Shown here one piece after another: positions 1 to 64,000 of a stretch of 64,000 nt of DNA. Under the pieces are notes generated by a model. The model saw nothing but the letters and a program-made list of their open reading frames with translations, was not told where the DNA came from and ran no database searches. Both the position numbers and the translations under genes were made by a program. Position 1 is the first letter of the stretch, and every line of letters begins with the position of its first letter. The stretch spans positions 7,892 to 71,891 of the forward strand of contig CALHAX010000008.1 of the NCBI GenBank assembly GCA_937931785.1. The letters are read 5' to 3'. Source of the DNA: an uncultured Hyphomicrobiaceae bacterium (GTDB lineage Bacteria > Pseudomonadota > Alphaproteobacteria > Rhizobiales > CALHAX01).

Positions 1-1206
1 CTTCTCATGGCGCAGTCCGTTTTCGGTCGCCATCGCGATACCAACGTCACGTTCAGCCTCATCAACCGCTCTACTGACGTCCCGATGGCAGACCTGATTG
101 ACGAAGGAGAGTTGCGCGAACAGCTCGATCACATCCGGTCCTTGTCCCTGTCACGCGGCGAAAGCACCTGGTTGCGCGGCAACACATTCTACGGCAAGCG
201 CTGGGTGTTCCGGCCGGAGTTCATGACCTGGTTCGAGAATTTGCGCCTCCCTCCCTACCATCTTGAGCGCAAGGGCGATCAATACGAATTGAGTTTTGAA
301 GGCACGTGGCCGGAAGTCATGTTGTGGGAAGTGCCGGCACTTTCTGTCCTTATGGAACTGCGCAATCGCGCCGTATTGCGTGGGATGGGCAAGTTCGAAC
401 TCCAGGTGCTGTATGCCCGTGCCATGGCCAGGGTCTGGGAAAAAATAGAGGTGCTGCGGGAACTGGATAATCTGGCCATCGCCGACTTCGGAACGAGGCG
501 ACGTCACAGCTTCATGTGGCAGGACTGGTGCGTGCAGGCCATGATGGAAGGGCTCGGGCGCCGCTTTACCGGCACATCGAATTGCCTGATCGCAATGCGT
601 CGCGAGGTCGAGGCCATTGGCACCAACGCCCATGAACTACCCATGGTATATGCAGCCATGGCGGACACGGACGAGGAACTCGCCGCCTCACCCTACAAGG
701 TTCTTGAAGACTGGCAGAAAGACTATGATGGCAACCTGCTGATCATCCTGCCCGACACTTATTCCACGAAAACCTTCCTCGATCGCGCACCGGACTGGCT
801 TGCTGGCTGGACAGGCATGCGCATCGACAGTGGCGATCCGGTCGCCGGTGCCGACAGGGCGATCGACTGGTGGAAAGCCAACGGCGAAGATCCACGCGAG
901 AAGTTGATCATCTTCTCCGACGGGCTCGATGTCGAAGAAATCTCCAGGCTCCATGATGCCTACAAAGACCGGGCAAAAGTTGGCTTCGGTTGGGGCACCT
1001 TGTTGACCAATGACTTTCGCGGTCTTGAGGCCAGCGATCGCCTCGAACCCTTCTCCATGGTTTGCAAGGCGATCACGGCCGACGGCAAGCCCACCGTCAA
1101 GTTGTCAGACAATCCGAACAAGGCCATGGGTCCTGCGGAGGAAGTGGCACGCTACAAGCGTGTGTTCGACGTCGGTGACCAGACCGCTTCAGACGTTATT
1201 GTTTGA
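1..1206 (+). CDS. pncB: Nicotinate phosphoribosyltransferase (5' end probably lies before the window)
   Basis: Motifs DFGTRRRHS, GTNAHE, LPDTY, RIDSGDP, IFSDGL, GWGT, VKLSDN. The frame is open from base 1 (LLMAQ...), so the usual N-terminus is probably missing. Confidence 0.95.
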   Translation, partial: LLMAQSVFGRHRDTNVTFSLINRSTDVPMADLIDEGELREQLDHIRSLSLSRGESTWLRGNTFYGKRWVFRPEFMTWFENLRLPPYHLERKGDQYELSFEGTWPEVMLWEVPALSVLMELRNRAVLRGMGKFELQVLYARAMARVWEKIEVLRELDNLAIADFGTRRRHSFMWQDWCVQAMMEGLGRRFTGTSNCLIAMRREVEAIGTNAHELPMVYAAMADTDEELAASPYKVLEDWQKDYDGNLLIILPDTYSTKTFLDRAPDWLAGWTGMRIDSGDPVAGADRAIDWWKANGEDPREKLIIFSDGLDVEEISRLHDAYKDRAKVGFGWGTLLTNDFRGLEASDRLEPFSMVCKAITADGKPTVKLSDNPNKAMGPAEEVARYKRVFDVGDQTASDVIV

Positions 1207-1222
1207 AAACCGGGGTTGGCCT

Positions 1223-1948
1223 CTACCGCAGCGCCCAGGTTACGGTCACGCTGGCAGACAGCTCCTGTGTTCCCGCTTGCAATGGAACGCCACCAGCCTT
1301 TGCGCTGCGCATTTCCATCGCCACCGGACGTGGATTGAAATTCGCGTGCCCTTCCCGGATCATAAGAACTTCGCCAAGCCGGGCGTTGGCTTCACGGGCA
1401 AACAACTCGGCGCGGCGACGTGCATTCTCCATCGCCTTGGTCCGTGCTTCATCCCGCAAACGTTCCTCGCGACTGACCTGAAACTGGATGCCACCCACCT
1501 GATTTGCCCCGAGCTCGATAACTTCATCAAGCACCTCACCCAAAAGGGAAATATCCTTCACCTGGATACGGACAGAATTGTTGACCCGGTATCCGGTCAC
1601 AACCGGCGGTTTGGAGTTGTCGCGCGTCCGCTGGTATTCTGGCTGAACAGACAGATTGTCCGTTGCGATGTCACGCCCGCGAATACCAACTTCCTTCAGC
1701 CGCTTTATGACACGGCGCATGGCTTTCGAATTGTCGGCCAGCGCGTCTCGCGCCGTTTCCGCCGTTGTCTGCACGCCAGTCGAGATCAGAACCATATCAG
1801 GCACGGCACTGACAGAGCCTTCAGCAGTGACTGTGATGTGCCGTTGCGGCGTGGTTGCCTCAGGGTCTTGAGCCAATGCATCGGACATGGGCGAAACTCC
1901 AACAAGAATGGCAAGTGCGGCAACGGCGGCGAGACGTGCAGGGAACAT
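1223..1948 (-). CDS. SIMPL/DUF541 (BP26/YggE-like) periplasmic protein
   Basis: Signal peptide, ITVTAEGSVSAVPD, GYRVNNSV, GANQVGGIQF, C-terminal G(T)QELSASVTVTW. Confidence 0.9.
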   Translation of the reverse strand: MFPARLAAVAALAILVGVSPMSDALAQDPEATTPQRHITVTAEGSVSAVPDMVLISTGVQTTAETARDALADNSKAMRRVIKRLKEVGIRGRDIATDNLSVQPEYQRTRDNSKPPVVTGYRVNNSVRIQVKDISLLGEVLDEVIELGANQVGGIQFQVSREERLRDEARTKAMENARRRAELFAREANARLGEVLMIREGHANFNPRPVAMEMRSAKAGGVPLQAGTQELSASVTVTWALR

Positions 1949-2104
1949 GGGTGAACCTTCGCTGGATTTTGCGGAATGGGAAGATCATCAGCGCAGTTTA
2001 TACCGTTCCGATGTGGCAACGATAGGGTATGTATCAGCAATGTTAAAAGCGCTTTCAGATCAGGGGTGTTGTCTGCTAGAACCCGATCCGCTCTGGAGCA
2101 CAGT

Positions 2105-2181
2105 GGGCCTGTAGCTCAATTGGTTAGAGCCGACGGCTCATAACCGTCTGGTTGCAGGTTCGAGTCCTGCCGGGCCCACCA
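2105..2181 (+). tRNA. tRNA with CAT anticodon, most likely tRNA-Ile2 (lysidine-modified)
   Basis: Cloverleaf GGGCCTG...CGGGCCC-ACCA, anticodon arm GACGG-CTCATAA-CCGTC (CAT at 2139-2141), T-loop GTTCGAGTC, encoded CCA. Paired G1-C72 argues against initiator; C4-G69 and C5-G68 match the E. coli TilS determinants. Confidence 0.93.
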
Positions 2182-2338
2182 GAGGCGTTTCGCGTCGCGA
2201 AACGCCACAATTCAAGCAATTGAATGATTCCGCGACAGTCGCTTCGCAGAAGCGATGAGAGCGTCCGTTTTTTGAGGTTTTCCCCCAAAGGCTGGCAGAG
2301 GCGTTTCGCGTCGCGAAACGCCACAATTCAAGCAATTG
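2180..2338. repeat. Two identical 43-bp direct repeats (2180-2222, 2296-2338), each containing an 11-bp perfect inverted repeat
   Basis: CAGAGGCGTTTCGCGTCGCGAAACGCCACAATTCAAGCAATTG occurs twice, 116 bp apart. Internal palindrome GGCGTTTCGCG-T-CGCGAAACGCC. Confidence 0.95.
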
Positions 2339-2414
2339 TACGCTTTCGCAGCAGTCGCTGCAGGGAGCAGGATTTACGTTTGGAATTGGTTGAAACTGCT
2401 GGGTGTCCGAACGC

Positions 2415-2762
2415 TCAGAAAGACTTTGTGGTCCACCTTACGCGCCCGTCCTCAGCAAGATGCCGACGTGGAATCCAGCCGACCACACCATGCCACCGAA
2501 CACGGCACCATCCGTCGCGGCATGGACCGACACATCGAATGGTGCGGGCAGTCATGGGGAGTTCGTACACGTTGGTTCGTGATTGTGACGGACCGCTGCG
2601 CACCGTGACGGTCGTTTGCAGGCGATCCAGTTCAGTGAGCCGGTAGGATTGTCCCCCTTCATAGACGCAGCTTCCTGCAGCGTGGATTTGCGACGCATTC
2701 GGGGTGCTGACGACGAGTAGAGCAAACCCGAACGTCGCCAAACGGGACAAGGTATAGGCCAT
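2415..2762 (-). CDS. Secreted bacterial SH3-domain protein
   Basis: Signal peptide followed by VTVRSGPS...GWCRVRWHGVVGWI, a typical SH3b pattern. Confidence 0.8.
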   Translation of the reverse strand: MAYTLSRLATFGFALLVVSTPNASQIHAAGSCVYEGGQSYRLTELDRLQTTVTVRSGPSQSRTNVYELPMTARTIRCVGPCRDGWCRVRWHGVVGWIPRRHLAEDGRVRWTTKSF

Positions 2763-2808
2763 ATCGGTTCCTTAAAAATACACGCAAAGGTTGAATATGA
2801 CAAAGATA

Positions 2809-2824
2809 TTACTGCTCTATTAAC
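2809..2824. promoter_or_regulatory. Putative CtrA box (one mismatch) upstream of the SH3 gene
   Basis: TTAC-TGCTCTA-TTAAC versus consensus TTAA-N7-TTAAC. Confidence 0.45.
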
Positions 2825-2946
2825 TTTGAGAGCGGCAATCGGATCGACGCACATGCCTTGATCTTATCTCGTCTCCTTGAAGTGATCAGCGCAAACGCAC
2901 GCATATGCTAAAGCGTTGATATACGGGAAATGGAAAGGTCCTCGAT

Positions 2947-3600
2947 ATGCAGCAGCCAGCCAGACAACTCATCTATTTTGCAGATCCCATGTGTTCCTGG
3001 TGTTGGGGTTTTTCTCCAGTCATGGCACGTCTGCTGGGGGACTATGGCGATCGTCTCACGTTGCACATGGTGATGGGGGGGCTGCGCGCAGGAAACGAAG
3101 CTGTGATGGATGACGAGCAGAAAAGTTTCATCCGCAATCACTGGGAACACGTTGCAGAGCGTTCTGGCCAACCCTTCGACTGGGCGTTCTTTGAGCGCGA
3201 CGGATTTGTCTACGACACCGAACCAGCCTGCCGTGCCGTCGTTGTTGCACGCAACATGGATGCGCGTCTCGCCTACGCGATGATGCATGGCATTCAAAAG
3301 GCGTTTTACGCCGAGGGACGCGATGTAACATCAACCAAAGTATTAACAGAAGTCGCAGAAGTCGTTGGTCTGGATCGGCAAGCATTCCGCACGGCAATCG
3401 AAAGCGACGAGGCCCGCACATTCACCGCGCAGGATTTCACGACAACACAGCAAGTTGGTGTTCCCGGATTTCCAACGCTTTTACTCGGTGATGAGGGAGA
3501 ACAATTGACAGTTCTCGCCAACGGATACCAGGCGTACGACGGGATTGCAGCGCGATTGTCAGCAGAGCTGGATATGCAGTCACCACAGCACGCATCTTGA
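2947..3600 (+). CDS. DsbA-family (thioredoxin-fold) protein
   Basis: YFADPMCSWCWGF (CxxC) and GVPGFPTL cis-Pro loop. No signal peptide. Confidence 0.9.
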   Translation: MQQPARQLIYFADPMCSWCWGFSPVMARLLGDYGDRLTLHMVMGGLRAGNEAVMDDEQKSFIRNHWEHVAERSGQPFDWAFFERDGFVYDTEPACRAVVVARNMDARLAYAMMHGIQKAFYAEGRDVTSTKVLTEVAEVVGLDRQAFRTAIESDEARTFTAQDFTTTQQVGVPGFPTLLLGDEGEQLTVLANGYQAYDGIAARLSAELDMQSPQHAS

Positions 3601-3714
3601 CGCAGGTTCACGATAAAAACCCGTCAACTAGGTGTTCCACGCCGTGCGGACTGATGCGCGCCACGTTCCAGACATGTTACGCTATACAGTCCGCGCACAA
3701 CGTTCGGAGTTATC

Positions 3715-4926
3715 ATGCTCGACCTCGCCAGACATCAGCAGCTTCCTGAACAGCCACGTTATCAGGTTCTTGGGGGACCGATGACGTTGCGCTCGCGCAT
3801 GGGCGGCTGGCTTGAACATGTTGCAATACCGTACTGGTTGGCGCGCGGCATTGACCATCAGGCTGGCGGATTCCACGAATGCCTCAGCTTTTCGGGACAA
3901 TCGCTGCCTGTGAACAAGCGCCTGCGTACAGCGGCACGTCAGACGTTCTGTTTCGCAAGCGCGATCAGGTATGGGTGGGACGAGAGTGCTGAGTGTCACG
4001 CAGCCGTTGGGCATGGAATTGCCTTCCTCAATCGGCACGCCCGGCAATCGAACAATACATTTGCCAAGGAATTCACAAGCGACGGAAGAGTGATCAATCC
4101 CTCGCGGGATGCCTACGATTATGCATTTCTACTCTTCGCTGCCGCTGCCGCCGTGCGAGTTGGGAATCTTGAAGCCCGGCAACTTGGCGAAGACGTAATG
4201 CATCAACTGGAAGCGGATTTTTATCTCGGGTCAGGTTGTGGCTATCGTGAGGTTGCAGACAGCAAATCCGGTGTTGACGCCAATGGCGTGCGTCGCGCCA
4301 ATCCGCACATGCACATTCTCGAGGCGTTCACAGCCTGGCATCGTGCCACTGGTGACATGAATGCCCATACGCGGGCTGCAGATATCGTCGACATGTTCCT
4401 TGCGAAGATGTTTGATTCACAGACCGGTTCTCTGCGGGAGTTCATGGACGCGGACCTGCAACCTCTGCCGGACGCACGGGCCGACATCCGCGAACCCGGT
4501 CATGCTTTCGAGTGGGCATGGTTGCTGTACGATTTCGACAGATGCGGCGATGCTCGGGTGCAAGAGGTGATCAAGCGCTTGTGCACCTGGGCAGTGACCT
4601 TCGGTACCAATCCCGCAACCGGCCTGACACACCAACGGGTTACATACAGCGGTCGGGTTCTCGATGACACGTCGCGCAGTTGGCCACAAACAGAGGCAGT
4701 CCGCGCTATGCTGGCACTGGAACGGATTGGTCATCCGGACATCACCACGAACGCATCGGCGCGGCTGGATACACTCTTCCGGCATCATCTCGCTCCGGCT
4801 CCCGCCGGACTGTGGTTCGATCGCATCGCCGCCGACGGCACCGTTCTCAGCGAAAGTGTCCCTGCCAGTATCCTCTACCACCTCGTCAGCGTTTTCACGG
4901 CTTCACTCGACGTCGCGGATTTGTAA
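3715..4926 (+). CDS. AGE-family epimerase/isomerase (N-acylglucosamine 2-epimerase / mannose isomerase-like)
   Basis: Motifs AARQ, YDYAF, NPHMHILEA, EPGHAFEWAWLL, WPQTE, YH. GGAG RBS upstream. Confidence 0.88.
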   Translation: MLDLARHQQLPEQPRYQVLGGPMTLRSRMGGWLEHVAIPYWLARGIDHQAGGFHECLSFSGQSLPVNKRLRTAARQTFCFASAIRYGWDESAECHAAVGHGIAFLNRHARQSNNTFAKEFTSDGRVINPSRDAYDYAFLLFAAAAAVRVGNLEARQLGEDVMHQLEADFYLGSGCGYREVADSKSGVDANGVRRANPHMHILEAFTAWHRATGDMNAHTRAADIVDMFLAKMFDSQTGSLREFMDADLQPLPDARADIREPGHAFEWAWLLYDFDRCGDARVQEVIKRLCTWAVTFGTNPATGLTHQRVTYSGRVLDDTSRSWPQTEAVRAMLALERIGHPDITTNASARLDTLFRHHLAPAPAGLWFDRIAADGTVLSESVPASILYHLVSVFTASLDVADL

Positions 4927-4976
4927 GGCGAGCCTGATGAACCCCTCAGAGGCAGTGGCACTATCTGCATTCGGGC

Positions 4977-5795
4977 TCAATAGCCTCGATCCCCCTCACG
5001 TTGATGCGTAAAGAGTCCCGGAGCGATTGCAATTTTCCAGGGTTGTTCACGCCACCAACGGCTGTTCAACTCGATCTCGATGTTCTTGAATCCGTTGACG
5101 CGACGCGTTGTGTCCGCGCGCTCAACATGGTCCATCAGCGTATCGAGAAAAAAATCGCGCCGGGTCACAAAGGACTGGTTGGTCCAGGCCTTGTTGAAGG
5201 GCGACATGAGCCAGAATCCGCTCGGGTCATGGCGTTCAATTTCCGGGAACAGATGTTCCGGCTGATCTGATGCATAGGGTGCGGTGCCGATCAGGCGGGC
5301 CCGCTTGTCCGGGCGGAATGCGCGCAGTGCCATGGCAAATAATCGCGCGCTGGCGTTTGCGTCATCTGCTGGAAAGAACTTGCGGTACTTCTCGAGAGTC
5401 GCAAAGTCATCGCCGGGCTGCTTTGTATGGCGGAGGAAAACAACCTTTGCGGTGTCTGTTTCCACAACGTCGAACGCGGCGTTCAGTTGCCGTTCCGCTT
5501 CATGCGAAGGCTCGATCATCCGCAGGTCGTTTTCCAGCAACAGGATTGTGTCGCTTGACATGCCGCGGCCCAGCGCCTGGAAGCCGCCGAAAATACCGAG
5601 GTTGGTCGGTGAACCATCGCACGTGAACCCGTGCTCGGTCGCGATCTCACGTCCCTCGTCGTCGATTTCAGGAAAGAAAATAAAACGCTCGTTGAAGTGT
5701 TCTGTAACGCCGCTCTCGATCAGGCGGGCCAGCATGGGGCGCAGACTGTCGTAGCCCTTCCACGACAGAATTCCGAGCCCGCGCGACGTTGTCAC
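4977..5795 (-). CDS. Putative glycosyltransferase-like protein
   Basis: NLGIFGGF and ILLLEND (DxD-like) suggest a GT-A fold. The GTG start at 5795 overlaps the upstream TGA (GTGA coupling). Confidence 0.6.
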   Translation of the reverse strand: MTTSRGLGILSWKGYDSLRPMLARLIESGVTEHFNERFIFFPEIDDEGREIATEHGFTCDGSPTNLGIFGGFQALGRGMSSDTILLLENDLRMIEPSHEAERQLNAAFDVVETDTAKVVFLRHTKQPGDDFATLEKYRKFFPADDANASARLFAMALRAFRPDKRARLIGTAPYASDQPEHLFPEIERHDPSGFWLMSPFNKAWTNQSFVTRRDFFLDTLMDHVERADTTRRVNGFKNIEIELNSRWWREQPWKIAIAPGLFTHQREGDRGY

Positions 5796-6523
5796 CGCCA
5801 GTTCTCCATGATCCACGGTGTTGGGCGGACATGCTTGTAGAGTTTTTTCCATCCGGCGCTGACGGGCCACGCACCGATGGCTGCTTCATCCGGATCCGGC
5901 TTCCCCGTGAACGCGACGGAGATCACATCTTCCGGCAACTTCGGCGTCACGAAGAAATTCATCGGCCACGAGGGGATCAGGTCGTGCTTGAAACTGACGC
6001 ACCATTCGCGCGGCCAGAACCGCTGTGCTGCGATATCGCCGGAAATGTACTGCTGCTCGATGTCATACTGTGCAAGTACCCCCTCCGGATCTTCATTGAA
6101 CCGGGTAAAAATGTTCGGGTATTTCCCAACCGGCATACGGAAGATCGACGTGTTGCCAATTTCCTGGCCACGCTGCGTGAAATTCTCGACCACGCAATAG
6201 TGTCCGGGCTCGTAGTCGAAGAATGGGTCGATCGATCCCGTGATCACCATATCGAGGTCGAAGAACAGCACGTCACCGGAAAGATGTTCCAGATCATCGC
6301 GCCAGATTGCAATCTTGCGCCAGCCGGTGATTGCGACGCGCTCCGGAATATTGATATCCGGAATTGGCGCTGTGATCACATCCGCATCAATACCAACCGG
6401 ATCGTCGGTGTAGCAGATCAGTTGCGTTGGGCGCGCGGTGTGCCGCTGGATCATTGACCACAAACGGTTCACGAAGTCTGACGGATAGCGTGTGCCCCAC
6501 TTCATGCAAACAATAGTCTGCAT
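5792..6523 (-). CDS. Glycosyltransferase (GT-A fold, 'CMKWG' type)
   Basis: IVCMKWGTRY, ICYTDD, WRKI, LFFDLDMVI (DxD), GNTSIFR, EQ, FTGKPDP. Confidence 0.8.
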   Translation of the reverse strand: MQTIVCMKWGTRYPSDFVNRLWSMIQRHTARPTQLICYTDDPVGIDADVITAPIPDINIPERVAITGWRKIAIWRDDLEHLSGDVLFFDLDMVITGSIDPFFDYEPGHYCVVENFTQRGQEIGNTSIFRMPVGKYPNIFTRFNEDPEGVLAQYDIEQQYISGDIAAQRFWPREWCVSFKHDLIPSWPMNFFVTPKLPEDVISVAFTGKPDPDEAAIGAWPVSAGWKKLYKHVRPTPWIMENWR

Positions 6524-6670
6524 CTGCTGCTCCCTTTCCCGCAAGTGCTGAACGCATGCGCGTGCTGCCGCCGCTTTGTGGTCTGATCAGGGCGATCTTG
6601 CAAGCGCGATCAATCGTGCACTCAAGGCACCTGTGGGTGAAGCAATGCACTGAGAATGCAGGCAATCCGG

Positions 6671-6940
6671 TTAGTGAAGATGGAACGCACCGTCCACGAT
6701 CCGCAGTTCCGCTGGTTCGATCAGCTTGCGATGGGCCACGCGTACCGTGTGCAGGGGTCCATCCAGCTTCTCGACCCAGAAATCGAGAAATTGTCGCAGG
6801 TTCGGGAAGCGCGGGTGAATATCGTAGTCCTGCCACACGAAGGTCTGCAACAGGCCCGGGTGGTCCGGCATGTGATAGAGGATTTCTGCCGTCGTCAGGC
6901 TGTATCCTTTGAGTGTTTTCTTGAAAGTCTGGTCTGTCAT
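6671..6940 (-). CDS. usg: Usg-family protein
   Basis: GYSLTTAEILYHMPDHP.LLQTFVWQDYD..P.FP.L..FLDFW...LDGPLH signature. Confidence 0.92.
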   Translation of the reverse strand: MTDQTFKKTLKGYSLTTAEILYHMPDHPGLLQTFVWQDYDIHPRFPNLRQFLDFWVEKLDGPLHTVRVAHRKLIEPAELRIVDGAFHLH

Positions 6941-7022
6941 GCAATCACCTTTTTCAATGAGTGACGCGTACGCGTTTCATAATAGATGATTCACGCAATA
7001 AATCATGTTTAAAATCAGTCAG

Positions 7023-7049
7023 TTAGCACTGATCCAAGGAGGCTGCTGC
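7023..7049. promoter_or_regulatory. Degenerate CIRCE-like element upstream of usg
   Basis: TTAGCACTG-N9-GGCTGCTGC versus TTAGCACTC-N9-GAGTGCTAA. One arm matches 8/9, the other 5/9. Confidence 0.35.
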
Positions 7050-7082
7050 TATAGAACCACGGTCATGATCCGGGGTACGGTT

Positions 7083-8321
7083 TCAGTTGCCATGTGACAT
7101 GCCATCAAGCTTTGCGAGCAAAGCCTCGCGCGTGAGTTTGAAATCGCTTGCGAGCCAGACTGTCTCAAGCGCACGCAGTGTTTTCCCGATCATCGGGCCT
7201 GCGGAATACCCGCGCAGTAACAGGTCATGCCCCGCAATCGGGAACGACGGAATCTCCCAGTTGCGAGACGTGAGCAGCACCCGTTCAGCGGCATCTGTTG
7301 GCTCCTCTTGCATCGCCCTAAGAAGGGCCACATCCAGAACCGTTTGAGATCCCATTCGATACAGTGCCGCACGGATGGAACGATCATCGGACAAGCAAGT
7401 CTGATGAGCTTCAGTCCATTTTGTAAGCCTGTCGCGATCGGTATTTGCAAGGCGAAGGCGAACCGCGAGCTGCTCGGCATCAAGTCTCGTAAATACGCCA
7501 AGAGCGAGCAGGCGCCGCACGGCGTCTGGCGCCAGTTCCAGCATGCGCTCAAGCTCGATCAGGGCGTGGCAGCGGGCAACATCGCCGTCACGGTCAAGCA
7601 CACGAGCCAACACGCCAGACGTCGCCATGGCCGACAAGATCGCGGGTGCATGCGCGCCAACAAGTGTTTTCAGGATCTCGTTGCAGATGCGTTCCGCAGA
7701 AATCTGTTGCAGACCGGCTTGTTCCGTACGGACGGCGTCATGTCCGACCTCATCCAGTGCACCATCACCAAAAACCGCTGAAAACCGGTAGAATCGCAGG
7801 ATCCGCAGGTAATCTTCACGAATACGCGCGACCGGGTCCCCGATGAACCGAACCCGTTGCGCGGTCACATCGCCGTATCCATCAAGGGGATCATAAATCG
7901 TTCCATCCGCATCGCAATACAGAGCGTTGATCGTGAAGTCGCGACGGGAAGCGTCTGTAACCCAATCGGTCGTGAAGGCCACAGATGCGTGGCGACCGTC
8001 CGTCGCAACATCCTTGCGCAAGGTCGTGACCTCGAACGCTGTTCCGCTCGAGATAACCGTCACAGTCCCGTGCTGAAGCCCTGTCTCATGGACGGAAAGC
8101 CCGGCAGCGAGAGCCAGTCGCATCACATCTTCAGGGTGTGCATTTGTTGCGAGATCAATGTCGGCAACCGGCCGGCCCATCAGTGTATTGCGGACGGCTC
8201 CACCAACCGCACGTGCTCGAAATCCACCTGCCGTGATTGCAGTGAACACAGCTTGCGTGGTCGGTAATTGCAGCCACTCTGCTTGGCCAATGTGTGTCGG
8301 GGACACGTCATTCACCTGCAT
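7083..8321 (-). CDS. cca: CCA tRNA nucleotidyltransferase / poly(A) polymerase family
   Basis: VGGAVRN...DIDLAT, EVTTLR, RRDFTINAL, EDYLRILR. Confidence 0.92.
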   Translation of the reverse strand: MQVNDVSPTHIGQAEWLQLPTTQAVFTAITAGGFRARAVGGAVRNTLMGRPVADIDLATNAHPEDVMRLALAAGLSVHETGLQHGTVTVISSGTAFEVTTLRKDVATDGRHASVAFTTDWVTDASRRDFTINALYCDADGTIYDPLDGYGDVTAQRVRFIGDPVARIREDYLRILRFYRFSAVFGDGALDEVGHDAVRTEQAGLQQISAERICNEILKTLVGAHAPAILSAMATSGVLARVLDRDGDVARCHALIELERMLELAPDAVRRLLALGVFTRLDAEQLAVRLRLANTDRDRLTKWTEAHQTCLSDDRSIRAALYRMGSQTVLDVALLRAMQEEPTDAAERVLLTSRNWEIPSFPIAGHDLLLRGYSAGPMIGKTLRALETVWLASDFKLTREALLAKLDGMSHGN

Positions 8322-8365
8322 GACGGTGCGAACCGCAGTGCGTCAAGCCTGCGCGCCAGGGCATG

Positions 8366-8656
8366 TCAGTCCACATAGCCGGGTTGCAGTTTCCCGTCCT
8401 TGACGGTCGGCGGGTGATAGGTCCCCCCGGGGGGGCCAGCAGGGCTTGAGGTTAGCGCGAGATAGACCAGGGTTCCGAGCACCAGAAGGGTGCCGATACC
8501 CGTCATCCATCCAATAGGTGGGTTGGTCCAGGCGCTTTTCCGTGTGGCACCTCCGGCAACCGGCGGCGAGAGAAAATCCATCACTGTCGCGTAGATTGCG
8601 AACAGTACGAACGGCAAGAGAAACAGCAGGGCAGACGTAACGAAAACTCGGATCAT
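8366..8656 (-). CDS. Small membrane protein (DUF6111-like)
   Basis: Two hydrophobic helices and C-terminal YHPP..KDGKLQPG. Usual position between nudix and cca. Confidence 0.75.
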   Translation of the reverse strand: MIRVFVTSALLFLLPFVLFAIYATVMDFLSPPVAGGATRKSAWTNPPIGWMTGIGTLLVLGTLVYLALTSSPAGPPGGTYHPPTVKDGKLQPGYVD

Positions 8657-9342
8657 GATGGAAACAATTTCTCCTGCAAGTTACGTAGAATTCCAGCAGT
8701 TGCACCCCAGATATAGCGGTTACGCCACGGCATGGCGTAATAATGTCGTGTGGCCCCGTTCCATTCTGTCGAGTGGCGTTGATGGTTGCTTGGGTCCATC
8801 AGAAACGCAAGGGGCACTTCGAAGGCTTCATCAACTTCCGACGGATCGATCCGCAGTTCATGCTGTGGCTGAACCATGGCGACAACCGGCAGGATACGAA
8901 ACCCGCTTCCTGTTTGATAGCTGTCGAGATAGCCGAGTGGTTCCACAAACGAGCGGGCAAGGCCGACTTCTTCTTCGGCTTCACGCAACGCGGCCTCAAG
9001 AGGTCCGTTGTCACTGTGCTCCACCTTGCCGCCCGGAAAAGCGATTTGACCAGCGTGCGTGGGAAGATGGGCTGCACGCAAGGTGAGCAGAGCCTGCAGG
9101 CCCTCGCGACGGGGCACGATGGGGACGAGAACGGCTGCTGCGCGAGGTGTTTTGTGGAGGTCGGAAAGATCATTGTCGGCGTTCAGATCGTGATCTCCAC
9201 GAGCCGGTGTTTGGTTGGCATCGAATGTCTGGCGATCGGCGACGTTGGCAAGTCGCGCGCGTGCGCGCAGCTCGAATATCTCGGGCACAAGACCATTCCG
9301 GTGATCCACAGTTGGAACTGTGTCAGGCATGTCAGCAGGCAT
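8653..9342 (-). CDS. CoA pyrophosphatase (Nudix, NudL-like)
   Basis: AAVLVP, LLTLRA.HL..HAGQIAFPGG, Nudix box ALREAEEEVG, IWGATA. Confidence 0.92.
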   Translation of the reverse strand: MPADMPDTVPTVDHRNGLVPEIFELRARARLANVADRQTFDANQTPARGDHDLNADNDLSDLHKTPRAAAVLVPIVPRREGLQALLTLRAAHLPTHAGQIAFPGGKVEHSDNGPLEAALREAEEEVGLARSFVEPLGYLDSYQTGSGFRILPVVAMVQPQHELRIDPSEVDEAFEVPLAFLMDPSNHQRHSTEWNGATRHYYAMPWRNRYIWGATAGILRNLQEKLFPS

Positions 9343-9974
9343 CAGATTGCAGAGCCTTGTCCGGCGGTGTCGTCAAGTGTAGCCGCCTCCGCCATGGCGA
9401 AGAACTGCCCCCCACTCCAGACACCGAAATGCGCGACGCCCTCAATCGATAACTCGGTGCCAAGATCGACGAGATCATAGTATAACGCGCGCGTCACGCG
9501 TGCCTCCAGATCATTGCGAATAAGCACATAGGGTTTGAGGCCACCATGCGGGCCTTCCAACGCAAAACGCAGCACATGTTCCGCACCGGTCACAACCACG
9601 TCGTCCACGTTTGTGCGCCAGATCAAATCCTGCATGGTTCCGCTTCCGCGAATTTCCATTTCTACTGCCATGAATGGTGCGTCAACCACGCGAACGGGCA
9701 CTTTTTCAATCGGCGTCACGACGAAGTAGTGTCCGTCGTCTTCGCGGCGCAGGACACTGGCAAAGAGCTTCACCAGCGCGGTCCGCTCGATCGGGCTTCC
9801 TTCGTAAGTCCAGGCGCCATTGCGTTGAATAGCAAGGCCGATATCCGGGCGGGCAGGCGGGTCCCACAGGTGTATCGGTGGACGCGCCGTGTTGCCGTCA
9901 TTCGCGAGCATTTCTTCCAGCCGGGTCAGGGCCATCGCGGTGCATGCTGTCGATTGTTTGGCAGGGGCTGTCAT
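9342..9974 (-). CDS. DUF1285 domain protein
   Basis: PPIHLWDP, W.YEGSPI.R..LVKLFASVLRR, VTPIEKV...V.DAPF, TNVDD, PY. Confidence 0.9.
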   Translation of the reverse strand: MTAPAKQSTACTAMALTRLEEMLANDGNTARPPIHLWDPPARPDIGLAIQRNGAWTYEGSPIERTALVKLFASVLRREDDGHYFVVTPIEKVPVRVVDAPFMAVEMEIRGSGTMQDLIWRTNVDDVVVTGAEHVLRFALEGPHGGLKPYVLIRNDLEARVTRALYYDLVDLGTELSIEGVAHFGVWSGGQFFAMAEAATLDDTAGQGSAI

Positions 9975-10035
9975 AGTGCAATTGGCGCACGTTGGCAGAT
10001 GAGGTCAATGGGGGTGTGCCAAAATGCAAGCAGTT

Positions 10036-10081
10036 AAAAAATGGCGGCCCCTCGGTCTTGGGGGAAAAGGAGCCGCCATTT
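10036..10081 (-). terminator. Rho-independent terminator (minus strand)
   Basis: Minus strand reads AAATGGCGGCTCC-loop-GGGGCCGCCATTT, ending in a T6 run. Confidence 0.75.
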
Positions 10082-10295
10082 AGGACCCCGCTGCCCGATG
10101 TTACAGGCACTTGGAGCAAGCCCATCACAACGGTGATGCATCGCATTTGGTCTGCCGTTCGCTAGCATGACCAAAACCGAACTGCTGACCCGGGGGGAGG
10201 AGAGAATTGCCAGCCCGACACAACACTTGCGATCCGCAAGGGCTCTGTCATCGAATCAATCACAGACCCGTGGGTTCCACATCCCCCAAATGGGT
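10036..10295 (-). ncRNA. Candidate multi-hairpin sRNA with C-rich (anti-SD-like) loops
   Basis: At least six consecutive stem-loops. Three stems have G.U pairs on the minus strand that are C/A mismatches on plus. One loop is CUCUCCUCCCCCC. Ends in a terminator. The 5' end is a guess. Confidence 0.5.
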
Positions 10296-10430
10296 TGCTT
10301 TTCAACAATCAGCATAAATATTTACATAAAAGCGTCTGGCAGGATGGAAAGGCAATCAGGGACGTGGTTCCAGGAGACGCCTTGGAATTGCGTCTCTTGA
10401 ACTCACACGCCCAGTTCGAGGAAGCTTGTC

Positions 10431-11090
10431 CTAGCCTTTGGGCTGATCTGTATAGCGCAGGTAGGGTTTCGGTTGATCAAAGCTACCGAAGCGCTCCTTG
10501 GCATCCGCGTCCGACACGGCTGCGGTTATGATCACCTTGTCGCCCGGCTGCCACTGTGCCGGTGTTGCAACCTGATGTTTTGCCGTAAGTTGCATGCTGT
10601 CGATGACCCGAAGAATTTCGTCAAAGTTTCGACCTGTTGTCATCGGATACGTCAGCGAAAGTTTGATTTTCTTGTCCGGACCGATCACGAAGACCGAGCG
10701 CACCGTTGCATTGTCAGCTGGTGTGCGCCCCTCTGACGAGTCGCCTTCAGAAGCTGGCAGCATGTCGTAAAGTTTCGCCACCTTGAGTTCCGGGTCTGCA
10801 ATCAGCGGATAGTCCACGGCGTGACCGGTGACATCCTTGATGTCCTGTTTCCACGCGTGATGGCTCTCGACCGGATCGACAGATATGCCGATGATCTTGC
10901 AATTTCGCTTGTCGAACTCACCGGCAAGTCCTGCCATATAGCCGAGTTCCGTCGTGCAGACCGGAGTGAAATCCTTCGGGTGCGAGAACATGATGGCCCA
11001 CCCGTCACCAATCCAGTCGTGAAACGCGATCTCACCGGCTGTTGTTTCAGCAGTAAAGTCGGGGGCGACATCGTTAATGCGTAGGGCCAT
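10431..11090 (-). CDS. 1-Cys peroxiredoxin (Prx6 family)
   Basis: FSHPKDFTPVCTTELG, YPMTTGRNFDEILR, ATPAQW. AAGGAG RBS before the ATG at 11090. Confidence 0.95.
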   Translation of the reverse strand: MALRINDVAPDFTAETTAGEIAFHDWIGDGWAIMFSHPKDFTPVCTTELGYMAGLAGEFDKRNCKIIGISVDPVESHHAWKQDIKDVTGHAVDYPLIADPELKVAKLYDMLPASEGDSSEGRTPADNATVRSVFVIGPDKKIKLSLTYPMTTGRNFDEILRVIDSMQLTAKHQVATPAQWQPGDKVIITAAVSDADAKERFGSFDQPKPYLRYTDQPKG

Positions 11091-11330
11091 ATCGTGCTCC
11101 TTGTGATGCTTTAGGGAAAGGCCATGCCAGTACCCGCATACCGGCAATGTGCGCCTGGAGGAGCCGGATTGCAAACCTGATATTCTGAACCAGAGGTAAG
11201 AGCCACCGCGACCATTGCACCCTGTCAAGTTAACTGTGTCGCATCGCTGCCAACACGATTGTGACCCAATTCCGTCTCAACCTGTTGCAGAGTGTTCCCA
11301 CGGAGCCCCCAACAGGCGTATACAGACACA

Positions 11331-12329
11331 ATGACACAGCTAAATGAGGCCGATGTAAACATCGTCGGTGAGATCGAAGCAGCAGGCGAGCGCATGACGC
11401 GTGTGCGCGAAGCAGCAGCAACGGTCATTTTCGGACAGGACAAGGTGATTGAGCAGACGCTCATCACGCTTCTTGCGGGCGGCCACGCACTACTGATCGG
11501 TGTGCCGGGGGTTGCGAAAACCTTGCTGGTCGAAACATTGGGATCTGTTCTGGGGCTCGACAATCGTCGCATCCAGTTCACGCCGGATCTTATGCCGTCC
11601 GATATACTGGGCGCTGAGGTGCTGGAAGAGGGCGAAACCGGTCGACGGTCGTTTCGGTTCATCAAGGGCCCGATTTTCACACAGTTGCTCATGGCAGATG
11701 AGATCAACCGCGCCAGCCCGAAAACGCAGTCGGCACTGTTGCAGGCGATGCAGGAAAATCACGTCACGGTTGCGGGCGAACGACACGATGTGCCGCAACC
11801 GTTTCACGTTCTGGCTACGCAGAACCCGCTGGAGCAGGAAGGCACTTATCCACTGCCAGAAGCTCAACTTGACCGTTTCCTTCTGCAAGTGGACGTCAGT
11901 TATCCGGATGAACTCGCAGAGCGTCGCATGCTGTTCGAGACAACGGGGACGGAAACGAAATCGCTTGGGACAATTTATTCGCAAGCAGATTTAGTAGCTG
12001 CACAGCGCCTTGTGAGACAGATTCCGGTCGGTGACCAGGTGGTTGATGCGATCTTGAAACTGGTGCGTTCGGCCCGTCCTGGCGAAGGTGCGGATGAAAA
12101 TGTCGGGAAATATATCGCATGGGGCCCTGGTCCGCGCGCGAGCCAGGCGCTCATGATGGCGACGCGTGCCAAGGCCATGATGGAAGGGCGTTTGTCTCCC
12201 TCCGTTGATGATGTGATTGCACTCGCCGGTCCAGCCTTGAAGCATCGCATGGCACTGTCGTTCGCAGCACGCGCCGAAGGCATCACCATTGACGATGTGA
12301 TTGGTAAGCTCACGGCGCAGATTGATTGA
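11331..12329 (+). CDS. MoxR-family AAA+ ATPase
   Basis: GVPGVAKT, RIQFTPDLMPSDILG, DEINRASPKTQSALL, ATQNPLEQEGTYPLPEAQLDRF. Confidence 0.95.
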   Translation: MTQLNEADVNIVGEIEAAGERMTRVREAAATVIFGQDKVIEQTLITLLAGGHALLIGVPGVAKTLLVETLGSVLGLDNRRIQFTPDLMPSDILGAEVLEEGETGRRSFRFIKGPIFTQLLMADEINRASPKTQSALLQAMQENHVTVAGERHDVPQPFHVLATQNPLEQEGTYPLPEAQLDRFLLQVDVSYPDELAERRMLFETTGTETKSLGTIYSQADLVAAQRLVRQIPVGDQVVDAILKLVRSARPGEGADENVGKYIAWGPGPRASQALMMATRAKAMMEGRLSPSVDDVIALAGPALKHRMALSFAARAEGITIDDVIGKLTAQID

Positions 12330-13369
12330 CAATTGAGCCTCCTCTTTATGGAGGAGGAGTTGAGGTAAGCTTGTCTGAGCCAGTACAGCATCCGACAACG
12401 GCCGAAGCGGCATTGCCGCTGGAGCTGGCGGCGCACGCCTTGACTGACGCGTTGCCGGAGTTGCTGGTGGAGTCCTCGCGAGTGGCGCAGACCGTCATTC
12501 ACGGCATCCATGGGCGGCGCAAATCCGGTCCCGGTGAAACCTTCTGGCAGTTCCGGCAGTTCACGGATGGCGACACCCGAACGCAGATCGATTGGCGTCG
12601 CTCCGGCGCGTCCGATCACCTTTTTATCCGCGAGCGGGAATGGGAAGCCGCGCACTCGGTCTGGTTCTGGCCGGACGTGTCGCCGTCCATGTTGTTTCGC
12701 AGTTCATTGTCACCCATTCTGAAACGTGATCGAGCATTGGTTTTGATGTTCGCACTTGGCGAGCTTCTGGCGCGTGGCGGTGAGCGGGTCGGGATTTTGG
12801 GAGCGATGCCACCGCGTATCGGACGCAACATGATCGAACGCATGGCGCTCGCGGTCGCAAATTGGGACAAGAATGGGGAGGCTCCGAGCTTGCCTCCGGC
12901 TGATGGTCCGGGCCGTCACAACGAGCTCATTCTGATTGGGGATTTTCTGGAACCGCTCGACCTACTCGGCCCGCGTCTTGAAGCGCTGGGTGCACGTGGC
13001 GTGAACGGTCATATCGTCCAGATCGTCGATCCGGCTGAAGAAACCTTGCCCTATGCCGGGCGTGTCGAGTTTGAACCGCTCGAAGCGGGAGCACGAGTCA
13101 TCGCCGATCGGGTCGAGGGGCTTCGAGACGCGTACGCGGAAAAGTTCTCTGCGCATCGTGCCGCGGTGCGTGACCTGGTCCAGCGCTTCGGATGGTCGTT
13201 TCTCGTCCACCATACGGACCGTCCGGCAGAAGAGGCGCTGATCTCCCTGTTCGCGCGTCTTTCAGGCGCCGACGCAGACTACCGTCAGACAAGTGCGAGT
13301 GACGATGCTGCCATATCCGCACAGGACGCCAACCGTACACAGCCTCCTCGCATGGAGGTGGTGAAATGA
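12326..13369 (+). CDS. DUF58 domain protein (start uncertain)
   Basis: G.HGRRKSGPGETFWQFR, IDWRRS, IREREWE. Follows moxR. Confidence 0.92.
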   Translation: MTIEPPLYGGGVEVSLSEPVQHPTTAEAALPLELAAHALTDALPELLVESSRVAQTVIHGIHGRRKSGPGETFWQFRQFTDGDTRTQIDWRRSGASDHLFIREREWEAAHSVWFWPDVSPSMLFRSSLSPILKRDRALVLMFALGELLARGGERVGILGAMPPRIGRNMIERMALAVANWDKNGEAPSLPPADGPGRHNELILIGDFLEPLDLLGPRLEALGARGVNGHIVQIVDPAEETLPYAGRVEFEPLEAGARVIADRVEGLRDAYAEKFSAHRAAVRDLVQRFGWSFLVHHTDRPAEEALISLFARLSGADADYRQTSASDDAAISAQDANRTQPPRMEVVK

Positions 13370-16227
13370 TCGGTGGTCTTGCCTTTGCAAGCCCCTGGTT
13401 GCTTGCCGGTTTGGTGGCGCTTCCTGTGATCTGGTGGTTGCTGCGCACGACGCCACCAAGCCCGAACCGTGTGGCATTCCCGCCAACCCGCATTCTCGAA
13501 GACCTCATCAACCGTGAAAAAACGCCGGCGCGCAGTCCGTGGTGGTTGACGCTAATGCGCATCGCTGCTGCTGCAGCGATCATCTTCGCGCTCGCCGAAC
13601 CGGTCCTCAATCCGACACAACTGGCCGCCGTCAACAATGCACGTCTTGTTCTGGTCGTGGACAATGGCTGGGCTGCTGCCTCACGATGGGATGCACGTCA
13701 GGCAACGCTTGAGCGTGCATTGGCAGGAGCCGAAAGTGCCAGCCAACCTGTGTTGGTTGTGGCTACCGCCGACACAATGGCCCGCGATCGTCTACGTTTC
13801 GTGGATGCGGGGGCCGCGCGTGACCGGGTGGCTGGACTTGAACCGCAGCCGTTTGCATCGGATCGTGGCGCAGCACTGGCGCAACTTAAGGCAGCGATGG
13901 CGTCGTCAGGTACTGCAGCAACGCAATTTGTCTGGCTTGCTGATGGCTACGATTATGGTGGCGCAGCAGAGTTTGCAGCTGGATTGAACGTGCTTGCAGG
14001 TGCGACAGGCGCCGTAACGCTTGTGGCACCGAGTGGTGATACGACAGCTCTGGCCCTGCGCCGTAAATCCGGTGACGCCCGCGCGTTGCAGGCCGAAATT
14101 CTCTCCGTCTCCGCTGCGAGTCCTCGCGCCGGACAGGTATCCGCCCTGAGCCAGAAAGGTCAGCAGATTGCAACGGCAGATTTCACGTTGCCCGCGGGGA
14201 CTGCAAATACCGAAGTCACGTTCCGTCTACCACTCGAAATTCGCAACCAGATCGCGCGACTGGAAATCCAGTCAGAGGCGTCCGCAGGAGCTGTCCATCT
14301 TCTGGATTCGCGCGCCCGCTGGAACAGAGTTGGTCTGATCGCGGGGGCAAATCGCGAAAAGGATCAACCGCTCTTGTCTCCGCTTTACTATCTCGTGCGC
14401 GCACTGAAACCGTTCACGGACGTGGTGGAAAGTCCGGAGCAGAGCACAGCGTTGGCGCTTGACGATCTCCTCAAGCGCCGCGCGTCAACCATCATGTTGG
14501 CGAACATTGGCACCGTAGCCGGGCAATCGGAAACGAAGCTGACAGAGTGGGTGAAGAAGGGCGGTGTTCTTGTTCGCTTTGCCGGTCCCCGACTGGAGCA
14601 GGGCGATGATGGATTACTGCCATCGCCGCTGCGTTTTGGTGGTCGGACATTGGGCGGCGCGCTCTCCTGGAGCGAGCCACAAAAGCTGGCAGCTATGGAC
14701 GAAAAAGGCCTGTTCTCAGGTCTTTCGGCTCGCGATGAAGTTGCGGTACGGCGTCAGGTGTTGGCTGATCCGGCTCAGCTCAGACCGGACACAAAGGTTT
14801 GGGCGCGTTTGGCTGACGGGACACCGCTTGTGACCGCACGCGCGCTGGATCAAGGGTGGCTCGTCTTGTTCCACATCACGGCAAATTCCGACTGGTCAAA
14901 CCTTCCGTTATCGGGTCTCTTCGTGGACATGCTTCGACGCATTCTGACATTGGGAACGGGCACGACATCCGGCAGCACGCCTGCTTCCGCATCGACAGAT
15001 GGCAAAGTCCCGGCTGCCAAAGGAGTTGGCAACCAGACGATCCTTGCGCCGCGCCGTCTTCTGGATGGTCGTGGCTTGCTGGGTCCGCCACCGCCGTCCG
15101 CGAAACCGCTCGCACTCGCAGCGCTGGAAACAACAACACCCGGACCAACGCATCCGCCAGGCTATTATGGCGGTGCCGAAAGTGCGCGTGCACTGAACGC
15201 CATATCCGCGAAGACAGTGCTTACGCCGCTTCCCGAACTGTCCGGTGTAACGCGCAGCGCCTATCAGGGCGGAACAGCCACACCATTGAAACCATGGCTG
15301 TTCCTCGCCGGGCTCGCACTGTTATTGCTTGATGGTCTTGCCGTTCTCTGGCTTTCCGGGCTCCGTCCCCGAGGGAGACGAGCAGTCGTGGCGAGCGGAA
15401 TTATTCTTTCGCTATGGGCAGGCACAGCCGGTTTTTCAACGTCATCTCACGCCCAGAACGTTGACACGGCATCCGCGCTGGAAGCCACTTTAAAAACGCG
15501 TTTCGCCTACGTGATTACCGGCAATAGCGCAATCGATGAAACCAGTCGCTCCGGTCTCTCGGGCTTGACGTTGGTTCTGTCCCGCCGCACAGCCGTTGAA
15601 GCTGGCGCACCGGTTGGTGTCGATATCGCCAAGGATGAACTTGCGTTTTTTCCGATCCTGTACTGGCCTGTCATGCCGGATGCGACCACCTTGTCCGACG
15701 CGATGCTCTCCAAGATCGACGCCTACATGAAGACGGGCGGCATGATCGTGTTTGATACCAAAGACTACGGCAACGGACTGTCCGGTGGATTGGAGGGGAT
15801 GTTCGCTCAAGGTGGTGAAACGCCTCTGCAGCGTATGCTCGGTCGCCTCGATCTGCCACGCCTCGAGCCGGTGCCGCAAGGTCATGTCATGACCAAGTCA
15901 TTTTATCTCCTCAATGAATTTCCCGGGCGTTGGGCCGGGGGAGAAACATGGGTGGAGGCAGGGTCTGCGATCTCTGGCGACAGCGGCGCGCGCGTTGCCC
16001 AGCAAACCGATGGTGTGTCATCGTTGATCGTCACGTCGAACGATCTTGCCTCAGCCTGGGCCATGGATGAGAGCGGCAGCCCATCGTTCGCCGTTGTGCC
16101 GGGGGGCGAATTGCAGCGCGAGATGTCGTACCGCACAGGCGTAAATATCGTCATGTATGCGCTGACAGGGAACTACAAGGCGGACCAGGTGCACGTGCCG
16201 GATCTCCTGAAAAGGCTTGGTCAATGA
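13366..16227 (+). CDS. BatA-like N-terminus plus DUF4159 membrane protein
   Basis: F.SPWLL.GL..LPVIWWLLR..PP, C-terminal R.GVNIVMYALTGNYKADQVH. Confidence 0.9.
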   Translation: MIGGLAFASPWLLAGLVALPVIWWLLRTTPPSPNRVAFPPTRILEDLINREKTPARSPWWLTLMRIAAAAAIIFALAEPVLNPTQLAAVNNARLVLVVDNGWAAASRWDARQATLERALAGAESASQPVLVVATADTMARDRLRFVDAGAARDRVAGLEPQPFASDRGAALAQLKAAMASSGTAATQFVWLADGYDYGGAAEFAAGLNVLAGATGAVTLVAPSGDTTALALRRKSGDARALQAEILSVSAASPRAGQVSALSQKGQQIATADFTLPAGTANTEVTFRLPLEIRNQIARLEIQSEASAGAVHLLDSRARWNRVGLIAGANREKDQPLLSPLYYLVRALKPFTDVVESPEQSTALALDDLLKRRASTIMLANIGTVAGQSETKLTEWVKKGGVLVRFAGPRLEQGDDGLLPSPLRFGGRTLGGALSWSEPQKLAAMDEKGLFSGLSARDEVAVRRQVLADPAQLRPDTKVWARLADGTPLVTARALDQGWLVLFHITANSDWSNLPLSGLFVDMLRRILTLGTGTTSGSTPASASTDGKVPAAKGVGNQTILAPRRLLDGRGLLGPPPPSAKPLALAALETTTPGPTHPPGYYGGAESARALNAISAKTVLTPLPELSGVTRSAYQGGTATPLKPWLFLAGLALLLLDGLAVLWLSGLRPRGRRAVVASGIILSLWAGTAGFSTSSHAQNVDTASALEATLKTRFAYVITGNSAIDETSRSGLSGLTLVLSRRTAVEAGAPVGVDIAKDELAFFPILYWPVMPDATTLSDAMLSKIDAYMKTGGMIVFDTKDYGNGLSGGLEGMFAQGGETPLQRMLGRLDLPRLEPVPQGHVMTKSFYLLNEFPGRWAGGETWVEAGSAISGDSGARVAQQTDGVSSLIVTSNDLASAWAMDESGSPSFAVVPGGELQREMSYRTGVNIVMYALTGNYKADQVHVPDLLKRLGQ

Positions 16228-18344
16228 ACTGGTCCGTTATTTTCAATCCCTATGTGCCGTGGTCGGTTTTGATAGGGCTTGCGATTGTGGCGTTTGTTAT
16301 CGTTGCGCTTTTTGTATGGCAAAAGCGCAAGGGCACATTCTTGCGACTCCTTGGGCTTGCAGCTTTGATTGGCGCACTCGTCAATCCGACCCTCAAGCAG
16401 GAAGAGCGCGAGTTTCTCTCGAACATCGCCGTGGTCGTGATGGACAAGAGCGCAAGCCAGACCATTGCCGAGCGCAAGGCGCAAACAGCGGAGGCGCGCA
16501 AACGTCTCGAAGAACGCCTTGGCAAGATCAAGAATCTGGAAGTGCGTTTCGTCGATGCAGGCCGCACGCAAGACGACGGAAAGTTCGGCACAAAACTTTT
16601 TGATGATCTTGAAAAGGCGCTCAGTGATATTCCCTCAGACCGTCTGGCCGGCATTGTCATGGTCACCGACGGACAAGTGCATGACGTACCGTCAAAGGTA
16701 TCGGCGTTCGGCAAGGACGTGCCGGTGCATGCCCTCCTGACCGGAAAACCTGGCGAATTTGACCGTCGTATCAACGTGGTCCGTGCACCGCGCTACGGCA
16801 TTGTCGGAAGTCAGGCGGAAGTGCGTTTGAAGGTTGAGGTTCAGGGGCGTGGCGGTGCGGCGGCCTCAAGTGGCCAGAAGCCTGCGAAATTGCGTATCAG
16901 ACGCGAAGGAAAACCGGATGAACGGATCACGGTCAGGCCGGGCGAAGAGATTGTCGTGGATTTCGACTTTCCGCACGCCGGTACGAACATCATCGAACTT
17001 GATCTGGAACCGGTGCCGGGTGAACTGACCACGGCCAACAACCGCACGATAATTTCGGCGCAAGGTGTGCGAGAAAACCTCCGCGTTCTTCTGGTTTCAG
17101 GAGAACCGCATGCGGGGGAACGCACGTGGCGCAATCTTTTAAAATCTGATGCCGCCGTCGATCTTGTTCATTTCACGATTCTGCGTCCACCGGAAAAGCA
17201 GGACGGTACGCCAATCAATCAGTTGTCGCTGATTGCATTCCCGACCCGCGAACTGTTTTCGGAAAAACTCCATGATTTCGATCTGGTGATTTTCGATCGC
17301 TACCAGCGCCGGGGCGTGCTGCCGTTGCTGTATCTGCGGAACATCACCCGTTACGTGGAAGATCATGGTGGGGCTGTGCTTGTAGCTGCTGGACCGGATT
17401 ATGCCGAGCCGCTCAGTCTCTATCTTACACCTCTGGCCGACGTACTGCCTGCCGCACCAACCGGACGGGTGATCGAAAAACCCTTCAAGCCAAAAATCAC
17501 AGCAACCGGACATCGCCATCCGGTCACACGTGGATTGCCAGGTGCCGCGCCTCAGGGCTCGGACAAGTCGGCGTCATGGGGCCGTTGGTTCCGTTTGGTC
17601 GAAACGGAAGAACCGCGCGGACAAGTTGTCATGGAGGGAGCTGAGAAGGATCCACTCCTTATTCTCGACCGTCGCGGCAAAGGTCGCGTCGCGCTTCTTC
17701 TTTCGGATCATGCCTGGTTGTGGGCACGAGGGCTTGAGGGTGGTGGTCCGCACACCTCCCTTCTGCGCAGGTTAGGTCATTGGCTGATGAAGGAACCAGA
17801 CCTCGAAGAAGAATTCCTGTCCGCAGTGCGCAAGGGCAAGGCGTTGACCATTGAACGTCGGTCTATGAAAGATGTCGTTGGCGACGTCACAATAACCGGA
17901 CCAGATGGCGTTACCCGCAACGTGAAGCTTGAAAAGGTCGAGGCAGGATTGTGGCGCGGATCGTATGACGCGGAAACACCGGGTCTTTATAAACTTACAT
18001 CAGACGAGTTGACGGCAGTCGCGCGCGCAGGAGATCCGAATTCCCGTGAAATGTCGGAAGTCACAGCGACCGATGAAAAACTGAAACCTGTTCTTGAGGC
18101 AAGTGGAGGGGGAACATTCTGGTTGCGTGATACAGGCATCATCTCGACACAGTCCATCGCGGTCCCGCGTGTGAGTATGCTGCGGTCAGCCAAGGTCATG
18201 AGCGGTTCTGGCTGGATGGGCCTGCGCGATCGGCGCGCCTTCCTGACGCGGGGTGTGAAGCTTTACCCGTTGTTCACCGGGTTTCTAGCACTCGCGGCAT
18301 TGTTGCTGCTGATATCAGCAATGTGGTGGCGCGAAGGGCGGTAG
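16224..18344 (+). CDS. Membrane protein with vWA-like and glutamine-amidotransferase-like domains (moxR operon partner)
   Basis: VMDKSASQ, VTDGQVHD, LLVSGEPHAGERTWRNLLKSD..VDLVHFTILRPPEKQD, C-terminal TM ending WWREGR. Confidence 0.85.
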   Translation: MNWSVIFNPYVPWSVLIGLAIVAFVIVALFVWQKRKGTFLRLLGLAALIGALVNPTLKQEEREFLSNIAVVVMDKSASQTIAERKAQTAEARKRLEERLGKIKNLEVRFVDAGRTQDDGKFGTKLFDDLEKALSDIPSDRLAGIVMVTDGQVHDVPSKVSAFGKDVPVHALLTGKPGEFDRRINVVRAPRYGIVGSQAEVRLKVEVQGRGGAAASSGQKPAKLRIRREGKPDERITVRPGEEIVVDFDFPHAGTNIIELDLEPVPGELTTANNRTIISAQGVRENLRVLLVSGEPHAGERTWRNLLKSDAAVDLVHFTILRPPEKQDGTPINQLSLIAFPTRELFSEKLHDFDLVIFDRYQRRGVLPLLYLRNITRYVEDHGGAVLVAAGPDYAEPLSLYLTPLADVLPAAPTGRVIEKPFKPKITATGHRHPVTRGLPGAAPQGSDKSASWGRWFRLVETEEPRGQVVMEGAEKDPLLILDRRGKGRVALLLSDHAWLWARGLEGGGPHTSLLRRLGHWLMKEPDLEEEFLSAVRKGKALTIERRSMKDVVGDVTITGPDGVTRNVKLEKVEAGLWRGSYDAETPGLYKLTSDELTAVARAGDPNSREMSEVTATDEKLKPVLEASGGGTFWLRDTGIISTQSIAVPRVSMLRSAKVMSGSGWMGLRDRRAFLTRGVKLYPLFTGFLALAALLLLISAMWWREGR

Positions 18345-18370
18345 TTTGCCTTCGCGCCTTGACGTGCAGG

Positions 18371-20839
18371 TCAGTGCCGGCTCGGCAGTGCGACCATCGT
18401 GCTCCAGTAACCATTCAAAGTTGTGATCACGTCTTTCAAACCTTCGGCCGATGAAGGCTTCGAGATGTACGAGCTGACGCCCAGATCGTATGTCTTTTCG
18501 ATATCGTCTTCCGAATTCGATGTCGTCAGAACAATCACAGGAATGCGACGCAGCGAGGGGTTCGACTTGATGTGCAACAATGCCGTACGGCCATCCATTT
18601 TCGGCATGTTCAGGTCAAGAAGAATAAGACCAGGCCGTGGTCGATCCGCGTATTCACCGATACCATTCAGATAGTCCAGCAGTTCTTGGCCATTCTCCAC
18701 GAAATCAATTTCGTGCTTGAAGTCGCTGTCGCCGAAGGCTTCACGCATGAACATGCGATCATCCGCATCGTCCTCAGCGATCAAAATCGGAATATCGTGC
18801 GAAGGACCGGGGCCCACGACAGCAGACTCCTCGTCGCATGGGGCGACACCCCGTTCTGCTTGAGGCGTTGGAGCCGACATGATCTCGGGTAGAGCGACTT
18901 CTGTCATCTGTGGAACGTCGATCTCAAGGGATGGCTCGATCGTCATGTACTCGGTCTCGGAGGCAACGAAGTCGTCCTCATCGGCGCACGGCAGCAGTTC
19001 GTCGTAGAGCTCCGGTGCGATGACAGCAGAAACAATCGGTTCAACAGAGTCTGCTGCAGGTTCACCAACCATCATTTCGCAGAAGTTCGGCACTGCGGTT
19101 GAAATTTCATCGTCGACGATGATGGACTCTTCAACGATTGTAAAATCCCGAGACGACAAAGGAGCAGATTCAGAAGGTTCTGACGGAGCGTGTGCGAAAG
19201 GTTCACTCGTTGGCGGGAAGTCGAAAATATTGCTTGTTGCAGCGATAGGCGCTTCCACTCCGGAGCAGTCAGGTGTGGTTGCCAAATCAACGAAATCGGG
19301 TTCAGCGTCGAAAGTAATTTCACTTGAGGTGGATTGATTTTCGTCTGTATCGTCTGTTGCAGGAGAGGTCAGATCGTCCGCAGTAATCTGCATAGCGGGA
19401 GAGGAGGCGGCGAACATCTGAACAAAGTCAGCGAGGTCCTGCCGCAACTCAGGGGTCGGCGTTGTATCGGGTTCGACATTGTCGGATGGTGTTGTATCTT
19501 TCGTACCGGCTATATCGATCAGAGGCTCTGCCGTCGCCGCAGCAGTGGTTTTATCTGCTGCAATTTCATTCTCAGAAACAACCAGGTTGCCAACGCCATG
19601 TGAAACCTCGTTGCTTGTCACAACCATGTTTGTATCTGGCGCTGTCGGTTCTGCGTCCAGAATTTGCGTTACTTCAACTGGAGCAGGAATAATCGGCACA
19701 ACAGGCTTGATGAGGTTTTCTGCAGCACGGTTAGACGCTTGAAGGGCTGTAGTAATGCGAGCTGTCATCGGGTCAACGAACGAGGAGGTGGACTCGGTTT
19801 CAACCATGCCACGAGCATCATTTTTTGTCTCTTCGAGTGTCGTCTCTGATGCGGCAACTATAACGGGATCTGCTGTTGTGACGGCCTGGTCATCAACAGG
19901 AATGGTCGCCGAGGTGTCTGATGCGAATGTCAGCGTCACCGTTTGTTGGTAATCGAGAACCTGATCGCGGAAGACTGGAGCCTCGACGTGAGGTGCTTCC
20001 TGGCGGAACGTTGGGTCAGTTTCCTGCACATGGTCTTCGGTCGGAGGAGCAATGTCAGAGTTTTCGTCCATATTTCTTGTATCCTGCGGCGTGACAATAG
20101 ACTGGTCCATCAGGAAGGCATCCTCTTCATTATATTCATCGAGTTCAGCAAGATCTGAAGCTGTGTGGCTAGCGTCGGATAGATCCTCTGACAGGCCTTG
20201 TTCACTGTAGTCGGCAGGGTTTTTCACTGTCTCGGTTGGATCCAGGACAGGAGTATCGACCTTCTCGTCTACTGTAGACAACACCGCGTCGGCAGTATCA
20301 TCTGAAACGGCAACATCGTCGCCTGCAGCCAACTCCAACGTGCCAAGGGAGTTGTTGAGAGCATTGACCTGAGCATCAACTGCTTCGGCCATGTTGTTAT
20401 GCACGAATGGTGCGTCGTCGGTTTTGACTTCGATCTCGATTTCAGCGTTTGCGTCGTGCTGTATGTCAGTTAGATCGCGTCGGGCCGAAGGGGCTTTCAC
20501 GCGGCGCAGGGTTCCGCGGTTTTTTGGTACTGAGGACGAGACAATCTGTCTGCGTACAGGGTTCTTGATCTTTGGTTCATCAAGGAAGACGACGCCAACT
20601 TCGCCGGTGCGTCGCCAGACGACCTCGACATCAGCTTCAAAACCGTCCAGTTCGATCAGAAGCTCAAAGGTTTCCGGAACAGAAGAATGATCCTTGACCT
20701 GCAGTCGTGCACCGGTGTCCGAAATGTCGCGCACCACGCACGGAAGTGAGGCGCAACGTGCTGCAAAGGCGATTTTCCCGCCTTTGAGGACGCGTTTACG
20801 TTCCGATTGTCGTGCCTCTTCTGGCGTGGACAGCGCCAT
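18371..20839 (-). CDS. PilZ domain + long acidic linker + response-regulator receiver (Rcp1-like)
   Basis: N-terminal RQSERKR and DISDTG. C-terminal ILIAEDD, ILLDLNMPKMDG, VLTTS, YISKP, YW. Confidence 0.85.
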   Translation of the reverse strand: MALSTPEEARQSERKRVLKGGKIAFAARCASLPCVVRDISDTGARLQVKDHSSVPETFELLIELDGFEADVEVVWRRTGEVGVVFLDEPKIKNPVRRQIVSSSVPKNRGTLRRVKAPSARRDLTDIQHDANAEIEIEVKTDDAPFVHNNMAEAVDAQVNALNNSLGTLELAAGDDVAVSDDTADAVLSTVDEKVDTPVLDPTETVKNPADYSEQGLSEDLSDASHTASDLAELDEYNEEDAFLMDQSIVTPQDTRNMDENSDIAPPTEDHVQETDPTFRQEAPHVEAPVFRDQVLDYQQTVTLTFASDTSATIPVDDQAVTTADPVIVAASETTLEETKNDARGMVETESTSSFVDPMTARITTALQASNRAAENLIKPVVPIIPAPVEVTQILDAEPTAPDTNMVVTSNEVSHGVGNLVVSENEIAADKTTAAATAEPLIDIAGTKDTTPSDNVEPDTTPTPELRQDLADFVQMFAASSPAMQITADDLTSPATDDTDENQSTSSEITFDAEPDFVDLATTPDCSGVEAPIAATSNIFDFPPTSEPFAHAPSEPSESAPLSSRDFTIVEESIIVDDEISTAVPNFCEMMVGEPAADSVEPIVSAVIAPELYDELLPCADEDDFVASETEYMTIEPSLEIDVPQMTEVALPEIMSAPTPQAERGVAPCDEESAVVGPGPSHDIPILIAEDDADDRMFMREAFGDSDFKHEIDFVENGQELLDYLNGIGEYADRPRPGLILLDLNMPKMDGRTALLHIKSNPSLRRIPVIVLTTSNSEDDIEKTYDLGVSSYISKPSSAEGLKDVITTLNGYWSTMVALPSRH

Positions 20840-21020
20840 GTCTTACCCCGCTCCGCATTCGTCGCGACGCTGGCGCGAGGAATAAATACGGATTTAAATC
20901 CAGAATACAGAAGTGGTTTACCATGCAGGGATTACCAGTCTGTTTCTATCGAGGTGTGTTCGGGTTATGAATTTGTTTCCAGAACGTTAACATGTGGCTC
21001 GAATTGAATTGGTATTTCCC

Positions 21021-21935
21021 TCATATGAGAAAAAGAAGCACACCTGCGGCGAGAAGTGCGATTCCGGTAACTTCGGCGATGGAGCTCTTCTCACGGAAAT
21101 AAAGCCAGGAAATAAGAAGCGCAAAAATCGCCTCGACCTGCCCAACCGCCTTCACATAGGATGCATTTTGCATCGTCATGGCTGTGAACCAGCCGATGGA
21201 GCCCAGTGCGCTTGTCAAGCCGACAAAAAAGCCAGGTTTGCGGTGGTGCCACATGGCGGCAAACGCCGATGGTTCTCGAAACACGAGCCAGATGCCAACG
21301 ACAACGACTTGTATCAGGATGACCGCGACGACTGTCCATGCTGCGGCTGCAACAAATGGCAAACCCAGCGAAAGGCTGGCTTCCCGCAGAAATAGATACG
21401 AGAACGTGAAGGCCAGTCCGGTCGCCAAGCCAATCTGCACCGGCAAGGAGGTGAAGGTGGCAAGTGGATGGCGCAACGTATCGCGCCAGGCTCCGGCGTT
21501 TGTTTTTCCTCCTGCTATGAGGAAGACACCCGCAAGCGTGACAATGATTGCAAACCACCCCGCTAATGATATGGACTCAGAGAAAAACACGGAACCCAGT
21601 ATCGCCGTCATCATGATGTCCGATTTCGGTAACATGGAGCCCACGGCGAAGTTGCGCAGAGTGAACAGGTAAATCAGTAACCAGGTTGCGATGACCTGTG
21701 CCAGCGCCGCTCCAAGGCTGTAGAGCCAGAATACACGAGGCAGTGTGGGCACCGGGTCTGTGCCACTGCTGTGTATGATCATGAGGTAAACCACAAGAAA
21801 CGGAAGCCCGAACAGCGAGCGCACATAAGTCGTCGCCATTGTAGAGAGATGTGCGTTCAGGCGCTTCTGGCCGGCGGTTCGCACAGCTTGCATCAGAGCT
21901 GCAAAAATGCTGATCGCGATCCAAAGACTGCCCAT
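21021..21935 (-). CDS. DMT/EamA-family transporter
   Basis: About 10 TM helices, Q..R...QK.L, RNFAVG, VKAVGQVE. Confidence 0.85.
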   Translation of the reverse strand: MGSLWIAISIFAALMQAVRTAGQKRLNAHLSTMATTYVRSLFGLPFLVVYLMIIHSSGTDPVPTLPRVFWLYSLGAALAQVIATWLLIYLFTLRNFAVGSMLPKSDIMMTAILGSVFFSESISLAGWFAIIVTLAGVFLIAGGKTNAGAWRDTLRHPLATFTSLPVQIGLATGLAFTFSYLFLREASLSLGLPFVAAAAWTVVAVILIQVVVVGIWLVFREPSAFAAMWHHRKPGFFVGLTSALGSIGWFTAMTMQNASYVKAVGQVEAIFALLISWLYFREKSSIAEVTGIALLAAGVLLFLI

Positions 21936-21939
21936 CGCT

Positions 21940-22869
21940 TTATCTCCCCACCAGATGCATTGCGATGGCTACGGTAACAATACCGAATGCCGTCGAGAAA
22001 AGGATTGCAGTCGAGACGCGTCGCGCCGCCTGTCCGTAGCTCTCTGCAATCACAAAGACATTACCCGCAATCGGTATGGCGGCAAATGTCACGGCAATGG
22101 CCAGCCAGTCGTTACGCACATCAAGCCAGATGCCAAGAGTCAGCCAGACAATGATTGGATGTACGACAAGCTTGAGAACAGTCATTAGCGCGATGGGGTG
22201 ACGCGCTCCGGCGACCTGGCGACCGGCGAGCGATGCACCAAGTGCGAAAAGGGCTGTCGGTCCCGCAGCGCCACTCAGGAATGTGAGAAACCGATCCATT
22301 GGGGCCGCAATGTCTGTTCCGAGAGCGCTTAGTGTTAGTCCAGCAGCAATTGACAAAAGGAACGGATTGAAAATGACACCAGTCACTGTTTTTCTAAGAC
22401 CACTCCACCCGCCGCCGCCTGTATGAATTTCGAGAAGCGCAATAGAGAAAGGGATTATGAACACCAGGTCCACGATCATGGCCATTGCAAAGGGGCCGGC
22501 GACAACCGGACCGAATGCGGCAAGTGCCAGGGGTAAGCCCAGAAATCCAAGGTTTGGAACGGCCGCCGCCTGACCTGAGATCGCCATTTCACCAAGCGTC
22601 GCTCTGAACAATGCGCGTGCAGCCAATGCCCCCACTGCAAACATGAAAAGACCGCTCGCGAGGTATCCACCAAGAAACACGGGGTTTAGTATATCTCCGA
22701 AGGACTGGCTGCCGATGGCCTTGATCAACAACGCAGGCGTCGCGAAGTAGAAAACAAACACATTGAGACTGCGCACGGCGTTCTCGCCAAGCATGCCGCG
22801 CCAGGCAGCAAGATATCCAAGGCCAGCCACAGCGAAGAACGGCAAGGTCAGTTCAAGGATCAGTGTCAT
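21940..22869 (-). CDS. AEC (auxin efflux carrier) family transporter
   Basis: FVFYFATPALL, NLGFLGLPL, NPFL, PTALFALG, KLVVHP, P.AGNVF. Confidence 0.9.
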   Translation of the reverse strand: MTLILELTLPFFAVAGLGYLAAWRGMLGENAVRSLNVFVFYFATPALLIKAIGSQSFGDILNPVFLGGYLASGLFMFAVGALAARALFRATLGEMAISGQAAAVPNLGFLGLPLALAAFGPVVAGPFAMAMIVDLVFIIPFSIALLEIHTGGGGWSGLRKTVTGVIFNPFLLSIAAGLTLSALGTDIAAPMDRFLTFLSGAAGPTALFALGASLAGRQVAGARHPIALMTVLKLVVHPIIVWLTLGIWLDVRNDWLAIAVTFAAIPIAGNVFVIAESYGQAARRVSTAILFSTAFGIVTVAIAMHLVGR

Positions 22870-23080
22870 GAAGGAAAGGCCAGGCGGGCGGTGGTCACTC
22901 GACCGCCATTGATGAGTACACAAGCGGGGGTATCACGTCCAATGTGTGAAGGTACAGGCAGGAAGCGAATGTATGTGATACCGGTTTGCAGCGCCCCCCT
23001 TGCGTTCGCACCTGTGCCTTGTCATGGAGAACGCTAACTCAGAACTCATCTGTCAAATTTCGTTTGAAAGTGCGTCGTCC

Positions 23081-24028
23081 ATGACATCTGTTCTTTGTAT
23101 GCATCACAGGCCCGATGATTTCCGCGGACTTCTGGAGGAACGTTTTCCGGATGTCACGGTCGGTTATGCGTCGACCAACGACGAAATCATCACACAACTG
23201 GCGTCGCTCCAGCCGGACGCTGTGTTCTCGATCAAGGGTCCTGAATTCCCTGGAAACCTGCACCACAAGGCCGTTGAAGCTGCCTGTGTGAAATGGATTC
23301 ATGTGGGCGGGTCCGGCTACGAACACATCCAGCCCTTTGATCCGGACAAAGTCACTGTAACCAACAGTGCAGGAGTTCTGGCCCGACATCTCGCCGAGAC
23401 GGCAACCGGGGCAATTCTTGCGCTCAACGGCAATTTTTTTCCCTACCATCGCCAGCAGCAGGCGAGGGTGTGGCAGAGCCGAACGTTCAAACCGCTTGCC
23501 GGGCAATCCCTGCTCGTGGTGGGCCTCGGTCATATTGGCGATTGGGTTGCACGGAACGCGAAGGCACTTGGAATGACGGTGCATGGCGTGCGGCGTCGAC
23601 AGGAACCAGTTGCTCATGTCGATCAAATTTTCCCCCCGGAGCAGTTGCATAACGCTTTACGCCAGGCGGATTTTGTGTCGCTCCATGTCCGCGCCTCGGA
23701 CGAAACGCACCACATGATGAACGCGGAGGCGTTCGCCGCGATGAAGCCTGGCGCATTCCTGCTGAACACCGCGCGCGGTGCCGTCGTCGATACGAACGCG
23801 TTGATAAAAGCGCTTGATGCCGGACAAGTGGGAGGTGCCTATCTCGACGTGTTCGAGGAAGAGCCATTGCCGGAAGATCATCCACTCTGGTCGCGGGACG
23901 ATGTGTTCATGACACCGCACGCGTCCGACAATATCAGTGGGTGGGAGCAGGAGTTCGCCCGGTTCTTTGGCGACAATCTGGAGCGCTGGATCAAGGGCGA
24001 GCCGCTCGTCAATCCGGTCACGGCGTAA
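23081..24028 (+). CDS. D-2-hydroxyacid dehydrogenase family
   Basis: VGLGHIG, LLNTARGAVVD, LDVFEEEPL, TPH. Confidence 0.92.
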   Translation: MTSVLCMHHRPDDFRGLLEERFPDVTVGYASTNDEIITQLASLQPDAVFSIKGPEFPGNLHHKAVEAACVKWIHVGGSGYEHIQPFDPDKVTVTNSAGVLARHLAETATGAILALNGNFFPYHRQQQARVWQSRTFKPLAGQSLLVVGLGHIGDWVARNAKALGMTVHGVRRRQEPVAHVDQIFPPEQLHNALRQADFVSLHVRASDETHHMMNAEAFAAMKPGAFLLNTARGAVVDTNALIKALDAGQVGGAYLDVFEEEPLPEDHPLWSRDDVFMTPHASDNISGWEQEFARFFGDNLERWIKGEPLVNPVTA

Positions 24029-24036
24029 CGCGCGAC

Positions 24037-25062
24037 ATGGCACCGCGCGCAAGCAAGACACCGAAACAAAAGATCATCAACCTCGCATTGCAGGGGGGTG
24101 GCGCACACGGAGCGTTCACCTGGGGTGTGCTCGATGGACTCCTCGAGGATGGACGGATTGGCTTCGAGGCTGCAACATCCGCGTCGGCCGGATCCATGAA
24201 TGCTGTCGTTCTTGCACATGGCTTGACGACGGGGGGAAGCGACGGTGCGCGACAAGCGTTGCATGACTTTTGGGAGCGTGTGAGTGGCGCGTCGAGCCTG
24301 ATGCCAGGCCGTGGCGACGCATTTCTCGGGATGGACTGGGCGCCGTTCTTCACCGAAGTTGTCATGGACACGGTGTCCCGGATGTCCTCGCCCTACCAGT
24401 TCAATCCATTGAATTTCAATCCTCTGCGAAAGGTTCTCGAGGACTTGGTTGACTTCGAACGTATCCAGCAGGAGTGCGCGATCAATCTGTATCTCTCTGC
24501 AACGAATGTTCGGACTGGAAAGATAAAAATCTTTCAGGACGAGGAGGTCACGCTGGATGCCGTGATGGCCTCTGGATGTCTGCCGCAGGTGTTTCAGGCC
24601 GTCGAGATCGAAGGAGAAGCATACTGGGACGGCGGGTACATGGGCAATCCACCCATTTACCCTGTCATTTACCACTGTAAGTCGAGCGACATCCTGATTG
24701 TGCACATCAACCCACTCGAACGGGATGAGATTCCCAAAGATCCTTCGTCCATCATGGATCGCGTCAACGAAATTTCGTTCAACTCATCTTTGATGCGGGA
24801 AATGCGTGCCATCGCGTTCGTCACAGACCTGATCGAACGCAAGCAGATCAAGGAGCGCAGGGTACGCAAGATGCATATTCATGCTGTCGAGGGAGAAAAC
24901 CTGATGCGCACACTCGGAGTCGCCAGCAAGCTCAATCCTGAATGGTCATTTCTCAAGAAATTGCGCGATGAAGGTGCCGCAGCCGCACGCAGCTGGCTCA
25001 ACAAGCATTATGCCGATATCGGGAAACGGTCGTCGGTCGATATCCGCGCCAAGTACCTCTGA
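24037..25062 (+). CDS. Patatin-like phospholipase/esterase
   Basis: LALQGGGAHGAFTWG, SASAG nucleophile elbow, YWDGG. Confidence 0.9.
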   Translation: MAPRASKTPKQKIINLALQGGGAHGAFTWGVLDGLLEDGRIGFEAATSASAGSMNAVVLAHGLTTGGSDGARQALHDFWERVSGASSLMPGRGDAFLGMDWAPFFTEVVMDTVSRMSSPYQFNPLNFNPLRKVLEDLVDFERIQQECAINLYLSATNVRTGKIKIFQDEEVTLDAVMASGCLPQVFQAVEIEGEAYWDGGYMGNPPIYPVIYHCKSSDILIVHINPLERDEIPKDPSSIMDRVNEISFNSSLMREMRAIAFVTDLIERKQIKERRVRKMHIHAVEGENLMRTLGVASKLNPEWSFLKKLRDEGAAAARSWLNKHYADIGKRSSVDIRAKYL

Positions 25063-25127
25063 ACGTCAAAAGCTGCACGAGCATCAAATAAGAGGAATTG
25101 ATGCGCGTGCAGCCGGTTGTATCACCG

Positions 25128-25559
25128 CTACTCAACGGTGACGGAAATCCGTTCGGACATCACGGGGGGATTGTGCGGAATGTGGTTCTGGTCTCCGAGC
25201 ACAAGTTGCAGGGTGTGCGTGCCGACAGGCAGTTTCACAGTGACTTCCGTCTGACCACCACCGTAGTGAATATGCTGGTCGTCGCTCGGAATGCCTTCGT
25301 TCAATTCATCACCTTCGATTTTCTCGTTGATGATGAGATGATGATGGCCGGTTTTTTCCTTTTCTGTCCCGGCGGGTGCAACACCCATTCCGGACAGGCC
25401 AAAGCGGATTGTGACCGGGTTTTGAACCTTTGCCCCGTCTTCAATTCCGATAAAATATACTTTCGCCCCCGCCGGAGACGGCGTGTCACCAGCCTGGGCG
25501 ATTGTTCCAATGGCAAGTGTTGTTGCGAGCGCAGTCGCAGCGATAGTCAGTTTTTTCAT
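25128..25559 (-). CDS. DUF4399 periplasmic protein
   Basis: Signal peptide, GMGVAPAG, TGHHHL, HYGGGQTE, GTHTLQL.LGD..H.PH. Confidence 0.9.
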   Translation of the reverse strand: MKKLTIAATALATTLAIGTIAQAGDTPSPAGAKVYFIGIEDGAKVQNPVTIRFGLSGMGVAPAGTEKEKTGHHHLIINEKIEGDELNEGIPSDDQHIHYGGGQTEVTVKLPVGTHTLQLVLGDQNHIPHNPPVMSERISVTVE

Positions 25560-25598
25560 GAGGGGGGTCCTCTCGGTGGTTTGGTTGCACAGTAAGAT

Positions 25599-25624
25599 AA
25601 CACCAAGTAGGACACATAACTTCC
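25599..25624 (-). promoter_or_regulatory. Putative ECF-sigma promoter for the DUF4399 gene
   Basis: Minus strand GGAAGT-N17-GTT, about 40 bp upstream of the ATG and divergent from an ECF sigma gene. Confidence 0.4.
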
Positions 25625-25664
25625 CGGATGAGAGTGAAATTTTGTAACACTCTCGTCAGGTAAG

Positions 25665-26276
25665 ATGAGGCACCCAGATAAGGCAACTGTTGTAACCATG
25701 TTGGCACCCACATCAGAATTTCGAGAAGGTCTGATCGAGGTACTTCCGGCACTGCGGCGGTTTGCGCTCGTTCTGACCCGCGCCGATGCCGATGCCGATG
25801 ACCTTTTGCAAGCCACGTGCGAGCGGGCGCTGACGCGCTGGAGCCAGTTTCAGCCCGGAACGAACCTGACAAGCTGGCTATTCTCGATCATGCACTCCAT
25901 CTGGAAAAATCTGGGCCGCAAGCGGGCCACACGGCAACGTGCCCACACCGAGCTTTCACATCAAACCAGTTTTGAAGACGGCGATCGTATCGTCAGCGGG
26001 AAGATTGCGGTCACAGAGGTGTTATCGTGTCTCAAGGCCATTGATCCAGATCAGGCAGCGGCGCTGACGCTCATAGCCTTGGATGGTTTGTCGTATCGAG
26101 AGGCAGCAACGGTGCTTGATATACCGCAAGGCACGCTTGAGTCCCGCGTCGCACGTGGACGGATCGCGCTGGGCCGAATGTTGGATGGACCTGAGCCGAC
26201 CAGGAATATGGGGGCCGCAAGACCTGTCGCACAGCAGATATCGGCGACAGGCGTGGCGAAAGGGAACGTGCAATGA
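25665..26276 (+). CDS. ECF RNA polymerase sigma factor (alternative start 25698)
   Basis: LPALRRFA..L, DADDLLQ, SWLFSIM, GLSYREAA.VL.IP.GT..SRVARGR. Confidence 0.92.
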   Translation: MRHPDKATVVTMLAPTSEFREGLIEVLPALRRFALVLTRADADADDLLQATCERALTRWSQFQPGTNLTSWLFSIMHSIWKNLGRKRATRQRAHTELSHQTSFEDGDRIVSGKIAVTEVLSCLKAIDPDQAAALTLIALDGLSYREAATVLDIPQGTLESRVARGRIALGRMLDGPEPTRNMGAARPVAQQISATGVAKGNVQ

Positions 26277-27127
26277 CGATCACAGATGAGCAATTGCTGC
26301 AGCTGATCGACGGGCAGCTGGACGATTCCGCTTCGGCCGATCTGCATTTGCGCATTGCCGCTGATGAGGACGCAGCCACACGTCTGCGTCTCATGACAGC
26401 AAGTGACGCGATGCTGCGTGCCGCGCCTATGCCGGATGCAACAGGTTTGGACACCCTGAAAGCGGCCATACGTTCCGGCACGCTGGACCCGCGCGTTGAA
26501 CAGAGTAAAGGCGTTTCTTCGCTGGCGGGATCTTCAAGGCAGGCACGCATGCCCGCGGCGCGTCGTTCCTCTTTCATCACACCGCTGCAAATGGCTGCAT
26601 GTCTCGCAATTCTGACCCTCGGCGCACTGGGTGGCTACGTTGGCGGATCAGTGTTGAGCGATAGCGGTGAGGCCGAAATGGCTGGACAGCCCACATGGGT
26701 CATGCGCGTCGTTGACTATCACACACTATATGGACGTGAGACGGTTACGCCGGCAAAAGCGTCCCGTGAAACGATCGCGTCTTTGCAACAGACATTCGAA
26801 AATGCTCTCAACAACCGCATGCATATCCCGACAATGGGCGGGCGGAAGCTGGAATTCCGGCGCGGCCAGGTACTGCGCTTCAAGGAGACGCCGATCATTC
26901 AGCTTGCTTATTTGCCTGATGAAACAGGTGCCCCCGTGGCGCTGTGCTTGCGACCTTCTTCAAAACCGGATGCCAAGCCGGAATACGTTTCATTGCGCGG
27001 AATGGGGGTGGTGCGCTGGCGCAGGAATGGGTTGGATTACATTCTTGTCGGACATCGCATGAAAGAGGATCTTCTGGCAGATGCAGACCGCGCGATCAGC
27101 GAAATTGTAGCAGCCGAAACGATCTAA
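26273..27127 (+). CDS. Transmembrane anti-sigma factor
   Basis: ATGA overlap with the sigma gene, N-terminal DE.L...IDGQL, one TM helix, periplasmic V..YH.LY and QLAY. Confidence 0.85.
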   Translation: MTITDEQLLQLIDGQLDDSASADLHLRIAADEDAATRLRLMTASDAMLRAAPMPDATGLDTLKAAIRSGTLDPRVEQSKGVSSLAGSSRQARMPAARRSSFITPLQMAACLAILTLGALGGYVGGSVLSDSGEAEMAGQPTWVMRVVDYHTLYGRETVTPAKASRETIASLQQTFENALNNRMHIPTMGGRKLEFRRGQVLRFKETPIIQLAYLPDETGAPVALCLRPSSKPDAKPEYVSLRGMGVVRWRRNGLDYILVGHRMKEDLLADADRAISEIVAAETI

Positions 27128-27304
27128 CTTGTGCTCTGTAAAAGTATATCAAGGCACATGCGGAGACTGTGTTCACAACAACAAATGTGATCAATTCACA
27201 CGTTGCAATCAGCGCTGAAAAGTCAGAAGTTTCCCCCGCATGGTCGCGACCCGCCGAATTCGGGGCGTGATCTCGCTTCCTCAAAGCAAGTAACGAGGTT
27301 TGTC

Positions 27305-27544
27305 ATGAGATATGCTCGAAACGCCTTGACGATGATGTGTGCGACTGCACTTGCGGCGACGGCAGGGACAGCTTTAGCTGACCATAAGAAACACAAACGC
27401 TCCGGGACCCATGTAAGCGCGCCGTACACGAAGGTCGATGTCGACAAGACCGTCCGCGTGAAAGCCCCGTTCACAAAAGTGAAAGTCGGAAAACGCCGCG
27501 TAAAGGTACGGGCGCCTTACGTAAACCTCGACATCAACTGGTAA
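27305..27544 (+). CDS. Small secreted basic protein with three V-x-A-P-[YF] repeats
   Basis: GAGG RBS, signal peptide ending ALA, repeats VSAPYTKV / VKAPFTKV / VRAPYVNL. Confidence 0.7.
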   Translation: MRYARNALTMMCATALAATAGTALADHKKHKRSGTHVSAPYTKVDVDKTVRVKAPFTKVKVGKRRVKVRAPYVNLDINW

Positions 27545-27579
27545 AGCCGGGCGAACGTTCGCGTTTTGGAAAAATTTAT

Positions 27580-27620
27580 AAGGTCGGCGCTGCGCGAAAG
27601 CTGCACCGACCTTTATTTGT
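27580..27620. terminator. Hairpin between convergent genes, probable terminator
   Basis: AAGGTCGG...CCGACCTT stem with A/T-rich flanks. Confidence 0.6.
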
Positions 27621-27631
27621 TGTCGCACTGA

Positions 27632-27952
27632 TCAACTGTTCCAGCGACCACCACGATCTTCAAGGCGTAGCCCACCGCAGACACTGCTCAGGCGGATATC
27701 GTGTCCGATGTGCTCGCACACGCGCTGCTTGTGATTGATGTTGTTGCGCAGGCGTCGGCCAGATGTCTTGATGCCGTAAGTCTTTGCAACACGCGCCATC
27801 TGCTCATGCTCGCAGTATGGTGTGATGATCCTTGAATTCTTGTTGATCTGGGTACTTCCGTCGCATTTGATTGCGTGCGCGGTTTGAGGTGCCGATGTCA
27901 TGGTAACCAAGGCAACGGCAAGCGATGCACCGAGTGCAAATACAGGTCTCAT
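27632..27952 (-). CDS. Small secreted protein with four Cys
   Basis: AGGAG RBS, signal peptide ending AHA, IKC...TPYC...VC..IG.DIR...VC. Confidence 0.75.
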   Translation of the reverse strand: MRPVFALGASLAVALVTMTSAPQTAHAIKCDGSTQINKNSRIITPYCEHEQMARVAKTYGIKTSGRRLRNNINHKQRVCEHIGHDIRLSSVCGGLRLEDRGGRWNS

Positions 27953-28046
27953 GGATGTCTCCTGTTCGTGGGGTGATTACAACATAACACGCTTGGTGCA
28001 GGCATCGTCCATCACGAGCAGTAACGGAGACGCCATCGCGCAATCC

Positions 28047-28079
28047 AAAAACAAAAGGGCCGCTCTAGTGAGCGGCCCT
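28047..28079 (-). terminator. Rho-independent terminator (minus strand)
   Basis: AGGGCCGCTC-ACTA-GAGCGGCCCT followed by TTTGTTTTT. Confidence 0.85.
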
Positions 28080-28121
28080 CGTGAGACTGGCTGGACAATC
28101 AGCCCGATCCGAAGATCCGGA

Positions 28122-28205
28122 TTATCTCGAAAACGGCAGAGGCTGCTCTCCCGCCACCGCGATAAACCCAGGCTGACCGACCAGCTTCAGATTCCCACTA
28201 GACAT
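28122..28205 (-). CDS. Candidate 27-aa small ORF (MSSGNLKLVGQPGFIAVAGEQPLPFSR)
   Basis: Preceded by AGGAGGTGATCC-A-ATG and followed by hairpins and a terminator. Confidence 0.5.
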   Translation of the reverse strand: MSSGNLKLVGQPGFIAVAGEQPLPFSR

Positions 28206-28305
28206 TGGATCACCTCCTCTCGTTTGTTGAACATTCACAGAGCGTTGCATGATTTGCAGATTTTGCAAAGAGTCAAAAGTGCATCCTTTTCGCCGCACAT
28301 TGCAG

Positions 28306-30441
28306 TCACTGCAAGGTGTCCACATCGTTCTGTGTGACGATGTAATTTCCCAACATTCTGATCGTGTCACCTGGGCGAAGCACGGACCAGATACCGTTGT
28401 CCGGTGTTGCATCAGTCGAGTCCCCCAGCGGTACGGCGTCTCCGGTCAGGGTTTCATCTGCAGGCGACGGAGGCGCTCCGGAGGCATTGTGTGTGTCAGT
28501 GATGTCGACATTGTTGATTGTGACATTGCCGATATTAGTGACGAGATAGGTATAAATGATATCGTCGTTGACCCCGCGTTCCGTATCGTTGTCGGCGACC
28601 TTCGTGATTTGTAGCTCAGGAAGCGGTGCAATCGGTGTCACCACCGGCGCGTCGATCGGATCGCTGACCGATGTGCCGACGGGCGTATCAGCAGTTCCGG
28701 TCGCTGTATTGGAAACGCCACCGGCATCAACATCCGCCTGCACCAGTGTGTAGGACACCGTGAATTGTACCGTGTTTCCCGGCGCAACAGACGCATGACT
28801 TGCGGGTGTTGGCGGTCCATCCAGTGTCAGCGCACCACCCCCGATGCGGGTCAGGGTGTCTGTCACAGTGACATTGGTCAGGGTCGACGTTCCTGTGTTC
28901 TCAACATTGATCGTATATGTGATGACATCGCCAGCGTCACCAACCGCATTCAGATTTCCGCCGGTGACATCCAGTGATGCAGATTTCGTGGTCTCGATTG
29001 AAGATTGATCCACTGTCACCGACTGGCTGACCTGATTGTTCCCGCCTGTCCCGGTTCCACCGTTGTTGTCATTGGTGGCACCGGTGGTTGCGACAACTGT
29101 CGAGGTTCCCGCCGTGGTTGGCGTGCCGGAAACCGCGCAGCTGATTGACGCACCAACTGCAACTGTCGCCGGTGGCGTCGGCGTACACGATGTGACCGAA
29201 ACACCGGCGGGCAAGCCGACCACGGAGCAGGTCGCCGCGTTCGCACTGGATGCCCCGATGTTGGTGCACAAGACCGTGCCAGAGTAGGCCACGCCTACTT
29301 CTGCATTTACGGGCAGACCAGCGAGGTTGGGCGTCATGTCCGACTGAGGTTGGTCGTTCAGGAACGTACACGTCAGCGTGCGTCCGACCGTGTACGAGGC
29401 CGCAGGAATTGTGAGGGTCGTGCCGGAAACGCTGGTCGTGAGTGTGTTGCCCTGATTGTCGACGCATGTCGCGCTGGTCAGAACGAATGTACCCAAGCCA
29501 CTCTCCGTCACCGTAATGGGCTGGGAATTGTCAGACACCGTGAACGTGGCCGACGTCGCTGGGTTGGCAGTGCCGGTGTCGAGGTTGAATGATCCAACAC
29601 CGTTTGTCCCCGTATACGAAAAGCTGCTCGTGCCGTTGGTGGATTGCTTGCGGATGATCACGCGTGTTTCAGGCGTGCTCGCAACAAACTCGAATGCGTC
29701 CCCGGTTGTGGTATTCGATGCGTATTCCCAGACCAGCGCAAAGGTCACGCTCGTTACGCCAAGCCCGTTGAACTGGATTGAACCGCAACCAGCACTACTA
29801 CCGGCTGTGCAGGTTGACTGTACTGTACCGCCGTTTGTACTCCGGATGCTCGTTGTCGTGACGATCAGCCCGTTTGATCCATTGTTGTTCGAATCAAGCG
29901 CTGTAAGCGTAACGCCGGCAGGTGACGAGGTCGTCAGGTTCAGTCGGGCCGAGGAAGCTCCGGAGCCTGCGGAAGTACCGCCGAGGCGATCGATGTGGAG
30001 GATTGGATTGTCGACTGGTTTGCTGAACGTCACCGTGAGCGTTCGGTTCGTGCCGAACGGGGCCGCGTGGATCGTAAGCGACGGATCATTGGCCGGATTA
30101 CCACCGAGGTGCGGGTTGCTGTAGAATGCCGTATTGTTGACAAGAGTATTTGTCGACGCGTTGTTGGTGCTGCCGGACAGTGTCAAAGTTACTGTGGTTC
30201 CAGCCGATGTCGCCGATCCACTTGTACCAGCCGCGGTCCAGGCTCCGGTCGATGCCGCGTGAGCGGAGTGTTCCAGACAGGTCAACGCAAGAGCGGCAAC
30301 TGTCAGCCAACGTGCCCTGGCAAGACATCGCTGAACGAAACGCGATGGGTTCGCGCTGCACAGTTCAATTGCGCGCAAATGCGCGTGACGGGGCGATGAC
30401 ATGAATGCCCTGAGCTCCTGTGTGTCCCACCCAAACTGCAC
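28306..30441 (-). CDS. Large secreted Thr/Gly/Ser-rich Ig-like repeat protein (DUF11/DUF7507/SpaA-like), probable adhesin; start uncertain
   Basis: Signal peptide ending AHA; GDVITYTINVENTG...LTNVTVTD and Y.LVQADVD.G.VSNTAT repeats; C-terminal VTQNDVDTLQ. Confidence 0.8.
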   Translation of the reverse strand: MQFGWDTQELRAFMSSPRHAHLRAIELCSANPSRFVQRCLARARWLTVAALALTCLEHSAHAASTGAWTAAGTSGSATSAGTTVTLTLSGSTNNASTNTLVNNTAFYSNPHLGGNPANDPSLTIHAAPFGTNRTLTVTFSKPVDNPILHIDRLGGTSAGSGASSARLNLTTSSPAGVTLTALDSNNNGSNGLIVTTTSIRSTNGGTVQSTCTAGSSAGCGSIQFNGLGVTSVTFALVWEYASNTTTGDAFEFVASTPETRVIIRKQSTNGTSSFSYTGTNGVGSFNLDTGTANPATSATFTVSDNSQPITVTESGLGTFVLTSATCVDNQGNTLTTSVSGTTLTIPAASYTVGRTLTCTFLNDQPQSDMTPNLAGLPVNAEVGVAYSGTVLCTNIGASSANAATCSVVGLPAGVSVTSCTPTPPATVAVGASISCAVSGTPTTAGTSTVVATTGATNDNNGGTGTGGNNQVSQSVTVDQSSIETTKSASLDVTGGNLNAVGDAGDVITYTINVENTGTSTLTNVTVTDTLTRIGGGALTLDGPPTPASHASVAPGNTVQFTVSYTLVQADVDAGGVSNTATGTADTPVGTSVSDPIDAPVVTPIAPLPELQITKVADNDTERGVNDDIIYTYLVTNIGNVTINNVDITDTHNASGAPPSPADETLTGDAVPLGDSTDATPDNGIWSVLRPGDTIRMLGNYIVTQNDVDTLQ

Positions 30442-30722
30442 ACCGGATCAACCAGCGCGCAGCGCATACGCACAAAAACTCGTTCAAACTCGTTGGTATC
30501 CAGCAAAACGGATATCCGAATCAGCCCTATCAAAAACTAATACTTTGCACAATGAATGAGAACAGGCAGATGAATGTCTCGTAGAGAAATCTTCAGAGAG
30601 TGATCATGAAGCATCTGATCGGCGTGGGATTTCCGAAGTTGAGGCGCTTGAACTCAGTCTGAGCGGACAGCGGTGCTCTGAATTGATTTGGCACAGGGAT
30701 ACCACTTGCATACGCTGTACGT

Positions 30723-31076
30723 ATGAAACTTGATGCCCTTCATAGTTGTGTGGCTGCAGTCGCTGCTTGCACGTTCATTGTATGCGCGAGTCCGACACAT
30801 GCCGATGCCATTGATGGCACGTGGTGTTCTCCTGCAGGAGAGCAGGTTACGATCAACGGCGAGGATGTCACCACTCCCGGGGGCAATCAGGTCAAAGGTC
30901 AGTACACCCGGCATTCCATGGCCTTTCAGATCCCGCCTGGTGAAGCCGGTGCGGGCAAAAAGCTTTATATGGAGCAGCTTCACGAAGGTGCAGTCAAGGT
31001 GACGACGATTGCGGAAGTTCAGGTCGAACCGGGCCCGCATGAAGACTGGACACGCTGTAAGGCTGCCGTCAGCTGA
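30723..31076 (+). CDS. Secreted hypothetical protein
   Basis: Signal peptide, DAIDGTWC...TPGG...G.YTRH...W.RC. Confidence 0.75.
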   Translation: MKLDALHSCVAAVAACTFIVCASPTHADAIDGTWCSPAGEQVTINGEDVTTPGGNQVKGQYTRHSMAFQIPPGEAGAGKKLYMEQLHEGAVKVTTIAEVQVEPGPHEDWTRCKAAVS

Positions 31077-31213
31077 GTTTTGTCTATCGATGGTTCCAGT
31101 CAGTCCGGGTGGGTTGGCGCCCCTGCATTTCCCCTCTTTCAGCAACGCACTTTCGCGCGGTCCCCCATTTCGGCTAGTCTCCCGGATAATCGGGATTTGC
31201 GGGAGGGGACACA

Positions 31214-32488
31214 ATGCTATCCACGGGGTCACGCCTGTTCGTCGGGCTTGTTTTCAGCATTCTTGGGATTGCATTCATCGCCACATCTGCGGTGATGATC
31301 TACGAGTACCGAAACGCAAACTGGTTCACGATCGCCACGTTCTACAGCCACATCTTCGTGTTCTATGCGACCTTCGGTCTTGTCGCGCTTGCTGCATTTT
31401 ATATCCCGGCCTGCGTATTTACTGACATGTACTGGAAGCATGTCTACAAGGGACGTCTGCGGTTTATTGCCGGTTTTGTCGTGCTGGCTGGTGCATCCTA
31501 TGCCATGGCCCAGGCCTTGTCCGCCGGGAACGAGCATACGTTCTGGGAACTGACGCCCAGCGCTGTGCAGGCTGATACGGGCAGTCAACTGCAATGCGGA
31601 ACGGAAGACAATCCGCGCGTTTGCAACCGGGTTCCGGCATTGCGTGCGCTTAGTGAAGTTCGTGAGATCAGCCAGAGTCGTGTTGGTCTTGCGCCGTTCG
31701 GGCGAAAATGCAACCCGGATCCACTGGTGGAAGCACCGCCCGAACTGTCTGCCAAACGTTGGTGTTTTGTAACCCGCACGCACGAAACCGCCCCAACCTG
31801 CTGTCGCGTTCAACAGAATTTTGTTTCCTACATGAGTAGCGTCTATCGCAATCCGGAAAACCGCTCCCTGACAGGGTACGTCATCGAACGGGTGCTTCCG
31901 TTCAACGTGTTTTTCCTTTTGGTGCTCCTTGTCGTCGGGGTTCTGCTTGCACTGCGTCGGCGTGGTATCGATGAACACTATGGCGCGATGTCACACAGGA
32001 TTGAATCCGGCGTTCTGACAGGAGCGGCGGTAATGTTGTTTTGGCCTGTTATGAACCATGCTTACCTGCAATCGGCGGCGGTTCTCCATGGACCGCAAGG
32101 CGACAGCCTGTTCCGATTGCTGGGCCCCGGCTTCAGCCTGCTCTTTGGTGGATGGGCACTTTTACTTCTGTTCTACTTTCATAGGCGTTACGAAAAATCG
32201 CTGGAAGCTGTCGGCAAGATCGCCGGTTTGTTGGCGAGCGCGGTGGCTGTCCTGCAATACGATAACATCGTCAATTACGCAGTTTACATCACAGGGTCTG
32301 GTGCCAATCATCTGACGCTGGGCATCATGATGCTGCTGGGTGTTGTCGCGCTTGTGCAATTGATCGTGCGCATGTCGTCACGTGACGGCAGCGCATTTGG
32401 TGAAGAAGCTATTGTCGCCCCGGAAAAGACAACTGGTGCGCCAGCTTCTGTCAAGAACGACGGTGTTACGTCCCTGAGTCGTCCCTGA
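31214..32488 (+). CDS. Polytopic membrane protein with a Cys-rich extracytoplasmic loop
   Basis: GGAGG RBS; 3 N-terminal and about 5 C-terminal TM helices flanking a loop with six Cys. Confidence 0.75.
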   Translation: MLSTGSRLFVGLVFSILGIAFIATSAVMIYEYRNANWFTIATFYSHIFVFYATFGLVALAAFYIPACVFTDMYWKHVYKGRLRFIAGFVVLAGASYAMAQALSAGNEHTFWELTPSAVQADTGSQLQCGTEDNPRVCNRVPALRALSEVREISQSRVGLAPFGRKCNPDPLVEAPPELSAKRWCFVTRTHETAPTCCRVQQNFVSYMSSVYRNPENRSLTGYVIERVLPFNVFFLLVLLVVGVLLALRRRGIDEHYGAMSHRIESGVLTGAAVMLFWPVMNHAYLQSAAVLHGPQGDSLFRLLGPGFSLLFGGWALLLLFYFHRRYEKSLEAVGKIAGLLASAVAVLQYDNIVNYAVYITGSGANHLTLGIMMLLGVVALVQLIVRMSSRDGSAFGEEAIVAPEKTTGAPASVKNDGVTSLSRP

Positions 32489-32603
32489 ACTCTCCTTGAC
32501 GGGTCGTTCCGGGACAGACGTTACAGCCTGTCCGTCGTAACCGGGCGCGTGTCTGCACGCGGTCTTGGATAGTCTCGCCTCATTGGAGAACGCGGGGCAG
32601 CAC

Positions 32604-34166
32604 ATGAACGATGTGACACCATTGAAGTCAACGGTACGTCCGACACGTTCAGCACGTGGAGGCGGGCGTGCTGCACGTCAATCCACCGCCCGCACGACAG
32701 TTGCCCGGCCCGCTTACATCCAGCGCAAGATTCCATATTTCGAATTCATGGATGAAGAGGCGCTTGTTCGCATCGAAGACCACGCAGACTGGTTGATTCA
32801 GGAGATCGGCATTGAGTTTCGCGACGACCCGCAAGCACTGCGGATCTGGAAAGAAGCCGGCGCTGATGTTGATGGCGTGCGTGTGCGCTTGCCTGCCGGT
32901 GTCGCAAGAGATTTCTGCAAAACCGCCCCGTCGCAAATTACCCAGCACGCCCGCAATCCGGCAAAGACCGTGAAAATGGGGGATGGTGCGATGGTTTTTG
33001 CTCCTGTTTACGGCCCCCCGTTCGTACGATGCCTCGACATGGGACGGCGCTATGGCTCGCTGGAAGATTTTGAGAACCTCGTCAAGCTGACGTCGATGCT
33101 GCCTGCGCTGCATCATTCGGGCGGCGTCACATGCGAGCCGTGCGATGTTCCCGTCAACAAGCGCCATCTGGATATGGTCTATGGTCACATGCGCTGGTCC
33201 GACAAACCGTTCCTTGGGATGATCACCGAGAAATCACGCGCAGAAGACTCTGTCGCTATGGCGCGGATCCTGTTTGGCGCAGGCTTTATGGACGAGCATT
33301 GCGTGATTATGGGCAACGTCAATGCCAACTCGCCCCTAATGTTCGACAAGGTTGCGAGCGAAGCAATCCAGGTCTATTGCGGTGCCAACCAGGGGATCAT
33401 TGTCGTTCCATTCATCCTCGGCGGTGCCATGGGCCCTGTCACAACGGCTGCGTCTCTTGGGCAGGCATTCGCAGAAGCAATGATGGCATGTGCATTCAGC
33501 CAACTCGTGCGCCCCGGCGCCCCCTTCATTCTTGGAAATTTTCTCTCCTCAATGAGCCTCAAGTCCGGTGCTCCGACGTTTGGAATGCCGGAGCCGGTGA
33601 TGTCGAACTATGCCATTGGACAATTGGCGCGACGGCTGGGTGTGCCATTGCGTTCCGGTGGTTCGCTGACGGCGTCCAAGTTGCCGGATGCACAAGCGGC
33701 ATACGAAAGCGCTGACAGCATGCATTCGACAGCGATCGGTGGAGCGAACTTTGTGCTTCATGCGGCCGGTTGGCTTGAAGCGGGACTCGCCACCTCTTAC
33801 GAAAAGCTCTTGATGGATGCCGATCGTCTTGGTGCCTACGAGGTGATGATGAACGGCATCGCCACAGACACAAATGGTCTTGGTCGCTCGGCGTATGATG
33901 ATACGGAACCCGCCGGTCATTTTCTCGGCAGCGGCCACACACTGGCAAATTATGAAACGGCCTACTACGATGCCACGATGTCCAATTCGGAAAGCTTTGA
34001 GCAGTGGTCCGACGAAGGTTCGAAGGATTCCGCCGTGCGAGCCAATGAGCGCTGGAAGAAAATGTTGCGGGACTACGAAGCCCCACCATTGGACGAGGCG
34101 AAAGACGAGGAACTTCGGTCGTTCGTCGCGCAAAAGAAGGCTTCCATGGACGACGCATGGTATTGA
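32604..34166 (+). CDS. Trimethylamine methyltransferase (MttB) superfamily, non-pyrrolysine
   Basis: GGGRAAR leader, YGPPFV, CEP.DVPVNKRHLD, NANSPL, GAMGPVT, GAPTFGMPE, ASK.PDAQAAYES, HAAGWLE. No in-frame TAG. Confidence 0.93.
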   Translation: MNDVTPLKSTVRPTRSARGGGRAARQSTARTTVARPAYIQRKIPYFEFMDEEALVRIEDHADWLIQEIGIEFRDDPQALRIWKEAGADVDGVRVRLPAGVARDFCKTAPSQITQHARNPAKTVKMGDGAMVFAPVYGPPFVRCLDMGRRYGSLEDFENLVKLTSMLPALHHSGGVTCEPCDVPVNKRHLDMVYGHMRWSDKPFLGMITEKSRAEDSVAMARILFGAGFMDEHCVIMGNVNANSPLMFDKVASEAIQVYCGANQGIIVVPFILGGAMGPVTTAASLGQAFAEAMMACAFSQLVRPGAPFILGNFLSSMSLKSGAPTFGMPEPVMSNYAIGQLARRLGVPLRSGGSLTASKLPDAQAAYESADSMHSTAIGGANFVLHAAGWLEAGLATSYEKLLMDADRLGAYEVMMNGIATDTNGLGRSAYDDTEPAGHFLGSGHTLANYETAYYDATMSNSESFEQWSDEGSKDSAVRANERWKKMLRDYEAPPLDEAKDEELRSFVAQKKASMDDAWY

Positions 34167-34217
34167 GACGTTCCTCTGCTCGTAATGGAGAGAGGGAAAA
34201 GATGGAATGAAATGCAA

Positions 34218-36260
34218 ATGACCTCCAATGATCCTCTGCTCCAGTCTTATCAACTCAAGCATCTGACGTTGAAGAACCGCATCATGTCGACGGCGCATGA
34301 ACCGTCTTACTCCGTGGATGGCATGCCGAAGGAGCGTTATCGGCTTTACCACGCGGAAAAGGCGAAGGGTGGTATTGCCATGACGATGACGGCGGGATCA
34401 GCCGTTGTCTCGCAGGACAGTCCGGAAGCATTCGGGAACCTTCACGCTTACAAGGAGGAAATTGTCCCATGGTTGCGGGACATGACGGATGCCTGCCACG
34501 AGTACGACTGCGCCGTCATGATGCAGATTACGCATCTCGGTCGCCGCACAAACTGGAACAAGGGGGATTGGCTGCCTGTCCTCGCTCCATCGCCACTGCG
34601 TGAATCTGCACACCGCGCGTTCCCGAAAGAGGCGGAAGAATGGGATATCGCCCGTATCGTCGAGGATTACGCAACGGCAGCAGAGCACATGCAGGCGGGC
34701 GGGCTGGACGGCATCGAACTCGAAGCCTATGGCCATTTGACGGATCAGTTCTGGTCTCCGCTGACCAACACGCGCGAAGATGAGTATGGCGGTTCGCTCG
34801 ACAATCGCATGCGGTTTTCATGGGAGATCATTGACGCCATTCGCAAGCGTGTCGGTCCGGATTTCATCGTCGGTATTCGCATGGTCACGGACGAGATGTC
34901 TGATACGGGTCTGACCAGCGGAGAGGGGATTGAAATCGCGCGCCGGATGGCGACTTCCGGCAAGATCGACTTTCTGAACATCATCAAGGGACGCGTGGAC
35001 TCAGACGCATTGCTGACAAACGTCATTCCTGTGCATGGCATGCAGTCTGCGCCCCATCTTGATTTTGCAGGCGATGTGCGTGCCGCAACAAAATTCCCTG
35101 TGTTTCATGCTGCCCGAATTCCGGATGTCGCGACCGCACGCCATGCCATTGCAGAGGGTAAACTCGACATGGTGGGCATGACGCGTGCGCACATCGCCGA
35201 TCCGCACATCGTCAACAAGATCATGGAAAAGCGTGAGGACGAAATCCGCCCGTGTGTCGGCGCCACGTACTGCCTCGATCGTATTTACGAAGGGCATGAA
35301 GCGCTCTGCATACACAACCCGGCCACCAGCCGTGAATCCACGATGCCTCAGGTCGTAACGGCGAAAAAGGGAAAAAAACGCAAAGCCGTTATCGTCGGTG
35401 CCGGTCCGGCAGGACTCGAAGCGGCTCGCGTGCTGTCTGCGCGCGGGCACGCTGTGCAGCTTTTCGAAGCCGCAGATCAGGCCGGAGGACAAGTGCGCCT
35501 GTCCACGCAGCTCCCGCGCCGTCGCGAATTCATAGGTATCATCGATTGGCGTATGGCGATGTGTGAGCGACAAGGTGTCGAGATGACATTCAACACGTTC
35601 GCGGATGTCGATGATGTGCTCGCCAGTGAACCGGACGTGGTGATTATCGCCACCGGCGGTCTCCCTAACACGGACATTCTCGCGAGCGGGAACGAACTCG
35701 TCGTCTCGGGCTGGGATATTCTCTCCGGCGACGTGAAACCGGGCGAACAGGTTCTGTTCTACGATGACAACGCTGCCCACGCCGGTTTTGCCGCCGCTGA
35801 ATTTTTGGCGCGCGCCGGAGCGGAACTGGAAATCGTTACACCGGAGCGTTTCTTCGCCGCAGACATCGGCGGTCTGAACCACGTGAAATACGCTGAGTGC
35901 TTCGCCGAGAACGATGTCCGGATCACGATCAACACACGTCTCGTGTCTGTTACGAAGAAGGGCAATCGCCTCGAAGCAAATCTGGGCACGGACTACGGCG
36001 AACGCACATGGACCCGCGAAGTCGATCAGGTCGTCGTTGAACACGGAACCCTGCCGCTGGACGACCTCTACTTCGAACTCAAGCCTCGCTCGAAAAACGA
36101 AGGCATTGTCGATTACCAAAAGCTGATCAATGGCGAGCCTCAGAATGTGGCAACCAATCGTGAGGGAAAGTTTCAGCTCTTCCGTATCGGTGACGCTGTC
36201 GCCAGTCGCAACATCCACGCCGCCATCTACGATGCGTTGCGCCTGTGTAAGGATCTGTGA
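34218..36260 (+). CDS. stcD: OYE-like NADH:flavin oxidoreductase, N-methylproline demethylase-like
   Basis: NDPLLQ.YQLKHLTLKNRI...AHEP.Y..DGMPKERYR and HLGRRT.W.KGDWLPV resemble S. meliloti StcD as I recall it. Fe-S motif CVGATYC...CIHN, GAGPAG, IGDAVASRNIHAA. Confidence 0.85.
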   Translation: MTSNDPLLQSYQLKHLTLKNRIMSTAHEPSYSVDGMPKERYRLYHAEKAKGGIAMTMTAGSAVVSQDSPEAFGNLHAYKEEIVPWLRDMTDACHEYDCAVMMQITHLGRRTNWNKGDWLPVLAPSPLRESAHRAFPKEAEEWDIARIVEDYATAAEHMQAGGLDGIELEAYGHLTDQFWSPLTNTREDEYGGSLDNRMRFSWEIIDAIRKRVGPDFIVGIRMVTDEMSDTGLTSGEGIEIARRMATSGKIDFLNIIKGRVDSDALLTNVIPVHGMQSAPHLDFAGDVRAATKFPVFHAARIPDVATARHAIAEGKLDMVGMTRAHIADPHIVNKIMEKREDEIRPCVGATYCLDRIYEGHEALCIHNPATSRESTMPQVVTAKKGKKRKAVIVGAGPAGLEAARVLSARGHAVQLFEAADQAGGQVRLSTQLPRRREFIGIIDWRMAMCERQGVEMTFNTFADVDDVLASEPDVVIIATGGLPNTDILASGNELVVSGWDILSGDVKPGEQVLFYDDNAAHAGFAAAEFLARAGAELEIVTPERFFAADIGGLNHVKYAECFAENDVRITINTRLVSVTKKGNRLEANLGTDYGERTWTREVDQVVVEHGTLPLDDLYFELKPRSKNEGIVDYQKLINGEPQNVATNREGKFQLFRIGDAVASRNIHAAIYDALRLCKDL

Positions 36261-36295
36261 GCTGGAAGTGGCCGACACATCAATCACCCCATACG

Positions 36296-36329
36296 AAAAA
36301 GGACTGGCCATGTCGCCATAGCCAGTCCT
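36296..36329 (-). terminator. Rho-independent terminator (minus strand; may be bidirectional)
   Basis: AGGACTGGC-loop-GCCAGTCCT running into a T5 tract on the minus strand. Confidence 0.7.
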
Positions 36330-36381
36330 CGTTCGTCTGCTCATGCGGATCGTTTGTCAGATCACATGACGCATATCGGAG

Positions 36382-36537
36382 TCAGATGATACTTGGTGGA
36401 TGGAGATGATGGTGGCGCCAGAGGAAATGGGAAACATGTCGAAGATCTTCGCGTAAAGACCCTTCGTCTTGTTCTGAAAAATAGTCCTCATGTTCGTTCG
36501 GGCGTTCAGTCGTATTCGGCAACATGCGTTTCAGCAT
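36382..36537 (-). CDS. Candidate 51-aa small protein with His-rich C-terminus
   Basis: GGAG-N6-ATG, MLKRMLPN...LWRHHHLHPPSII, downstream terminator. Confidence 0.5.
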   Translation of the reverse strand: MLKRMLPNTTERPNEHEDYFSEQDEGSLREDLRHVSHFLWRHHHLHPPSII

Positions 36538-36868
36538 GATTTGCTCCATCGTTTGGATGTGCTGTGTCCAACGCAACCTTCCATCAAACAGCCCTTACGA
36601 CACGGCAAATCTCCACTGACCAACGTATGTTGAATCACGGATCCCTGGAATGTGTTTGGTTCGAGCAATGGCGCACACAGCGGTATTTTCACATTGCCGC
36701 ACCCGAGAGTGCGACGTGAGACCTGGGTTGCCTTCGACACCCGAAAGGTGAGGAAGGCGCCTCAGGCGTGAGTGAGGTGCGTTCATCCGTTTTCACCTCT
36801 ATGGCCGCGGCTAACGCCGCCAGCCGACTGTGGGAGTCATCCCACGAGTCGAGTCTTGCGGGCAAACG

Positions 36869-36884
36869 TTAAGAAAATGTTAAC
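36869..36884. promoter_or_regulatory. Consensus CtrA box
   Basis: TTAA-GAAAATG-TTAAC is an exact TTAA-N7-TTAAC match in intergenic DNA. Confidence 0.7.
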
Positions 36885-36927
36885 GTTGTTTGTCTTGCAA
36901 CTCGCCCGCCCGTCGACTTTGCCCGGT

Positions 36928-37500
36928 TCAACTAGTCCAGGGCTTCTGCGCACGATCCATTTTCTCAATCTGCAAAATTCGGCTTTCTGCGGGCAGCTCC
37001 ATTTGAGCCCGCAGATAATTCAGTCGTTGTACGACGGTTGGCGGGCGTTCATGGGTGTTGGACAGCAAGCGCTGGAACCACGTCATTCCGTGAACCGCGG
37101 CACGACATCCACCAACTGCGCGGGCATAGTCGCGCATCGCCGCTTCGTGTTTCCCAAGATGGTCAGCAATAATGCCACGTGTCGCATGATTGCAGGCGTC
37201 GTCCGGGTCTGCCGCCACGACGCGTGTCATGATGGCGTGCGCTTCATCATATCGGGCAAGTTGCGCAAGGCTGTTGGCTTGGCCCCGTCGCGCAGCCAGG
37301 TTGTCGACGTCGCTCGCAGCAATCTTCGAGAACAGGCTGTAAGCACGGTTCCAGTCACCGGAATTGAACGCATCTGACGCGGCTTGATGCGCCGCAACTG
37401 CCGGGTCGCGGTTCGAGATGTGATCCCAGGCAAGCACGCCCCCAACAAGCAACGTGCCGACGACAGCAAGGCGTTGCAGAGTCTTCAACGTGTCAGTCAT
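36928..37500 (-). CDS. TPR-repeat protein with N-terminal membrane anchor
   Basis: Hydrophobic N-terminus, helical repeats (A.SLAQLARYDEA, RGII.D.LG.HEAA..DY.RA). Confidence 0.8.
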   Translation of the reverse strand: MTDTLKTLQRLAVVGTLLVGGVLAWDHISNRDPAVAAHQAASDAFNSGDWNRAYSLFSKIAASDVDNLAARRGQANSLAQLARYDEAHAIMTRVVAADPDDACNHATRGIIADHLGKHEAAMRDYARAVGGCRAAVHGMTWFQRLLSNTHERPPTVVQRLNYLRAQMELPAESRILQIEKMDRAQKPWTS

Positions 37501-37530
37501 ACGCACAATCCTTGACCAGTGCTACGATAC

Positions 37531-39528
37531 TCAATCTGTTCTGCGGAGACTGTCCGGTAAACGGTCCCCAAAATCATCATTCAGCGCCTGAACCTCGCGT
37601 GGTGGCAGGGTCGAAAGACCAATGCCTGATGCGAGGAACCACAGCATGAAGACGCCGAGCCCCCACCACAGGATTTGCCAGGCCCAGATGGACGGAATGC
37701 CGAAGAACCACGTCACGGGCGAATTCGGATCGCCGAAGACCCAGTTTCCAATCACGGCTCCGGGGCCAATGGCGAAGAAGAACCAGATCAGCGCAAAGAT
37801 CCAGCCTAAGGGAATGAGATAACGCTGTTCTTCGGGCACGGCTCCGTGATCCCGCAGGAAGGTGTGGAATTTCATCCGGTGCACGTGACCTTCGCTGGTC
37901 TGCGTCACAGTCGAGACAAATGACGCAACGGTCAGATTCACAAGAATGCCCCAGAACGCGGAATGCATGGTCAACGGCCAACGTCCCCATGGCAACTCAA
38001 AGCCGAACATGATCGCGGCCTGCCCGCCAATTTTCTCCGTTGCGAGAACACCAATGATTCCGGCAATCAGTCCGAGGATAATGCCGGCACGCGTGAAGAA
38101 CGGCGCGTAGCAAATCGCGAGAAGCGCCGGGAACATCTGGAATCCGAGCGCAACGGCAAGACCTCCAGCCAGCACCAGATAGTCTGTTGTGTTGACCGCA
38201 AACCAGATTGCGGCAAGCAGAACCAGTCCGACGAAAACACGCCCCATGAACTTCTGGATACGGTGCGTCGCATGCGGCATCAGGTAGTGCTTCATCACAT
38301 CGCGGGTGAGCATCGCACTGAACGTTGAAAGGTAGGCCGCGCCCGTCGATTGAATGGCAGCAATTGCACACAACGCAAGAAGACCGACAAGCCACGGCAT
38401 TTCATCGGCAAACAGATTGATTAGAAGTGGTACCAGTACATCCTGCTGGCCGGGCAGGTCCATCAGGTCAGATTCTCCCATACTGATGCCAAGGACATTA
38501 TTCACAATGCCACCGGCATCGCGTGCCTGGTTCAACTCCAGGTCGGCGCCGAGCAAATGTCCGCCGATGCCCTGAATGGCGGCAAAGATGAAAAGCACGA
38601 AGCCGGCAGCGAAGGCCGTTGCCCAGACCTGCTGAGGGGCAAAGGCTGCGGGACTGCGACTGGCAAACGCCCACATCGTGAAGGCCGGCGTGCACTGGAT
38701 GCCCATCAAAGCGATGGTGTAGGTGAGGATCATGACCGCCGTCCACGCACCGCCTGCCGCAGACGGACCATCCTTCGCGAACTGGATCACACCTGGAATT
38801 GCAACATAGTGGCTGTAACCGTCCGGCGTTCGGTTACGATCCTGCTCAGCCAGAAGGGCAATGCCGTCGACCAGTCGATCAAAACCACCGACCAGGTTAA
38901 GCACAACCAACCCAAGCACGATCATACCAAACCCAAGCAACACACATTGCAGGATGTCGACATAAGCGACCGCGCGCAATCCGCCCGCCGCAACATAAAG
39001 GAAGACCACGAACGACAGCGCATAGATTACGAAATTGATCGGCAGCATGCCGTCGCTCAGAGTGTTCAGCAGGAACCCCGATGCGCGCAACTGAACCCCA
39101 AGAAAAGGGATGGTAAACAGCAACGCAACGACGACGACGAGAATTCTGATCGTGTTGCTGCGAAAATATTCGCCGAACATCTCACCAGGCGTCACAAACC
39201 CGTAACGCTTGCCCAGCATCCACTGGCGCTTCATGAACAGGACGCCGGTCAGCGGGATTGTGATCGCGTAGAACGAAGCATAGGCATACTGGAAGCCGTC
39301 ACGGTAGATCAGCCCGGGATGTCCGAGGAAGGTCCATCCTGAGAACGAAGTCGCCGTTGCAGCAAGAATGAATGCCCAGGTTCCAAGACCACGTCCCGCG
39401 ATGAAATAGTCGCTTGCACTGCGGGCCTGGGAAGCGCCTCGCACGGCCCAGAACAGGCAATACAGCCAATAGAGACCAATGAATGCAGCCAGCCAGATCA
39501 GTTTGGGTTCAAAGTCGCCGAGATCCAT
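37531..39528 (-). CDS. Sodium:solute symporter (SSS) family
   Basis: DYFIAGR, ATATSFSGWTF.GHPG, G.RYGFVTPGE, YVAAGGLRAVAYVD, AAIQST, many TM helices. Confidence 0.93.
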   Translation of the reverse strand: MDLGDFEPKLIWLAAFIGLYWLYCLFWAVRGASQARSASDYFIAGRGLGTWAFILAATATSFSGWTFLGHPGLIYRDGFQYAYASFYAITIPLTGVLFMKRQWMLGKRYGFVTPGEMFGEYFRSNTIRILVVVVALLFTIPFLGVQLRASGFLLNTLSDGMLPINFVIYALSFVVFLYVAAGGLRAVAYVDILQCVLLGFGMIVLGLVVLNLVGGFDRLVDGIALLAEQDRNRTPDGYSHYVAIPGVIQFAKDGPSAAGGAWTAVMILTYTIALMGIQCTPAFTMWAFASRSPAAFAPQQVWATAFAAGFVLFIFAAIQGIGGHLLGADLELNQARDAGGIVNNVLGISMGESDLMDLPGQQDVLVPLLINLFADEMPWLVGLLALCAIAAIQSTGAAYLSTFSAMLTRDVMKHYLMPHATHRIQKFMGRVFVGLVLLAAIWFAVNTTDYLVLAGGLAVALGFQMFPALLAICYAPFFTRAGIILGLIAGIIGVLATEKIGGQAAIMFGFELPWGRWPLTMHSAFWGILVNLTVASFVSTVTQTSEGHVHRMKFHTFLRDHGAVPEEQRYLIPLGWIFALIWFFFAIGPGAVIGNWVFGDPNSPVTWFFGIPSIWAWQILWWGLGVFMLWFLASGIGLSTLPPREVQALNDDFGDRLPDSLRRTD

Positions 39529-40493
39529 TGCGGTATCTTTCGTTCACGGTGCGTCCGGTCTCGTCAAATCGACCTGCACCTGGTCTGTAGTCCATCAGGA
39601 CGCACCGGTGTGTTGCCTGCTACGTGTCCAGACTGAACGCAAAATCCGGGCGTTCCGTGGCATTTCTTCATCGTTTACCTGTCGCTCTGGATCGAAACCA
39701 GACCAGCAGCAAAGACGCGTAACCCTGAATACTCTGATTCAATAGCGGCATCAGCCATATCTTGGCGAGCCTCATGCCCGACACGCACATGTTTCTCGCG
39801 ACCGTAGTTAACTTGCAGGTGTGTTTCTGAGCTGCTGAGCCAGCCAGCGTCCCCCTTGAGATGTGTGTATGCACTTGTGAATGCTGCGTTGTGCGAGATT
39901 TTCACGTGTTGCGACCGGCTGCACAGAGGCCGCAAGGCCGGACATGTCGCATCCCCCAATGGACATATCCGGTCTCGCGTCTATACCGCTCCCGCCAGCG
40001 GTTTGGTCGAACGCAGTCACTCGGTGGCCCGAGCCAGTGCGTTCAACCCTACGCCCCCTGATGTGCCTGATGTGAGCGCGCGTTGTGCCGCCAACGCCTT
40101 CGCTCAGGCAGGCGGACAATGCGCCTGCCAGGCGAGCCTGAGAAGGGGCGAAAAAACCTCCTGGAGGCGATTTCGGACAAGGTGAACATGTGGCCGCTGA
40201 ACGTCGACGGATCGTTGTTGCTGTCACGGCACAGTCGGGATCGTATTCGGCCGACATACCTTTTGGTGCTTGCCTGGCGATTTGCTATTTGCGTGAGAGG
40301 GTTAACGTCAACACGCCCAGATTGGACCACAAATTGATCACGCAATGTTCTTCTGATTCGAAGTCGTACCGTCGAATGGTGCAGGTTATGTTGAAAAGCA
40401 GTCTTGTTGCAGTGCAGCAACACGTCAATCGCAAGTCCCTGTGAATTTCGCAAAACGCGTACTCGAAGGAATAGGCGCTCAACGTAAAGAGAT

Positions 40494-41990
40494 TTATTCG
40501 CCCTGTATCCCGTCGGGGCCGTCGATCCAGTTGCGGAACGCTGGAATCAGTCGTGCTGCATGTTTTTCCCACCAGATTTCATCAATACGCAACGCACGCC
40601 GAAAGTTCTGTGGGGCAGTAGGCACATAATCGGACAGATCGACATTCAAAGACGCATGCCGCCTGACCTGACGTGCAGCCGACTTACGGGTTGGACCGTA
40701 GGGCAATAGGCTTGCCTGATGAACCATGACATCAGACTGAACGGCAAATGAAAGAAACTTCAGTGCCGTTTGGATGTGTGTGGTTCCTTTCGGGATCACC
40801 CAGACATCCAGATCGTAAACCTGCCCGTCCCACATCAGAACAACCGGTGAGTTGCGTCCGACGGTTTCCAGAAAGAAACGCCCACTGAAACCAACCGCCA
40901 TCGCGACTGAATGATCATTCAAGGCAGCAACCGGCTCCCGAACAGACTTCATCCAAACGATATCGTTTCGAATGGTTGCCAGCTTACCAAGCGCGCGTTG
41001 TAGACCGCCATCGCTCTCAAGCACGCGATAGACCTGTTCTGGCGCAACGCCATCTGCAAGCAGTGCCATCTCGAGTATATAGCGTGGGGTGCGCATCAGG
41101 CCGCGTTTGCCAGGGAATTTTGTCGTGTCGAAGAAGTCTTCCAGCTGCTGGGGTGCGTTGGATTGAAATTGCCTCTTGTCGTAACCGATGACCGCGGACC
41201 AGACGCTTCCACCGAGAGCGCAATCGCCGAAGGCTTCGGGCAGGAAGTCAGCCGGATCGAGACGGGCGCCGGTTTTATCCTTGATGTTCGCCGCGTCGAT
41301 TTTTGCGATTGCACCGCTGCGACATGCCGCGTCTGCAACGTGATATGGAATATATGCCAGGTCCCAGCCAACTGGACTGTTCGCTGCAGTCGCTTTCAGC
41401 AGTTTGCTGCCTCCGATATGCTCGATGGTCTCGATCGAAATGCCGGTATTGTTCGCAAACGGATCGAACACAGTACGGCGCTGTGCTTCACCATGCGCGC
41501 CGCCCCAGGTTGCAATGCGCAAATTGCTGGGAGGTTCCGGGATGCGTTCGGGAACCGGTTGAATCGGGAGCATCTCGGTCGCATTTTTTTTCGGCGACGT
41601 TTCGGATGTTTGCTGCTTCGTAGGGTCTTGTGTGGCAGGAGCGGTGGAGATTTGGGGCGTCTGAGTCTGAGTCTCCGGCTCCGTTTCCGAAGTCTTGGAT
41701 GCCTGTTTTGGAGGAAAATCCGCAGGGGGATCAAGTTTGATGACACCAGTTGCAACCGCACCATCGTTTTTGACGGTGACCGTCGTGCTGGATACGGCAC
41801 CGTCCGCCAAAGTCGAACGGGATGATGGCGCGGGTGTCGTAGCGTTTTGCCCGACAGCAGTCGGTTGATGCTGCGGCGCGGTTACCTCTTGAGCCTGTGG
41901 GCTATGCTCTGTTGGCATGCCCACAAGAACAATTGGAAGCAAGAGCGTCAGAGCGACTTTCCGAATGGGGGAGGAAGCGGCAGTACTCAT
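40494..41990 (-). CDS. PotD/PotF-like extracellular solute-binding protein with long N-terminal low-complexity extension
   Basis: LRIATWGG, DFFD..KFPGKRGL, LE.ALLADGV...VY, WDGQ.YD.D.WVIPKG, YGP.RKS. Confidence 0.88.
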   Translation of the reverse strand: MSTAASSPIRKVALTLLLPIVLVGMPTEHSPQAQEVTAPQHQPTAVGQNATTPAPSSRSTLADGAVSSTTVTVKNDGAVATGVIKLDPPADFPPKQASKTSETEPETQTQTPQISTAPATQDPTKQQTSETSPKKNATEMLPIQPVPERIPEPPSNLRIATWGGAHGEAQRRTVFDPFANNTGISIETIEHIGGSKLLKATAANSPVGWDLAYIPYHVADAACRSGAIAKIDAANIKDKTGARLDPADFLPEAFGDCALGGSVWSAVIGYDKRQFQSNAPQQLEDFFDTTKFPGKRGLMRTPRYILEMALLADGVAPEQVYRVLESDGGLQRALGKLATIRNDIVWMKSVREPVAALNDHSVAMAVGFSGRFFLETVGRNSPVVLMWDGQVYDLDVWVIPKGTTHIQTALKFLSFAVQSDVMVHQASLLPYGPTRKSAARQVRRHASLNVDLSDYVPTAPQNFRRALRIDEIWWEKHAARLIPAFRNWIDGPDGIQGE

Positions 41991-42129
41991 TGGATTGTCA
42001 CCTCTGTCCGGTTTTCTCATGAGCTCCAGTCCTCATAGAAACGCGTCGCCACATAATTGCGCGTCAGTAAACCTCGCCTGAGTGACGCGCGCAAAACAGC
42101 ACAAAGGAAGCTTCAGGTTCGGGTTGATT

Positions 42130-43971
42130 TCATTCAGCGGCTGATTTGGCAAACACCGTATCGCCAGTTTTTATGACGTGCGGCAAGACCGAGTTGGCCT
42201 GCTTCTCAAGCGAGATCGTCGGTTCGTCCCAAGGACCCTGCATCGTGAGTGTCGGACCTGACGTGTATGAGTCGGTTGTTCCATTAGTGTCGCTCGGTTT
42301 TTCGACCACCGAAAGGCGTACCGAGACGTTTTGCTCTGCCAGATTAACCGTGCCGAAGGCCACAATGCGCGACGTTTGTCGGTCAGCGCGAAGGCCACGT
42401 GTTGAAACACGAGCATTGTCCAGCAACAAGCGCGCTTCGAGCGTGCCAAATTCCGTTTCCCGTTCCTTCGCTGCGTCCCAGCCCTGCAAAGGCGCATCTC
42501 CCGCTTTTTGCATCAAGCCATCAACGTCAATCCTGAAAGCGCCACCTTCGAGCATCGTCAAACGGGCATCGCCTTTCATGGCGCGCATCAATTCTGACAG
42601 TGTATGGCCTTTGGATGAGACATTGGCCGTCATGCGGGCCCGGCCTCGTATCGTTGGCACATCGGTTATCCAGCGCATAGCCGTGCCAGCTTCGATATTA
42701 TCAAGGAGGCCACGAGCGGAAAACTTCACTTCCGCAGCATTCGCGTTGAATTCAAGCTGTCCAACGATCGAGCCGTCAAACATCTGCAACTCAGCAATAT
42801 CAGCGAGAAGGTTACCGGATCGCAAAGTCAGAGCCATAGCGCCAGAACCGGTTCTCAACGAGCCGGCACGAATTTCCTTCACGGACACGCGAACGTCTGC
42901 ATCGAAGTCACGCAAGATCGGGACTTCGAGTTGTGTTTCTGTCTTGAGCGACGGCATGAGCGTGCCAAGTACGGTGCTCTGCTCTGCAGTATCCGCATCC
43001 GACTCAATGAAATAGCCACTTAAGTCGAGTTGCTCCAGTGCCAGGGTGCCTTCGACAGACGCACGTTCCTTGCGCAGGTCCAGTGACAGGACACCAGACG
43101 CCTCATTCCCGTCCAGTTTGAACAAGCCCTTCGACATATCAAACAGACCCGCAGTCCAAGTCATCTTGCCCTGCGCGCGAAATGTGTTGAGGCCGGCCCC
43201 TTCGGAGACCGAAAACCCGGACCAGGCCGCGAGTTTGCGAAGGTCTTTCACGGTGACATCCACCGTTCCGTCCAGAAGCGCCCCATCGTTATGCTTGGCG
43301 ACACCTTCGAAAGATGCGCTCAGGCCCGCCCCTGAAATACTCAAGCGAAGGGGGATTTCGCCGCCTGGTGTTGCAGCATCAGGCTTTGCAAATGCGGTTT
43401 CAAACGACAGTGTCTCGCCCCGCAGGTCGAATGTTCCCTCACCCGTCGTCAGGCCAGCAGCGGATCGTATGGCAAACTTTGCGGTCAGATTTGTCAACTG
43501 GTGGGTGCGCGTTTCGCCTTGCCGCACGTTGACGACACCATCGATGATCTCGATCTTGCTGACAGAAATCCCATCGAGCGCTCTGAATGCTGGCCGCAAA
43601 ATCGCGTAAATCAATTCAGGGTCTGCGACACTTGTCCCGGCGCCTGTCACCTTTGGCATGGCGATTTCGAATTGCGGTTTTTTGATCGCGATGCTCTCGG
43701 CACCGAATTCGATCCGAGCGCTTTCCCAGTCCAGTTTAGGTTTTGCGGGTATGCCTTCGCCGCTGCTTTGAGTACTGGATGATGATGCGGCGGGCGATTG
43801 ATCCAGCGTCGCAGCAATCGCAACCGTAGAAGCGGCCGTTATCGCAAATGCTGCAATAACATCAAGAACACGATAAAAACGGCTTCTGCGGAGCCCGAAC
43901 ACGCCAACAGCTCCATTGCTGTCGTCAGCTCGCTCCGCAAGATCAACTGACCTGCCGATACCTCGAAACAA
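42130..43971 (-). CDS. AsmA-family protein (start uncertain; TTG at 43971 proposed)
   Basis: N-terminal TM, beta-rich repeats, LDGN.A.G.L, GTL....LDLS.Y, DADVR.S, C-terminal GPW..P.I. Confidence 0.8.
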   Translation of the reverse strand: MFRGIGRSVDLAERADDSNGAVGVFGLRRSRFYRVLDVIAAFAITAASTVAIAATLDQSPAASSSSTQSSGEGIPAKPKLDWESARIEFGAESIAIKKPQFEIAMPKVTGAGTSVADPELIYAILRPAFRALDGISVSKIEIIDGVVNVRQGETRTHQLTNLTAKFAIRSAAGLTTGEGTFDLRGETLSFETAFAKPDAATPGGEIPLRLSISGAGLSASFEGVAKHNDGALLDGTVDVTVKDLRKLAAWSGFSVSEGAGLNTFRAQGKMTWTAGLFDMSKGLFKLDGNEASGVLSLDLRKERASVEGTLALEQLDLSGYFIESDADTAEQSTVLGTLMPSLKTETQLEVPILRDFDADVRVSVKEIRAGSLRTGSGAMALTLRSGNLLADIAELQMFDGSIVGQLEFNANAAEVKFSARGLLDNIEAGTAMRWITDVPTIRGRARMTANVSSKGHTLSELMRAMKGDARLTMLEGGAFRIDVDGLMQKAGDAPLQGWDAAKERETEFGTLEARLLLDNARVSTRGLRADRQTSRIVAFGTVNLAEQNVSVRLSVVEKPSDTNGTTDSYTSGPTLTMQGPWDEPTISLEKQANSVLPHVIKTGDTVFAKSAAE

Positions 43972-44152
43972 TTCGTTTCCCCCGTCCCCGTGTCGTTTAT
44001 AACCCGTCAACCAGATTTGGCTTGCAAAAAAGCGACTCAAAAACGAGTTTCCGCGAACTTTTTCATACGATTGGCAGGACACCAAATGATTGCATGCACC
44101 TCTGCACACAAAAAGCCGGTGAATACGGTTGATTGCGATGGAGCCAATTGAG

Positions 44153-46159
44153 ATGACACGCGCACTTTGGACACCGACGCCTGACGCAGAACGTACCAGC
44201 AATCTTGCTCGTTTCATGGAGTATCTCGCAGCCGAAGCGCCTGACTTTACTGAACAATACGACGCAAAGAAATTGCCCGCTGAGAACTACGACGCGCTCC
44301 ACACCTTCTCTGTTGAACACTCTGCCACGTTTTGGGCAGCCATGTGGCGGTTCGGTGATGTCAGGGGTGATATTGGCGCAGAGCCCTGGCTTGAAAATCC
44401 CGTTGCGATGCCTGGCGCCAGGTATTTCCCGAACGCGAAACTCAACTTTGCAGAGAATCTTCTGCGTGGCCAAACGGACGATTCCGGTGATGGAACAGCC
44501 CTGATCTTCTGGGGTGAAGACAAGGTCAAATCGCGTGTATCCCACAACGATTTGGCGCGCGCCGCAGCCGGGTTTCAGGGCGTTCTGGACGACGTGGGTA
44601 TCGTCGCAGGTGATCGCGTTGCCGCCATCATGCCGAACATGCCCGAGACGATCGCTGCAATGTTGGGCGCATCCGCCAGTGGGGCAGTCTGGTCGTCGTG
44701 TTCGCCGGATTTCGGGGTCAAGGGCGTACTCGACCGTTTCAGCCAGATCGAACCACGCGTGCTCGTTGCCTGCGACGGTTACTATTACAATGGCAAGATC
44801 ATCGACATCCGGGACAAGCTTGTCGAGATTGTCGTCGCGTTACCAAGCGTCGAACGTGTCGTCATCGTGCCCTATGCCGGTGATCTTGAGAGCACCATCT
44901 CAGCCGTCGCTGTCGAGCGCACGGCTCTGGCCTGGAGCGAAGCGGTGGCGAGCACAGACGCCGCCCGACCACACTTCGAACCGCTCCCGTTCGCACACCC
45001 ACTGTACATTCTGTTTTCATCAGGCACGACCGGCGCGCCGAAATGCATTGTGCACTCGGCCGGCGGTACATTACTCCAGCATCTCAAGGAGCATTTGCTC
45101 CATTGTGATCTGAAGCCCGGCGAAAGGCTGTTCTATTTCACGACCTGCGGCTGGATGATGTGGAATTGGCTCGTAACGGGCCTTGCCGCACAATCGACGC
45201 TGCTTCTTTATGACGGATCACCTTTCGCGCCGGACGGCAACATCCTCTTCGACTTCGCCGACGCCACACAGATGTCGGTGTTCGGGACGTCAGCAAAATA
45301 TATAGACGCCCTCAAAAAGGCGGATCTCCAACCGCGCGAAACTCACGACCTTTCAAGCGTGCGACTGATGACCTCCACGGGCTCGCCACTTGCGCCCGAA
45401 AGCTTCGACTATGTTTATGAACGCGTGAAACCTGATGTGCACCTTGCTTCCGTTTCCGGCGGTACGGACATCGTGTCCTGCTTTGTGATCGGCAATCCGC
45501 TGAAGCCCGTCTGGCGCGGTGAAATTCAGGGTGCAGGCCTTGGGATGAATGTCGACGTTGCGGACAGCGATGGCAACCATATGCCTTCCGGCAAGGGCGA
45601 GCTTGTCTGCCGCACGCCGTTCCCCTGCATGCCGATCATGTTCTGGAACGATCCGGACGGGAAAAAATATCACGACGCTTATTTCGACCGGTTCGAGAAC
45701 ACGTGGTGCCACGGAGATTTCGCCGAGTGGACCGAGCATGGCGGGGTAATAATTCACGGTCGATCCGACGCAACGCTCAACCCCGGTGGTGTTCGGATAG
45801 GGACGGCTGAGATATACCGCCAGGTCGAACAGCTCGACGGCGTGATGGAATCCGTTGTGATCGGCCAGGACTGGGATCACGACGTACGCATCGTTCTGTT
45901 TGTCGTGCTGCGGGATGGTGTCGTGCTTGATGACGCACTCTGCGATGCGATCATTCGCCAGATCCGCACCGGTGCATCGCCGCGCCATGTCCCTGCAAAG
46001 ATCATCGAAGTTGCCGATATCCCACGCACCAAATCCGGTAAGATCACAGAGCTGGCCATCCGAGATGTTGTTCACGGTCGCCCGATCAAGAACACGGAAG
46101 CGCTGGCCAATCCGGATGCACTCGAACTCTACAAGGATCTCGACGCGCTCAAATCGTGA
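44153..46159 (+). CDS. Acetoacetate-CoA ligase
   Basis: LNFAENLL, WSSCSPDFG, FSSGTTG.PKCIVH, YFTTCGWMMWNWL, SGGTD, GRSDATLNPGGVRIGTAEIY. Confidence 0.95.
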   Translation: MTRALWTPTPDAERTSNLARFMEYLAAEAPDFTEQYDAKKLPAENYDALHTFSVEHSATFWAAMWRFGDVRGDIGAEPWLENPVAMPGARYFPNAKLNFAENLLRGQTDDSGDGTALIFWGEDKVKSRVSHNDLARAAAGFQGVLDDVGIVAGDRVAAIMPNMPETIAAMLGASASGAVWSSCSPDFGVKGVLDRFSQIEPRVLVACDGYYYNGKIIDIRDKLVEIVVALPSVERVVIVPYAGDLESTISAVAVERTALAWSEAVASTDAARPHFEPLPFAHPLYILFSSGTTGAPKCIVHSAGGTLLQHLKEHLLHCDLKPGERLFYFTTCGWMMWNWLVTGLAAQSTLLLYDGSPFAPDGNILFDFADATQMSVFGTSAKYIDALKKADLQPRETHDLSSVRLMTSTGSPLAPESFDYVYERVKPDVHLASVSGGTDIVSCFVIGNPLKPVWRGEIQGAGLGMNVDVADSDGNHMPSGKGELVCRTPFPCMPIMFWNDPDGKKYHDAYFDRFENTWCHGDFAEWTEHGGVIIHGRSDATLNPGGVRIGTAEIYRQVEQLDGVMESVVIGQDWDHDVRIVLFVVLRDGVVLDDALCDAIIRQIRTGASPRHVPAKIIEVADIPRTKSGKITELAIRDVVHGRPIKNTEALANPDALELYKDLDALKS

Positions 46160-46638
46160 GCGATCCGTCGGACAGCATTATGGTCAGCACGAAAATCAGA
46201 CAACCCAAATCCTTGCCCCAGATCGGCTGGCGTGAGTGGGTGACATTTCCTGCGTTCAACAATACTCGCGTCAAGGCCAAGATCGACACAGGCGCAAAAA
46301 CCTCCGCTATTCATGCGCGGAAAATTTCAGAAGAACGGGTTGGCGATATATTGTTTGTTATATTTGAACTTCAACCTCGGCAACGGATTAGCAAACCTGT
46401 CATAGCCTGTCGTGCTGAAGTGAGCGACCGCCGTGTCATCCGCAATTCTGGCGGTCACGAAGAGACGCGATATGTCATACGAACGCCGGCCGCTATTGGT
46501 CTCTATGAGATTGACATCGAGCTGACTTTGACCAGTCGTGACTCCATGGGCTTTCGCATGTTGCTCGGTCGTGATGCAGTCAAGAAGCGGTTTCTCGTCA
46601 ATCCGGCGCGTTCCTACCTGCACGGGCACGAAAACTGA
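46156..46638 (+). CDS. RimK-associated putative protease (RimB-like, retropepsin-type fold)
   Basis: IGWREWV, KAKIDTGAKTSAIHA, M.FRMLLGR. Confidence 0.9.
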   Translation: MSDPSDSIMVSTKIRQPKSLPQIGWREWVTFPAFNNTRVKAKIDTGAKTSAIHARKISEERVGDILFVIFELQPRQRISKPVIACRAEVSDRRVIRNSGGHEETRYVIRTPAAIGLYEIDIELTLTSRDSMGFRMLLGRDAVKKRFLVNPARSYLHGHEN

Positions 46639-46767
46639 TCGCCCGATCGATGCCAGCAATGCTCAAGATAGTGCCTGTCATCCGATCTCGCGATTCCGGC
46701 CAGTGCAGCCTAACGCTAGACCCTGTCTGCGAACACAGGCACACAAGTGCAACGGAGGACGCCATCC

Positions 46768-47673
46768 ATGAACATCGCAATGCTGTGCCGGAACAAAAGC
46801 CTTTATTCGCACCGCAGGCTTGAGGAAGCCGCAGTTGCACGTGGGCATACGTTCGACATGATCAATACGCTGGAAGTGGTAATTAATATCGCATCCCGCA
46901 AACCCACATTGTATCTTGGTGAATCCCAGCTCACGGGCTATGACGCTGTCATCCCGCGCATTGGGGCGTCGGTCACGTTCTACGGTCTTGCGGTGCTGCG
47001 CCAGTTCGAAATGATGGGCGTATTCCCGCTGAACGAGTCCGTTGCCATCGGGCGTTCGCGTGACAAGTTGCGGTCGATGCAACTCCTGTCACGCAAAGGA
47101 ATCGGTCTGCCCGACACGGCATTCGCACACGATCCGAAGCAGGCGGAAAAAGTCCTGCAACTCGTCGGCGGAGCACCGGCAATCATTAAACTCCTTGAGG
47201 GAACGCAGGGCATAGGCGTTGTGCTCGGTGAAACCGAACAGTCGGCCAAGTCCGTCATCGAGGCATTTCGCGGCGTGAAAGTGAATATCCTGGTTCAGCA
47301 GTTCATAAAGGAAGCCGGCGGCTCCGACCTGCGGTGCTTCGTGATTGGCGATAAGGTCATCGCATCCATGCAACGCAAGGGCGCGGAGGGCGAATTTCGC
47401 TCCAATCTGCACCGTGGTGGCACGGCGACCATGGTCAAGACCACGAAAGAGGAGCGCGACACGGCACGCGCTGCAGCAAAGGCGATGGGCTTGAATGTTT
47501 GCGGGGTCGATCTTCTGCGGTCCGACAACGGGCCAGTCGTTATGGAAGTGAACTCTTCCCCAGGTCTTGAGGGAATCGAAAAAGCGACCGGCAAAGACAT
47601 CGCCGGCATGATCATCGAGTTCATCGAAAAGAACGCGCGCGAGGGTCGTACGCGAACGAGGGGGCAGGGGTAG
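46768..47673 (+). CDS. rimK: RimK ATP-grasp alpha-L-glutamate ligase
   Basis: [57 protein letters not shown]. Confidence 0.95.
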
Positions 47674-47677
47674 CGTC

Positions 47678-48730
47678 ATGGAGGAAGGCAAGCCACAATC
47701 ACCACTGGTGATCGCAGGGCAAACCGTTGAATCAGGCAAGCAGAAACTGATCGACATCCCCGTCGCACACTTGTCGAACCACATTCCGGTCACGCTGCCT
47801 GTGCATGTCGTGCACGGAAAAGAGCCGGGTCCTACGGCGTTTGTCTGCGCCGCCCTGCATGGCGATGAACTGACGGGTGTCGAAGCGATCCGTCGCATTA
47901 TGCGAATGCCGGAGTTGAACGATCTGAAGGGCACACTGCTCTGTGTCCCAGTCGTGAATGGTTATGGTTTCATCGTCCATTCCCGTTACCTGCCGGACCG
48001 GCGTGACCTCAATCGACTGTTCCCGGGAACACCGCGTGGTTCGCTCGGTGCGCAACTCGCACATATTTTCATGAATGAAATTGTCGATCGGTCTGATTTC
48101 GGCATTGATTTGCACACCGCCGCCGTCCACCGGCACAATCTACCACAAATTCGCTCAACCTTCGTCACGGCGCGGTCTCGTGCGCTGGCAAAAGCGTTTG
48201 GCGCACCTGTACTGCTGTCGTCGCCGGAGCGACCAGGGTCACTGCGACAGGCCGCATCCGAGCGTGGCATAGATGTGCTGGTTTACGAAGGTGGCGAAGG
48301 TCTGCGTCTGGACGAACTTTCGATCCGCTCCGCCGTTCGCGGTGTCTTGCGCGTGCTGGCATCCAACGACATGATTGCACTGCCGGATGACGACGGGAGC
48401 GATGTTACGCCTGTCTTCGCCCGCTCAAGCAAATGGATACGAGCACCCGAAGGTGGTGTGGTGCGCACGTTCAAGACATCGGGAGACAGCGTCGTGGCTG
48501 GTGAGGTCATGGCGATGATCGATAGTCCCTACGGTGACAGTGAAATGGAAATTCCTGCCGAGTTTGACGGTATCATTATCGGTCGAACCAACATGCCCGT
48601 TGTCAACCTCGGTGATGCCCTCTTTCACGTCGCCCGAGTACGCACGCTTGAGGATGCCGAGATCGCAGTGGAAGACCACGCGCGCGAACTCGAAAGCGAC
48701 CCGGTCTTCGATGAAGACGAAATCATATGA
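47678..48730 (+). CDS. Succinylglutamate desuccinylase/aspartoacylase-family M14 peptidase
   Basis: HGDELTG, SRYLPDRRDLNR.FPG, IDLHT, YEGGE. Confidence 0.92.
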   Translation: MEEGKPQSPLVIAGQTVESGKQKLIDIPVAHLSNHIPVTLPVHVVHGKEPGPTAFVCAALHGDELTGVEAIRRIMRMPELNDLKGTLLCVPVVNGYGFIVHSRYLPDRRDLNRLFPGTPRGSLGAQLAHIFMNEIVDRSDFGIDLHTAAVHRHNLPQIRSTFVTARSRALAKAFGAPVLLSSPERPGSLRQAASERGIDVLVYEGGEGLRLDELSIRSAVRGVLRVLASNDMIALPDDDGSDVTPVFARSSKWIRAPEGGVVRTFKTSGDSVVAGEVMAMIDSPYGDSEMEIPAEFDGIIIGRTNMPVVNLGDALFHVARVRTLEDAEIAVEDHARELESDPVFDEDEII

Positions 48731-48792
48731 CCGGATCGCCGCGGAGGGCGGCTTGTTCGCTCCTACTTTGTGCGCGTATCGTTCGAGAGCGG

Positions 48793-51700
48793 TCACTGTA
48801 CGCGCCAGCCACGTGCATCTCCTCCCGGTGCGGCGAATGTGATGCCGTCATCACCCCGCGTCACGATAGAACAGATACGCCGACCATCGGCCAGGTAGGA
48901 GAGGCGGAAGCAGATCTGATCGTCGGTCACGCTCCATCGCCCGTTATCGATCCCCGTGGAGCCAAACGTTTCATCCAGCATGACCTCGGCTTGCAACGCT
49001 CCATTGGCGTTGAGGCGAAGCGTGAATCGCTGGCCGCCAAAATCCCGCCCGCCGCGAATGGTCTTGCCGGATAACGCGGTGCGGAGATCTTCGATCGGCA
49101 CTTCTGGGACACTCGCTGCATCAGATTTTGTCCCTGCATCAGGTTCCAAAGATGGCGTAGTCGTCTCGGCGGGAACAACGGTTTCTGACGCTCCAGTGCT
49201 CTCCGTTCCTGCTCCAATCTTGACCTTCGGAGGGACAGGTTCCGTTATTTTCTTCGCTGTCGTGGCGCTGTCAGGTGTTGGCGATGTCAAACTTTCGGAT
49301 GTCGGTTGCGTTGCACTTTCTGTTTCCGCACCTGCAATTCTTTTAACCGTCTTCGGGGCATCCGGCTCAACCGTTCCGGTTGCGTCCGTTTTGGCGGCCG
49401 TGTCTGATGTCACAGATGCACCGGCTTCATCCTTGTCAGCCTGACCAAATCGCGATGTTGCATCGATGCTTTTGCGTTTCGGCTGCATCGCATCGTCAAG
49501 CGCATGCATCATGCTGTCGATTTTCATCTTGTCAGGCTCGGCCCCAACCAACCAGGCAGCCGAGAGCGCAAGGGCGACCCCGATCAGGATGCCCGCCGCC
49601 CACGCCAAGGGACTCGCCGAACCTGCTTGTCCAATGGTCTCCGAAGTCGCGACAGCAGGTATTTCAGCTTCGCTTGCATGCGCGTCGTCCGCATCGGGCT
49701 CCGCTGACAAGGCATCCCAGTTTCCGCGCCTCAACTCAGGCAACAGCGTCGCAATGTTCTTCTCTTCCAGGATGGCGTCTGCAATCCCTTTCGCCGTTCC
49801 GGGCGGCCCAGCGACGAAGGCGCCCACAATCCGTCCGTTCTCGATCACAAGCTTGCGGCGCAACGTGTCAGGTTCGTTCGGATCGACGATTTCCTCCTGC
49901 CCGAGCTTTTTCAGATGCGGTTCGCCGTAAGCCACCACATCGATGTTATCCATCTTGAGCTTCATGACGGTGTGCGGCACGGAACTGCCTTCACGACGCT
50001 TGAGAATATCGTCCGTTGCGAGTTGGGCGTGCTGCGCCCCGAGCGTCCAGAGGCCGGATGGTCCGCTGCCGAATTCCGCAGCATCACCGATGGCATAGAT
50101 ATGCGGATCGCTGGTCTTCATCGCATTGTCGACAACAATCCCACGTCGTGTTTCGAGTCCGGAGGCGACGGCAAGTTCCGTCTCGCCGCTGACACCGATG
50201 CAGAACAGGCATATTTGCGCATCGATCACGCGCCCATCTTTCAGGACAGCACGTTCCATGCGTTCGCCCCCCTCAATGCCTGCAATTTCCGAGTTCAGAA
50301 CGATATTCATCCCAAGATCGCGAAGATGGTTGGCGAGAACGAAGCTCGATTTTTCATCCAGATTGAGGTCCATCAGCCGATCGGCACGTTGTACCAGGCT
50401 GACGTCCAGCCCCAGTTGTCGCAGCGCGTCCGCAGCTTCAATGCCCAGCACACCGCCACCTACGACAACCGCGTGACGACAGCGATTGCGTTGCGCAAAC
50501 GCGCGGATCTCCAGCGCATCATGGGCCTCACGCAGAACGAATGAACCGGGCATGTTCGCCCCCGGAATCGGCAATACGATGGGTTTGCCACCGGTCGCAA
50601 GCAGCAACTTGTCGTAACTCAGTGTCTCGCCGGTTCCGAGTGCGATATATTTGTTTTCCCGGTCGATGTCGGTGACGAACGTGTTGAGCCAGACGTTGAT
50701 CTTGTTCTTTTTTGCCCAGTCGTTCGGCAGCAGATCGAGTCCATCCAGCGCCGTGCGCCCGTAGATCGCCCGGCCGATTGCCATGCGGTTATAGAAATGA
50801 TGGTTCTCACGACTGACGACATCGATTTCGAGTGACGGGCTGGCCTGCCGCAATCGATCAGCCGCCGTCACACCTGCCACTCCGTTGCCGACAATGACAA
50901 CGCGATTCACACCCGCCATTTCAGCGAGATCTTCCGCAGGTGTTGCTGGTGTTACGGTGGCTGCAGCCGCGAGATCGGCTTCCAGATTGATCGTCACCGG
51001 TCCTTTTCGCGCTTTGCACACACAGGCCATGCGCGCCTTGCCTTCAAGGCCGAGGCGGCGCAGCGTTTCCAGTTCGGTCTTGGACGGTGGTGACAGGTTT
51101 TCCGCTCCGTCCTCAATGAACACTGGGTCAGCGCCGCACATTCCGTTGCGGCAACCGAAGTCGATCTGCACACCGGCGTCTTCCATCAGCTCGAGAACGG
51201 TCTTGCCGGGGACAAGCGAAATAGTCTTGCCTTTCGAGCGCTCAATGAGCACGGCCCGACCGCTGTTCGCAGCCTGTTCTGCGCCGACATCGGCCATGCC
51301 ACCGTCACGCATCGCAGCAACCTGAGCCTCATAGGCTTGCTCCAGTCGAAGTCCGGCGTAGAGGTTGCGTGCGGCCACTACCACAACCACAGCTTGCAGC
51401 AGATAGGCGAGAATGTCTGGCAGGCGCATGTCGAACACATCCCGCAGGCCCCCAACAATCACGGGGGCGGCAAACCAGTAGTAGAGAAAGAGCGCTGTAA
51501 CGCCGTAGATCGCGGCGACTTTGTAGATGCTTTTTTTCAGGATCGACGTCAGGATGAAAAAACTCCCAGCCGATGCGATCAACCAGAGCGCGGTCTCCTG
51601 GAAATACGCCATGTAGCCGATCACAGACGGCGAACGACCAAGCCAGAATGACAGGATCAGCCCTGGGAGCACGCCGATAAACATCTGCCGATGGCCAGCG

Positions 51701-52338
51701 TACCACGTGTCCTTGTCGGACAGGTCCGCAAAGAACGCAGATCGTGGAGAAAAATCATAGCAGTTCTTCTGGCAGCCGACACATCCGGTTTCGCAATAAC
51801 CGTTCTTCACCAACATCGCCGGGGCGTGTCCGTAGACTTTTTGTAATGGTCCGAGTGGGCAGAACGTTCCGCACCACCCGCTGCGTCCCTTGAAAATCAA
51901 TCCACCGACAAACGCGGCACCAAGTGCTGCGGCCGCCAGGAACAAGAGTGAGAGCGGCGACTCGTACAAGGTCACATGCTTCAGCGCGACGAAGATCACG
52001 AACGCAACCATGGCAAAAAGATATGAGGATTCTTTAAGCCACATAGGTAACGTGCGTTCGGCCGAAAATCCCATACGTACCGGCAACTGGTTGAAGAACG
52101 CCATCGGACAAACCTGTCGCCAGATGCCGGGCACCAGCGCGAAAATCAGTGGCAATGAGGGAATGAAGATTCGCCAGAACAGCGTAATGCCAAGCTCTGG
52201 ATCAAAGATGAGCGTGGCGAGAACGGCAAACGTAACGGCCAGAGTCACAATGCGTGCGATCACCCAGACCCACGATGGGACCCTTGTTGGCATATCGGTA
52301 TAGGGGCGGAACACACCGGTTGCTACAGGTTCGCTCAT
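48793..52338 (-). CDS. Multidomain redox protein: membrane Fe-S-binding domain + [2Fe-2S] ferredoxin + FAD/NAD(P)H oxidoreductase + TM + C-terminal extracytoplasmic domain
   Basis: WRQVCP, WCGTFCPLG, CETGCVGCQKNC; CRNGMCGADP...RMAC; GNGVAG, ATG, GGGVLGIEAA, IYAIGD; TM AWAAGILIGVALAL; GRWSV..DQICF...IC. Confidence 0.85.
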   Translation of the reverse strand: MSEPVATGVFRPYTDMPTRVPSWVWVIARIVTLAVTFAVLATLIFDPELGITLFWRIFIPSLPLIFALVPGIWRQVCPMAFFNQLPVRMGFSAERTLPMWLKESSYLFAMVAFVIFVALKHVTLYESPLSLLFLAAAALGAAFVGGLIFKGRSGWCGTFCPLGPLQKVYGHAPAMLVKNGYCETGCVGCQKNCYDFSPRSAFFADLSDKDTWYAGHRQMFIGVLPGLILSFWLGRSPSVIGYMAYFQETALWLIASAGSFFILTSILKKSIYKVAAIYGVTALFLYYWFAAPVIVGGLRDVFDMRLPDILAYLLQAVVVVVAARNLYAGLRLEQAYEAQVAAMRDGGMADVGAEQAANSGRAVLIERSKGKTISLVPGKTVLELMEDAGVQIDFGCRNGMCGADPVFIEDGAENLSPPSKTELETLRRLGLEGKARMACVCKARKGPVTINLEADLAAAATVTPATPAEDLAEMAGVNRVVIVGNGVAGVTAADRLRQASPSLEIDVVSRENHHFYNRMAIGRAIYGRTALDGLDLLPNDWAKKNKINVWLNTFVTDIDRENKYIALGTGETLSYDKLLLATGGKPIVLPIPGANMPGSFVLREAHDALEIRAFAQRNRCRHAVVVGGGVLGIEAADALRQLGLDVSLVQRADRLMDLNLDEKSSFVLANHLRDLGMNIVLNSEIAGIEGGERMERAVLKDGRVIDAQICLFCIGVSGETELAVASGLETRRGIVVDNAMKTSDPHIYAIGDAAEFGSGPSGLWTLGAQHAQLATDDILKRREGSSVPHTVMKLKMDNIDVVAYGEPHLKKLGQEEIVDPNEPDTLRRKLVIENGRIVGAFVAGPPGTAKGIADAILEEKNIATLLPELRRGNWDALSAEPDADDAHASEAEIPAVATSETIGQAGSASPLAWAAGILIGVALALSAAWLVGAEPDKMKIDSMMHALDDAMQPKRKSIDATSRFGQADKDEAGASVTSDTAAKTDATGTVEPDAPKTVKRIAGAETESATQPTSESLTSPTPDSATTAKKITEPVPPKVKIGAGTESTGASETVVPAETTTPSLEPDAGTKSDAASVPEVPIEDLRTALSGKTIRGGRDFGGQRFTLRLNANGALQAEVMLDETFGSTGIDNGRWSVTDDQICFRLSYLADGRRICSIVTRGDDGITFAAPGGDARGWRVQ

Positions 52339-52500
52339 GGGGCGGTCTCTGGCTCGTATATATTTTGCAGGAACTGTTAGCACGTTTTGAAACAGACAGT
52401 GCAGCACGCAGAGACAAGTCCACATCCTGGCACCATGATCAGGGACAACCCGTTTCGGTTCGTGACAAGAGTCGCGGCCCCCTCACGAAAACGCAGCTCT

Positions 52501-53658
52501 CTATTGTCGCAACGCCCTGCGACGGCGGTCACGAGCGATGCTACGCACCGTTCGGCCAGGTCTTGTGACCGCACTGGAGGACGCAGACCCCTTGCGGACG
52601 TAGCTTTCGCCACCCTGGCGAATGCCAGCCGTGCGCACGCCGCGCCGTGCCAGTTTTTTGCGTTGATTCGCGACCCAGCGTTTGCAGCTCGGGAGCCGCA
52701 GGTTACATTTGACAATAATTTTGGGTGCCACTGGTTTCCGCTTCGCGATCGATTTGCGGGATTGGGAAGATGCCGTCCTGCTTTTCGCCTTCGTTTTGAT
52801 TTTGGAACTGGTCGGAACCTGCCACGTCGGCACGCACTTTTCTGGTGGATTGGCCGTGTCACCTGGCGTGACATAACGCGTGCCGCAGACACGAACGCCC
52901 GGGAGTGTCTGCGTTTCCATGAATGATGCATAAATCGGTTTCAACATCGACCAGAAATCGAAGGATTTGTGCGTTCTCTTTGCCGTAAGTTTTTCGTCTG
53001 TCAGGTGGAACGGAAAGATGTGCGTTGAGACGCGCTTCTGCCCTCCTTCGAAAGACGCATCGAGAATACGATAAATTTCCTCGATACCACGGTCGGTCAT
53101 GGCGTAACAGCCGACTGATCCGCAGCCGCCATGAATTTGTAGATATGAACCCGTTCGACCATTCTGCGTATCGTAAGCATTCGGGAAATCAAGATTGACG
53201 GCGCGATGGTTTTTCGTGCGCGAGAGCAACTGCTTGCGAGTGACGGAATAAACCCCTTCCGGTGATTGTTCGTCACCTTCCTGCAGTTTTGGTCCAAGCT
53301 TTCCCGACCATTTGCAAATCTTGAAATCCTTGAACTTCTCGTATTTAGCTCCCTTCTTGAGCCACATCTCGACAACGTTCTCTTCCTTGTAGATACGCAT
53401 ATGTGCAGCGCTGCCCCAGGAAAACCCGCCATTCGCCATGTCCTTGCGAAGAATGCCCTCGATCCAACCAACCTTTGATGCGGGGGGCTTGGTCTGTATC
53501 GTCTGCAGTATGCTGGGTGTTGGTGTGGTTGTCGCAGCCGACTGGGCCAGCAACACAGTCGGCGTCGTCAATAACACGATGGCCGCAGCGGAGCCCGTGC
53601 GGAGCCAGTTGGAGGCGTTAGTGCGTCGCAGATCAAAAAGCATCGCTGTCAAATTCAT
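52501..53658 (-). CDS. L,D-transpeptidase-family protein (YafK/DpaA-like) with basic C-terminal tail
   Basis: RIYKEE, ICKWSGKLGPK..EGD.QSPEG.Y, FPNAYD, IHGGCGSVGCYAM. Confidence 0.9.
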   Translation of the reverse strand: MNLTAMLFDLRRTNASNWLRTGSAAAIVLLTTPTVLLAQSAATTTPTPSILQTIQTKPPASKVGWIEGILRKDMANGGFSWGSAAHMRIYKEENVVEMWLKKGAKYEKFKDFKICKWSGKLGPKLQEGDEQSPEGVYSVTRKQLLSRTKNHRAVNLDFPNAYDTQNGRTGSYLQIHGGCGSVGCYAMTDRGIEEIYRILDASFEGGQKRVSTHIFPFHLTDEKLTAKRTHKSFDFWSMLKPIYASFMETQTLPGVRVCGTRYVTPGDTANPPEKCVPTWQVPTSSKIKTKAKSRTASSQSRKSIAKRKPVAPKIIVKCNLRLPSCKRWVANQRKKLARRGVRTAGIRQGGESYVRKGSASSSAVTRPGRTVRSIARDRRRRALRQ

Positions 53659-53776
53659 GAAACTGAAACAAAAGACTGTGTCTGTCAGGAGGAAAATAGC
53701 GTTGAATGCGCACGAAATGCAACAGAGCTGGCGTTAACGCTGCTGTGAAAGCAGGAGGCGCGCCCTTGGGCAGTCT

Positions 53777-54922
53777 TCAGCGCGCAAGCTCACTCTCGAT
53801 AAAGTTACGCAAATCATCACTCTCGACGTCGCTCGACACGAAGGCTGAGCCAATATCCCGAACAAGAATGAACTTCAGTTGCCCACGCTCGACCTTCTTG
53901 TCCTGCGCCATCAATGTCATGAGGTCGTCAATTGCAGGAGAATCCCCGCCTTTCGTGTTGCTTGGAATGTCTACCACACGCGTGGGCAGCGCCGCCCGCT
54001 TGAAATGTGCTTCAACAACATCGGCCAATCCGGGCTCGCAAAGCCCTGTACGTTCCGAGTAGCGGAACGCCATCACCATACCGATGGAAATCGCTTCTCC
54101 GTGCAGCAGGCGATCGGAATAACCAGCCCACGCCTCAAGAGCATGACCGAAGGTATGCCCGAGATTGAGCAATGCGCGTTGCCCGTGCTCGCGCTCGTCC
54201 GCGGCAACCACCGATGCTTTAGCCAGGCAACTCGTCTCGACAGCGTGCAACACGGAGGGCTCATTTCGCGCCAGGACCGTGTCAATATTCGCATCAAGCC
54301 AGTTGAAGAACGGTCGGTCTCCCAGCAACCCGTATTTCACCACTTCCGCATATCCGGCACGAAGCTGGCGATCCGGAAGCGTTTGGAGGGCATCCGTGTC
54401 GGCCAGAACAAGCACAGGTTGGTGAAACGCGCCGATCAGGTTCTTGCCGCGAACCGTGTTGATTCCCGTTTTGCCTCCCACCGACGAGTCAACCTGAGCC
54501 AGAAGAGAGGTCGGAATCTGAACCATCCGCACGCCGCGCCGTAGGATGCTGGCAGCAAAACCCGCAAGATCACCCACGACACCGCCACCGAGCGCAATAA
54601 CAACATCGCCGCGTTCGACACCGATCGCAAGAAGCCTGTCGCAGACGTGCTCAAGCTGATCGAAACATTTCGTCGCTTCCCCGGCGGGCAAAACGATCGT
54701 GCCAGCAAGCTGTGCCGTACCGGCAAACGCAGCCTCCAGTCTTGGAAGTTGAGCCGCAGCGACGTTCTCGTCGGTAATAACCGCGCAACGCGCATCCCCG
54801 CACACGTCTGAAATCAGTCGCGCAGCACGATCGATCAACCCTGGACCGATATGGATATCGTAAGCCCGGTCATCGAGACCGACACGGACGATACACGTCG
54901 ACTGAGTCTCTGTCTTGCTCAT
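53777..54922 (-). CDS. aroB: 3-dehydroquinate synthase
   Basis: GEATK, ALGGGVVGDLAGF, LLAQVDSSVGGKTGIN, LNLGHTFGHALE, HGEA, DKK. Confidence 0.97.
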   Translation of the reverse strand: MSKTETQSTCIVRVGLDDRAYDIHIGPGLIDRAARLISDVCGDARCAVITDENVAAAQLPRLEAAFAGTAQLAGTIVLPAGEATKCFDQLEHVCDRLLAIGVERGDVVIALGGGVVGDLAGFAASILRRGVRMVQIPTSLLAQVDSSVGGKTGINTVRGKNLIGAFHQPVLVLADTDALQTLPDRQLRAGYAEVVKYGLLGDRPFFNWLDANIDTVLARNEPSVLHAVETSCLAKASVVAADEREHGQRALLNLGHTFGHALEAWAGYSDRLLHGEAISIGMVMAFRYSERTGLCEPGLADVVEAHFKRAALPTRVVDIPSNTKGGDSPAIDDLMTLMAQDKKVERGQLKFILVRDIGSAFVSSDVESDDLRNFIESELAR

Positions 54923-54952
54923 TGGTTCGTGTTCATGAGGCGATCATTCCGC

Positions 54953-55540
54953 TCAGAACCGGTTGTCGAGTTCAACAAGGATTTCGGAAACTGTGATCTC
55001 GTGCCGGACGTCGCGGCTATGAACGGAAATATCCGCCAGTGCGTAGATCGGATTACGCTCTTCAAGCAGGGCCGTGAGAACTTCTCTTGGGTCCTTGTCT
55101 TTTAGCAATGGCCGGTTGTTCCGGCGCTGCACGCGCCGAACGAGAAGCTCGATATCGGCATTCAACCAGATGGAGACACCCTTCTCAGCAATCAGCTTGC
55201 GGGTGCCTTCGTGTATGAACGCGCCCCCACCCGTTGCCAGCACTTGTGGTCCGTCCTTCAGGAGGCGCTCGATCACACGGGCTTCGCCACTACGAAAAGC
55301 GGGCTCGCCATGTTCCTCGAAAATTTCCGTAATCGTCAGTCCTGCTGCATGCTCGATTTCCGTATCGGCATCGCAGAATGGCAGCGACAGTTGTTGCGCC
55401 AGTCGTCGGCCAATAGAGGATTTTCCGGCACCCATCGGACCAACGAGAACGATAGACCGGCTGCCGATACCGGACTTGATCGCCTTGATATCAGGGGCGG
55501 TGTGTTGTGGAGGCGCGCTGAAATTGGCCTGCGAAGCCAT
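54953..55540 (-). CDS. aroK: Shikimate kinase
   Basis: GPMGAGKS, D.D..IE, GE..FR..E, ATGGG, RPLL. Confidence 0.96.
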   Translation of the reverse strand: MASQANFSAPPQHTAPDIKAIKSGIGSRSIVLVGPMGAGKSSIGRRLAQQLSLPFCDADTEIEHAAGLTITEIFEEHGEPAFRSGEARVIERLLKDGPQVLATGGGAFIHEGTRKLIAEKGVSIWLNADIELLVRRVQRRNNRPLLKDKDPREVLTALLEERNPIYALADISVHSRDVRHEITVSEILVELDNRF

Positions 55541-55774
55541 GATGACCCTTTTCTCAAGTTTTTTGTGTCCGAAGCGGCGCAAGCTTTCATAAAGTCCAGG
55601 CGCTGACAACGATTTTTGCCAAACTGTCGTTGAAGTGTAGGACAAACTTGAAGGCGCGTTTCGCAAACGTGATGCCTGACGCCGCCTTTCAACGCTGAAA
55701 ATCAGGTATTTGCAGGGGAATCGGGTCATAAAGACGCCAACATCAACCGCCAACGATCAGGTTGGAATGCCAAA

Positions 55775-55921
55775 ATGCCAAGCTTGATACGTTTTTTGGT
55801 CGTGATCGGCATCCTGGCGGGGATTGTCTGCGGAGGACTCTATGTCCTGGCGGTGTATTTCGAGCCGGCGCAGACGGAAACAGTGGAAACCGTAGGCGGT
55901 GGTGTCCGGATCCAGAATTGA
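55775..55921 (+). CDS. 48-aa single-TM protein missing from the ORF track (MPSLIRFLVVIGILAGIVCGGLYVLAVYFEP...)
   Basis: Manually translated. Its TGA is 1 nt before the next ATG. Resembles the small membrane protein commonly seen upstream of xerD in Hyphomicrobiales. Confidence 0.75.
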   Translation: MPSLIRFLVVIGILAGIVCGGLYVLAVYFEPAQTETVETVGGGVRIQN

Positions 55922-55922
55922 T

Positions 55923-57848
55923 ATGAGGCGGCTCGCACAGCGCTTTGTGGCGTTAACGCTCGGTCTGGTGGGTGTTCTGATATCTGCGAGTGCGCAGGCG
56001 GCTGAGCCGTCGCTAAAACTCAACCCCAATCGTCCGGTCATTGATGTGACACGCGAGATCTCTCGCAAGGCAGCACCCCGACGGACTGTTGTCCCAGCAG
56101 TACGTCGAAAGCGCACTCAAACCCGAACAGTGCCGGAGATCCGCCCGACTGCGCAGCGTGCCAACCCTACAGCGCGGCCAGTGCCCTCTCTGACTGTAGA
56201 GGATGTGCTGAGGCAGGAGCTACCACCGCTTGAGGATGCCAGCGACGGTGATGTCGCGCCCTCACGACCAGACGCAACGAAACGCCAAAGTCGCCGCCCG
56301 CTGCGTAAAAGAAGTCGGTCAGTCAAAGTATTGCCCGATGACGCATGGCGTGGCGTCTCTATGAAGCGATTCGAAGACATTTCGCGTGAATATGCCCGCA
56401 GACCCAGATCACGTGCCGTTCGAGATCTCTGGGTGCGCATGTTTGCCAGTTCAGCCCGACCGCCCCAGGGCGCCTACAACGCGGTCTCGTTTGAGGCATT
56501 GCGTATGCAGGCGCTTTATCGACTGGGTGCCGTGCAGCAGATTGTCGATCACGCGGACACGGTGCCTGAGGGAGCGGGCTATGCCATCCTGAACATTCTG
56601 GCCGCCAAATCCCGGATCGCACTCGGCGATGAGGAAGCCGCCTGCGCCTCGGCAAAGTCCTTGATCAGCGAAAAGGGGAAGGTCGCTGAAAGCCTGCAAC
56701 GCGAGTTTGTGGAAATTTCAGTCTATTGCGCCTTGCGGTCTGACGATCGATCGCGGGCCTCGCTGATCATGGAATTATCCCGCGACCGGGGACTGGATGC
56801 CCCAGCAACGTTCGGCGTTGTGGACGCGCTCACACTCGGTCGCGTGCCCGCACTGCCAAAGGGGCGTCGTCTGGCGCTCATTCCTGGCAAATTACTGGTT
56901 CTTGGCGGTTACAAGCCAAAGCGCCGGTTCTTTGAAATTGCGACTCCGGCTCTTCTCCTGGCGATTGCTTACAATTCTGAGGTTCCCACCGCCGTCCGGA
57001 TCGAGGCGGCAGAACGTGCGGCAGAACATGGCGTGCTACAGCCATCAGGCTTGCGCACTGTGTACCTGGAGAGTGGTCGCACGTCGGGCAAAGGCGGATC
57101 GCGCGCGGCCTCAATGCGTAAAATCGCTGAACTCGCCCGCAACCGTAACGCAAGCGGACGTGTTTTGAGCGAAGCACGCCGCCTGCTTGATGCATCGCGT
57201 CATGGCCGCCTGTATCCGGTTGTTGCTGCGATGCTCGGTCCGGACATCGGCAACTTGCGGCAAACCCGCGACGCGCAGACCTATGCGGAAACTGCAGTCG
57301 AAATTGCTGCGGCCTCCGGTCAGTACGATGCCGCGATCGGGTGGGCGATCTTTGGCTCCGCCTACACGAGTGCGGGCACGGGTGGCGAAGGGCGGAGTCT
57401 GATGCATTGGCAGATGCCAGTAAATATTGCGGATGCGCGCCGCGGCACACCGCGCGGCGCGGGCTTGGTTCCGACAGAACGGCTGGCGTTGCGCGGGCGG
57501 TTCGCCTCGGATGTCCTTCACCGTCTTGTTACGGTGCTCGACAGTCTCGGCTACACCGTCCCGATCCCGCTCTGGAACGCAGCCAGTCAATCTCCCCAAC
57601 CGGCCAAAGGGTATCTTCCGAAAACGGGCGTTCTGTCCGACCTGGCTCGTGCGTCCAAGGATCGACAGATCGGACATACACTCCTGCTTGCCATCGCGGC
57701 GCTCGGTCCGGATGGTGCCAGCAAAGCACACCTGATCGCATTGGGTGACAGCCTGCGTGCGCTGCGCCGCGCCGGTCTGGAAGATGCCGCACGCGAGATT
57801 GCGTTCGAGATGGTATTTCCGATCTGGCCACGCCAGTCACGCCGATGA
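55923..57848 (+). CDS. Secreted alpha-helical hypothetical protein
   Basis: Signal peptide ending AQA, Arg/Pro-rich linker, C-terminal L...GL...AR.IA.E. Confidence 0.8.
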   Translation: MRRLAQRFVALTLGLVGVLISASAQAAEPSLKLNPNRPVIDVTREISRKAAPRRTVVPAVRRKRTQTRTVPEIRPTAQRANPTARPVPSLTVEDVLRQELPPLEDASDGDVAPSRPDATKRQSRRPLRKRSRSVKVLPDDAWRGVSMKRFEDISREYARRPRSRAVRDLWVRMFASSARPPQGAYNAVSFEALRMQALYRLGAVQQIVDHADTVPEGAGYAILNILAAKSRIALGDEEAACASAKSLISEKGKVAESLQREFVEISVYCALRSDDRSRASLIMELSRDRGLDAPATFGVVDALTLGRVPALPKGRRLALIPGKLLVLGGYKPKRRFFEIATPALLLAIAYNSEVPTAVRIEAAERAAEHGVLQPSGLRTVYLESGRTSGKGGSRAASMRKIAELARNRNASGRVLSEARRLLDASRHGRLYPVVAAMLGPDIGNLRQTRDAQTYAETAVEIAAASGQYDAAIGWAIFGSAYTSAGTGGEGRSLMHWQMPVNIADARRGTPRGAGLVPTERLALRGRFASDVLHRLVTVLDSLGYTVPIPLWNAASQSPQPAKGYLPKTGVLSDLARASKDRQIGHTLLLAIAALGPDGASKAHLIALGDSLRALRRAGLEDAAREIAFEMVFPIWPRQSRR

Positions 57849-57879
57849 ACACGCCCCGAACGCGACAAGAAGTCCACGC

Positions 57880-58881
57880 ATGACCGTAACGGAACAAACA
57901 TCGATGGCGGCGCTAACAACGCGGTTCCTCGAGATGCTGAGTGCGGAGCGGGGCGCCTCACCGCACACTTTGAGCGCGTATCAGCGCGACCTGGACGCAT
58001 TTGGTGAATTTCTTGTCCAGCGCAAGACCCGCCCAATGGCAGCAACCGCAGATGATATCAGCGCGCACCTGCACGCGCTTTCTGCCTCCGGGCTTGCCGT
58101 GTCGTCCCGGTCGCGGAAACTCTCTGCAATCCGTCAGTTTTTCCGCTTTCTTGTGGCCGAGGAGATCATAGCGGAAGATCCTGCGCGCCATGTCGATGGC
58201 CCACGTAGAGAACGGCCACTGCCAAAAACATTAACTGTGGAGGAGGTTGATCGCCTCCTCGCAACGGCACGCCGACAGATGGAACGTGCAACCGGCGCGC
58301 AGCGTCTCCAGTACATTCGGCTCTACTGCCTCCTGGAGGTTCTTTATGCGACCGGTCTGCGAGTCAGCGAGTTGGTGTCGCTCCAACGCATTGCCCTGAC
58401 TGGTGACGACTTCACGATCCCCATCAAGGGCAAGGGAGGGCGTGAGCGTCTGGTGCCGCTGCACAAACCGGCCCGGGAAGCCATTGCACTCTACCTGAAG
58501 ACCGAGCGCGAGCAGAACGATGGCGAGAAAGCCGACACGCCCTGGCTCTTTCCGTCGCGAGGTCAGTTGGGCCATCTGACACGCCAGAGGCTCGCTCAGG
58601 AACTCAAGGAACTCGCTCTAAGCGCGGGACTTGCGCCAGAAAAACTCTCTCCCCATGTACTAAGGCACGCGTTTGCAAGCCATTTGCTGGATCGTGGAGC
58701 CGATTTGCGGTCCGTCCAACAACTTCTAGGGCATGCAGACATTTCGACAACCCAGATTTATACCCATGTCCTTGAAGAGCGGCTCAAGGCCATCGTTTAC
58801 GAAAATCATCCACTCGCAAAGCAGGGCATTCGGAAAACTGTTAGGGAAGAAGACCCTGAGGGTGGAGGGTCTGGCGCTTGA
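57880..58881 (+). CDS. xerD: Tyrosine recombinase XerD
   Basis: FLEML.AERGAS..T..AY.RDL, LYATGLRVSELV, GKGGRER, SPHVLRHAFASHLL..GADLR.VQ.LLGHADISTTQIYTHV. Confidence 0.93.
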   Translation: MTVTEQTSMAALTTRFLEMLSAERGASPHTLSAYQRDLDAFGEFLVQRKTRPMAATADDISAHLHALSASGLAVSSRSRKLSAIRQFFRFLVAEEIIAEDPARHVDGPRRERPLPKTLTVEEVDRLLATARRQMERATGAQRLQYIRLYCLLEVLYATGLRVSELVSLQRIALTGDDFTIPIKGKGGRERLVPLHKPAREAIALYLKTEREQNDGEKADTPWLFPSRGQLGHLTRQRLAQELKELALSAGLAPEKLSPHVLRHAFASHLLDRGADLRSVQQLLGHADISTTQIYTHVLEERLKAIVYENHPLAKQGIRKTVREEDPEGGGSGA

Positions 58882-58950
58882 CAGCCAGTACTGCTGCAAG
58901 GCACGTCACCTGACATAGGACGACGACACGACAAGGATTACGCGCAGACC

Positions 58951-59904
58951 ATGCGGACATATCTTGATTTTGAAAAACCCGTCGCAGAGCTTGAGCGAAA
59001 GGTTTCCGAACTGCGTGCGCTCGCCGACGAGGACGAAAGCGTTTCTGTCAGTGACGAAATCGACGCGCTTGAGGAAAAAGCCCGAAAGGCCTTGGAGACG
59101 ACCTATGCCAAACTGACGCCCTGGCAAAAAACGCGCGTGGCCCGGCACGAAGATCGTCCGCATTTCACCAACTATATTCAAGAGCTCTTTGAAGATTTCA
59201 CCCCGCTTGCCGGGGACCGTTACTTCGCTGAAGATTGCGCAATCCTCGGCGGGCCCGCACGGTTTCGCGGCCGGGCCGTTCTGGTTATGGGGCACGAAAA
59301 GGGTTCGGACACAAAATCTCGCGTCAGCCACAACTTTGGCATGGCCCGTCCGGAGGGCTATCGCAAGGCTGTGCGCCTCATGGAACTGGCTGAGAAATTC
59401 TCGCTCCCGGTGATCACGCTGGTTGACACAGCCGGGGCCTATCCAGGCATCGGTGCAGAGGAACGCGGTCAGTCGGAAGCAATTGCACGATCCACGGATT
59501 GTTGTCTCGGTCTGAAGGTGCCCGTGATTACTGTTGTTATCGGCGAAGGGGGATCGGGCGGTGCTGTGGCGATTGCGACAGCAAACAAGGTTATGATGCT
59601 GGAGCACTCGATTTACACGGTGGCGTCACCGGAAGCAGCCGCATCGATCCTGTGGCGGGATTCAGATCGTGCGATTGATGCCGCTACAAACATGAAGATC
59701 ACAGCGCAGGATCTCTATGGTCTTGGCGTAATTGACCGCATCATTATCGAGCCAATCGGTGGAGCACATCGCGACCCGGAACGGGCGATGCAGGATACAG
59801 GCGACGAGATCGAGTCCATCCTGGACGACTTCGAAAAAATGTCGCCTGACGAGATCCGTGATCAGCGTCATGAAAAATTCATGGCGATCGGGCGCACGTT
59901 ATAG
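58951..59904 (+). CDS. accA: Acetyl-CoA carboxylase carboxyltransferase alpha subunit
   Basis: [43 protein letters not shown]. Confidence 0.97.
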
Positions 59905-60099
59905 TTGCGCGGATCATAACCACGCCCGCAAATCACCACGCTTTTCTGCTGAATGCATGCCTTCACATGACTGTGAGTGTAGGGCGGCGTGACGTTGGCC
60001 GATCTCCGTTTACGGTTTAGTAACGATATATCCGCGATGCTGAGTCGTTCAGTATTGCGTAAACCTGTCGGGAGTCGCCGCACGGCGATGGGGCAAACA

Positions 60100-60984
60100 A
60101 TGAGCATGCGTCTGTTTCACCGTCGCACAGCGACAGGCCTGAGATGTCTTGTGGTTGGAGCGGCAGCGATGATGCTGGCGGCGTGTGGGCAGGGCATTCC
60201 ACCTCACATGAAGCCGATTCCGAAAGAGGCCATGCACCTCATGGCCAGCAAAGGCATGCGCAATGCCGATCCGATTTTCATCCGCATCTTCAAGGAAGAG
60301 TCCGAGTTGGAAGTCTGGAAGAAGCGCTCCGATGGAAAGTTCCATCACTTCAAGACCTATCCGATTTGCAATTATTCGGGTGCGCTGGGTCCGAAGTTGA
60401 AACAGGGTGACCGGCAGAGCCCGGAAGGGTTCTACACGGTCTCGTCCGGACAACTGAATCCAAACAGCGACTATCATCTGGCCTTCAATCTTGGTTTCCC
60501 GAACCGTTTCGACAGGTCGCGCGGATATACGGGAAACTACCTGATGGTACATGGTGATTGCACGTCGGCTGGGTGTTACGCCATGACAGATGCTCTGATT
60601 GAGGAGCTTTATGCACTGGTGCGCGACGCGCTAGCCAACGGTCAGGACAAATTTCACGTTCACGCGTTCCCGTTCCGCATGACGGATGAAAATTTTGCCA
60701 GACATCGGCGGAACAAGTGGGCTGGATTCTGGGCTCAACTTAAACCGGGTTACGAACATTTCGAGGTTACGCGGCAAGTTCCTGACGTTCAGGTTTGCTC
60801 AAGACGCTATCTTGTGAACGCGAAATTTACCCGGAAACCCGGAAAATTACGTGCGGATGGCCCATGTCCGCCCTACACACGCGTGACGCCGCAGCAATGG
60901 CTTGCTGCAAACTCCGTGACGCCGGATCAATCGCCATTATCTGCTAAATGGGACTCCATAACCAGCGCCACCAAAACGCAATAA
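60100..60984 (+). CDS. L,D-transpeptidase-family lipoprotein (YafK/DpaA-like); start uncertain
   Basis: Lipobox LAAC, IRIFKEESELEVW, GDRQSPEGFY, VHGDCTSAGCYAM. Confidence 0.9.
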   Translation: MSMRLFHRRTATGLRCLVVGAAAMMLAACGQGIPPHMKPIPKEAMHLMASKGMRNADPIFIRIFKEESELEVWKKRSDGKFHHFKTYPICNYSGALGPKLKQGDRQSPEGFYTVSSGQLNPNSDYHLAFNLGFPNRFDRSRGYTGNYLMVHGDCTSAGCYAMTDALIEELYALVRDALANGQDKFHVHAFPFRMTDENFARHRRNKWAGFWAQLKPGYEHFEVTRQVPDVQVCSRRYLVNAKFTRKPGKLRADGPCPPYTRVTPQQWLAANSVTPDQSPLSAKWDSITSATKTQ

Positions 60985-61213
60985 CGCACCACGCAAAAAC
61001 TCTCCAGCTTGCGCTAGAGAGCGTTACGACTTAAGGCGACTTCTGCGAAGTAGAGGCGCTATAAAGGTCTCTGCGATGTGAGGTAGGGATGGACCCCGAC
61101 CTCTCGGAAGTTTTGCGAAAGCCTATAGCGCGTCTGATTCAAATGGAATCATGACGCGACGCCCCAGGTAGCTCCACAGACATCCCGGTGTCTCCATTTA
61201 AGTCGGGTACACC

Positions 61214-61528
61214 CTAGTCGTAATAGCGATGCAGGCAGCGCTTGTACTTGGCCCACCAGAAGTGGCGGCCCGTGCGTTTCGCTTTTTTCTTAAGGAAATG
61301 GCATTTTTTTCCGTAACCACCTTCGACATGCTTGAAGTGCTTCTTGAAGCGAAATTTGAATTTGAACGTCCTGCCAGAACCGGCAGCACTGTCTGTGGTT
61401 GTCGTTGTTTGCGTGATCGGTGCTTCATGGGAGAGGGCTGCGTTGACGTCACTGGCTGATGCGGTTGCTGCGCCAGTGGTCAGCGTTGCGGTTGCGAGGA
61501 CAGTTGCGATGAAGGTTTTGTGAAACAT
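61214..61528 (-). CDS. Small secreted Lys/His/aromatic-rich protein with a Cys pair
   Basis: Signal peptide, FKFKFRFKKHFKH, CHFLKKKAKRTGRHFWWAKYKRC. Confidence 0.75.
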   Translation of the reverse strand: MFHKTFIATVLATATLTTGAATASASDVNAALSHEAPITQTTTTTDSAAGSGRTFKFKFRFKKHFKHVEGGYGKKCHFLKKKAKRTGRHFWWAKYKRCLHRYYD

Positions 61529-61807
61529 TGCCTTGATCCTTCGACTCTCCATTGGGTCCTCAGGTTGGGCCGCCATAGCTGCACGAACTTGCGCCTGTGC
61601 TTGTTTGTGAGGTGAGAGATACACCAGCGTGCAATCCGTAAATGTGACAAGGATCACGTATTTATGCATTTGCGAGAAAATGGCTGAACGGTGGACTTGG
61701 GCCGAAGCGGGCTATCATCACGTCTGAGTTGAGACGCCGCAGACGACAGGCTTCAAATCCGCTCCATCAGCGCCTAGTCTCGCAGAGCACGCTCAAGGAG
61801 CACACAC

Positions 61808-62506
61808 ATGTTTGACACATCATCCCCTCGCGACCGGATCATTCAGGCAACGCTGGCACTCGCCGCAGAACACGATTGGTCGGAGATCAGCTTCACTCGT
61901 ATCGCAGAAGATGCGGATGTGACGCTGGCGGATGCCCGAGGCCATTTCGACAGCCGCAGCGCGATCCTGAAAGCATTCAGTGCGGCAGTGGACAGCGAAG
62001 TCCTGAAACGCATGGCCGTGGACGGGGAAGCTGATGACGTTGCACGCGACCGCCTTTTCGATACGCTGATGACACGGTTCGAAATTCTGACGCCCTACAA
62101 AGTGGCCTTGCGACGCTTGAGCAAGGGGGCGTGGACCGACCCAGCGCTCAGCCTTGAACTCATGCCTGCCATTCTCAACGGTCAGCGCTGGATGTTGGAA
62201 GCTGCAGGTATTGCAACGGGTGGCGCATCTGGAAATGCCCGCGTGCTGGGCACGTCTGCAATCTATGCCCGCGTTGCGCGCACCTGGCTCGACGACGACG
62301 ATGTGGGAATGGCGAAAACCATGGCGGCGCTCGACAGTCGATTACGTCGTGGCGAAAAAACCATGGAGCGACTTGACGATGCCTGCTCACTGCTCAAAGG
62401 GTTTGGGAGTGTAATTTTCTCGCGCAGGCGTGAACGAAAGCCTGAGCCCGAAGCGCCGAAACCGAATGATGCACCTACGCCAACAGATACAATGGAACCC
62501 GCATAA
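61808..62506 (+). CDS. TetR/AcrR-like regulator
   Basis: AAGGAG RBS, N-terminal HTH-like region, RDRLFD.LM.RF..L.PYK, TMAALD..L.RGE. Confidence 0.8.
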   Translation: MFDTSSPRDRIIQATLALAAEHDWSEISFTRIAEDADVTLADARGHFDSRSAILKAFSAAVDSEVLKRMAVDGEADDVARDRLFDTLMTRFEILTPYKVALRRLSKGAWTDPALSLELMPAILNGQRWMLEAAGIATGGASGNARVLGTSAIYARVARTWLDDDDVGMAKTMAALDSRLRRGEKTMERLDDACSLLKGFGSVIFSRRRERKPEPEAPKPNDAPTPTDTMEPA

Positions 62507-62863
62507 ATGTCAGCAGGAAATCCCGCCCCGGAAATCACATTCGACGATTTCCTCAAGGTTGATATTCGTGTCGGCACCATTGTACGGGCGGAACCGTATC
62601 CGGAGGCTCGTGTCCCGGCGATCAAGCTATGGATCGATTTTGGGGCGGACATCGGCGAGAAAAAAACGTCAGCGCAGATTACCGCACACTACGATGTGGA
62701 AACGATTATCGGTCGACAGGTCGCAGCGGTTGTAAATTTCCCCCCCCGGCAGATCGGAAAGTTCATGTCGGAAGTCCTGACGCTCGGATTCCCGGATGAA
62801 GACGGTGGCGTGGTTCTGATTGCACCTGATAAAGAAGTGCCCAATGGAAGCCGGTTGCACTGA
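62507..62863 (+). CDS. csaA: tRNA-binding / export chaperone CsaA
   Basis: FDDFLKVDIRVGTI, KKTSAQIT, VVNFPPRQIGKFMSEVLTLG, VPNG..L. Confidence 0.93.
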   Translation: MSAGNPAPEITFDDFLKVDIRVGTIVRAEPYPEARVPAIKLWIDFGADIGEKKTSAQITAHYDVETIIGRQVAAVVNFPPRQIGKFMSEVLTLGFPDEDGGVVLIAPDKEVPNGSRLH

Positions 62864-63083
62864 GCAAAGATCATCTGACCCCTGCTGCAGTAGGGGAGCG
62901 CGGGATTGGCCAGCCCTTACGTGACAACGCGTGAAACCGTGTCAAAGGCGTCACGATCAACAGAATTGCACTCCCGCTGCGCAATTTATCATACCATAGC
63001 CACAAGTCTGGCAATCTTTCGCCACAGCACGCCTCACACAATCAACGAAATCTTGAAACTGATTGATCGAGGATGCCTCCCCC

Positions 63084-64000
63084 ATGCCCCTCATACCCGC
63101 CATGTTCCCCAGTCGTCGTCTCTTCCTTGCCGCCGCTGCAACCTTTTTGGTCACGCAGACCGCAGGCGTTTCAGCCAACTCTGGTCGCGATACCATTGAT
63201 GTCGATGCGCGTCTGAGTCAGCGCCTCCTCAAGGAGGGCGCAACCCAGCGCGTGTACCTGCGTATCGGTGTGAAAGGTCGACAAAGCGAAACGGCAACGC
63301 CCCGCACCCCGTCCAATATTTCGCTGGTGCTCGATCGGTCCGGTTCCATGCGTGGACCCAAGATGCAGAAGGCGCGCGAAGCCGCAAAGATCGCAATCAG
63401 TCGGCTTGGCGCTGGCGATATCGCTTCGGTCATCATGTTTGACAACAAGATAGATACGATCGTGGACGCACGTCCGGTCTCAGATCCGCGTGAATTTCGC
63501 TCTCGGATCGATACCATTCGCGCCCGAGGCAACACCGCGATCTATGCCGCTGTTGAGGAAGGCGCCCGTCAGATCAGACGCAACAAGACATCGCAGCGCC
63601 TGAACCGCATCATTCTCGTGTCAGACGGGCTTGCCAACGTTGGACCATCGAAGCCGGAGCATTTTGAAGCGCTCGGGCAGCGTCTTGGCGGCGAGGGCAT
63701 TTCGGTCACCACCATTGGTCTTGGCGAGCGCTACAACGAAGATCTGATGTCTCAACTTGCGGCAACCAGTGACGGCAATCATGCCTTCGCCCGAACCGCA
63801 CAGGATCTGACAAACTTCTTCAATCAGGAATTTGATGAACTGTTATCCGTGACGGGACAGGAAATCGAAATTATCATCCGCACAAGAGCAGGCGTAACAC
63901 CCTTGCGCACGGTCGGGCGGCAGGGACGAATTTCAGGCAACGAGACGCGATTGCGTCTCAACCAGATCTATGGAACGTCGGAATATTCATTACAACTGGA
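63084..64000 (+). CDS. vWA-domain protein (YfbK-like) with Tat-type signal, running off the window end
   Basis: Manually translated: SRRLFL twin-arginine motif, MIDAS LVLDRSGSM, VSDGLANVG, IGLG..YNEDLM. Confidence 0.88.
   Translation, partial: MPLIPAMFPSRRLFLAAAATFLVTQTAGVSANSGRDTIDVDARLSQRLLKEGATQRVYLRIGVKGRQSETATPRTPSNISLVLDRSGSMRGPKMQKAREAAKIAISRLGAGDIASVIMFDNKIDTIVDARPVSDPREFRSRIDTIRARGNTAIYAAVEEGARQIRRNKTSQRLNRIILVSDGLANVGPSKPEHFEALGQRLGGEGISVTTIGLGERYNEDLMSQLAATSDGNHAFARTAQDLTNFFNQEFDELLSVTGQEIEIIIRTRAGVTPLRTVGRQGRISGNETRLRLNQIYGTSEYSLQL

Follow-up and report, generated by a model that had tools for sequence, protein, structure and literature searches.

The window, a stretch of 64,000 nucleotides from an uncultured Hyphomicrobiaceae bacterium (contig CALHAX010000008.1), contains an uninterrupted reading frame of 1210 aa on the reverse strand (48793..52425). 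The gene start was placed at Met30 of this frame, a start position shared by the homologues; residue numbers are counted from Met30, and an identical 1181-aa product is present in the protein database (P0002). The encoded parts follow one another in the order eight-helix membrane domain, [2Fe-2S] domain, ferredoxin-reductase-type FAD/NAD(P)H domain, TM helix, 152-aa linker and 96-aa C-terminal domain (Table 1). An earlier note on this DNA had described such a multi-part architecture in a single ORF, and its coordinates match those found here within a few codons; it also did not recognise the five-part architecture from any characterised protein, and none with the same architecture was found in the literature, Pfam or NCBIfam. 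Upstream, aroK, aroB and a gene for a YkuD-like exported protein share its strand, and downstream lies a convergent AstE-like/RimK/Zn-protease trio; in keeping with the note's remark that no partner oxygenase or reductase is adjacent, no redox-partner gene adjoining the 1181-aa gene was found in the window.

Table 1. Features of the 1181-aa gene and its product (window positions; residues counted from Met30).
Feature	Residues	Position	Strand	Basis or remark
Whole gene		48793..52338	(-)	1181 codons + stop; longest ORF extends to 52425
N-terminal membrane domain, 8 TM helices	1-345	51304..52338	(-)	AF2, K+R statistics, NapH hhalign
WRQVCP	73-78	52105..52122	(-)	Degenerate first CX3CP, second Cys only (C77); just after TM2, cytoplasmic side
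WCGTFCP	155-161	51856..51876	(-)	Intact CX3CP just after TM4; C156 and C160 invariant
CETGCVGCQKNC	182-193	51760..51795	(-)	Four invariant Cys, C-x3/4-C-x2-C-x3-C
[2Fe-2S] ferredoxin domain	368-445	51004..51237	(-)	Pfam Fer2 (PF00111) match to 368-443, E 5.8e-7
FAD/NAD(P)H domain	479-765	50044..50904	(-)	Pyr_redox_2, E 3.6e-60; Pyr_redox, E 1.7e-19
Rubredoxin_C-like C-terminal subdomain of flavoprotein	793-858	49765..49962	(-)	PF18267, E 6.9e-4, under cut-off
Ninth hydrophobic helix	913-933	49540..49602	(-)	Kyte-Doolittle maximum 2.13 over 19 residues
Low-complexity linker	152 residues	49084..49539	(-)	66% T/S/E/P/A/D; composition, alignment
C-terminal eight-stranded beta-barrel	96 residues	48796..49083	(-)	ToxS/TP0435/lipocalin-like

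The membrane domain was predicted by AF2 with a pLDDT of 87.6, the helices comprising residues 22-45, 47-68, 99-124, 128-148, 211-233, 242-266, 271-302 and 309-345. Its N-terminus was assigned to the cytoplasm; across 79 family rows the N-terminus and the cytoplasm-assigned loops average 2.2, 3.0, 5.9 and 0.6 K+R per row, the remaining loops 0.2, 0.1, 0.2 and 0.1. In the same rows C77 is kept in 99%, and C156, C160, C182, C186, C189 and C193 do not vary. All conserved core cysteines fall in cytoplasm-assigned loops, whereas the periplasmic loops of the core consist of 1, 3, 8 and 6 residues with no conserved Cys in the 79 rows, and no His reaches at least 60% conservation except H216 (66%). 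The motif CETGCVGCQKNC, which lies within the 62 cytoplasmic residues that connect TM4 to TM5, is a candidate [4Fe-4S] site.

Alignment by hhalign with NapH, the quinol dehydrogenase ferredoxin subunit of periplasmic nitrate reductase, gave a probability of 93% (E 3e-7, 123 columns) and took in the CP motif, TM3-TM4, the CX3CP and the four-Cys motif; WRQVCP pairs with CSWVCP of NapH, and CETGCVGCQKNC pairs with its first CxxCxxCxxxCP. The NCBIfam match to NapH (E 1.2e-4) lies far under the cut-off, TIGR02163/PRK09477 (NapH/MauN) scoring 21.3 bits versus 234 and 18.4 versus 213, and Pfam Fer4_5 (PF12801) scored 21.4 bits versus 22 in hmmscan and 23.8 bits in a six-frame search; a solved structural relative of the NapH-type membrane module was not found. 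By profile comparison the membrane domain is a distant relative of NapH, homologous at the superfamily level. The earlier note had taken CxxxCP motifs as marks of NapH/MauN/FixG-type proteins; the NapH/MauN cut-offs were missed and no similarity to CcoG/FixG was seen. In common with the NapH/MauN family, the domain follows one TM helix with a CP-type motif, then two TM helices, an intact CX3CP and, facing the cytoplasm, a four-Cys Fe-S motif; like NapH, it would be an integral membrane Fe-S protein. Unlike NapH, which is described with four TM helices, it has eight; the first CX3CP is without its first Cys (W-R-Q-V-C77-P) and only the second is intact (C156-x3-C160-P); a single four-Cys motif of other spacing and with no terminal CP stands in place of the two CxxCxxCxxxCP of NapH; and a [2Fe-2S] domain and an NAD(P)H/FAD reductase are fused to it, with no nap genes nearby.

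NapH is a proposed quinol/quinone-coupled module, and by this distant analogy the electron acceptor would most likely be a membrane quinone, although a quinone site was not identified. CcoG, on the other hand, is a cupric reductase, and a metal ion or other small molecule might be reduced in its manner at the cytoplasmic membrane face instead of quinone. The Cys-rich site at the membrane interface, the 97% conservation of M79 next to C77 and the failure to find a CcoG (TIGR02745) in the window's genome would suit such a role. It is nevertheless rather improbable: hhalign against the CcoG of a relative (G007) gave 3% probability, there was no NCBIfam match, and no metal transporter or chaperone occurs among the neighbours scanned. 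The three congeners have neither CcoG nor the 1181-aa gene and G004 has both, so that the two genes do not form a complementary pattern.

The ferredoxin domain that had been noted earlier was confirmed with a Fer2 score of 29.8 bits (cut-off 21) and four Cys ligands (396, 401, 439 and 441) that are invariant or nearly so in the family; Asp404 occupies the usual third-Cys position (CGxC), and the best solved relative is Ferredoxin-4 (9i2a, E 3.3e-8). The flavin domain contains GNGVAG and GGGVLG Rossmann motifs, and its best solved relatives are TodA (3ef6, E 1e-37), rubredoxin reductase (3fg2) and putidaredoxin reductase (PdR; E 1.4e-30). The sequence has no Cys in the N-terminal stretch of the FAD domain, where the Cys of disulfide reductases with this fold would lie, and on sequence the domain is of the ferredoxin/rubredoxin-reductase type with a GR fold. 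Its suspected resemblance to NirB and rubredoxin reductases was likewise found: the N-terminal half of NirB (TIGR02374; model positions 1-389 of 794) matches residues 480-863 with 269 bits versus a cut-off of 578, and the nitrite/sulfite-reductase (siroheme) half was unmatched in this model search. As in the class I/II oxygenase systems, the reductase (E 1e-37 to 1e-28 to TodA, putidaredoxin reductase and rubredoxin reductase) is accompanied by a [2Fe-2S] carrier; unlike in those systems, reductase, ferredoxin and membrane Fe-S domain are fused, and oxygenase, nitrite-reductase and siroheme domains are absent. In Na+-NQR, electrons pass from NADH through FAD and [2Fe-2S] of NqrF to an iron centre that has Cys ligands and sits in the membrane helices of NqrD/E. 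Compared by description only, the logic of the chain is similar, but the flavin domain of NqrF is FNR-type, whereas that of the 1181-aa protein is GR-type and FMN subunits are missing.

Residues 1 to ~880 are 41-61% identical to more than 100 proteins that are collinear with them through the membrane, Fer2 and flavin domains, and the window protein is nested in the tree of this ~880-aa family. The family, named FAD-dependent oxidoreductase or 2Fe-2S binding protein in the databases, is widespread, proteobacterial and uncharacterised. Its signatures PGxWRQxCPM and KGRSGWCGTFCPL...NGYC..CxGCQKxCYDF are all present in the window protein, and the cysteines in them are invariant or 99% conserved; because of this conservation across the family the architecture is more than chance. 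Modules of the NapH type are widespread and mechanistically obscure, and according to PMC5928378 the CX3CP motifs have no assigned role. In the ~880-aa family such a module receives NAD(P)H-FAD-[2Fe-2S] input within the same chain, and the family is a convenient system for the function of the module because no partner subunits are needed.

The tail is rare: it is covered by two of the 119 non-self matches listed, and the three tail-bearing rows in the family tree form one clade (support 100/100). It is essentially a lineage-specific fusion, one of the outcomes that the earlier note had named as refuting its proposal. Another, an artefact of assembly or gene calling that joined two genes, is hardly credible. 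The window does come from a metagenome-derived assembly and no contig of a second run bridges 49620-49658, but no stop interrupts the frame, 48600-50714 is covered without differences by a 17.4-kb contig from run X1 (possibly the source), and the full-length architecture recurs in four 90%-identity clusters from different sources: the window, P0218 (1242 aa), P0003/P0217 (1246/1252 aa) and P0004 (1232 aa).

The ninth helix is kept in five of five tail-bearing sequences and would take the chain out of the cytoplasm. K/R residues flank it on the far side only, with none before it, which taken alone speaks against an outward orientation. The linker starts with a conserved, helix-like EP(D/N)xM..MM..A stretch. 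The barrel resembles ToxS/VtrC and TP0435-type lipocalin-like lipoproteins in its eight-stranded fold (best Foldseek E 3.2e-3), but is only 9-19% identical to them and is tethered by a TM helix and a long linker; at the sequence level Pfam gave no match at E<=1 and the best PDB profile reached E 0.14. At E<=1e-3 only 25 matches were obtained among 1.84 billion representatives. The 19 rows scanned (18 of the 25 matches plus the same-genome paralogue, which equals P0191) include six cyclases and two BTAD regulators, and one match (P0212) has a signal peptide by eye. The barrel occurs with the same Cys pair on adenylate/guanylate cyclases and BTAD/ToxR-like regulators, and it shares 42% identity with the C-terminal end of a protein of the same genome that has the order cyclase, TM, linker, domain. 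Most probably the domain lies outside the cytoplasm, as had been proposed for an exported Cys-pair domain after a further TM helix, the pair being C-x12-C; for the tail a role as periplasmic sensor or tether is more likely, a module type of class III cyclases and ToxR-like regulators.

The earlier note had gone further and taken the whole protein for a self-contained wire, possibly serving the exported domain. The fusion of NAD(P)H/FAD, [2Fe-2S] and a NapH-related Fe-S domain in conserved order agrees with the first part; a crossing of the membrane to serve the tethered domain is not supported, in view of the cytoplasmic core cysteines, the short periplasmic loops and the nature of the barrel. 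Because the conserved core Cys are cytoplasmic and the periplasmic loops have only 1-8 residues, an internal NAD(P)H-to-membrane chain is plausible. A complete transmembrane wire feeding NAD(P)H electrons to its own periplasmic Cys pair, for example as a thiol-disulfide or other periplasmic reductase, is highly improbable. The tail is covalently joined and probably periplasmic, parts of PMC8238504 propose that NapH-like modules carry electrons across the membrane to extracytosolic domains, and the CX3CP motifs have no function assigned (PMC5928378). Yet the pair is not CxxC; it is also invariant where the domain is fused to cyclases or transcription regulators, proteins without redox input; the loops of 1-8 residues hold no conserved redox residue; a flexible linker of 152 aa separates the ToxS/lipocalin-like barrel from the membrane; and 117 of the 119 non-self homologues listed do without a tail. 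The pair is present in 15 of 15 aligned copies of the barrel, whose invariant positions are limited to G, G-x-W and the two Cys, so that it has no cofactor or metal motif.

Electrons might instead leave the NapH-like core for an unlinked periplasmic or outer acceptor, a route that has been proposed for systems of the NosR/PceC type, with the tail docking or positioning that acceptor or an envelope partner. According to parts of PMC5928378 and PMC8238504, NosR and PceC (RdhC) join a CX3CP membrane module to an extracytoplasmic domain in one polypeptide, as here; theirs is an N-terminal, covalently flavinylated FMN-binding domain and there is no built-in NAD(P)H reductase, whereas here the barrel is C-terminal, carries no flavinylation motif and is accompanied by such a reductase. 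NapH-like modules have a precedent as transmembrane conduits (in parts of PMC8238504), the long linker, rich in Pro and Thr, could reach across the periplasm, and the structural neighbours NlpE and ToxS act by protein contacts in the envelope. This route is still unlikely, since the core is fused to no periplasmic FMN-binding domain, cytochrome or reductase and none occurs among 49 neighbours of 20 family loci, where no redox partner was seen; on its periplasmic side no core residues are conserved, and the family is tied to cytoplasmic signalling proteins instead.

A small cNMP-binding gene is the immediate upstream neighbour, in the same orientation, at 54 of the 58 genome-set loci with upstream DNA (61 genome loci plus the window, less four that start inside the gene), or 54 of 56 tail-less ones. 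The four without it are L023, L056, the window and L001; the last two are the tail-bearing loci with flanks, so that it is missing in 2/2 of these. In the metagenome set, which has at least one contig in common with the genome set, 69 of 72 loci with at least 500 nt upstream have the gene (tail-less). A close orthologue elsewhere in the window's genome was not found; the best match is a 254-aa Crp-like frame with 34% identity. Some partners (Accumulibacter type, L022, L058) have lost the FGE/RSA phosphate-binding residues, so that cyclic-nucleotide control is not general. When the cNMP-binding protein was modelled together with Fer2+FAD of a tail-less family member, the complex prediction scored 0.48 (best control 0.00), with at least 90% of contacts in agreement between runs and a partner pLDDT of at least 74; 116 of 157 solved complexes reached the mark applied, as did 2 of 215 mismatches, but at <=0.60 only 18 of the 157 solved complexes did so, along with both mismatches. 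The prediction weakly suggests that the two proteins may contact each other.

The preferred reading, to which we give a probability of roughly 55%, is that the gene product is a signal-linked membrane NAD(P)H oxidoreductase with the tail as a sensor or tether outside the wire. The cytoplasmic FAD domain would take electrons from NAD(P)H and pass them singly to the fused [2Fe-2S] domain, which would reduce an Fe-S site formed by Cys 182-193 with C77, C156 and C160 on the cytoplasmic face of the eight-helix membrane domain. We infer electron path, cofactor content, acceptor and direction of flow from domains, homology and conservation. The extra TM helix, linker and barrel would have taken the place of the separate cNMP-binding partner in a small Hyphomicrobiales subclade (two flanked loci, the window and L001), and an outside input would then reach the enzyme directly, bypassing the path from cyclase through cyclic nucleotide to the cNMP-binding partner; this replacement, and any gating, is likewise our reading of the loci. 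The near-obligate cNMP-binding neighbour and its exchange for a ToxS-like barrel suggest that NAD(P)H-to-membrane electron flow is under direct signal control, which, if true, would represent a little-explored regulation of respiration and redox state in marine and soil Proteobacteria.

A tentative extension, possible but doubtful, is that of a receptor oxidoreductase, in which a periplasmic ligand- or envelope-sensing barrel, tethered by one TM helix, directly switches a self-contained membrane Fe-S enzyme that passes electrons from NAD(P)H to quinone (or another acceptor). The ~880-aa family would then be a signal-gated redox valve under a CNB subunit and, in many lineages, FHA/phospho-threonine signalling, most members being reached by the same type of sensor through cyclase, cyclic nucleotide and CNB. 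Coupling of a cyclic-nucleotide-binding module to a pyridine-nucleotide oxidoreductase is also seen in 'Bact_Pyrredox', CNB family 13, in the part of Kannan et al. (2007; PMC2246266) that describes it; there, tandem CNB domains are fused to a soluble oxidoreductase, whereas in the ~880-aa family the CNB is a separate upstream gene that is missing in the window's subclade. FHA/TagH-like genes lie upstream in 27/62 and 8/40 loci, and cyclase or Ser/Thr-kinase genes lie near three (L021, L035 and L027).

The minus-strand frame 48793..52425 is open over 1210 codons. Since the position of Met30 is the common start of the homologues and an identical 1181-aa product is present in the protein database, the interval 48793–52338 proposed in the earlier note is the gene. 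The motifs quoted there were all found in the sequence, and the further helix, the T/E/P-rich linker and the C-terminal domain that it described are all present. The Pfam matches of the protein were Fer2 and Pyr_redox_2/Pyr_redox, with Rubredoxin_C matching weakly and Fer4_5 at the borderline; the best NCBIfam match, the N-terminal half of NirB, lay far under its cut-off. The claimed eight or so transmembrane helices were recovered as eight long helices in an AlphaFold2 model of residues 1–376 (pLDDT 87.6), for which a 79-row alignment (78 proteins picked from the 119 listed matches plus the window protein) was used as input. A promoter and terminator scan of 48500–52700 gave nothing informative.

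Coordinates of the features of the gene and of the related and neighbouring genes
Feature	Location	Strand	Description
Ninth hydrophobic helix	residues 913–933	minus	
Linker	after ninth helix		152 aa, 66% T/S/E/P/A/D
C-terminal domain	after linker		96 aa, two Cys (C1143 and C1156)
Class III adenylate/guanylate cyclase (own genome)	contig C2, L071:1492–2784	minus	430 aa, one TM helix and barrel
Slot gene of two congeners	L089 (G003:C44) 1349–2710; L090 (G001:C36) 1267–2430	same	387–453 aa, same slot, between AstE-like and YkuD-like genes
Zn protease, ATP-grasp ligase and AstE-like genes	window 46156–48730	plus	convergent with oxidoreductase gene
YkuD-like gene	window 52501–53658	minus	385 aa, exported
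ORF divergent from aroK	window 55899–57848	plus	649 aa

The membrane domain was aligned by hhalign with NapH of a relative at 93% probability (E = 3e-7). In this alignment WRQVCP corresponds to the first CX3CP of NapH (CSWVCP) and is followed by TM3–TM4, WCGTFCP corresponds to WCGHLCP, and the four-Cys motif to the first CxxCxxCxxxCP of NapH. With the two NCBIfam NapH models (cut-offs 234 and 213 bits) the domain reached only 21 and 18 bits, so that it is not a NapH but a distant relative of one. To CcoG hhalign detected no similarity, and a role as a CcoG substitute was rejected on this result together with the phyletic pattern. Of the 41 genomes searched, a set including the own genome and three congeners (G000–G003), 28 have CcoG (TIGR02745); in these four neither it nor NapH (TIGR02163) was found. 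Neither of two fold searches returned a solved structural relative of the membrane domain.

Six Cys of the membrane domain (C156, C160, C182, C186, C189, C193) do not vary over the 79 rows, and a seventh, C77, is kept at 99%; the domain has no further conserved Cys and, apart from H216 (66%), no His conserved at ≥60%. The flavin domain is nearest to ferredoxin and rubredoxin reductases (TodA first at 1e-37, followed by the rubredoxin and putidaredoxin reductases). Disulfide reductases of this fold carry their Cys in the N-terminal stretch, which is free of Cys here. The Fer2 domain is nearest to 'Ferredoxin-4' (9i2a, 3.3e-8) and has CGAD in place of the usual CGxC, with a conserved CxC further downstream.

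Cytoplasmic NAD(P)H binding and the eight preceding helices place the N-terminus inside. Mean K+R counts over the 79 rows agree with this: 2.2 for the N-terminus and 3.0, 5.9 and 0.6 for loops 2–3, 4–5 and 6–7, against 0.2, 0.1, 0.2 and 0.1 for loops 1–2, 3–4, 5–6 and 7–8, which are only 1, 3, 8 and 6 residues long. With this topology all seven conserved Cys are cytoplasmic; TM2 and TM4 are each followed directly by a CP motif. As anatomy, a path from NAD(P)H via FAD and [2Fe-2S] to a Cys-rich site on the NapH-like membrane domain is well supported; its chemistry is inferred. The proposal that this wire serves the exported Cys-pair domain found no support, as the conserved Cys of the core are all cytoplasmic and no redox site is visible on its periplasmic side. 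Electrons might instead be delivered to a membrane quinone, an acceptor favoured, if only loosely, in view of the proposal that NapH is a quinol-coupled module (PMC5928378 and PMC8238504). All cofactor-bearing residues are on the inner face, and the locus encodes no periplasmic acceptor. As the earlier note had stated, no redox partner gene adjoins the gene.

Among the 119 listed non-self matches, 117 are about 810–940 aa long at 67–74% query coverage and therefore end past the flavin domain, without the tail. Members occur in Alpha-, Beta- and Gammaproteobacteria, with a few in Eremiobacterota, and have generic names only ('FAD-dependent oxidoreductase', 'nitrite reductase large subunit', '2Fe-2S binding protein'). 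The own genome holds a single copy of the gene, which is also its sole Fer4_5 match. A search for shorter proteins with the membrane domain gave 69 matches, mostly fragments on short contigs, so the domain usually occurs joined to the other parts. One 349-aa stand-alone match (25% identity) and, in the ESM Atlas, unnamed 330–380-aa proteins of Gemmatimonadota and Planctomycetota (0.90–0.91) are leads only to stand-alone membrane domains. No paper on the whole architecture was found in the literature, supplements aside (e.g. Supplementary file 1 of PMC8238504, which may list related NapH-like clusters).

The tail is covered by only two of the 119 listed matches (P0003 and P0004); cluster look-ups added P0217 (1252 aa, from a Hyphomicrobiales MAG) and P0218 (1242 aa, 57% identity over its full length), and the tail-bearing proteins form four clusters at 90% identity. 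In a scan of 80 metagenome loci no match extended past about residue 901. A maximum-likelihood tree built on the membrane domain included three tail-bearing rows, and these group in one clade (100/100) within the family, as a single fusion event would predict. The sequence is present on contigs from two runs of a marine metagenome study, among which one contig, possibly the source, spans the flavin–tail junction; run X2 has no contig bridging 49620–49658, and no RNA data set was listed with the sequence.

No Pfam family matched the C-terminal domain at E ≤ 1. Peroxynitrite isomerase (the sole NCBIfam match, E = 0.12) and fatty-acid-binding protein (PDB profile search, E = 0.14) were rejected as identifications. 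Just 25 matches at E ≤ 1e-3 were obtained from 1.84 billion representatives, the best being a 412/430-aa class III cyclase of the own genome, in which a TM helix and a T/E/P linker precede the domain (42% identity); this is the only other copy in that genome. Of 19 rows scanned, six contain Guanylate_cyc and two BTAD/Trans_reg_C; P0004 and six long proteins with weak matches were not among these rows. By eye, cyclase fragments were recognized in two further matches, a signal peptide in one and a tandem duplicate of the domain in many. All proteins that the domain is joined to are signal transducers anchored in the membrane. Its disulfide-type Cys pair is probably structural and not catalytic, because it is kept in cyclases and transcription regulators.

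For 61 genome loci ORFs were called and clustered, and HMMs of two recurrent neighbours were then run on six-frame translations. A cNMP_binding protein of ∼150 aa (Pfam E = 1e-20 to 1e-22) is encoded immediately upstream, in the same orientation, at 54 of the 58 loci with upstream DNA; four more loci begin within the gene and are not counted. The exceptions are the window, L001 (both tail-bearing), L023 and L056. Of 80 metagenome loci, 72 have 500 nt or more of upstream sequence, and the cNMP-binding gene is present in 69 of these. Three tail-less metagenome members (L099, L100 and L101) do not have the gene, and in L101 the upstream ORF ends, by eye, in an HCHxxxH motif that we take to be multicopper-oxidase-like. 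Among the tail-less loci that could be evaluated, 123 of 128 have the partner, versus neither of two tail-bearing ones, the genome and metagenome sets having at least one contig in common. The best reading of the tail is a putative periplasmic sensor or tether that would substitute for the cNMP-binding partner.

A complex prediction for the partner and the Fer2+FAD part of a tail-less member scored 0.48 (best control 0.00), which gives weak support for binding of the partner there. In calibration, 116 of 157 solved complexes reached the mark, as did 2 of 215 mismatches; at scores ≤0.60, only 18 of the 157 and both mismatches did so. At least 90% of contacts agree between runs and the partner pLDDT is at least 74. 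A longer-protein search gave no cNMP-binding/enzyme fusion among 33 matches (best, eukaryotic cGMP-dependent kinases), weak evidence in itself. cNMP-linked flavoenzymes have a precedent in a CNB family fused to pyridine-nucleotide oxidoreductases, described by Kannan et al. (2007; PMC2246266). The FGE...PRSA phosphate-binding cassette is kept in most partners and not in the Accumulibacter type; FGE and RSA residues are lost in L025, L037, L022 and L058 (Accumulibacter-type and some others), and such partners may bind another ligand or none.

Farther upstream, an FHA + T6SS_FHA_C protein is encoded in 27 of 62 loci and 8 of 40 metagenome loci; one, run against NCBIfam, matched TagH at 282 bits (cut-off 120). 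The 49 other neighbours of 20 loci include two patatin-like genes, two cyclases and one Ser/Thr kinase. None of the 49 is a T6SS gene, and a T6SS link of the TagH-like neighbours was accordingly rejected; nor does any cytochrome, reductase or transporter recur among them. In two gammaproteobacterial loci, L027 (6082–7437) and L017, the cNMP-binding gene is immediately preceded by one for a Ser/Thr protein kinase, which fits the FHA (phospho-threonine reader) genes of other lineages.

The gene was found in none of the three congeners (81–90% complete), and among 40 relatives the full-length form occurs only in G004, the genome of L001. In two congeners the slot is otherwise occupied, by a gene whose product looks by eye like an outer-membrane beta-barrel protein; the oxidoreductase gene is therefore accessory at this locus. 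The 649-aa ORF of the window has no Pfam match at E ≤ 1e-3. The putative ATP-dependent Zn protease (PF05618), RimK-type ATP-grasp ligase and AstE/aspartoacylase-like protein form a conserved-looking trio, the AstE-like gene having 74–75% identity in three congeners. The YkuD-like protein (a weak L,D-transpeptidase match with a very basic, K/R-rich C-terminal third) shows 55–60% identity in the three congeners, and a second paralogue, at 42–43%, is present in each of them.
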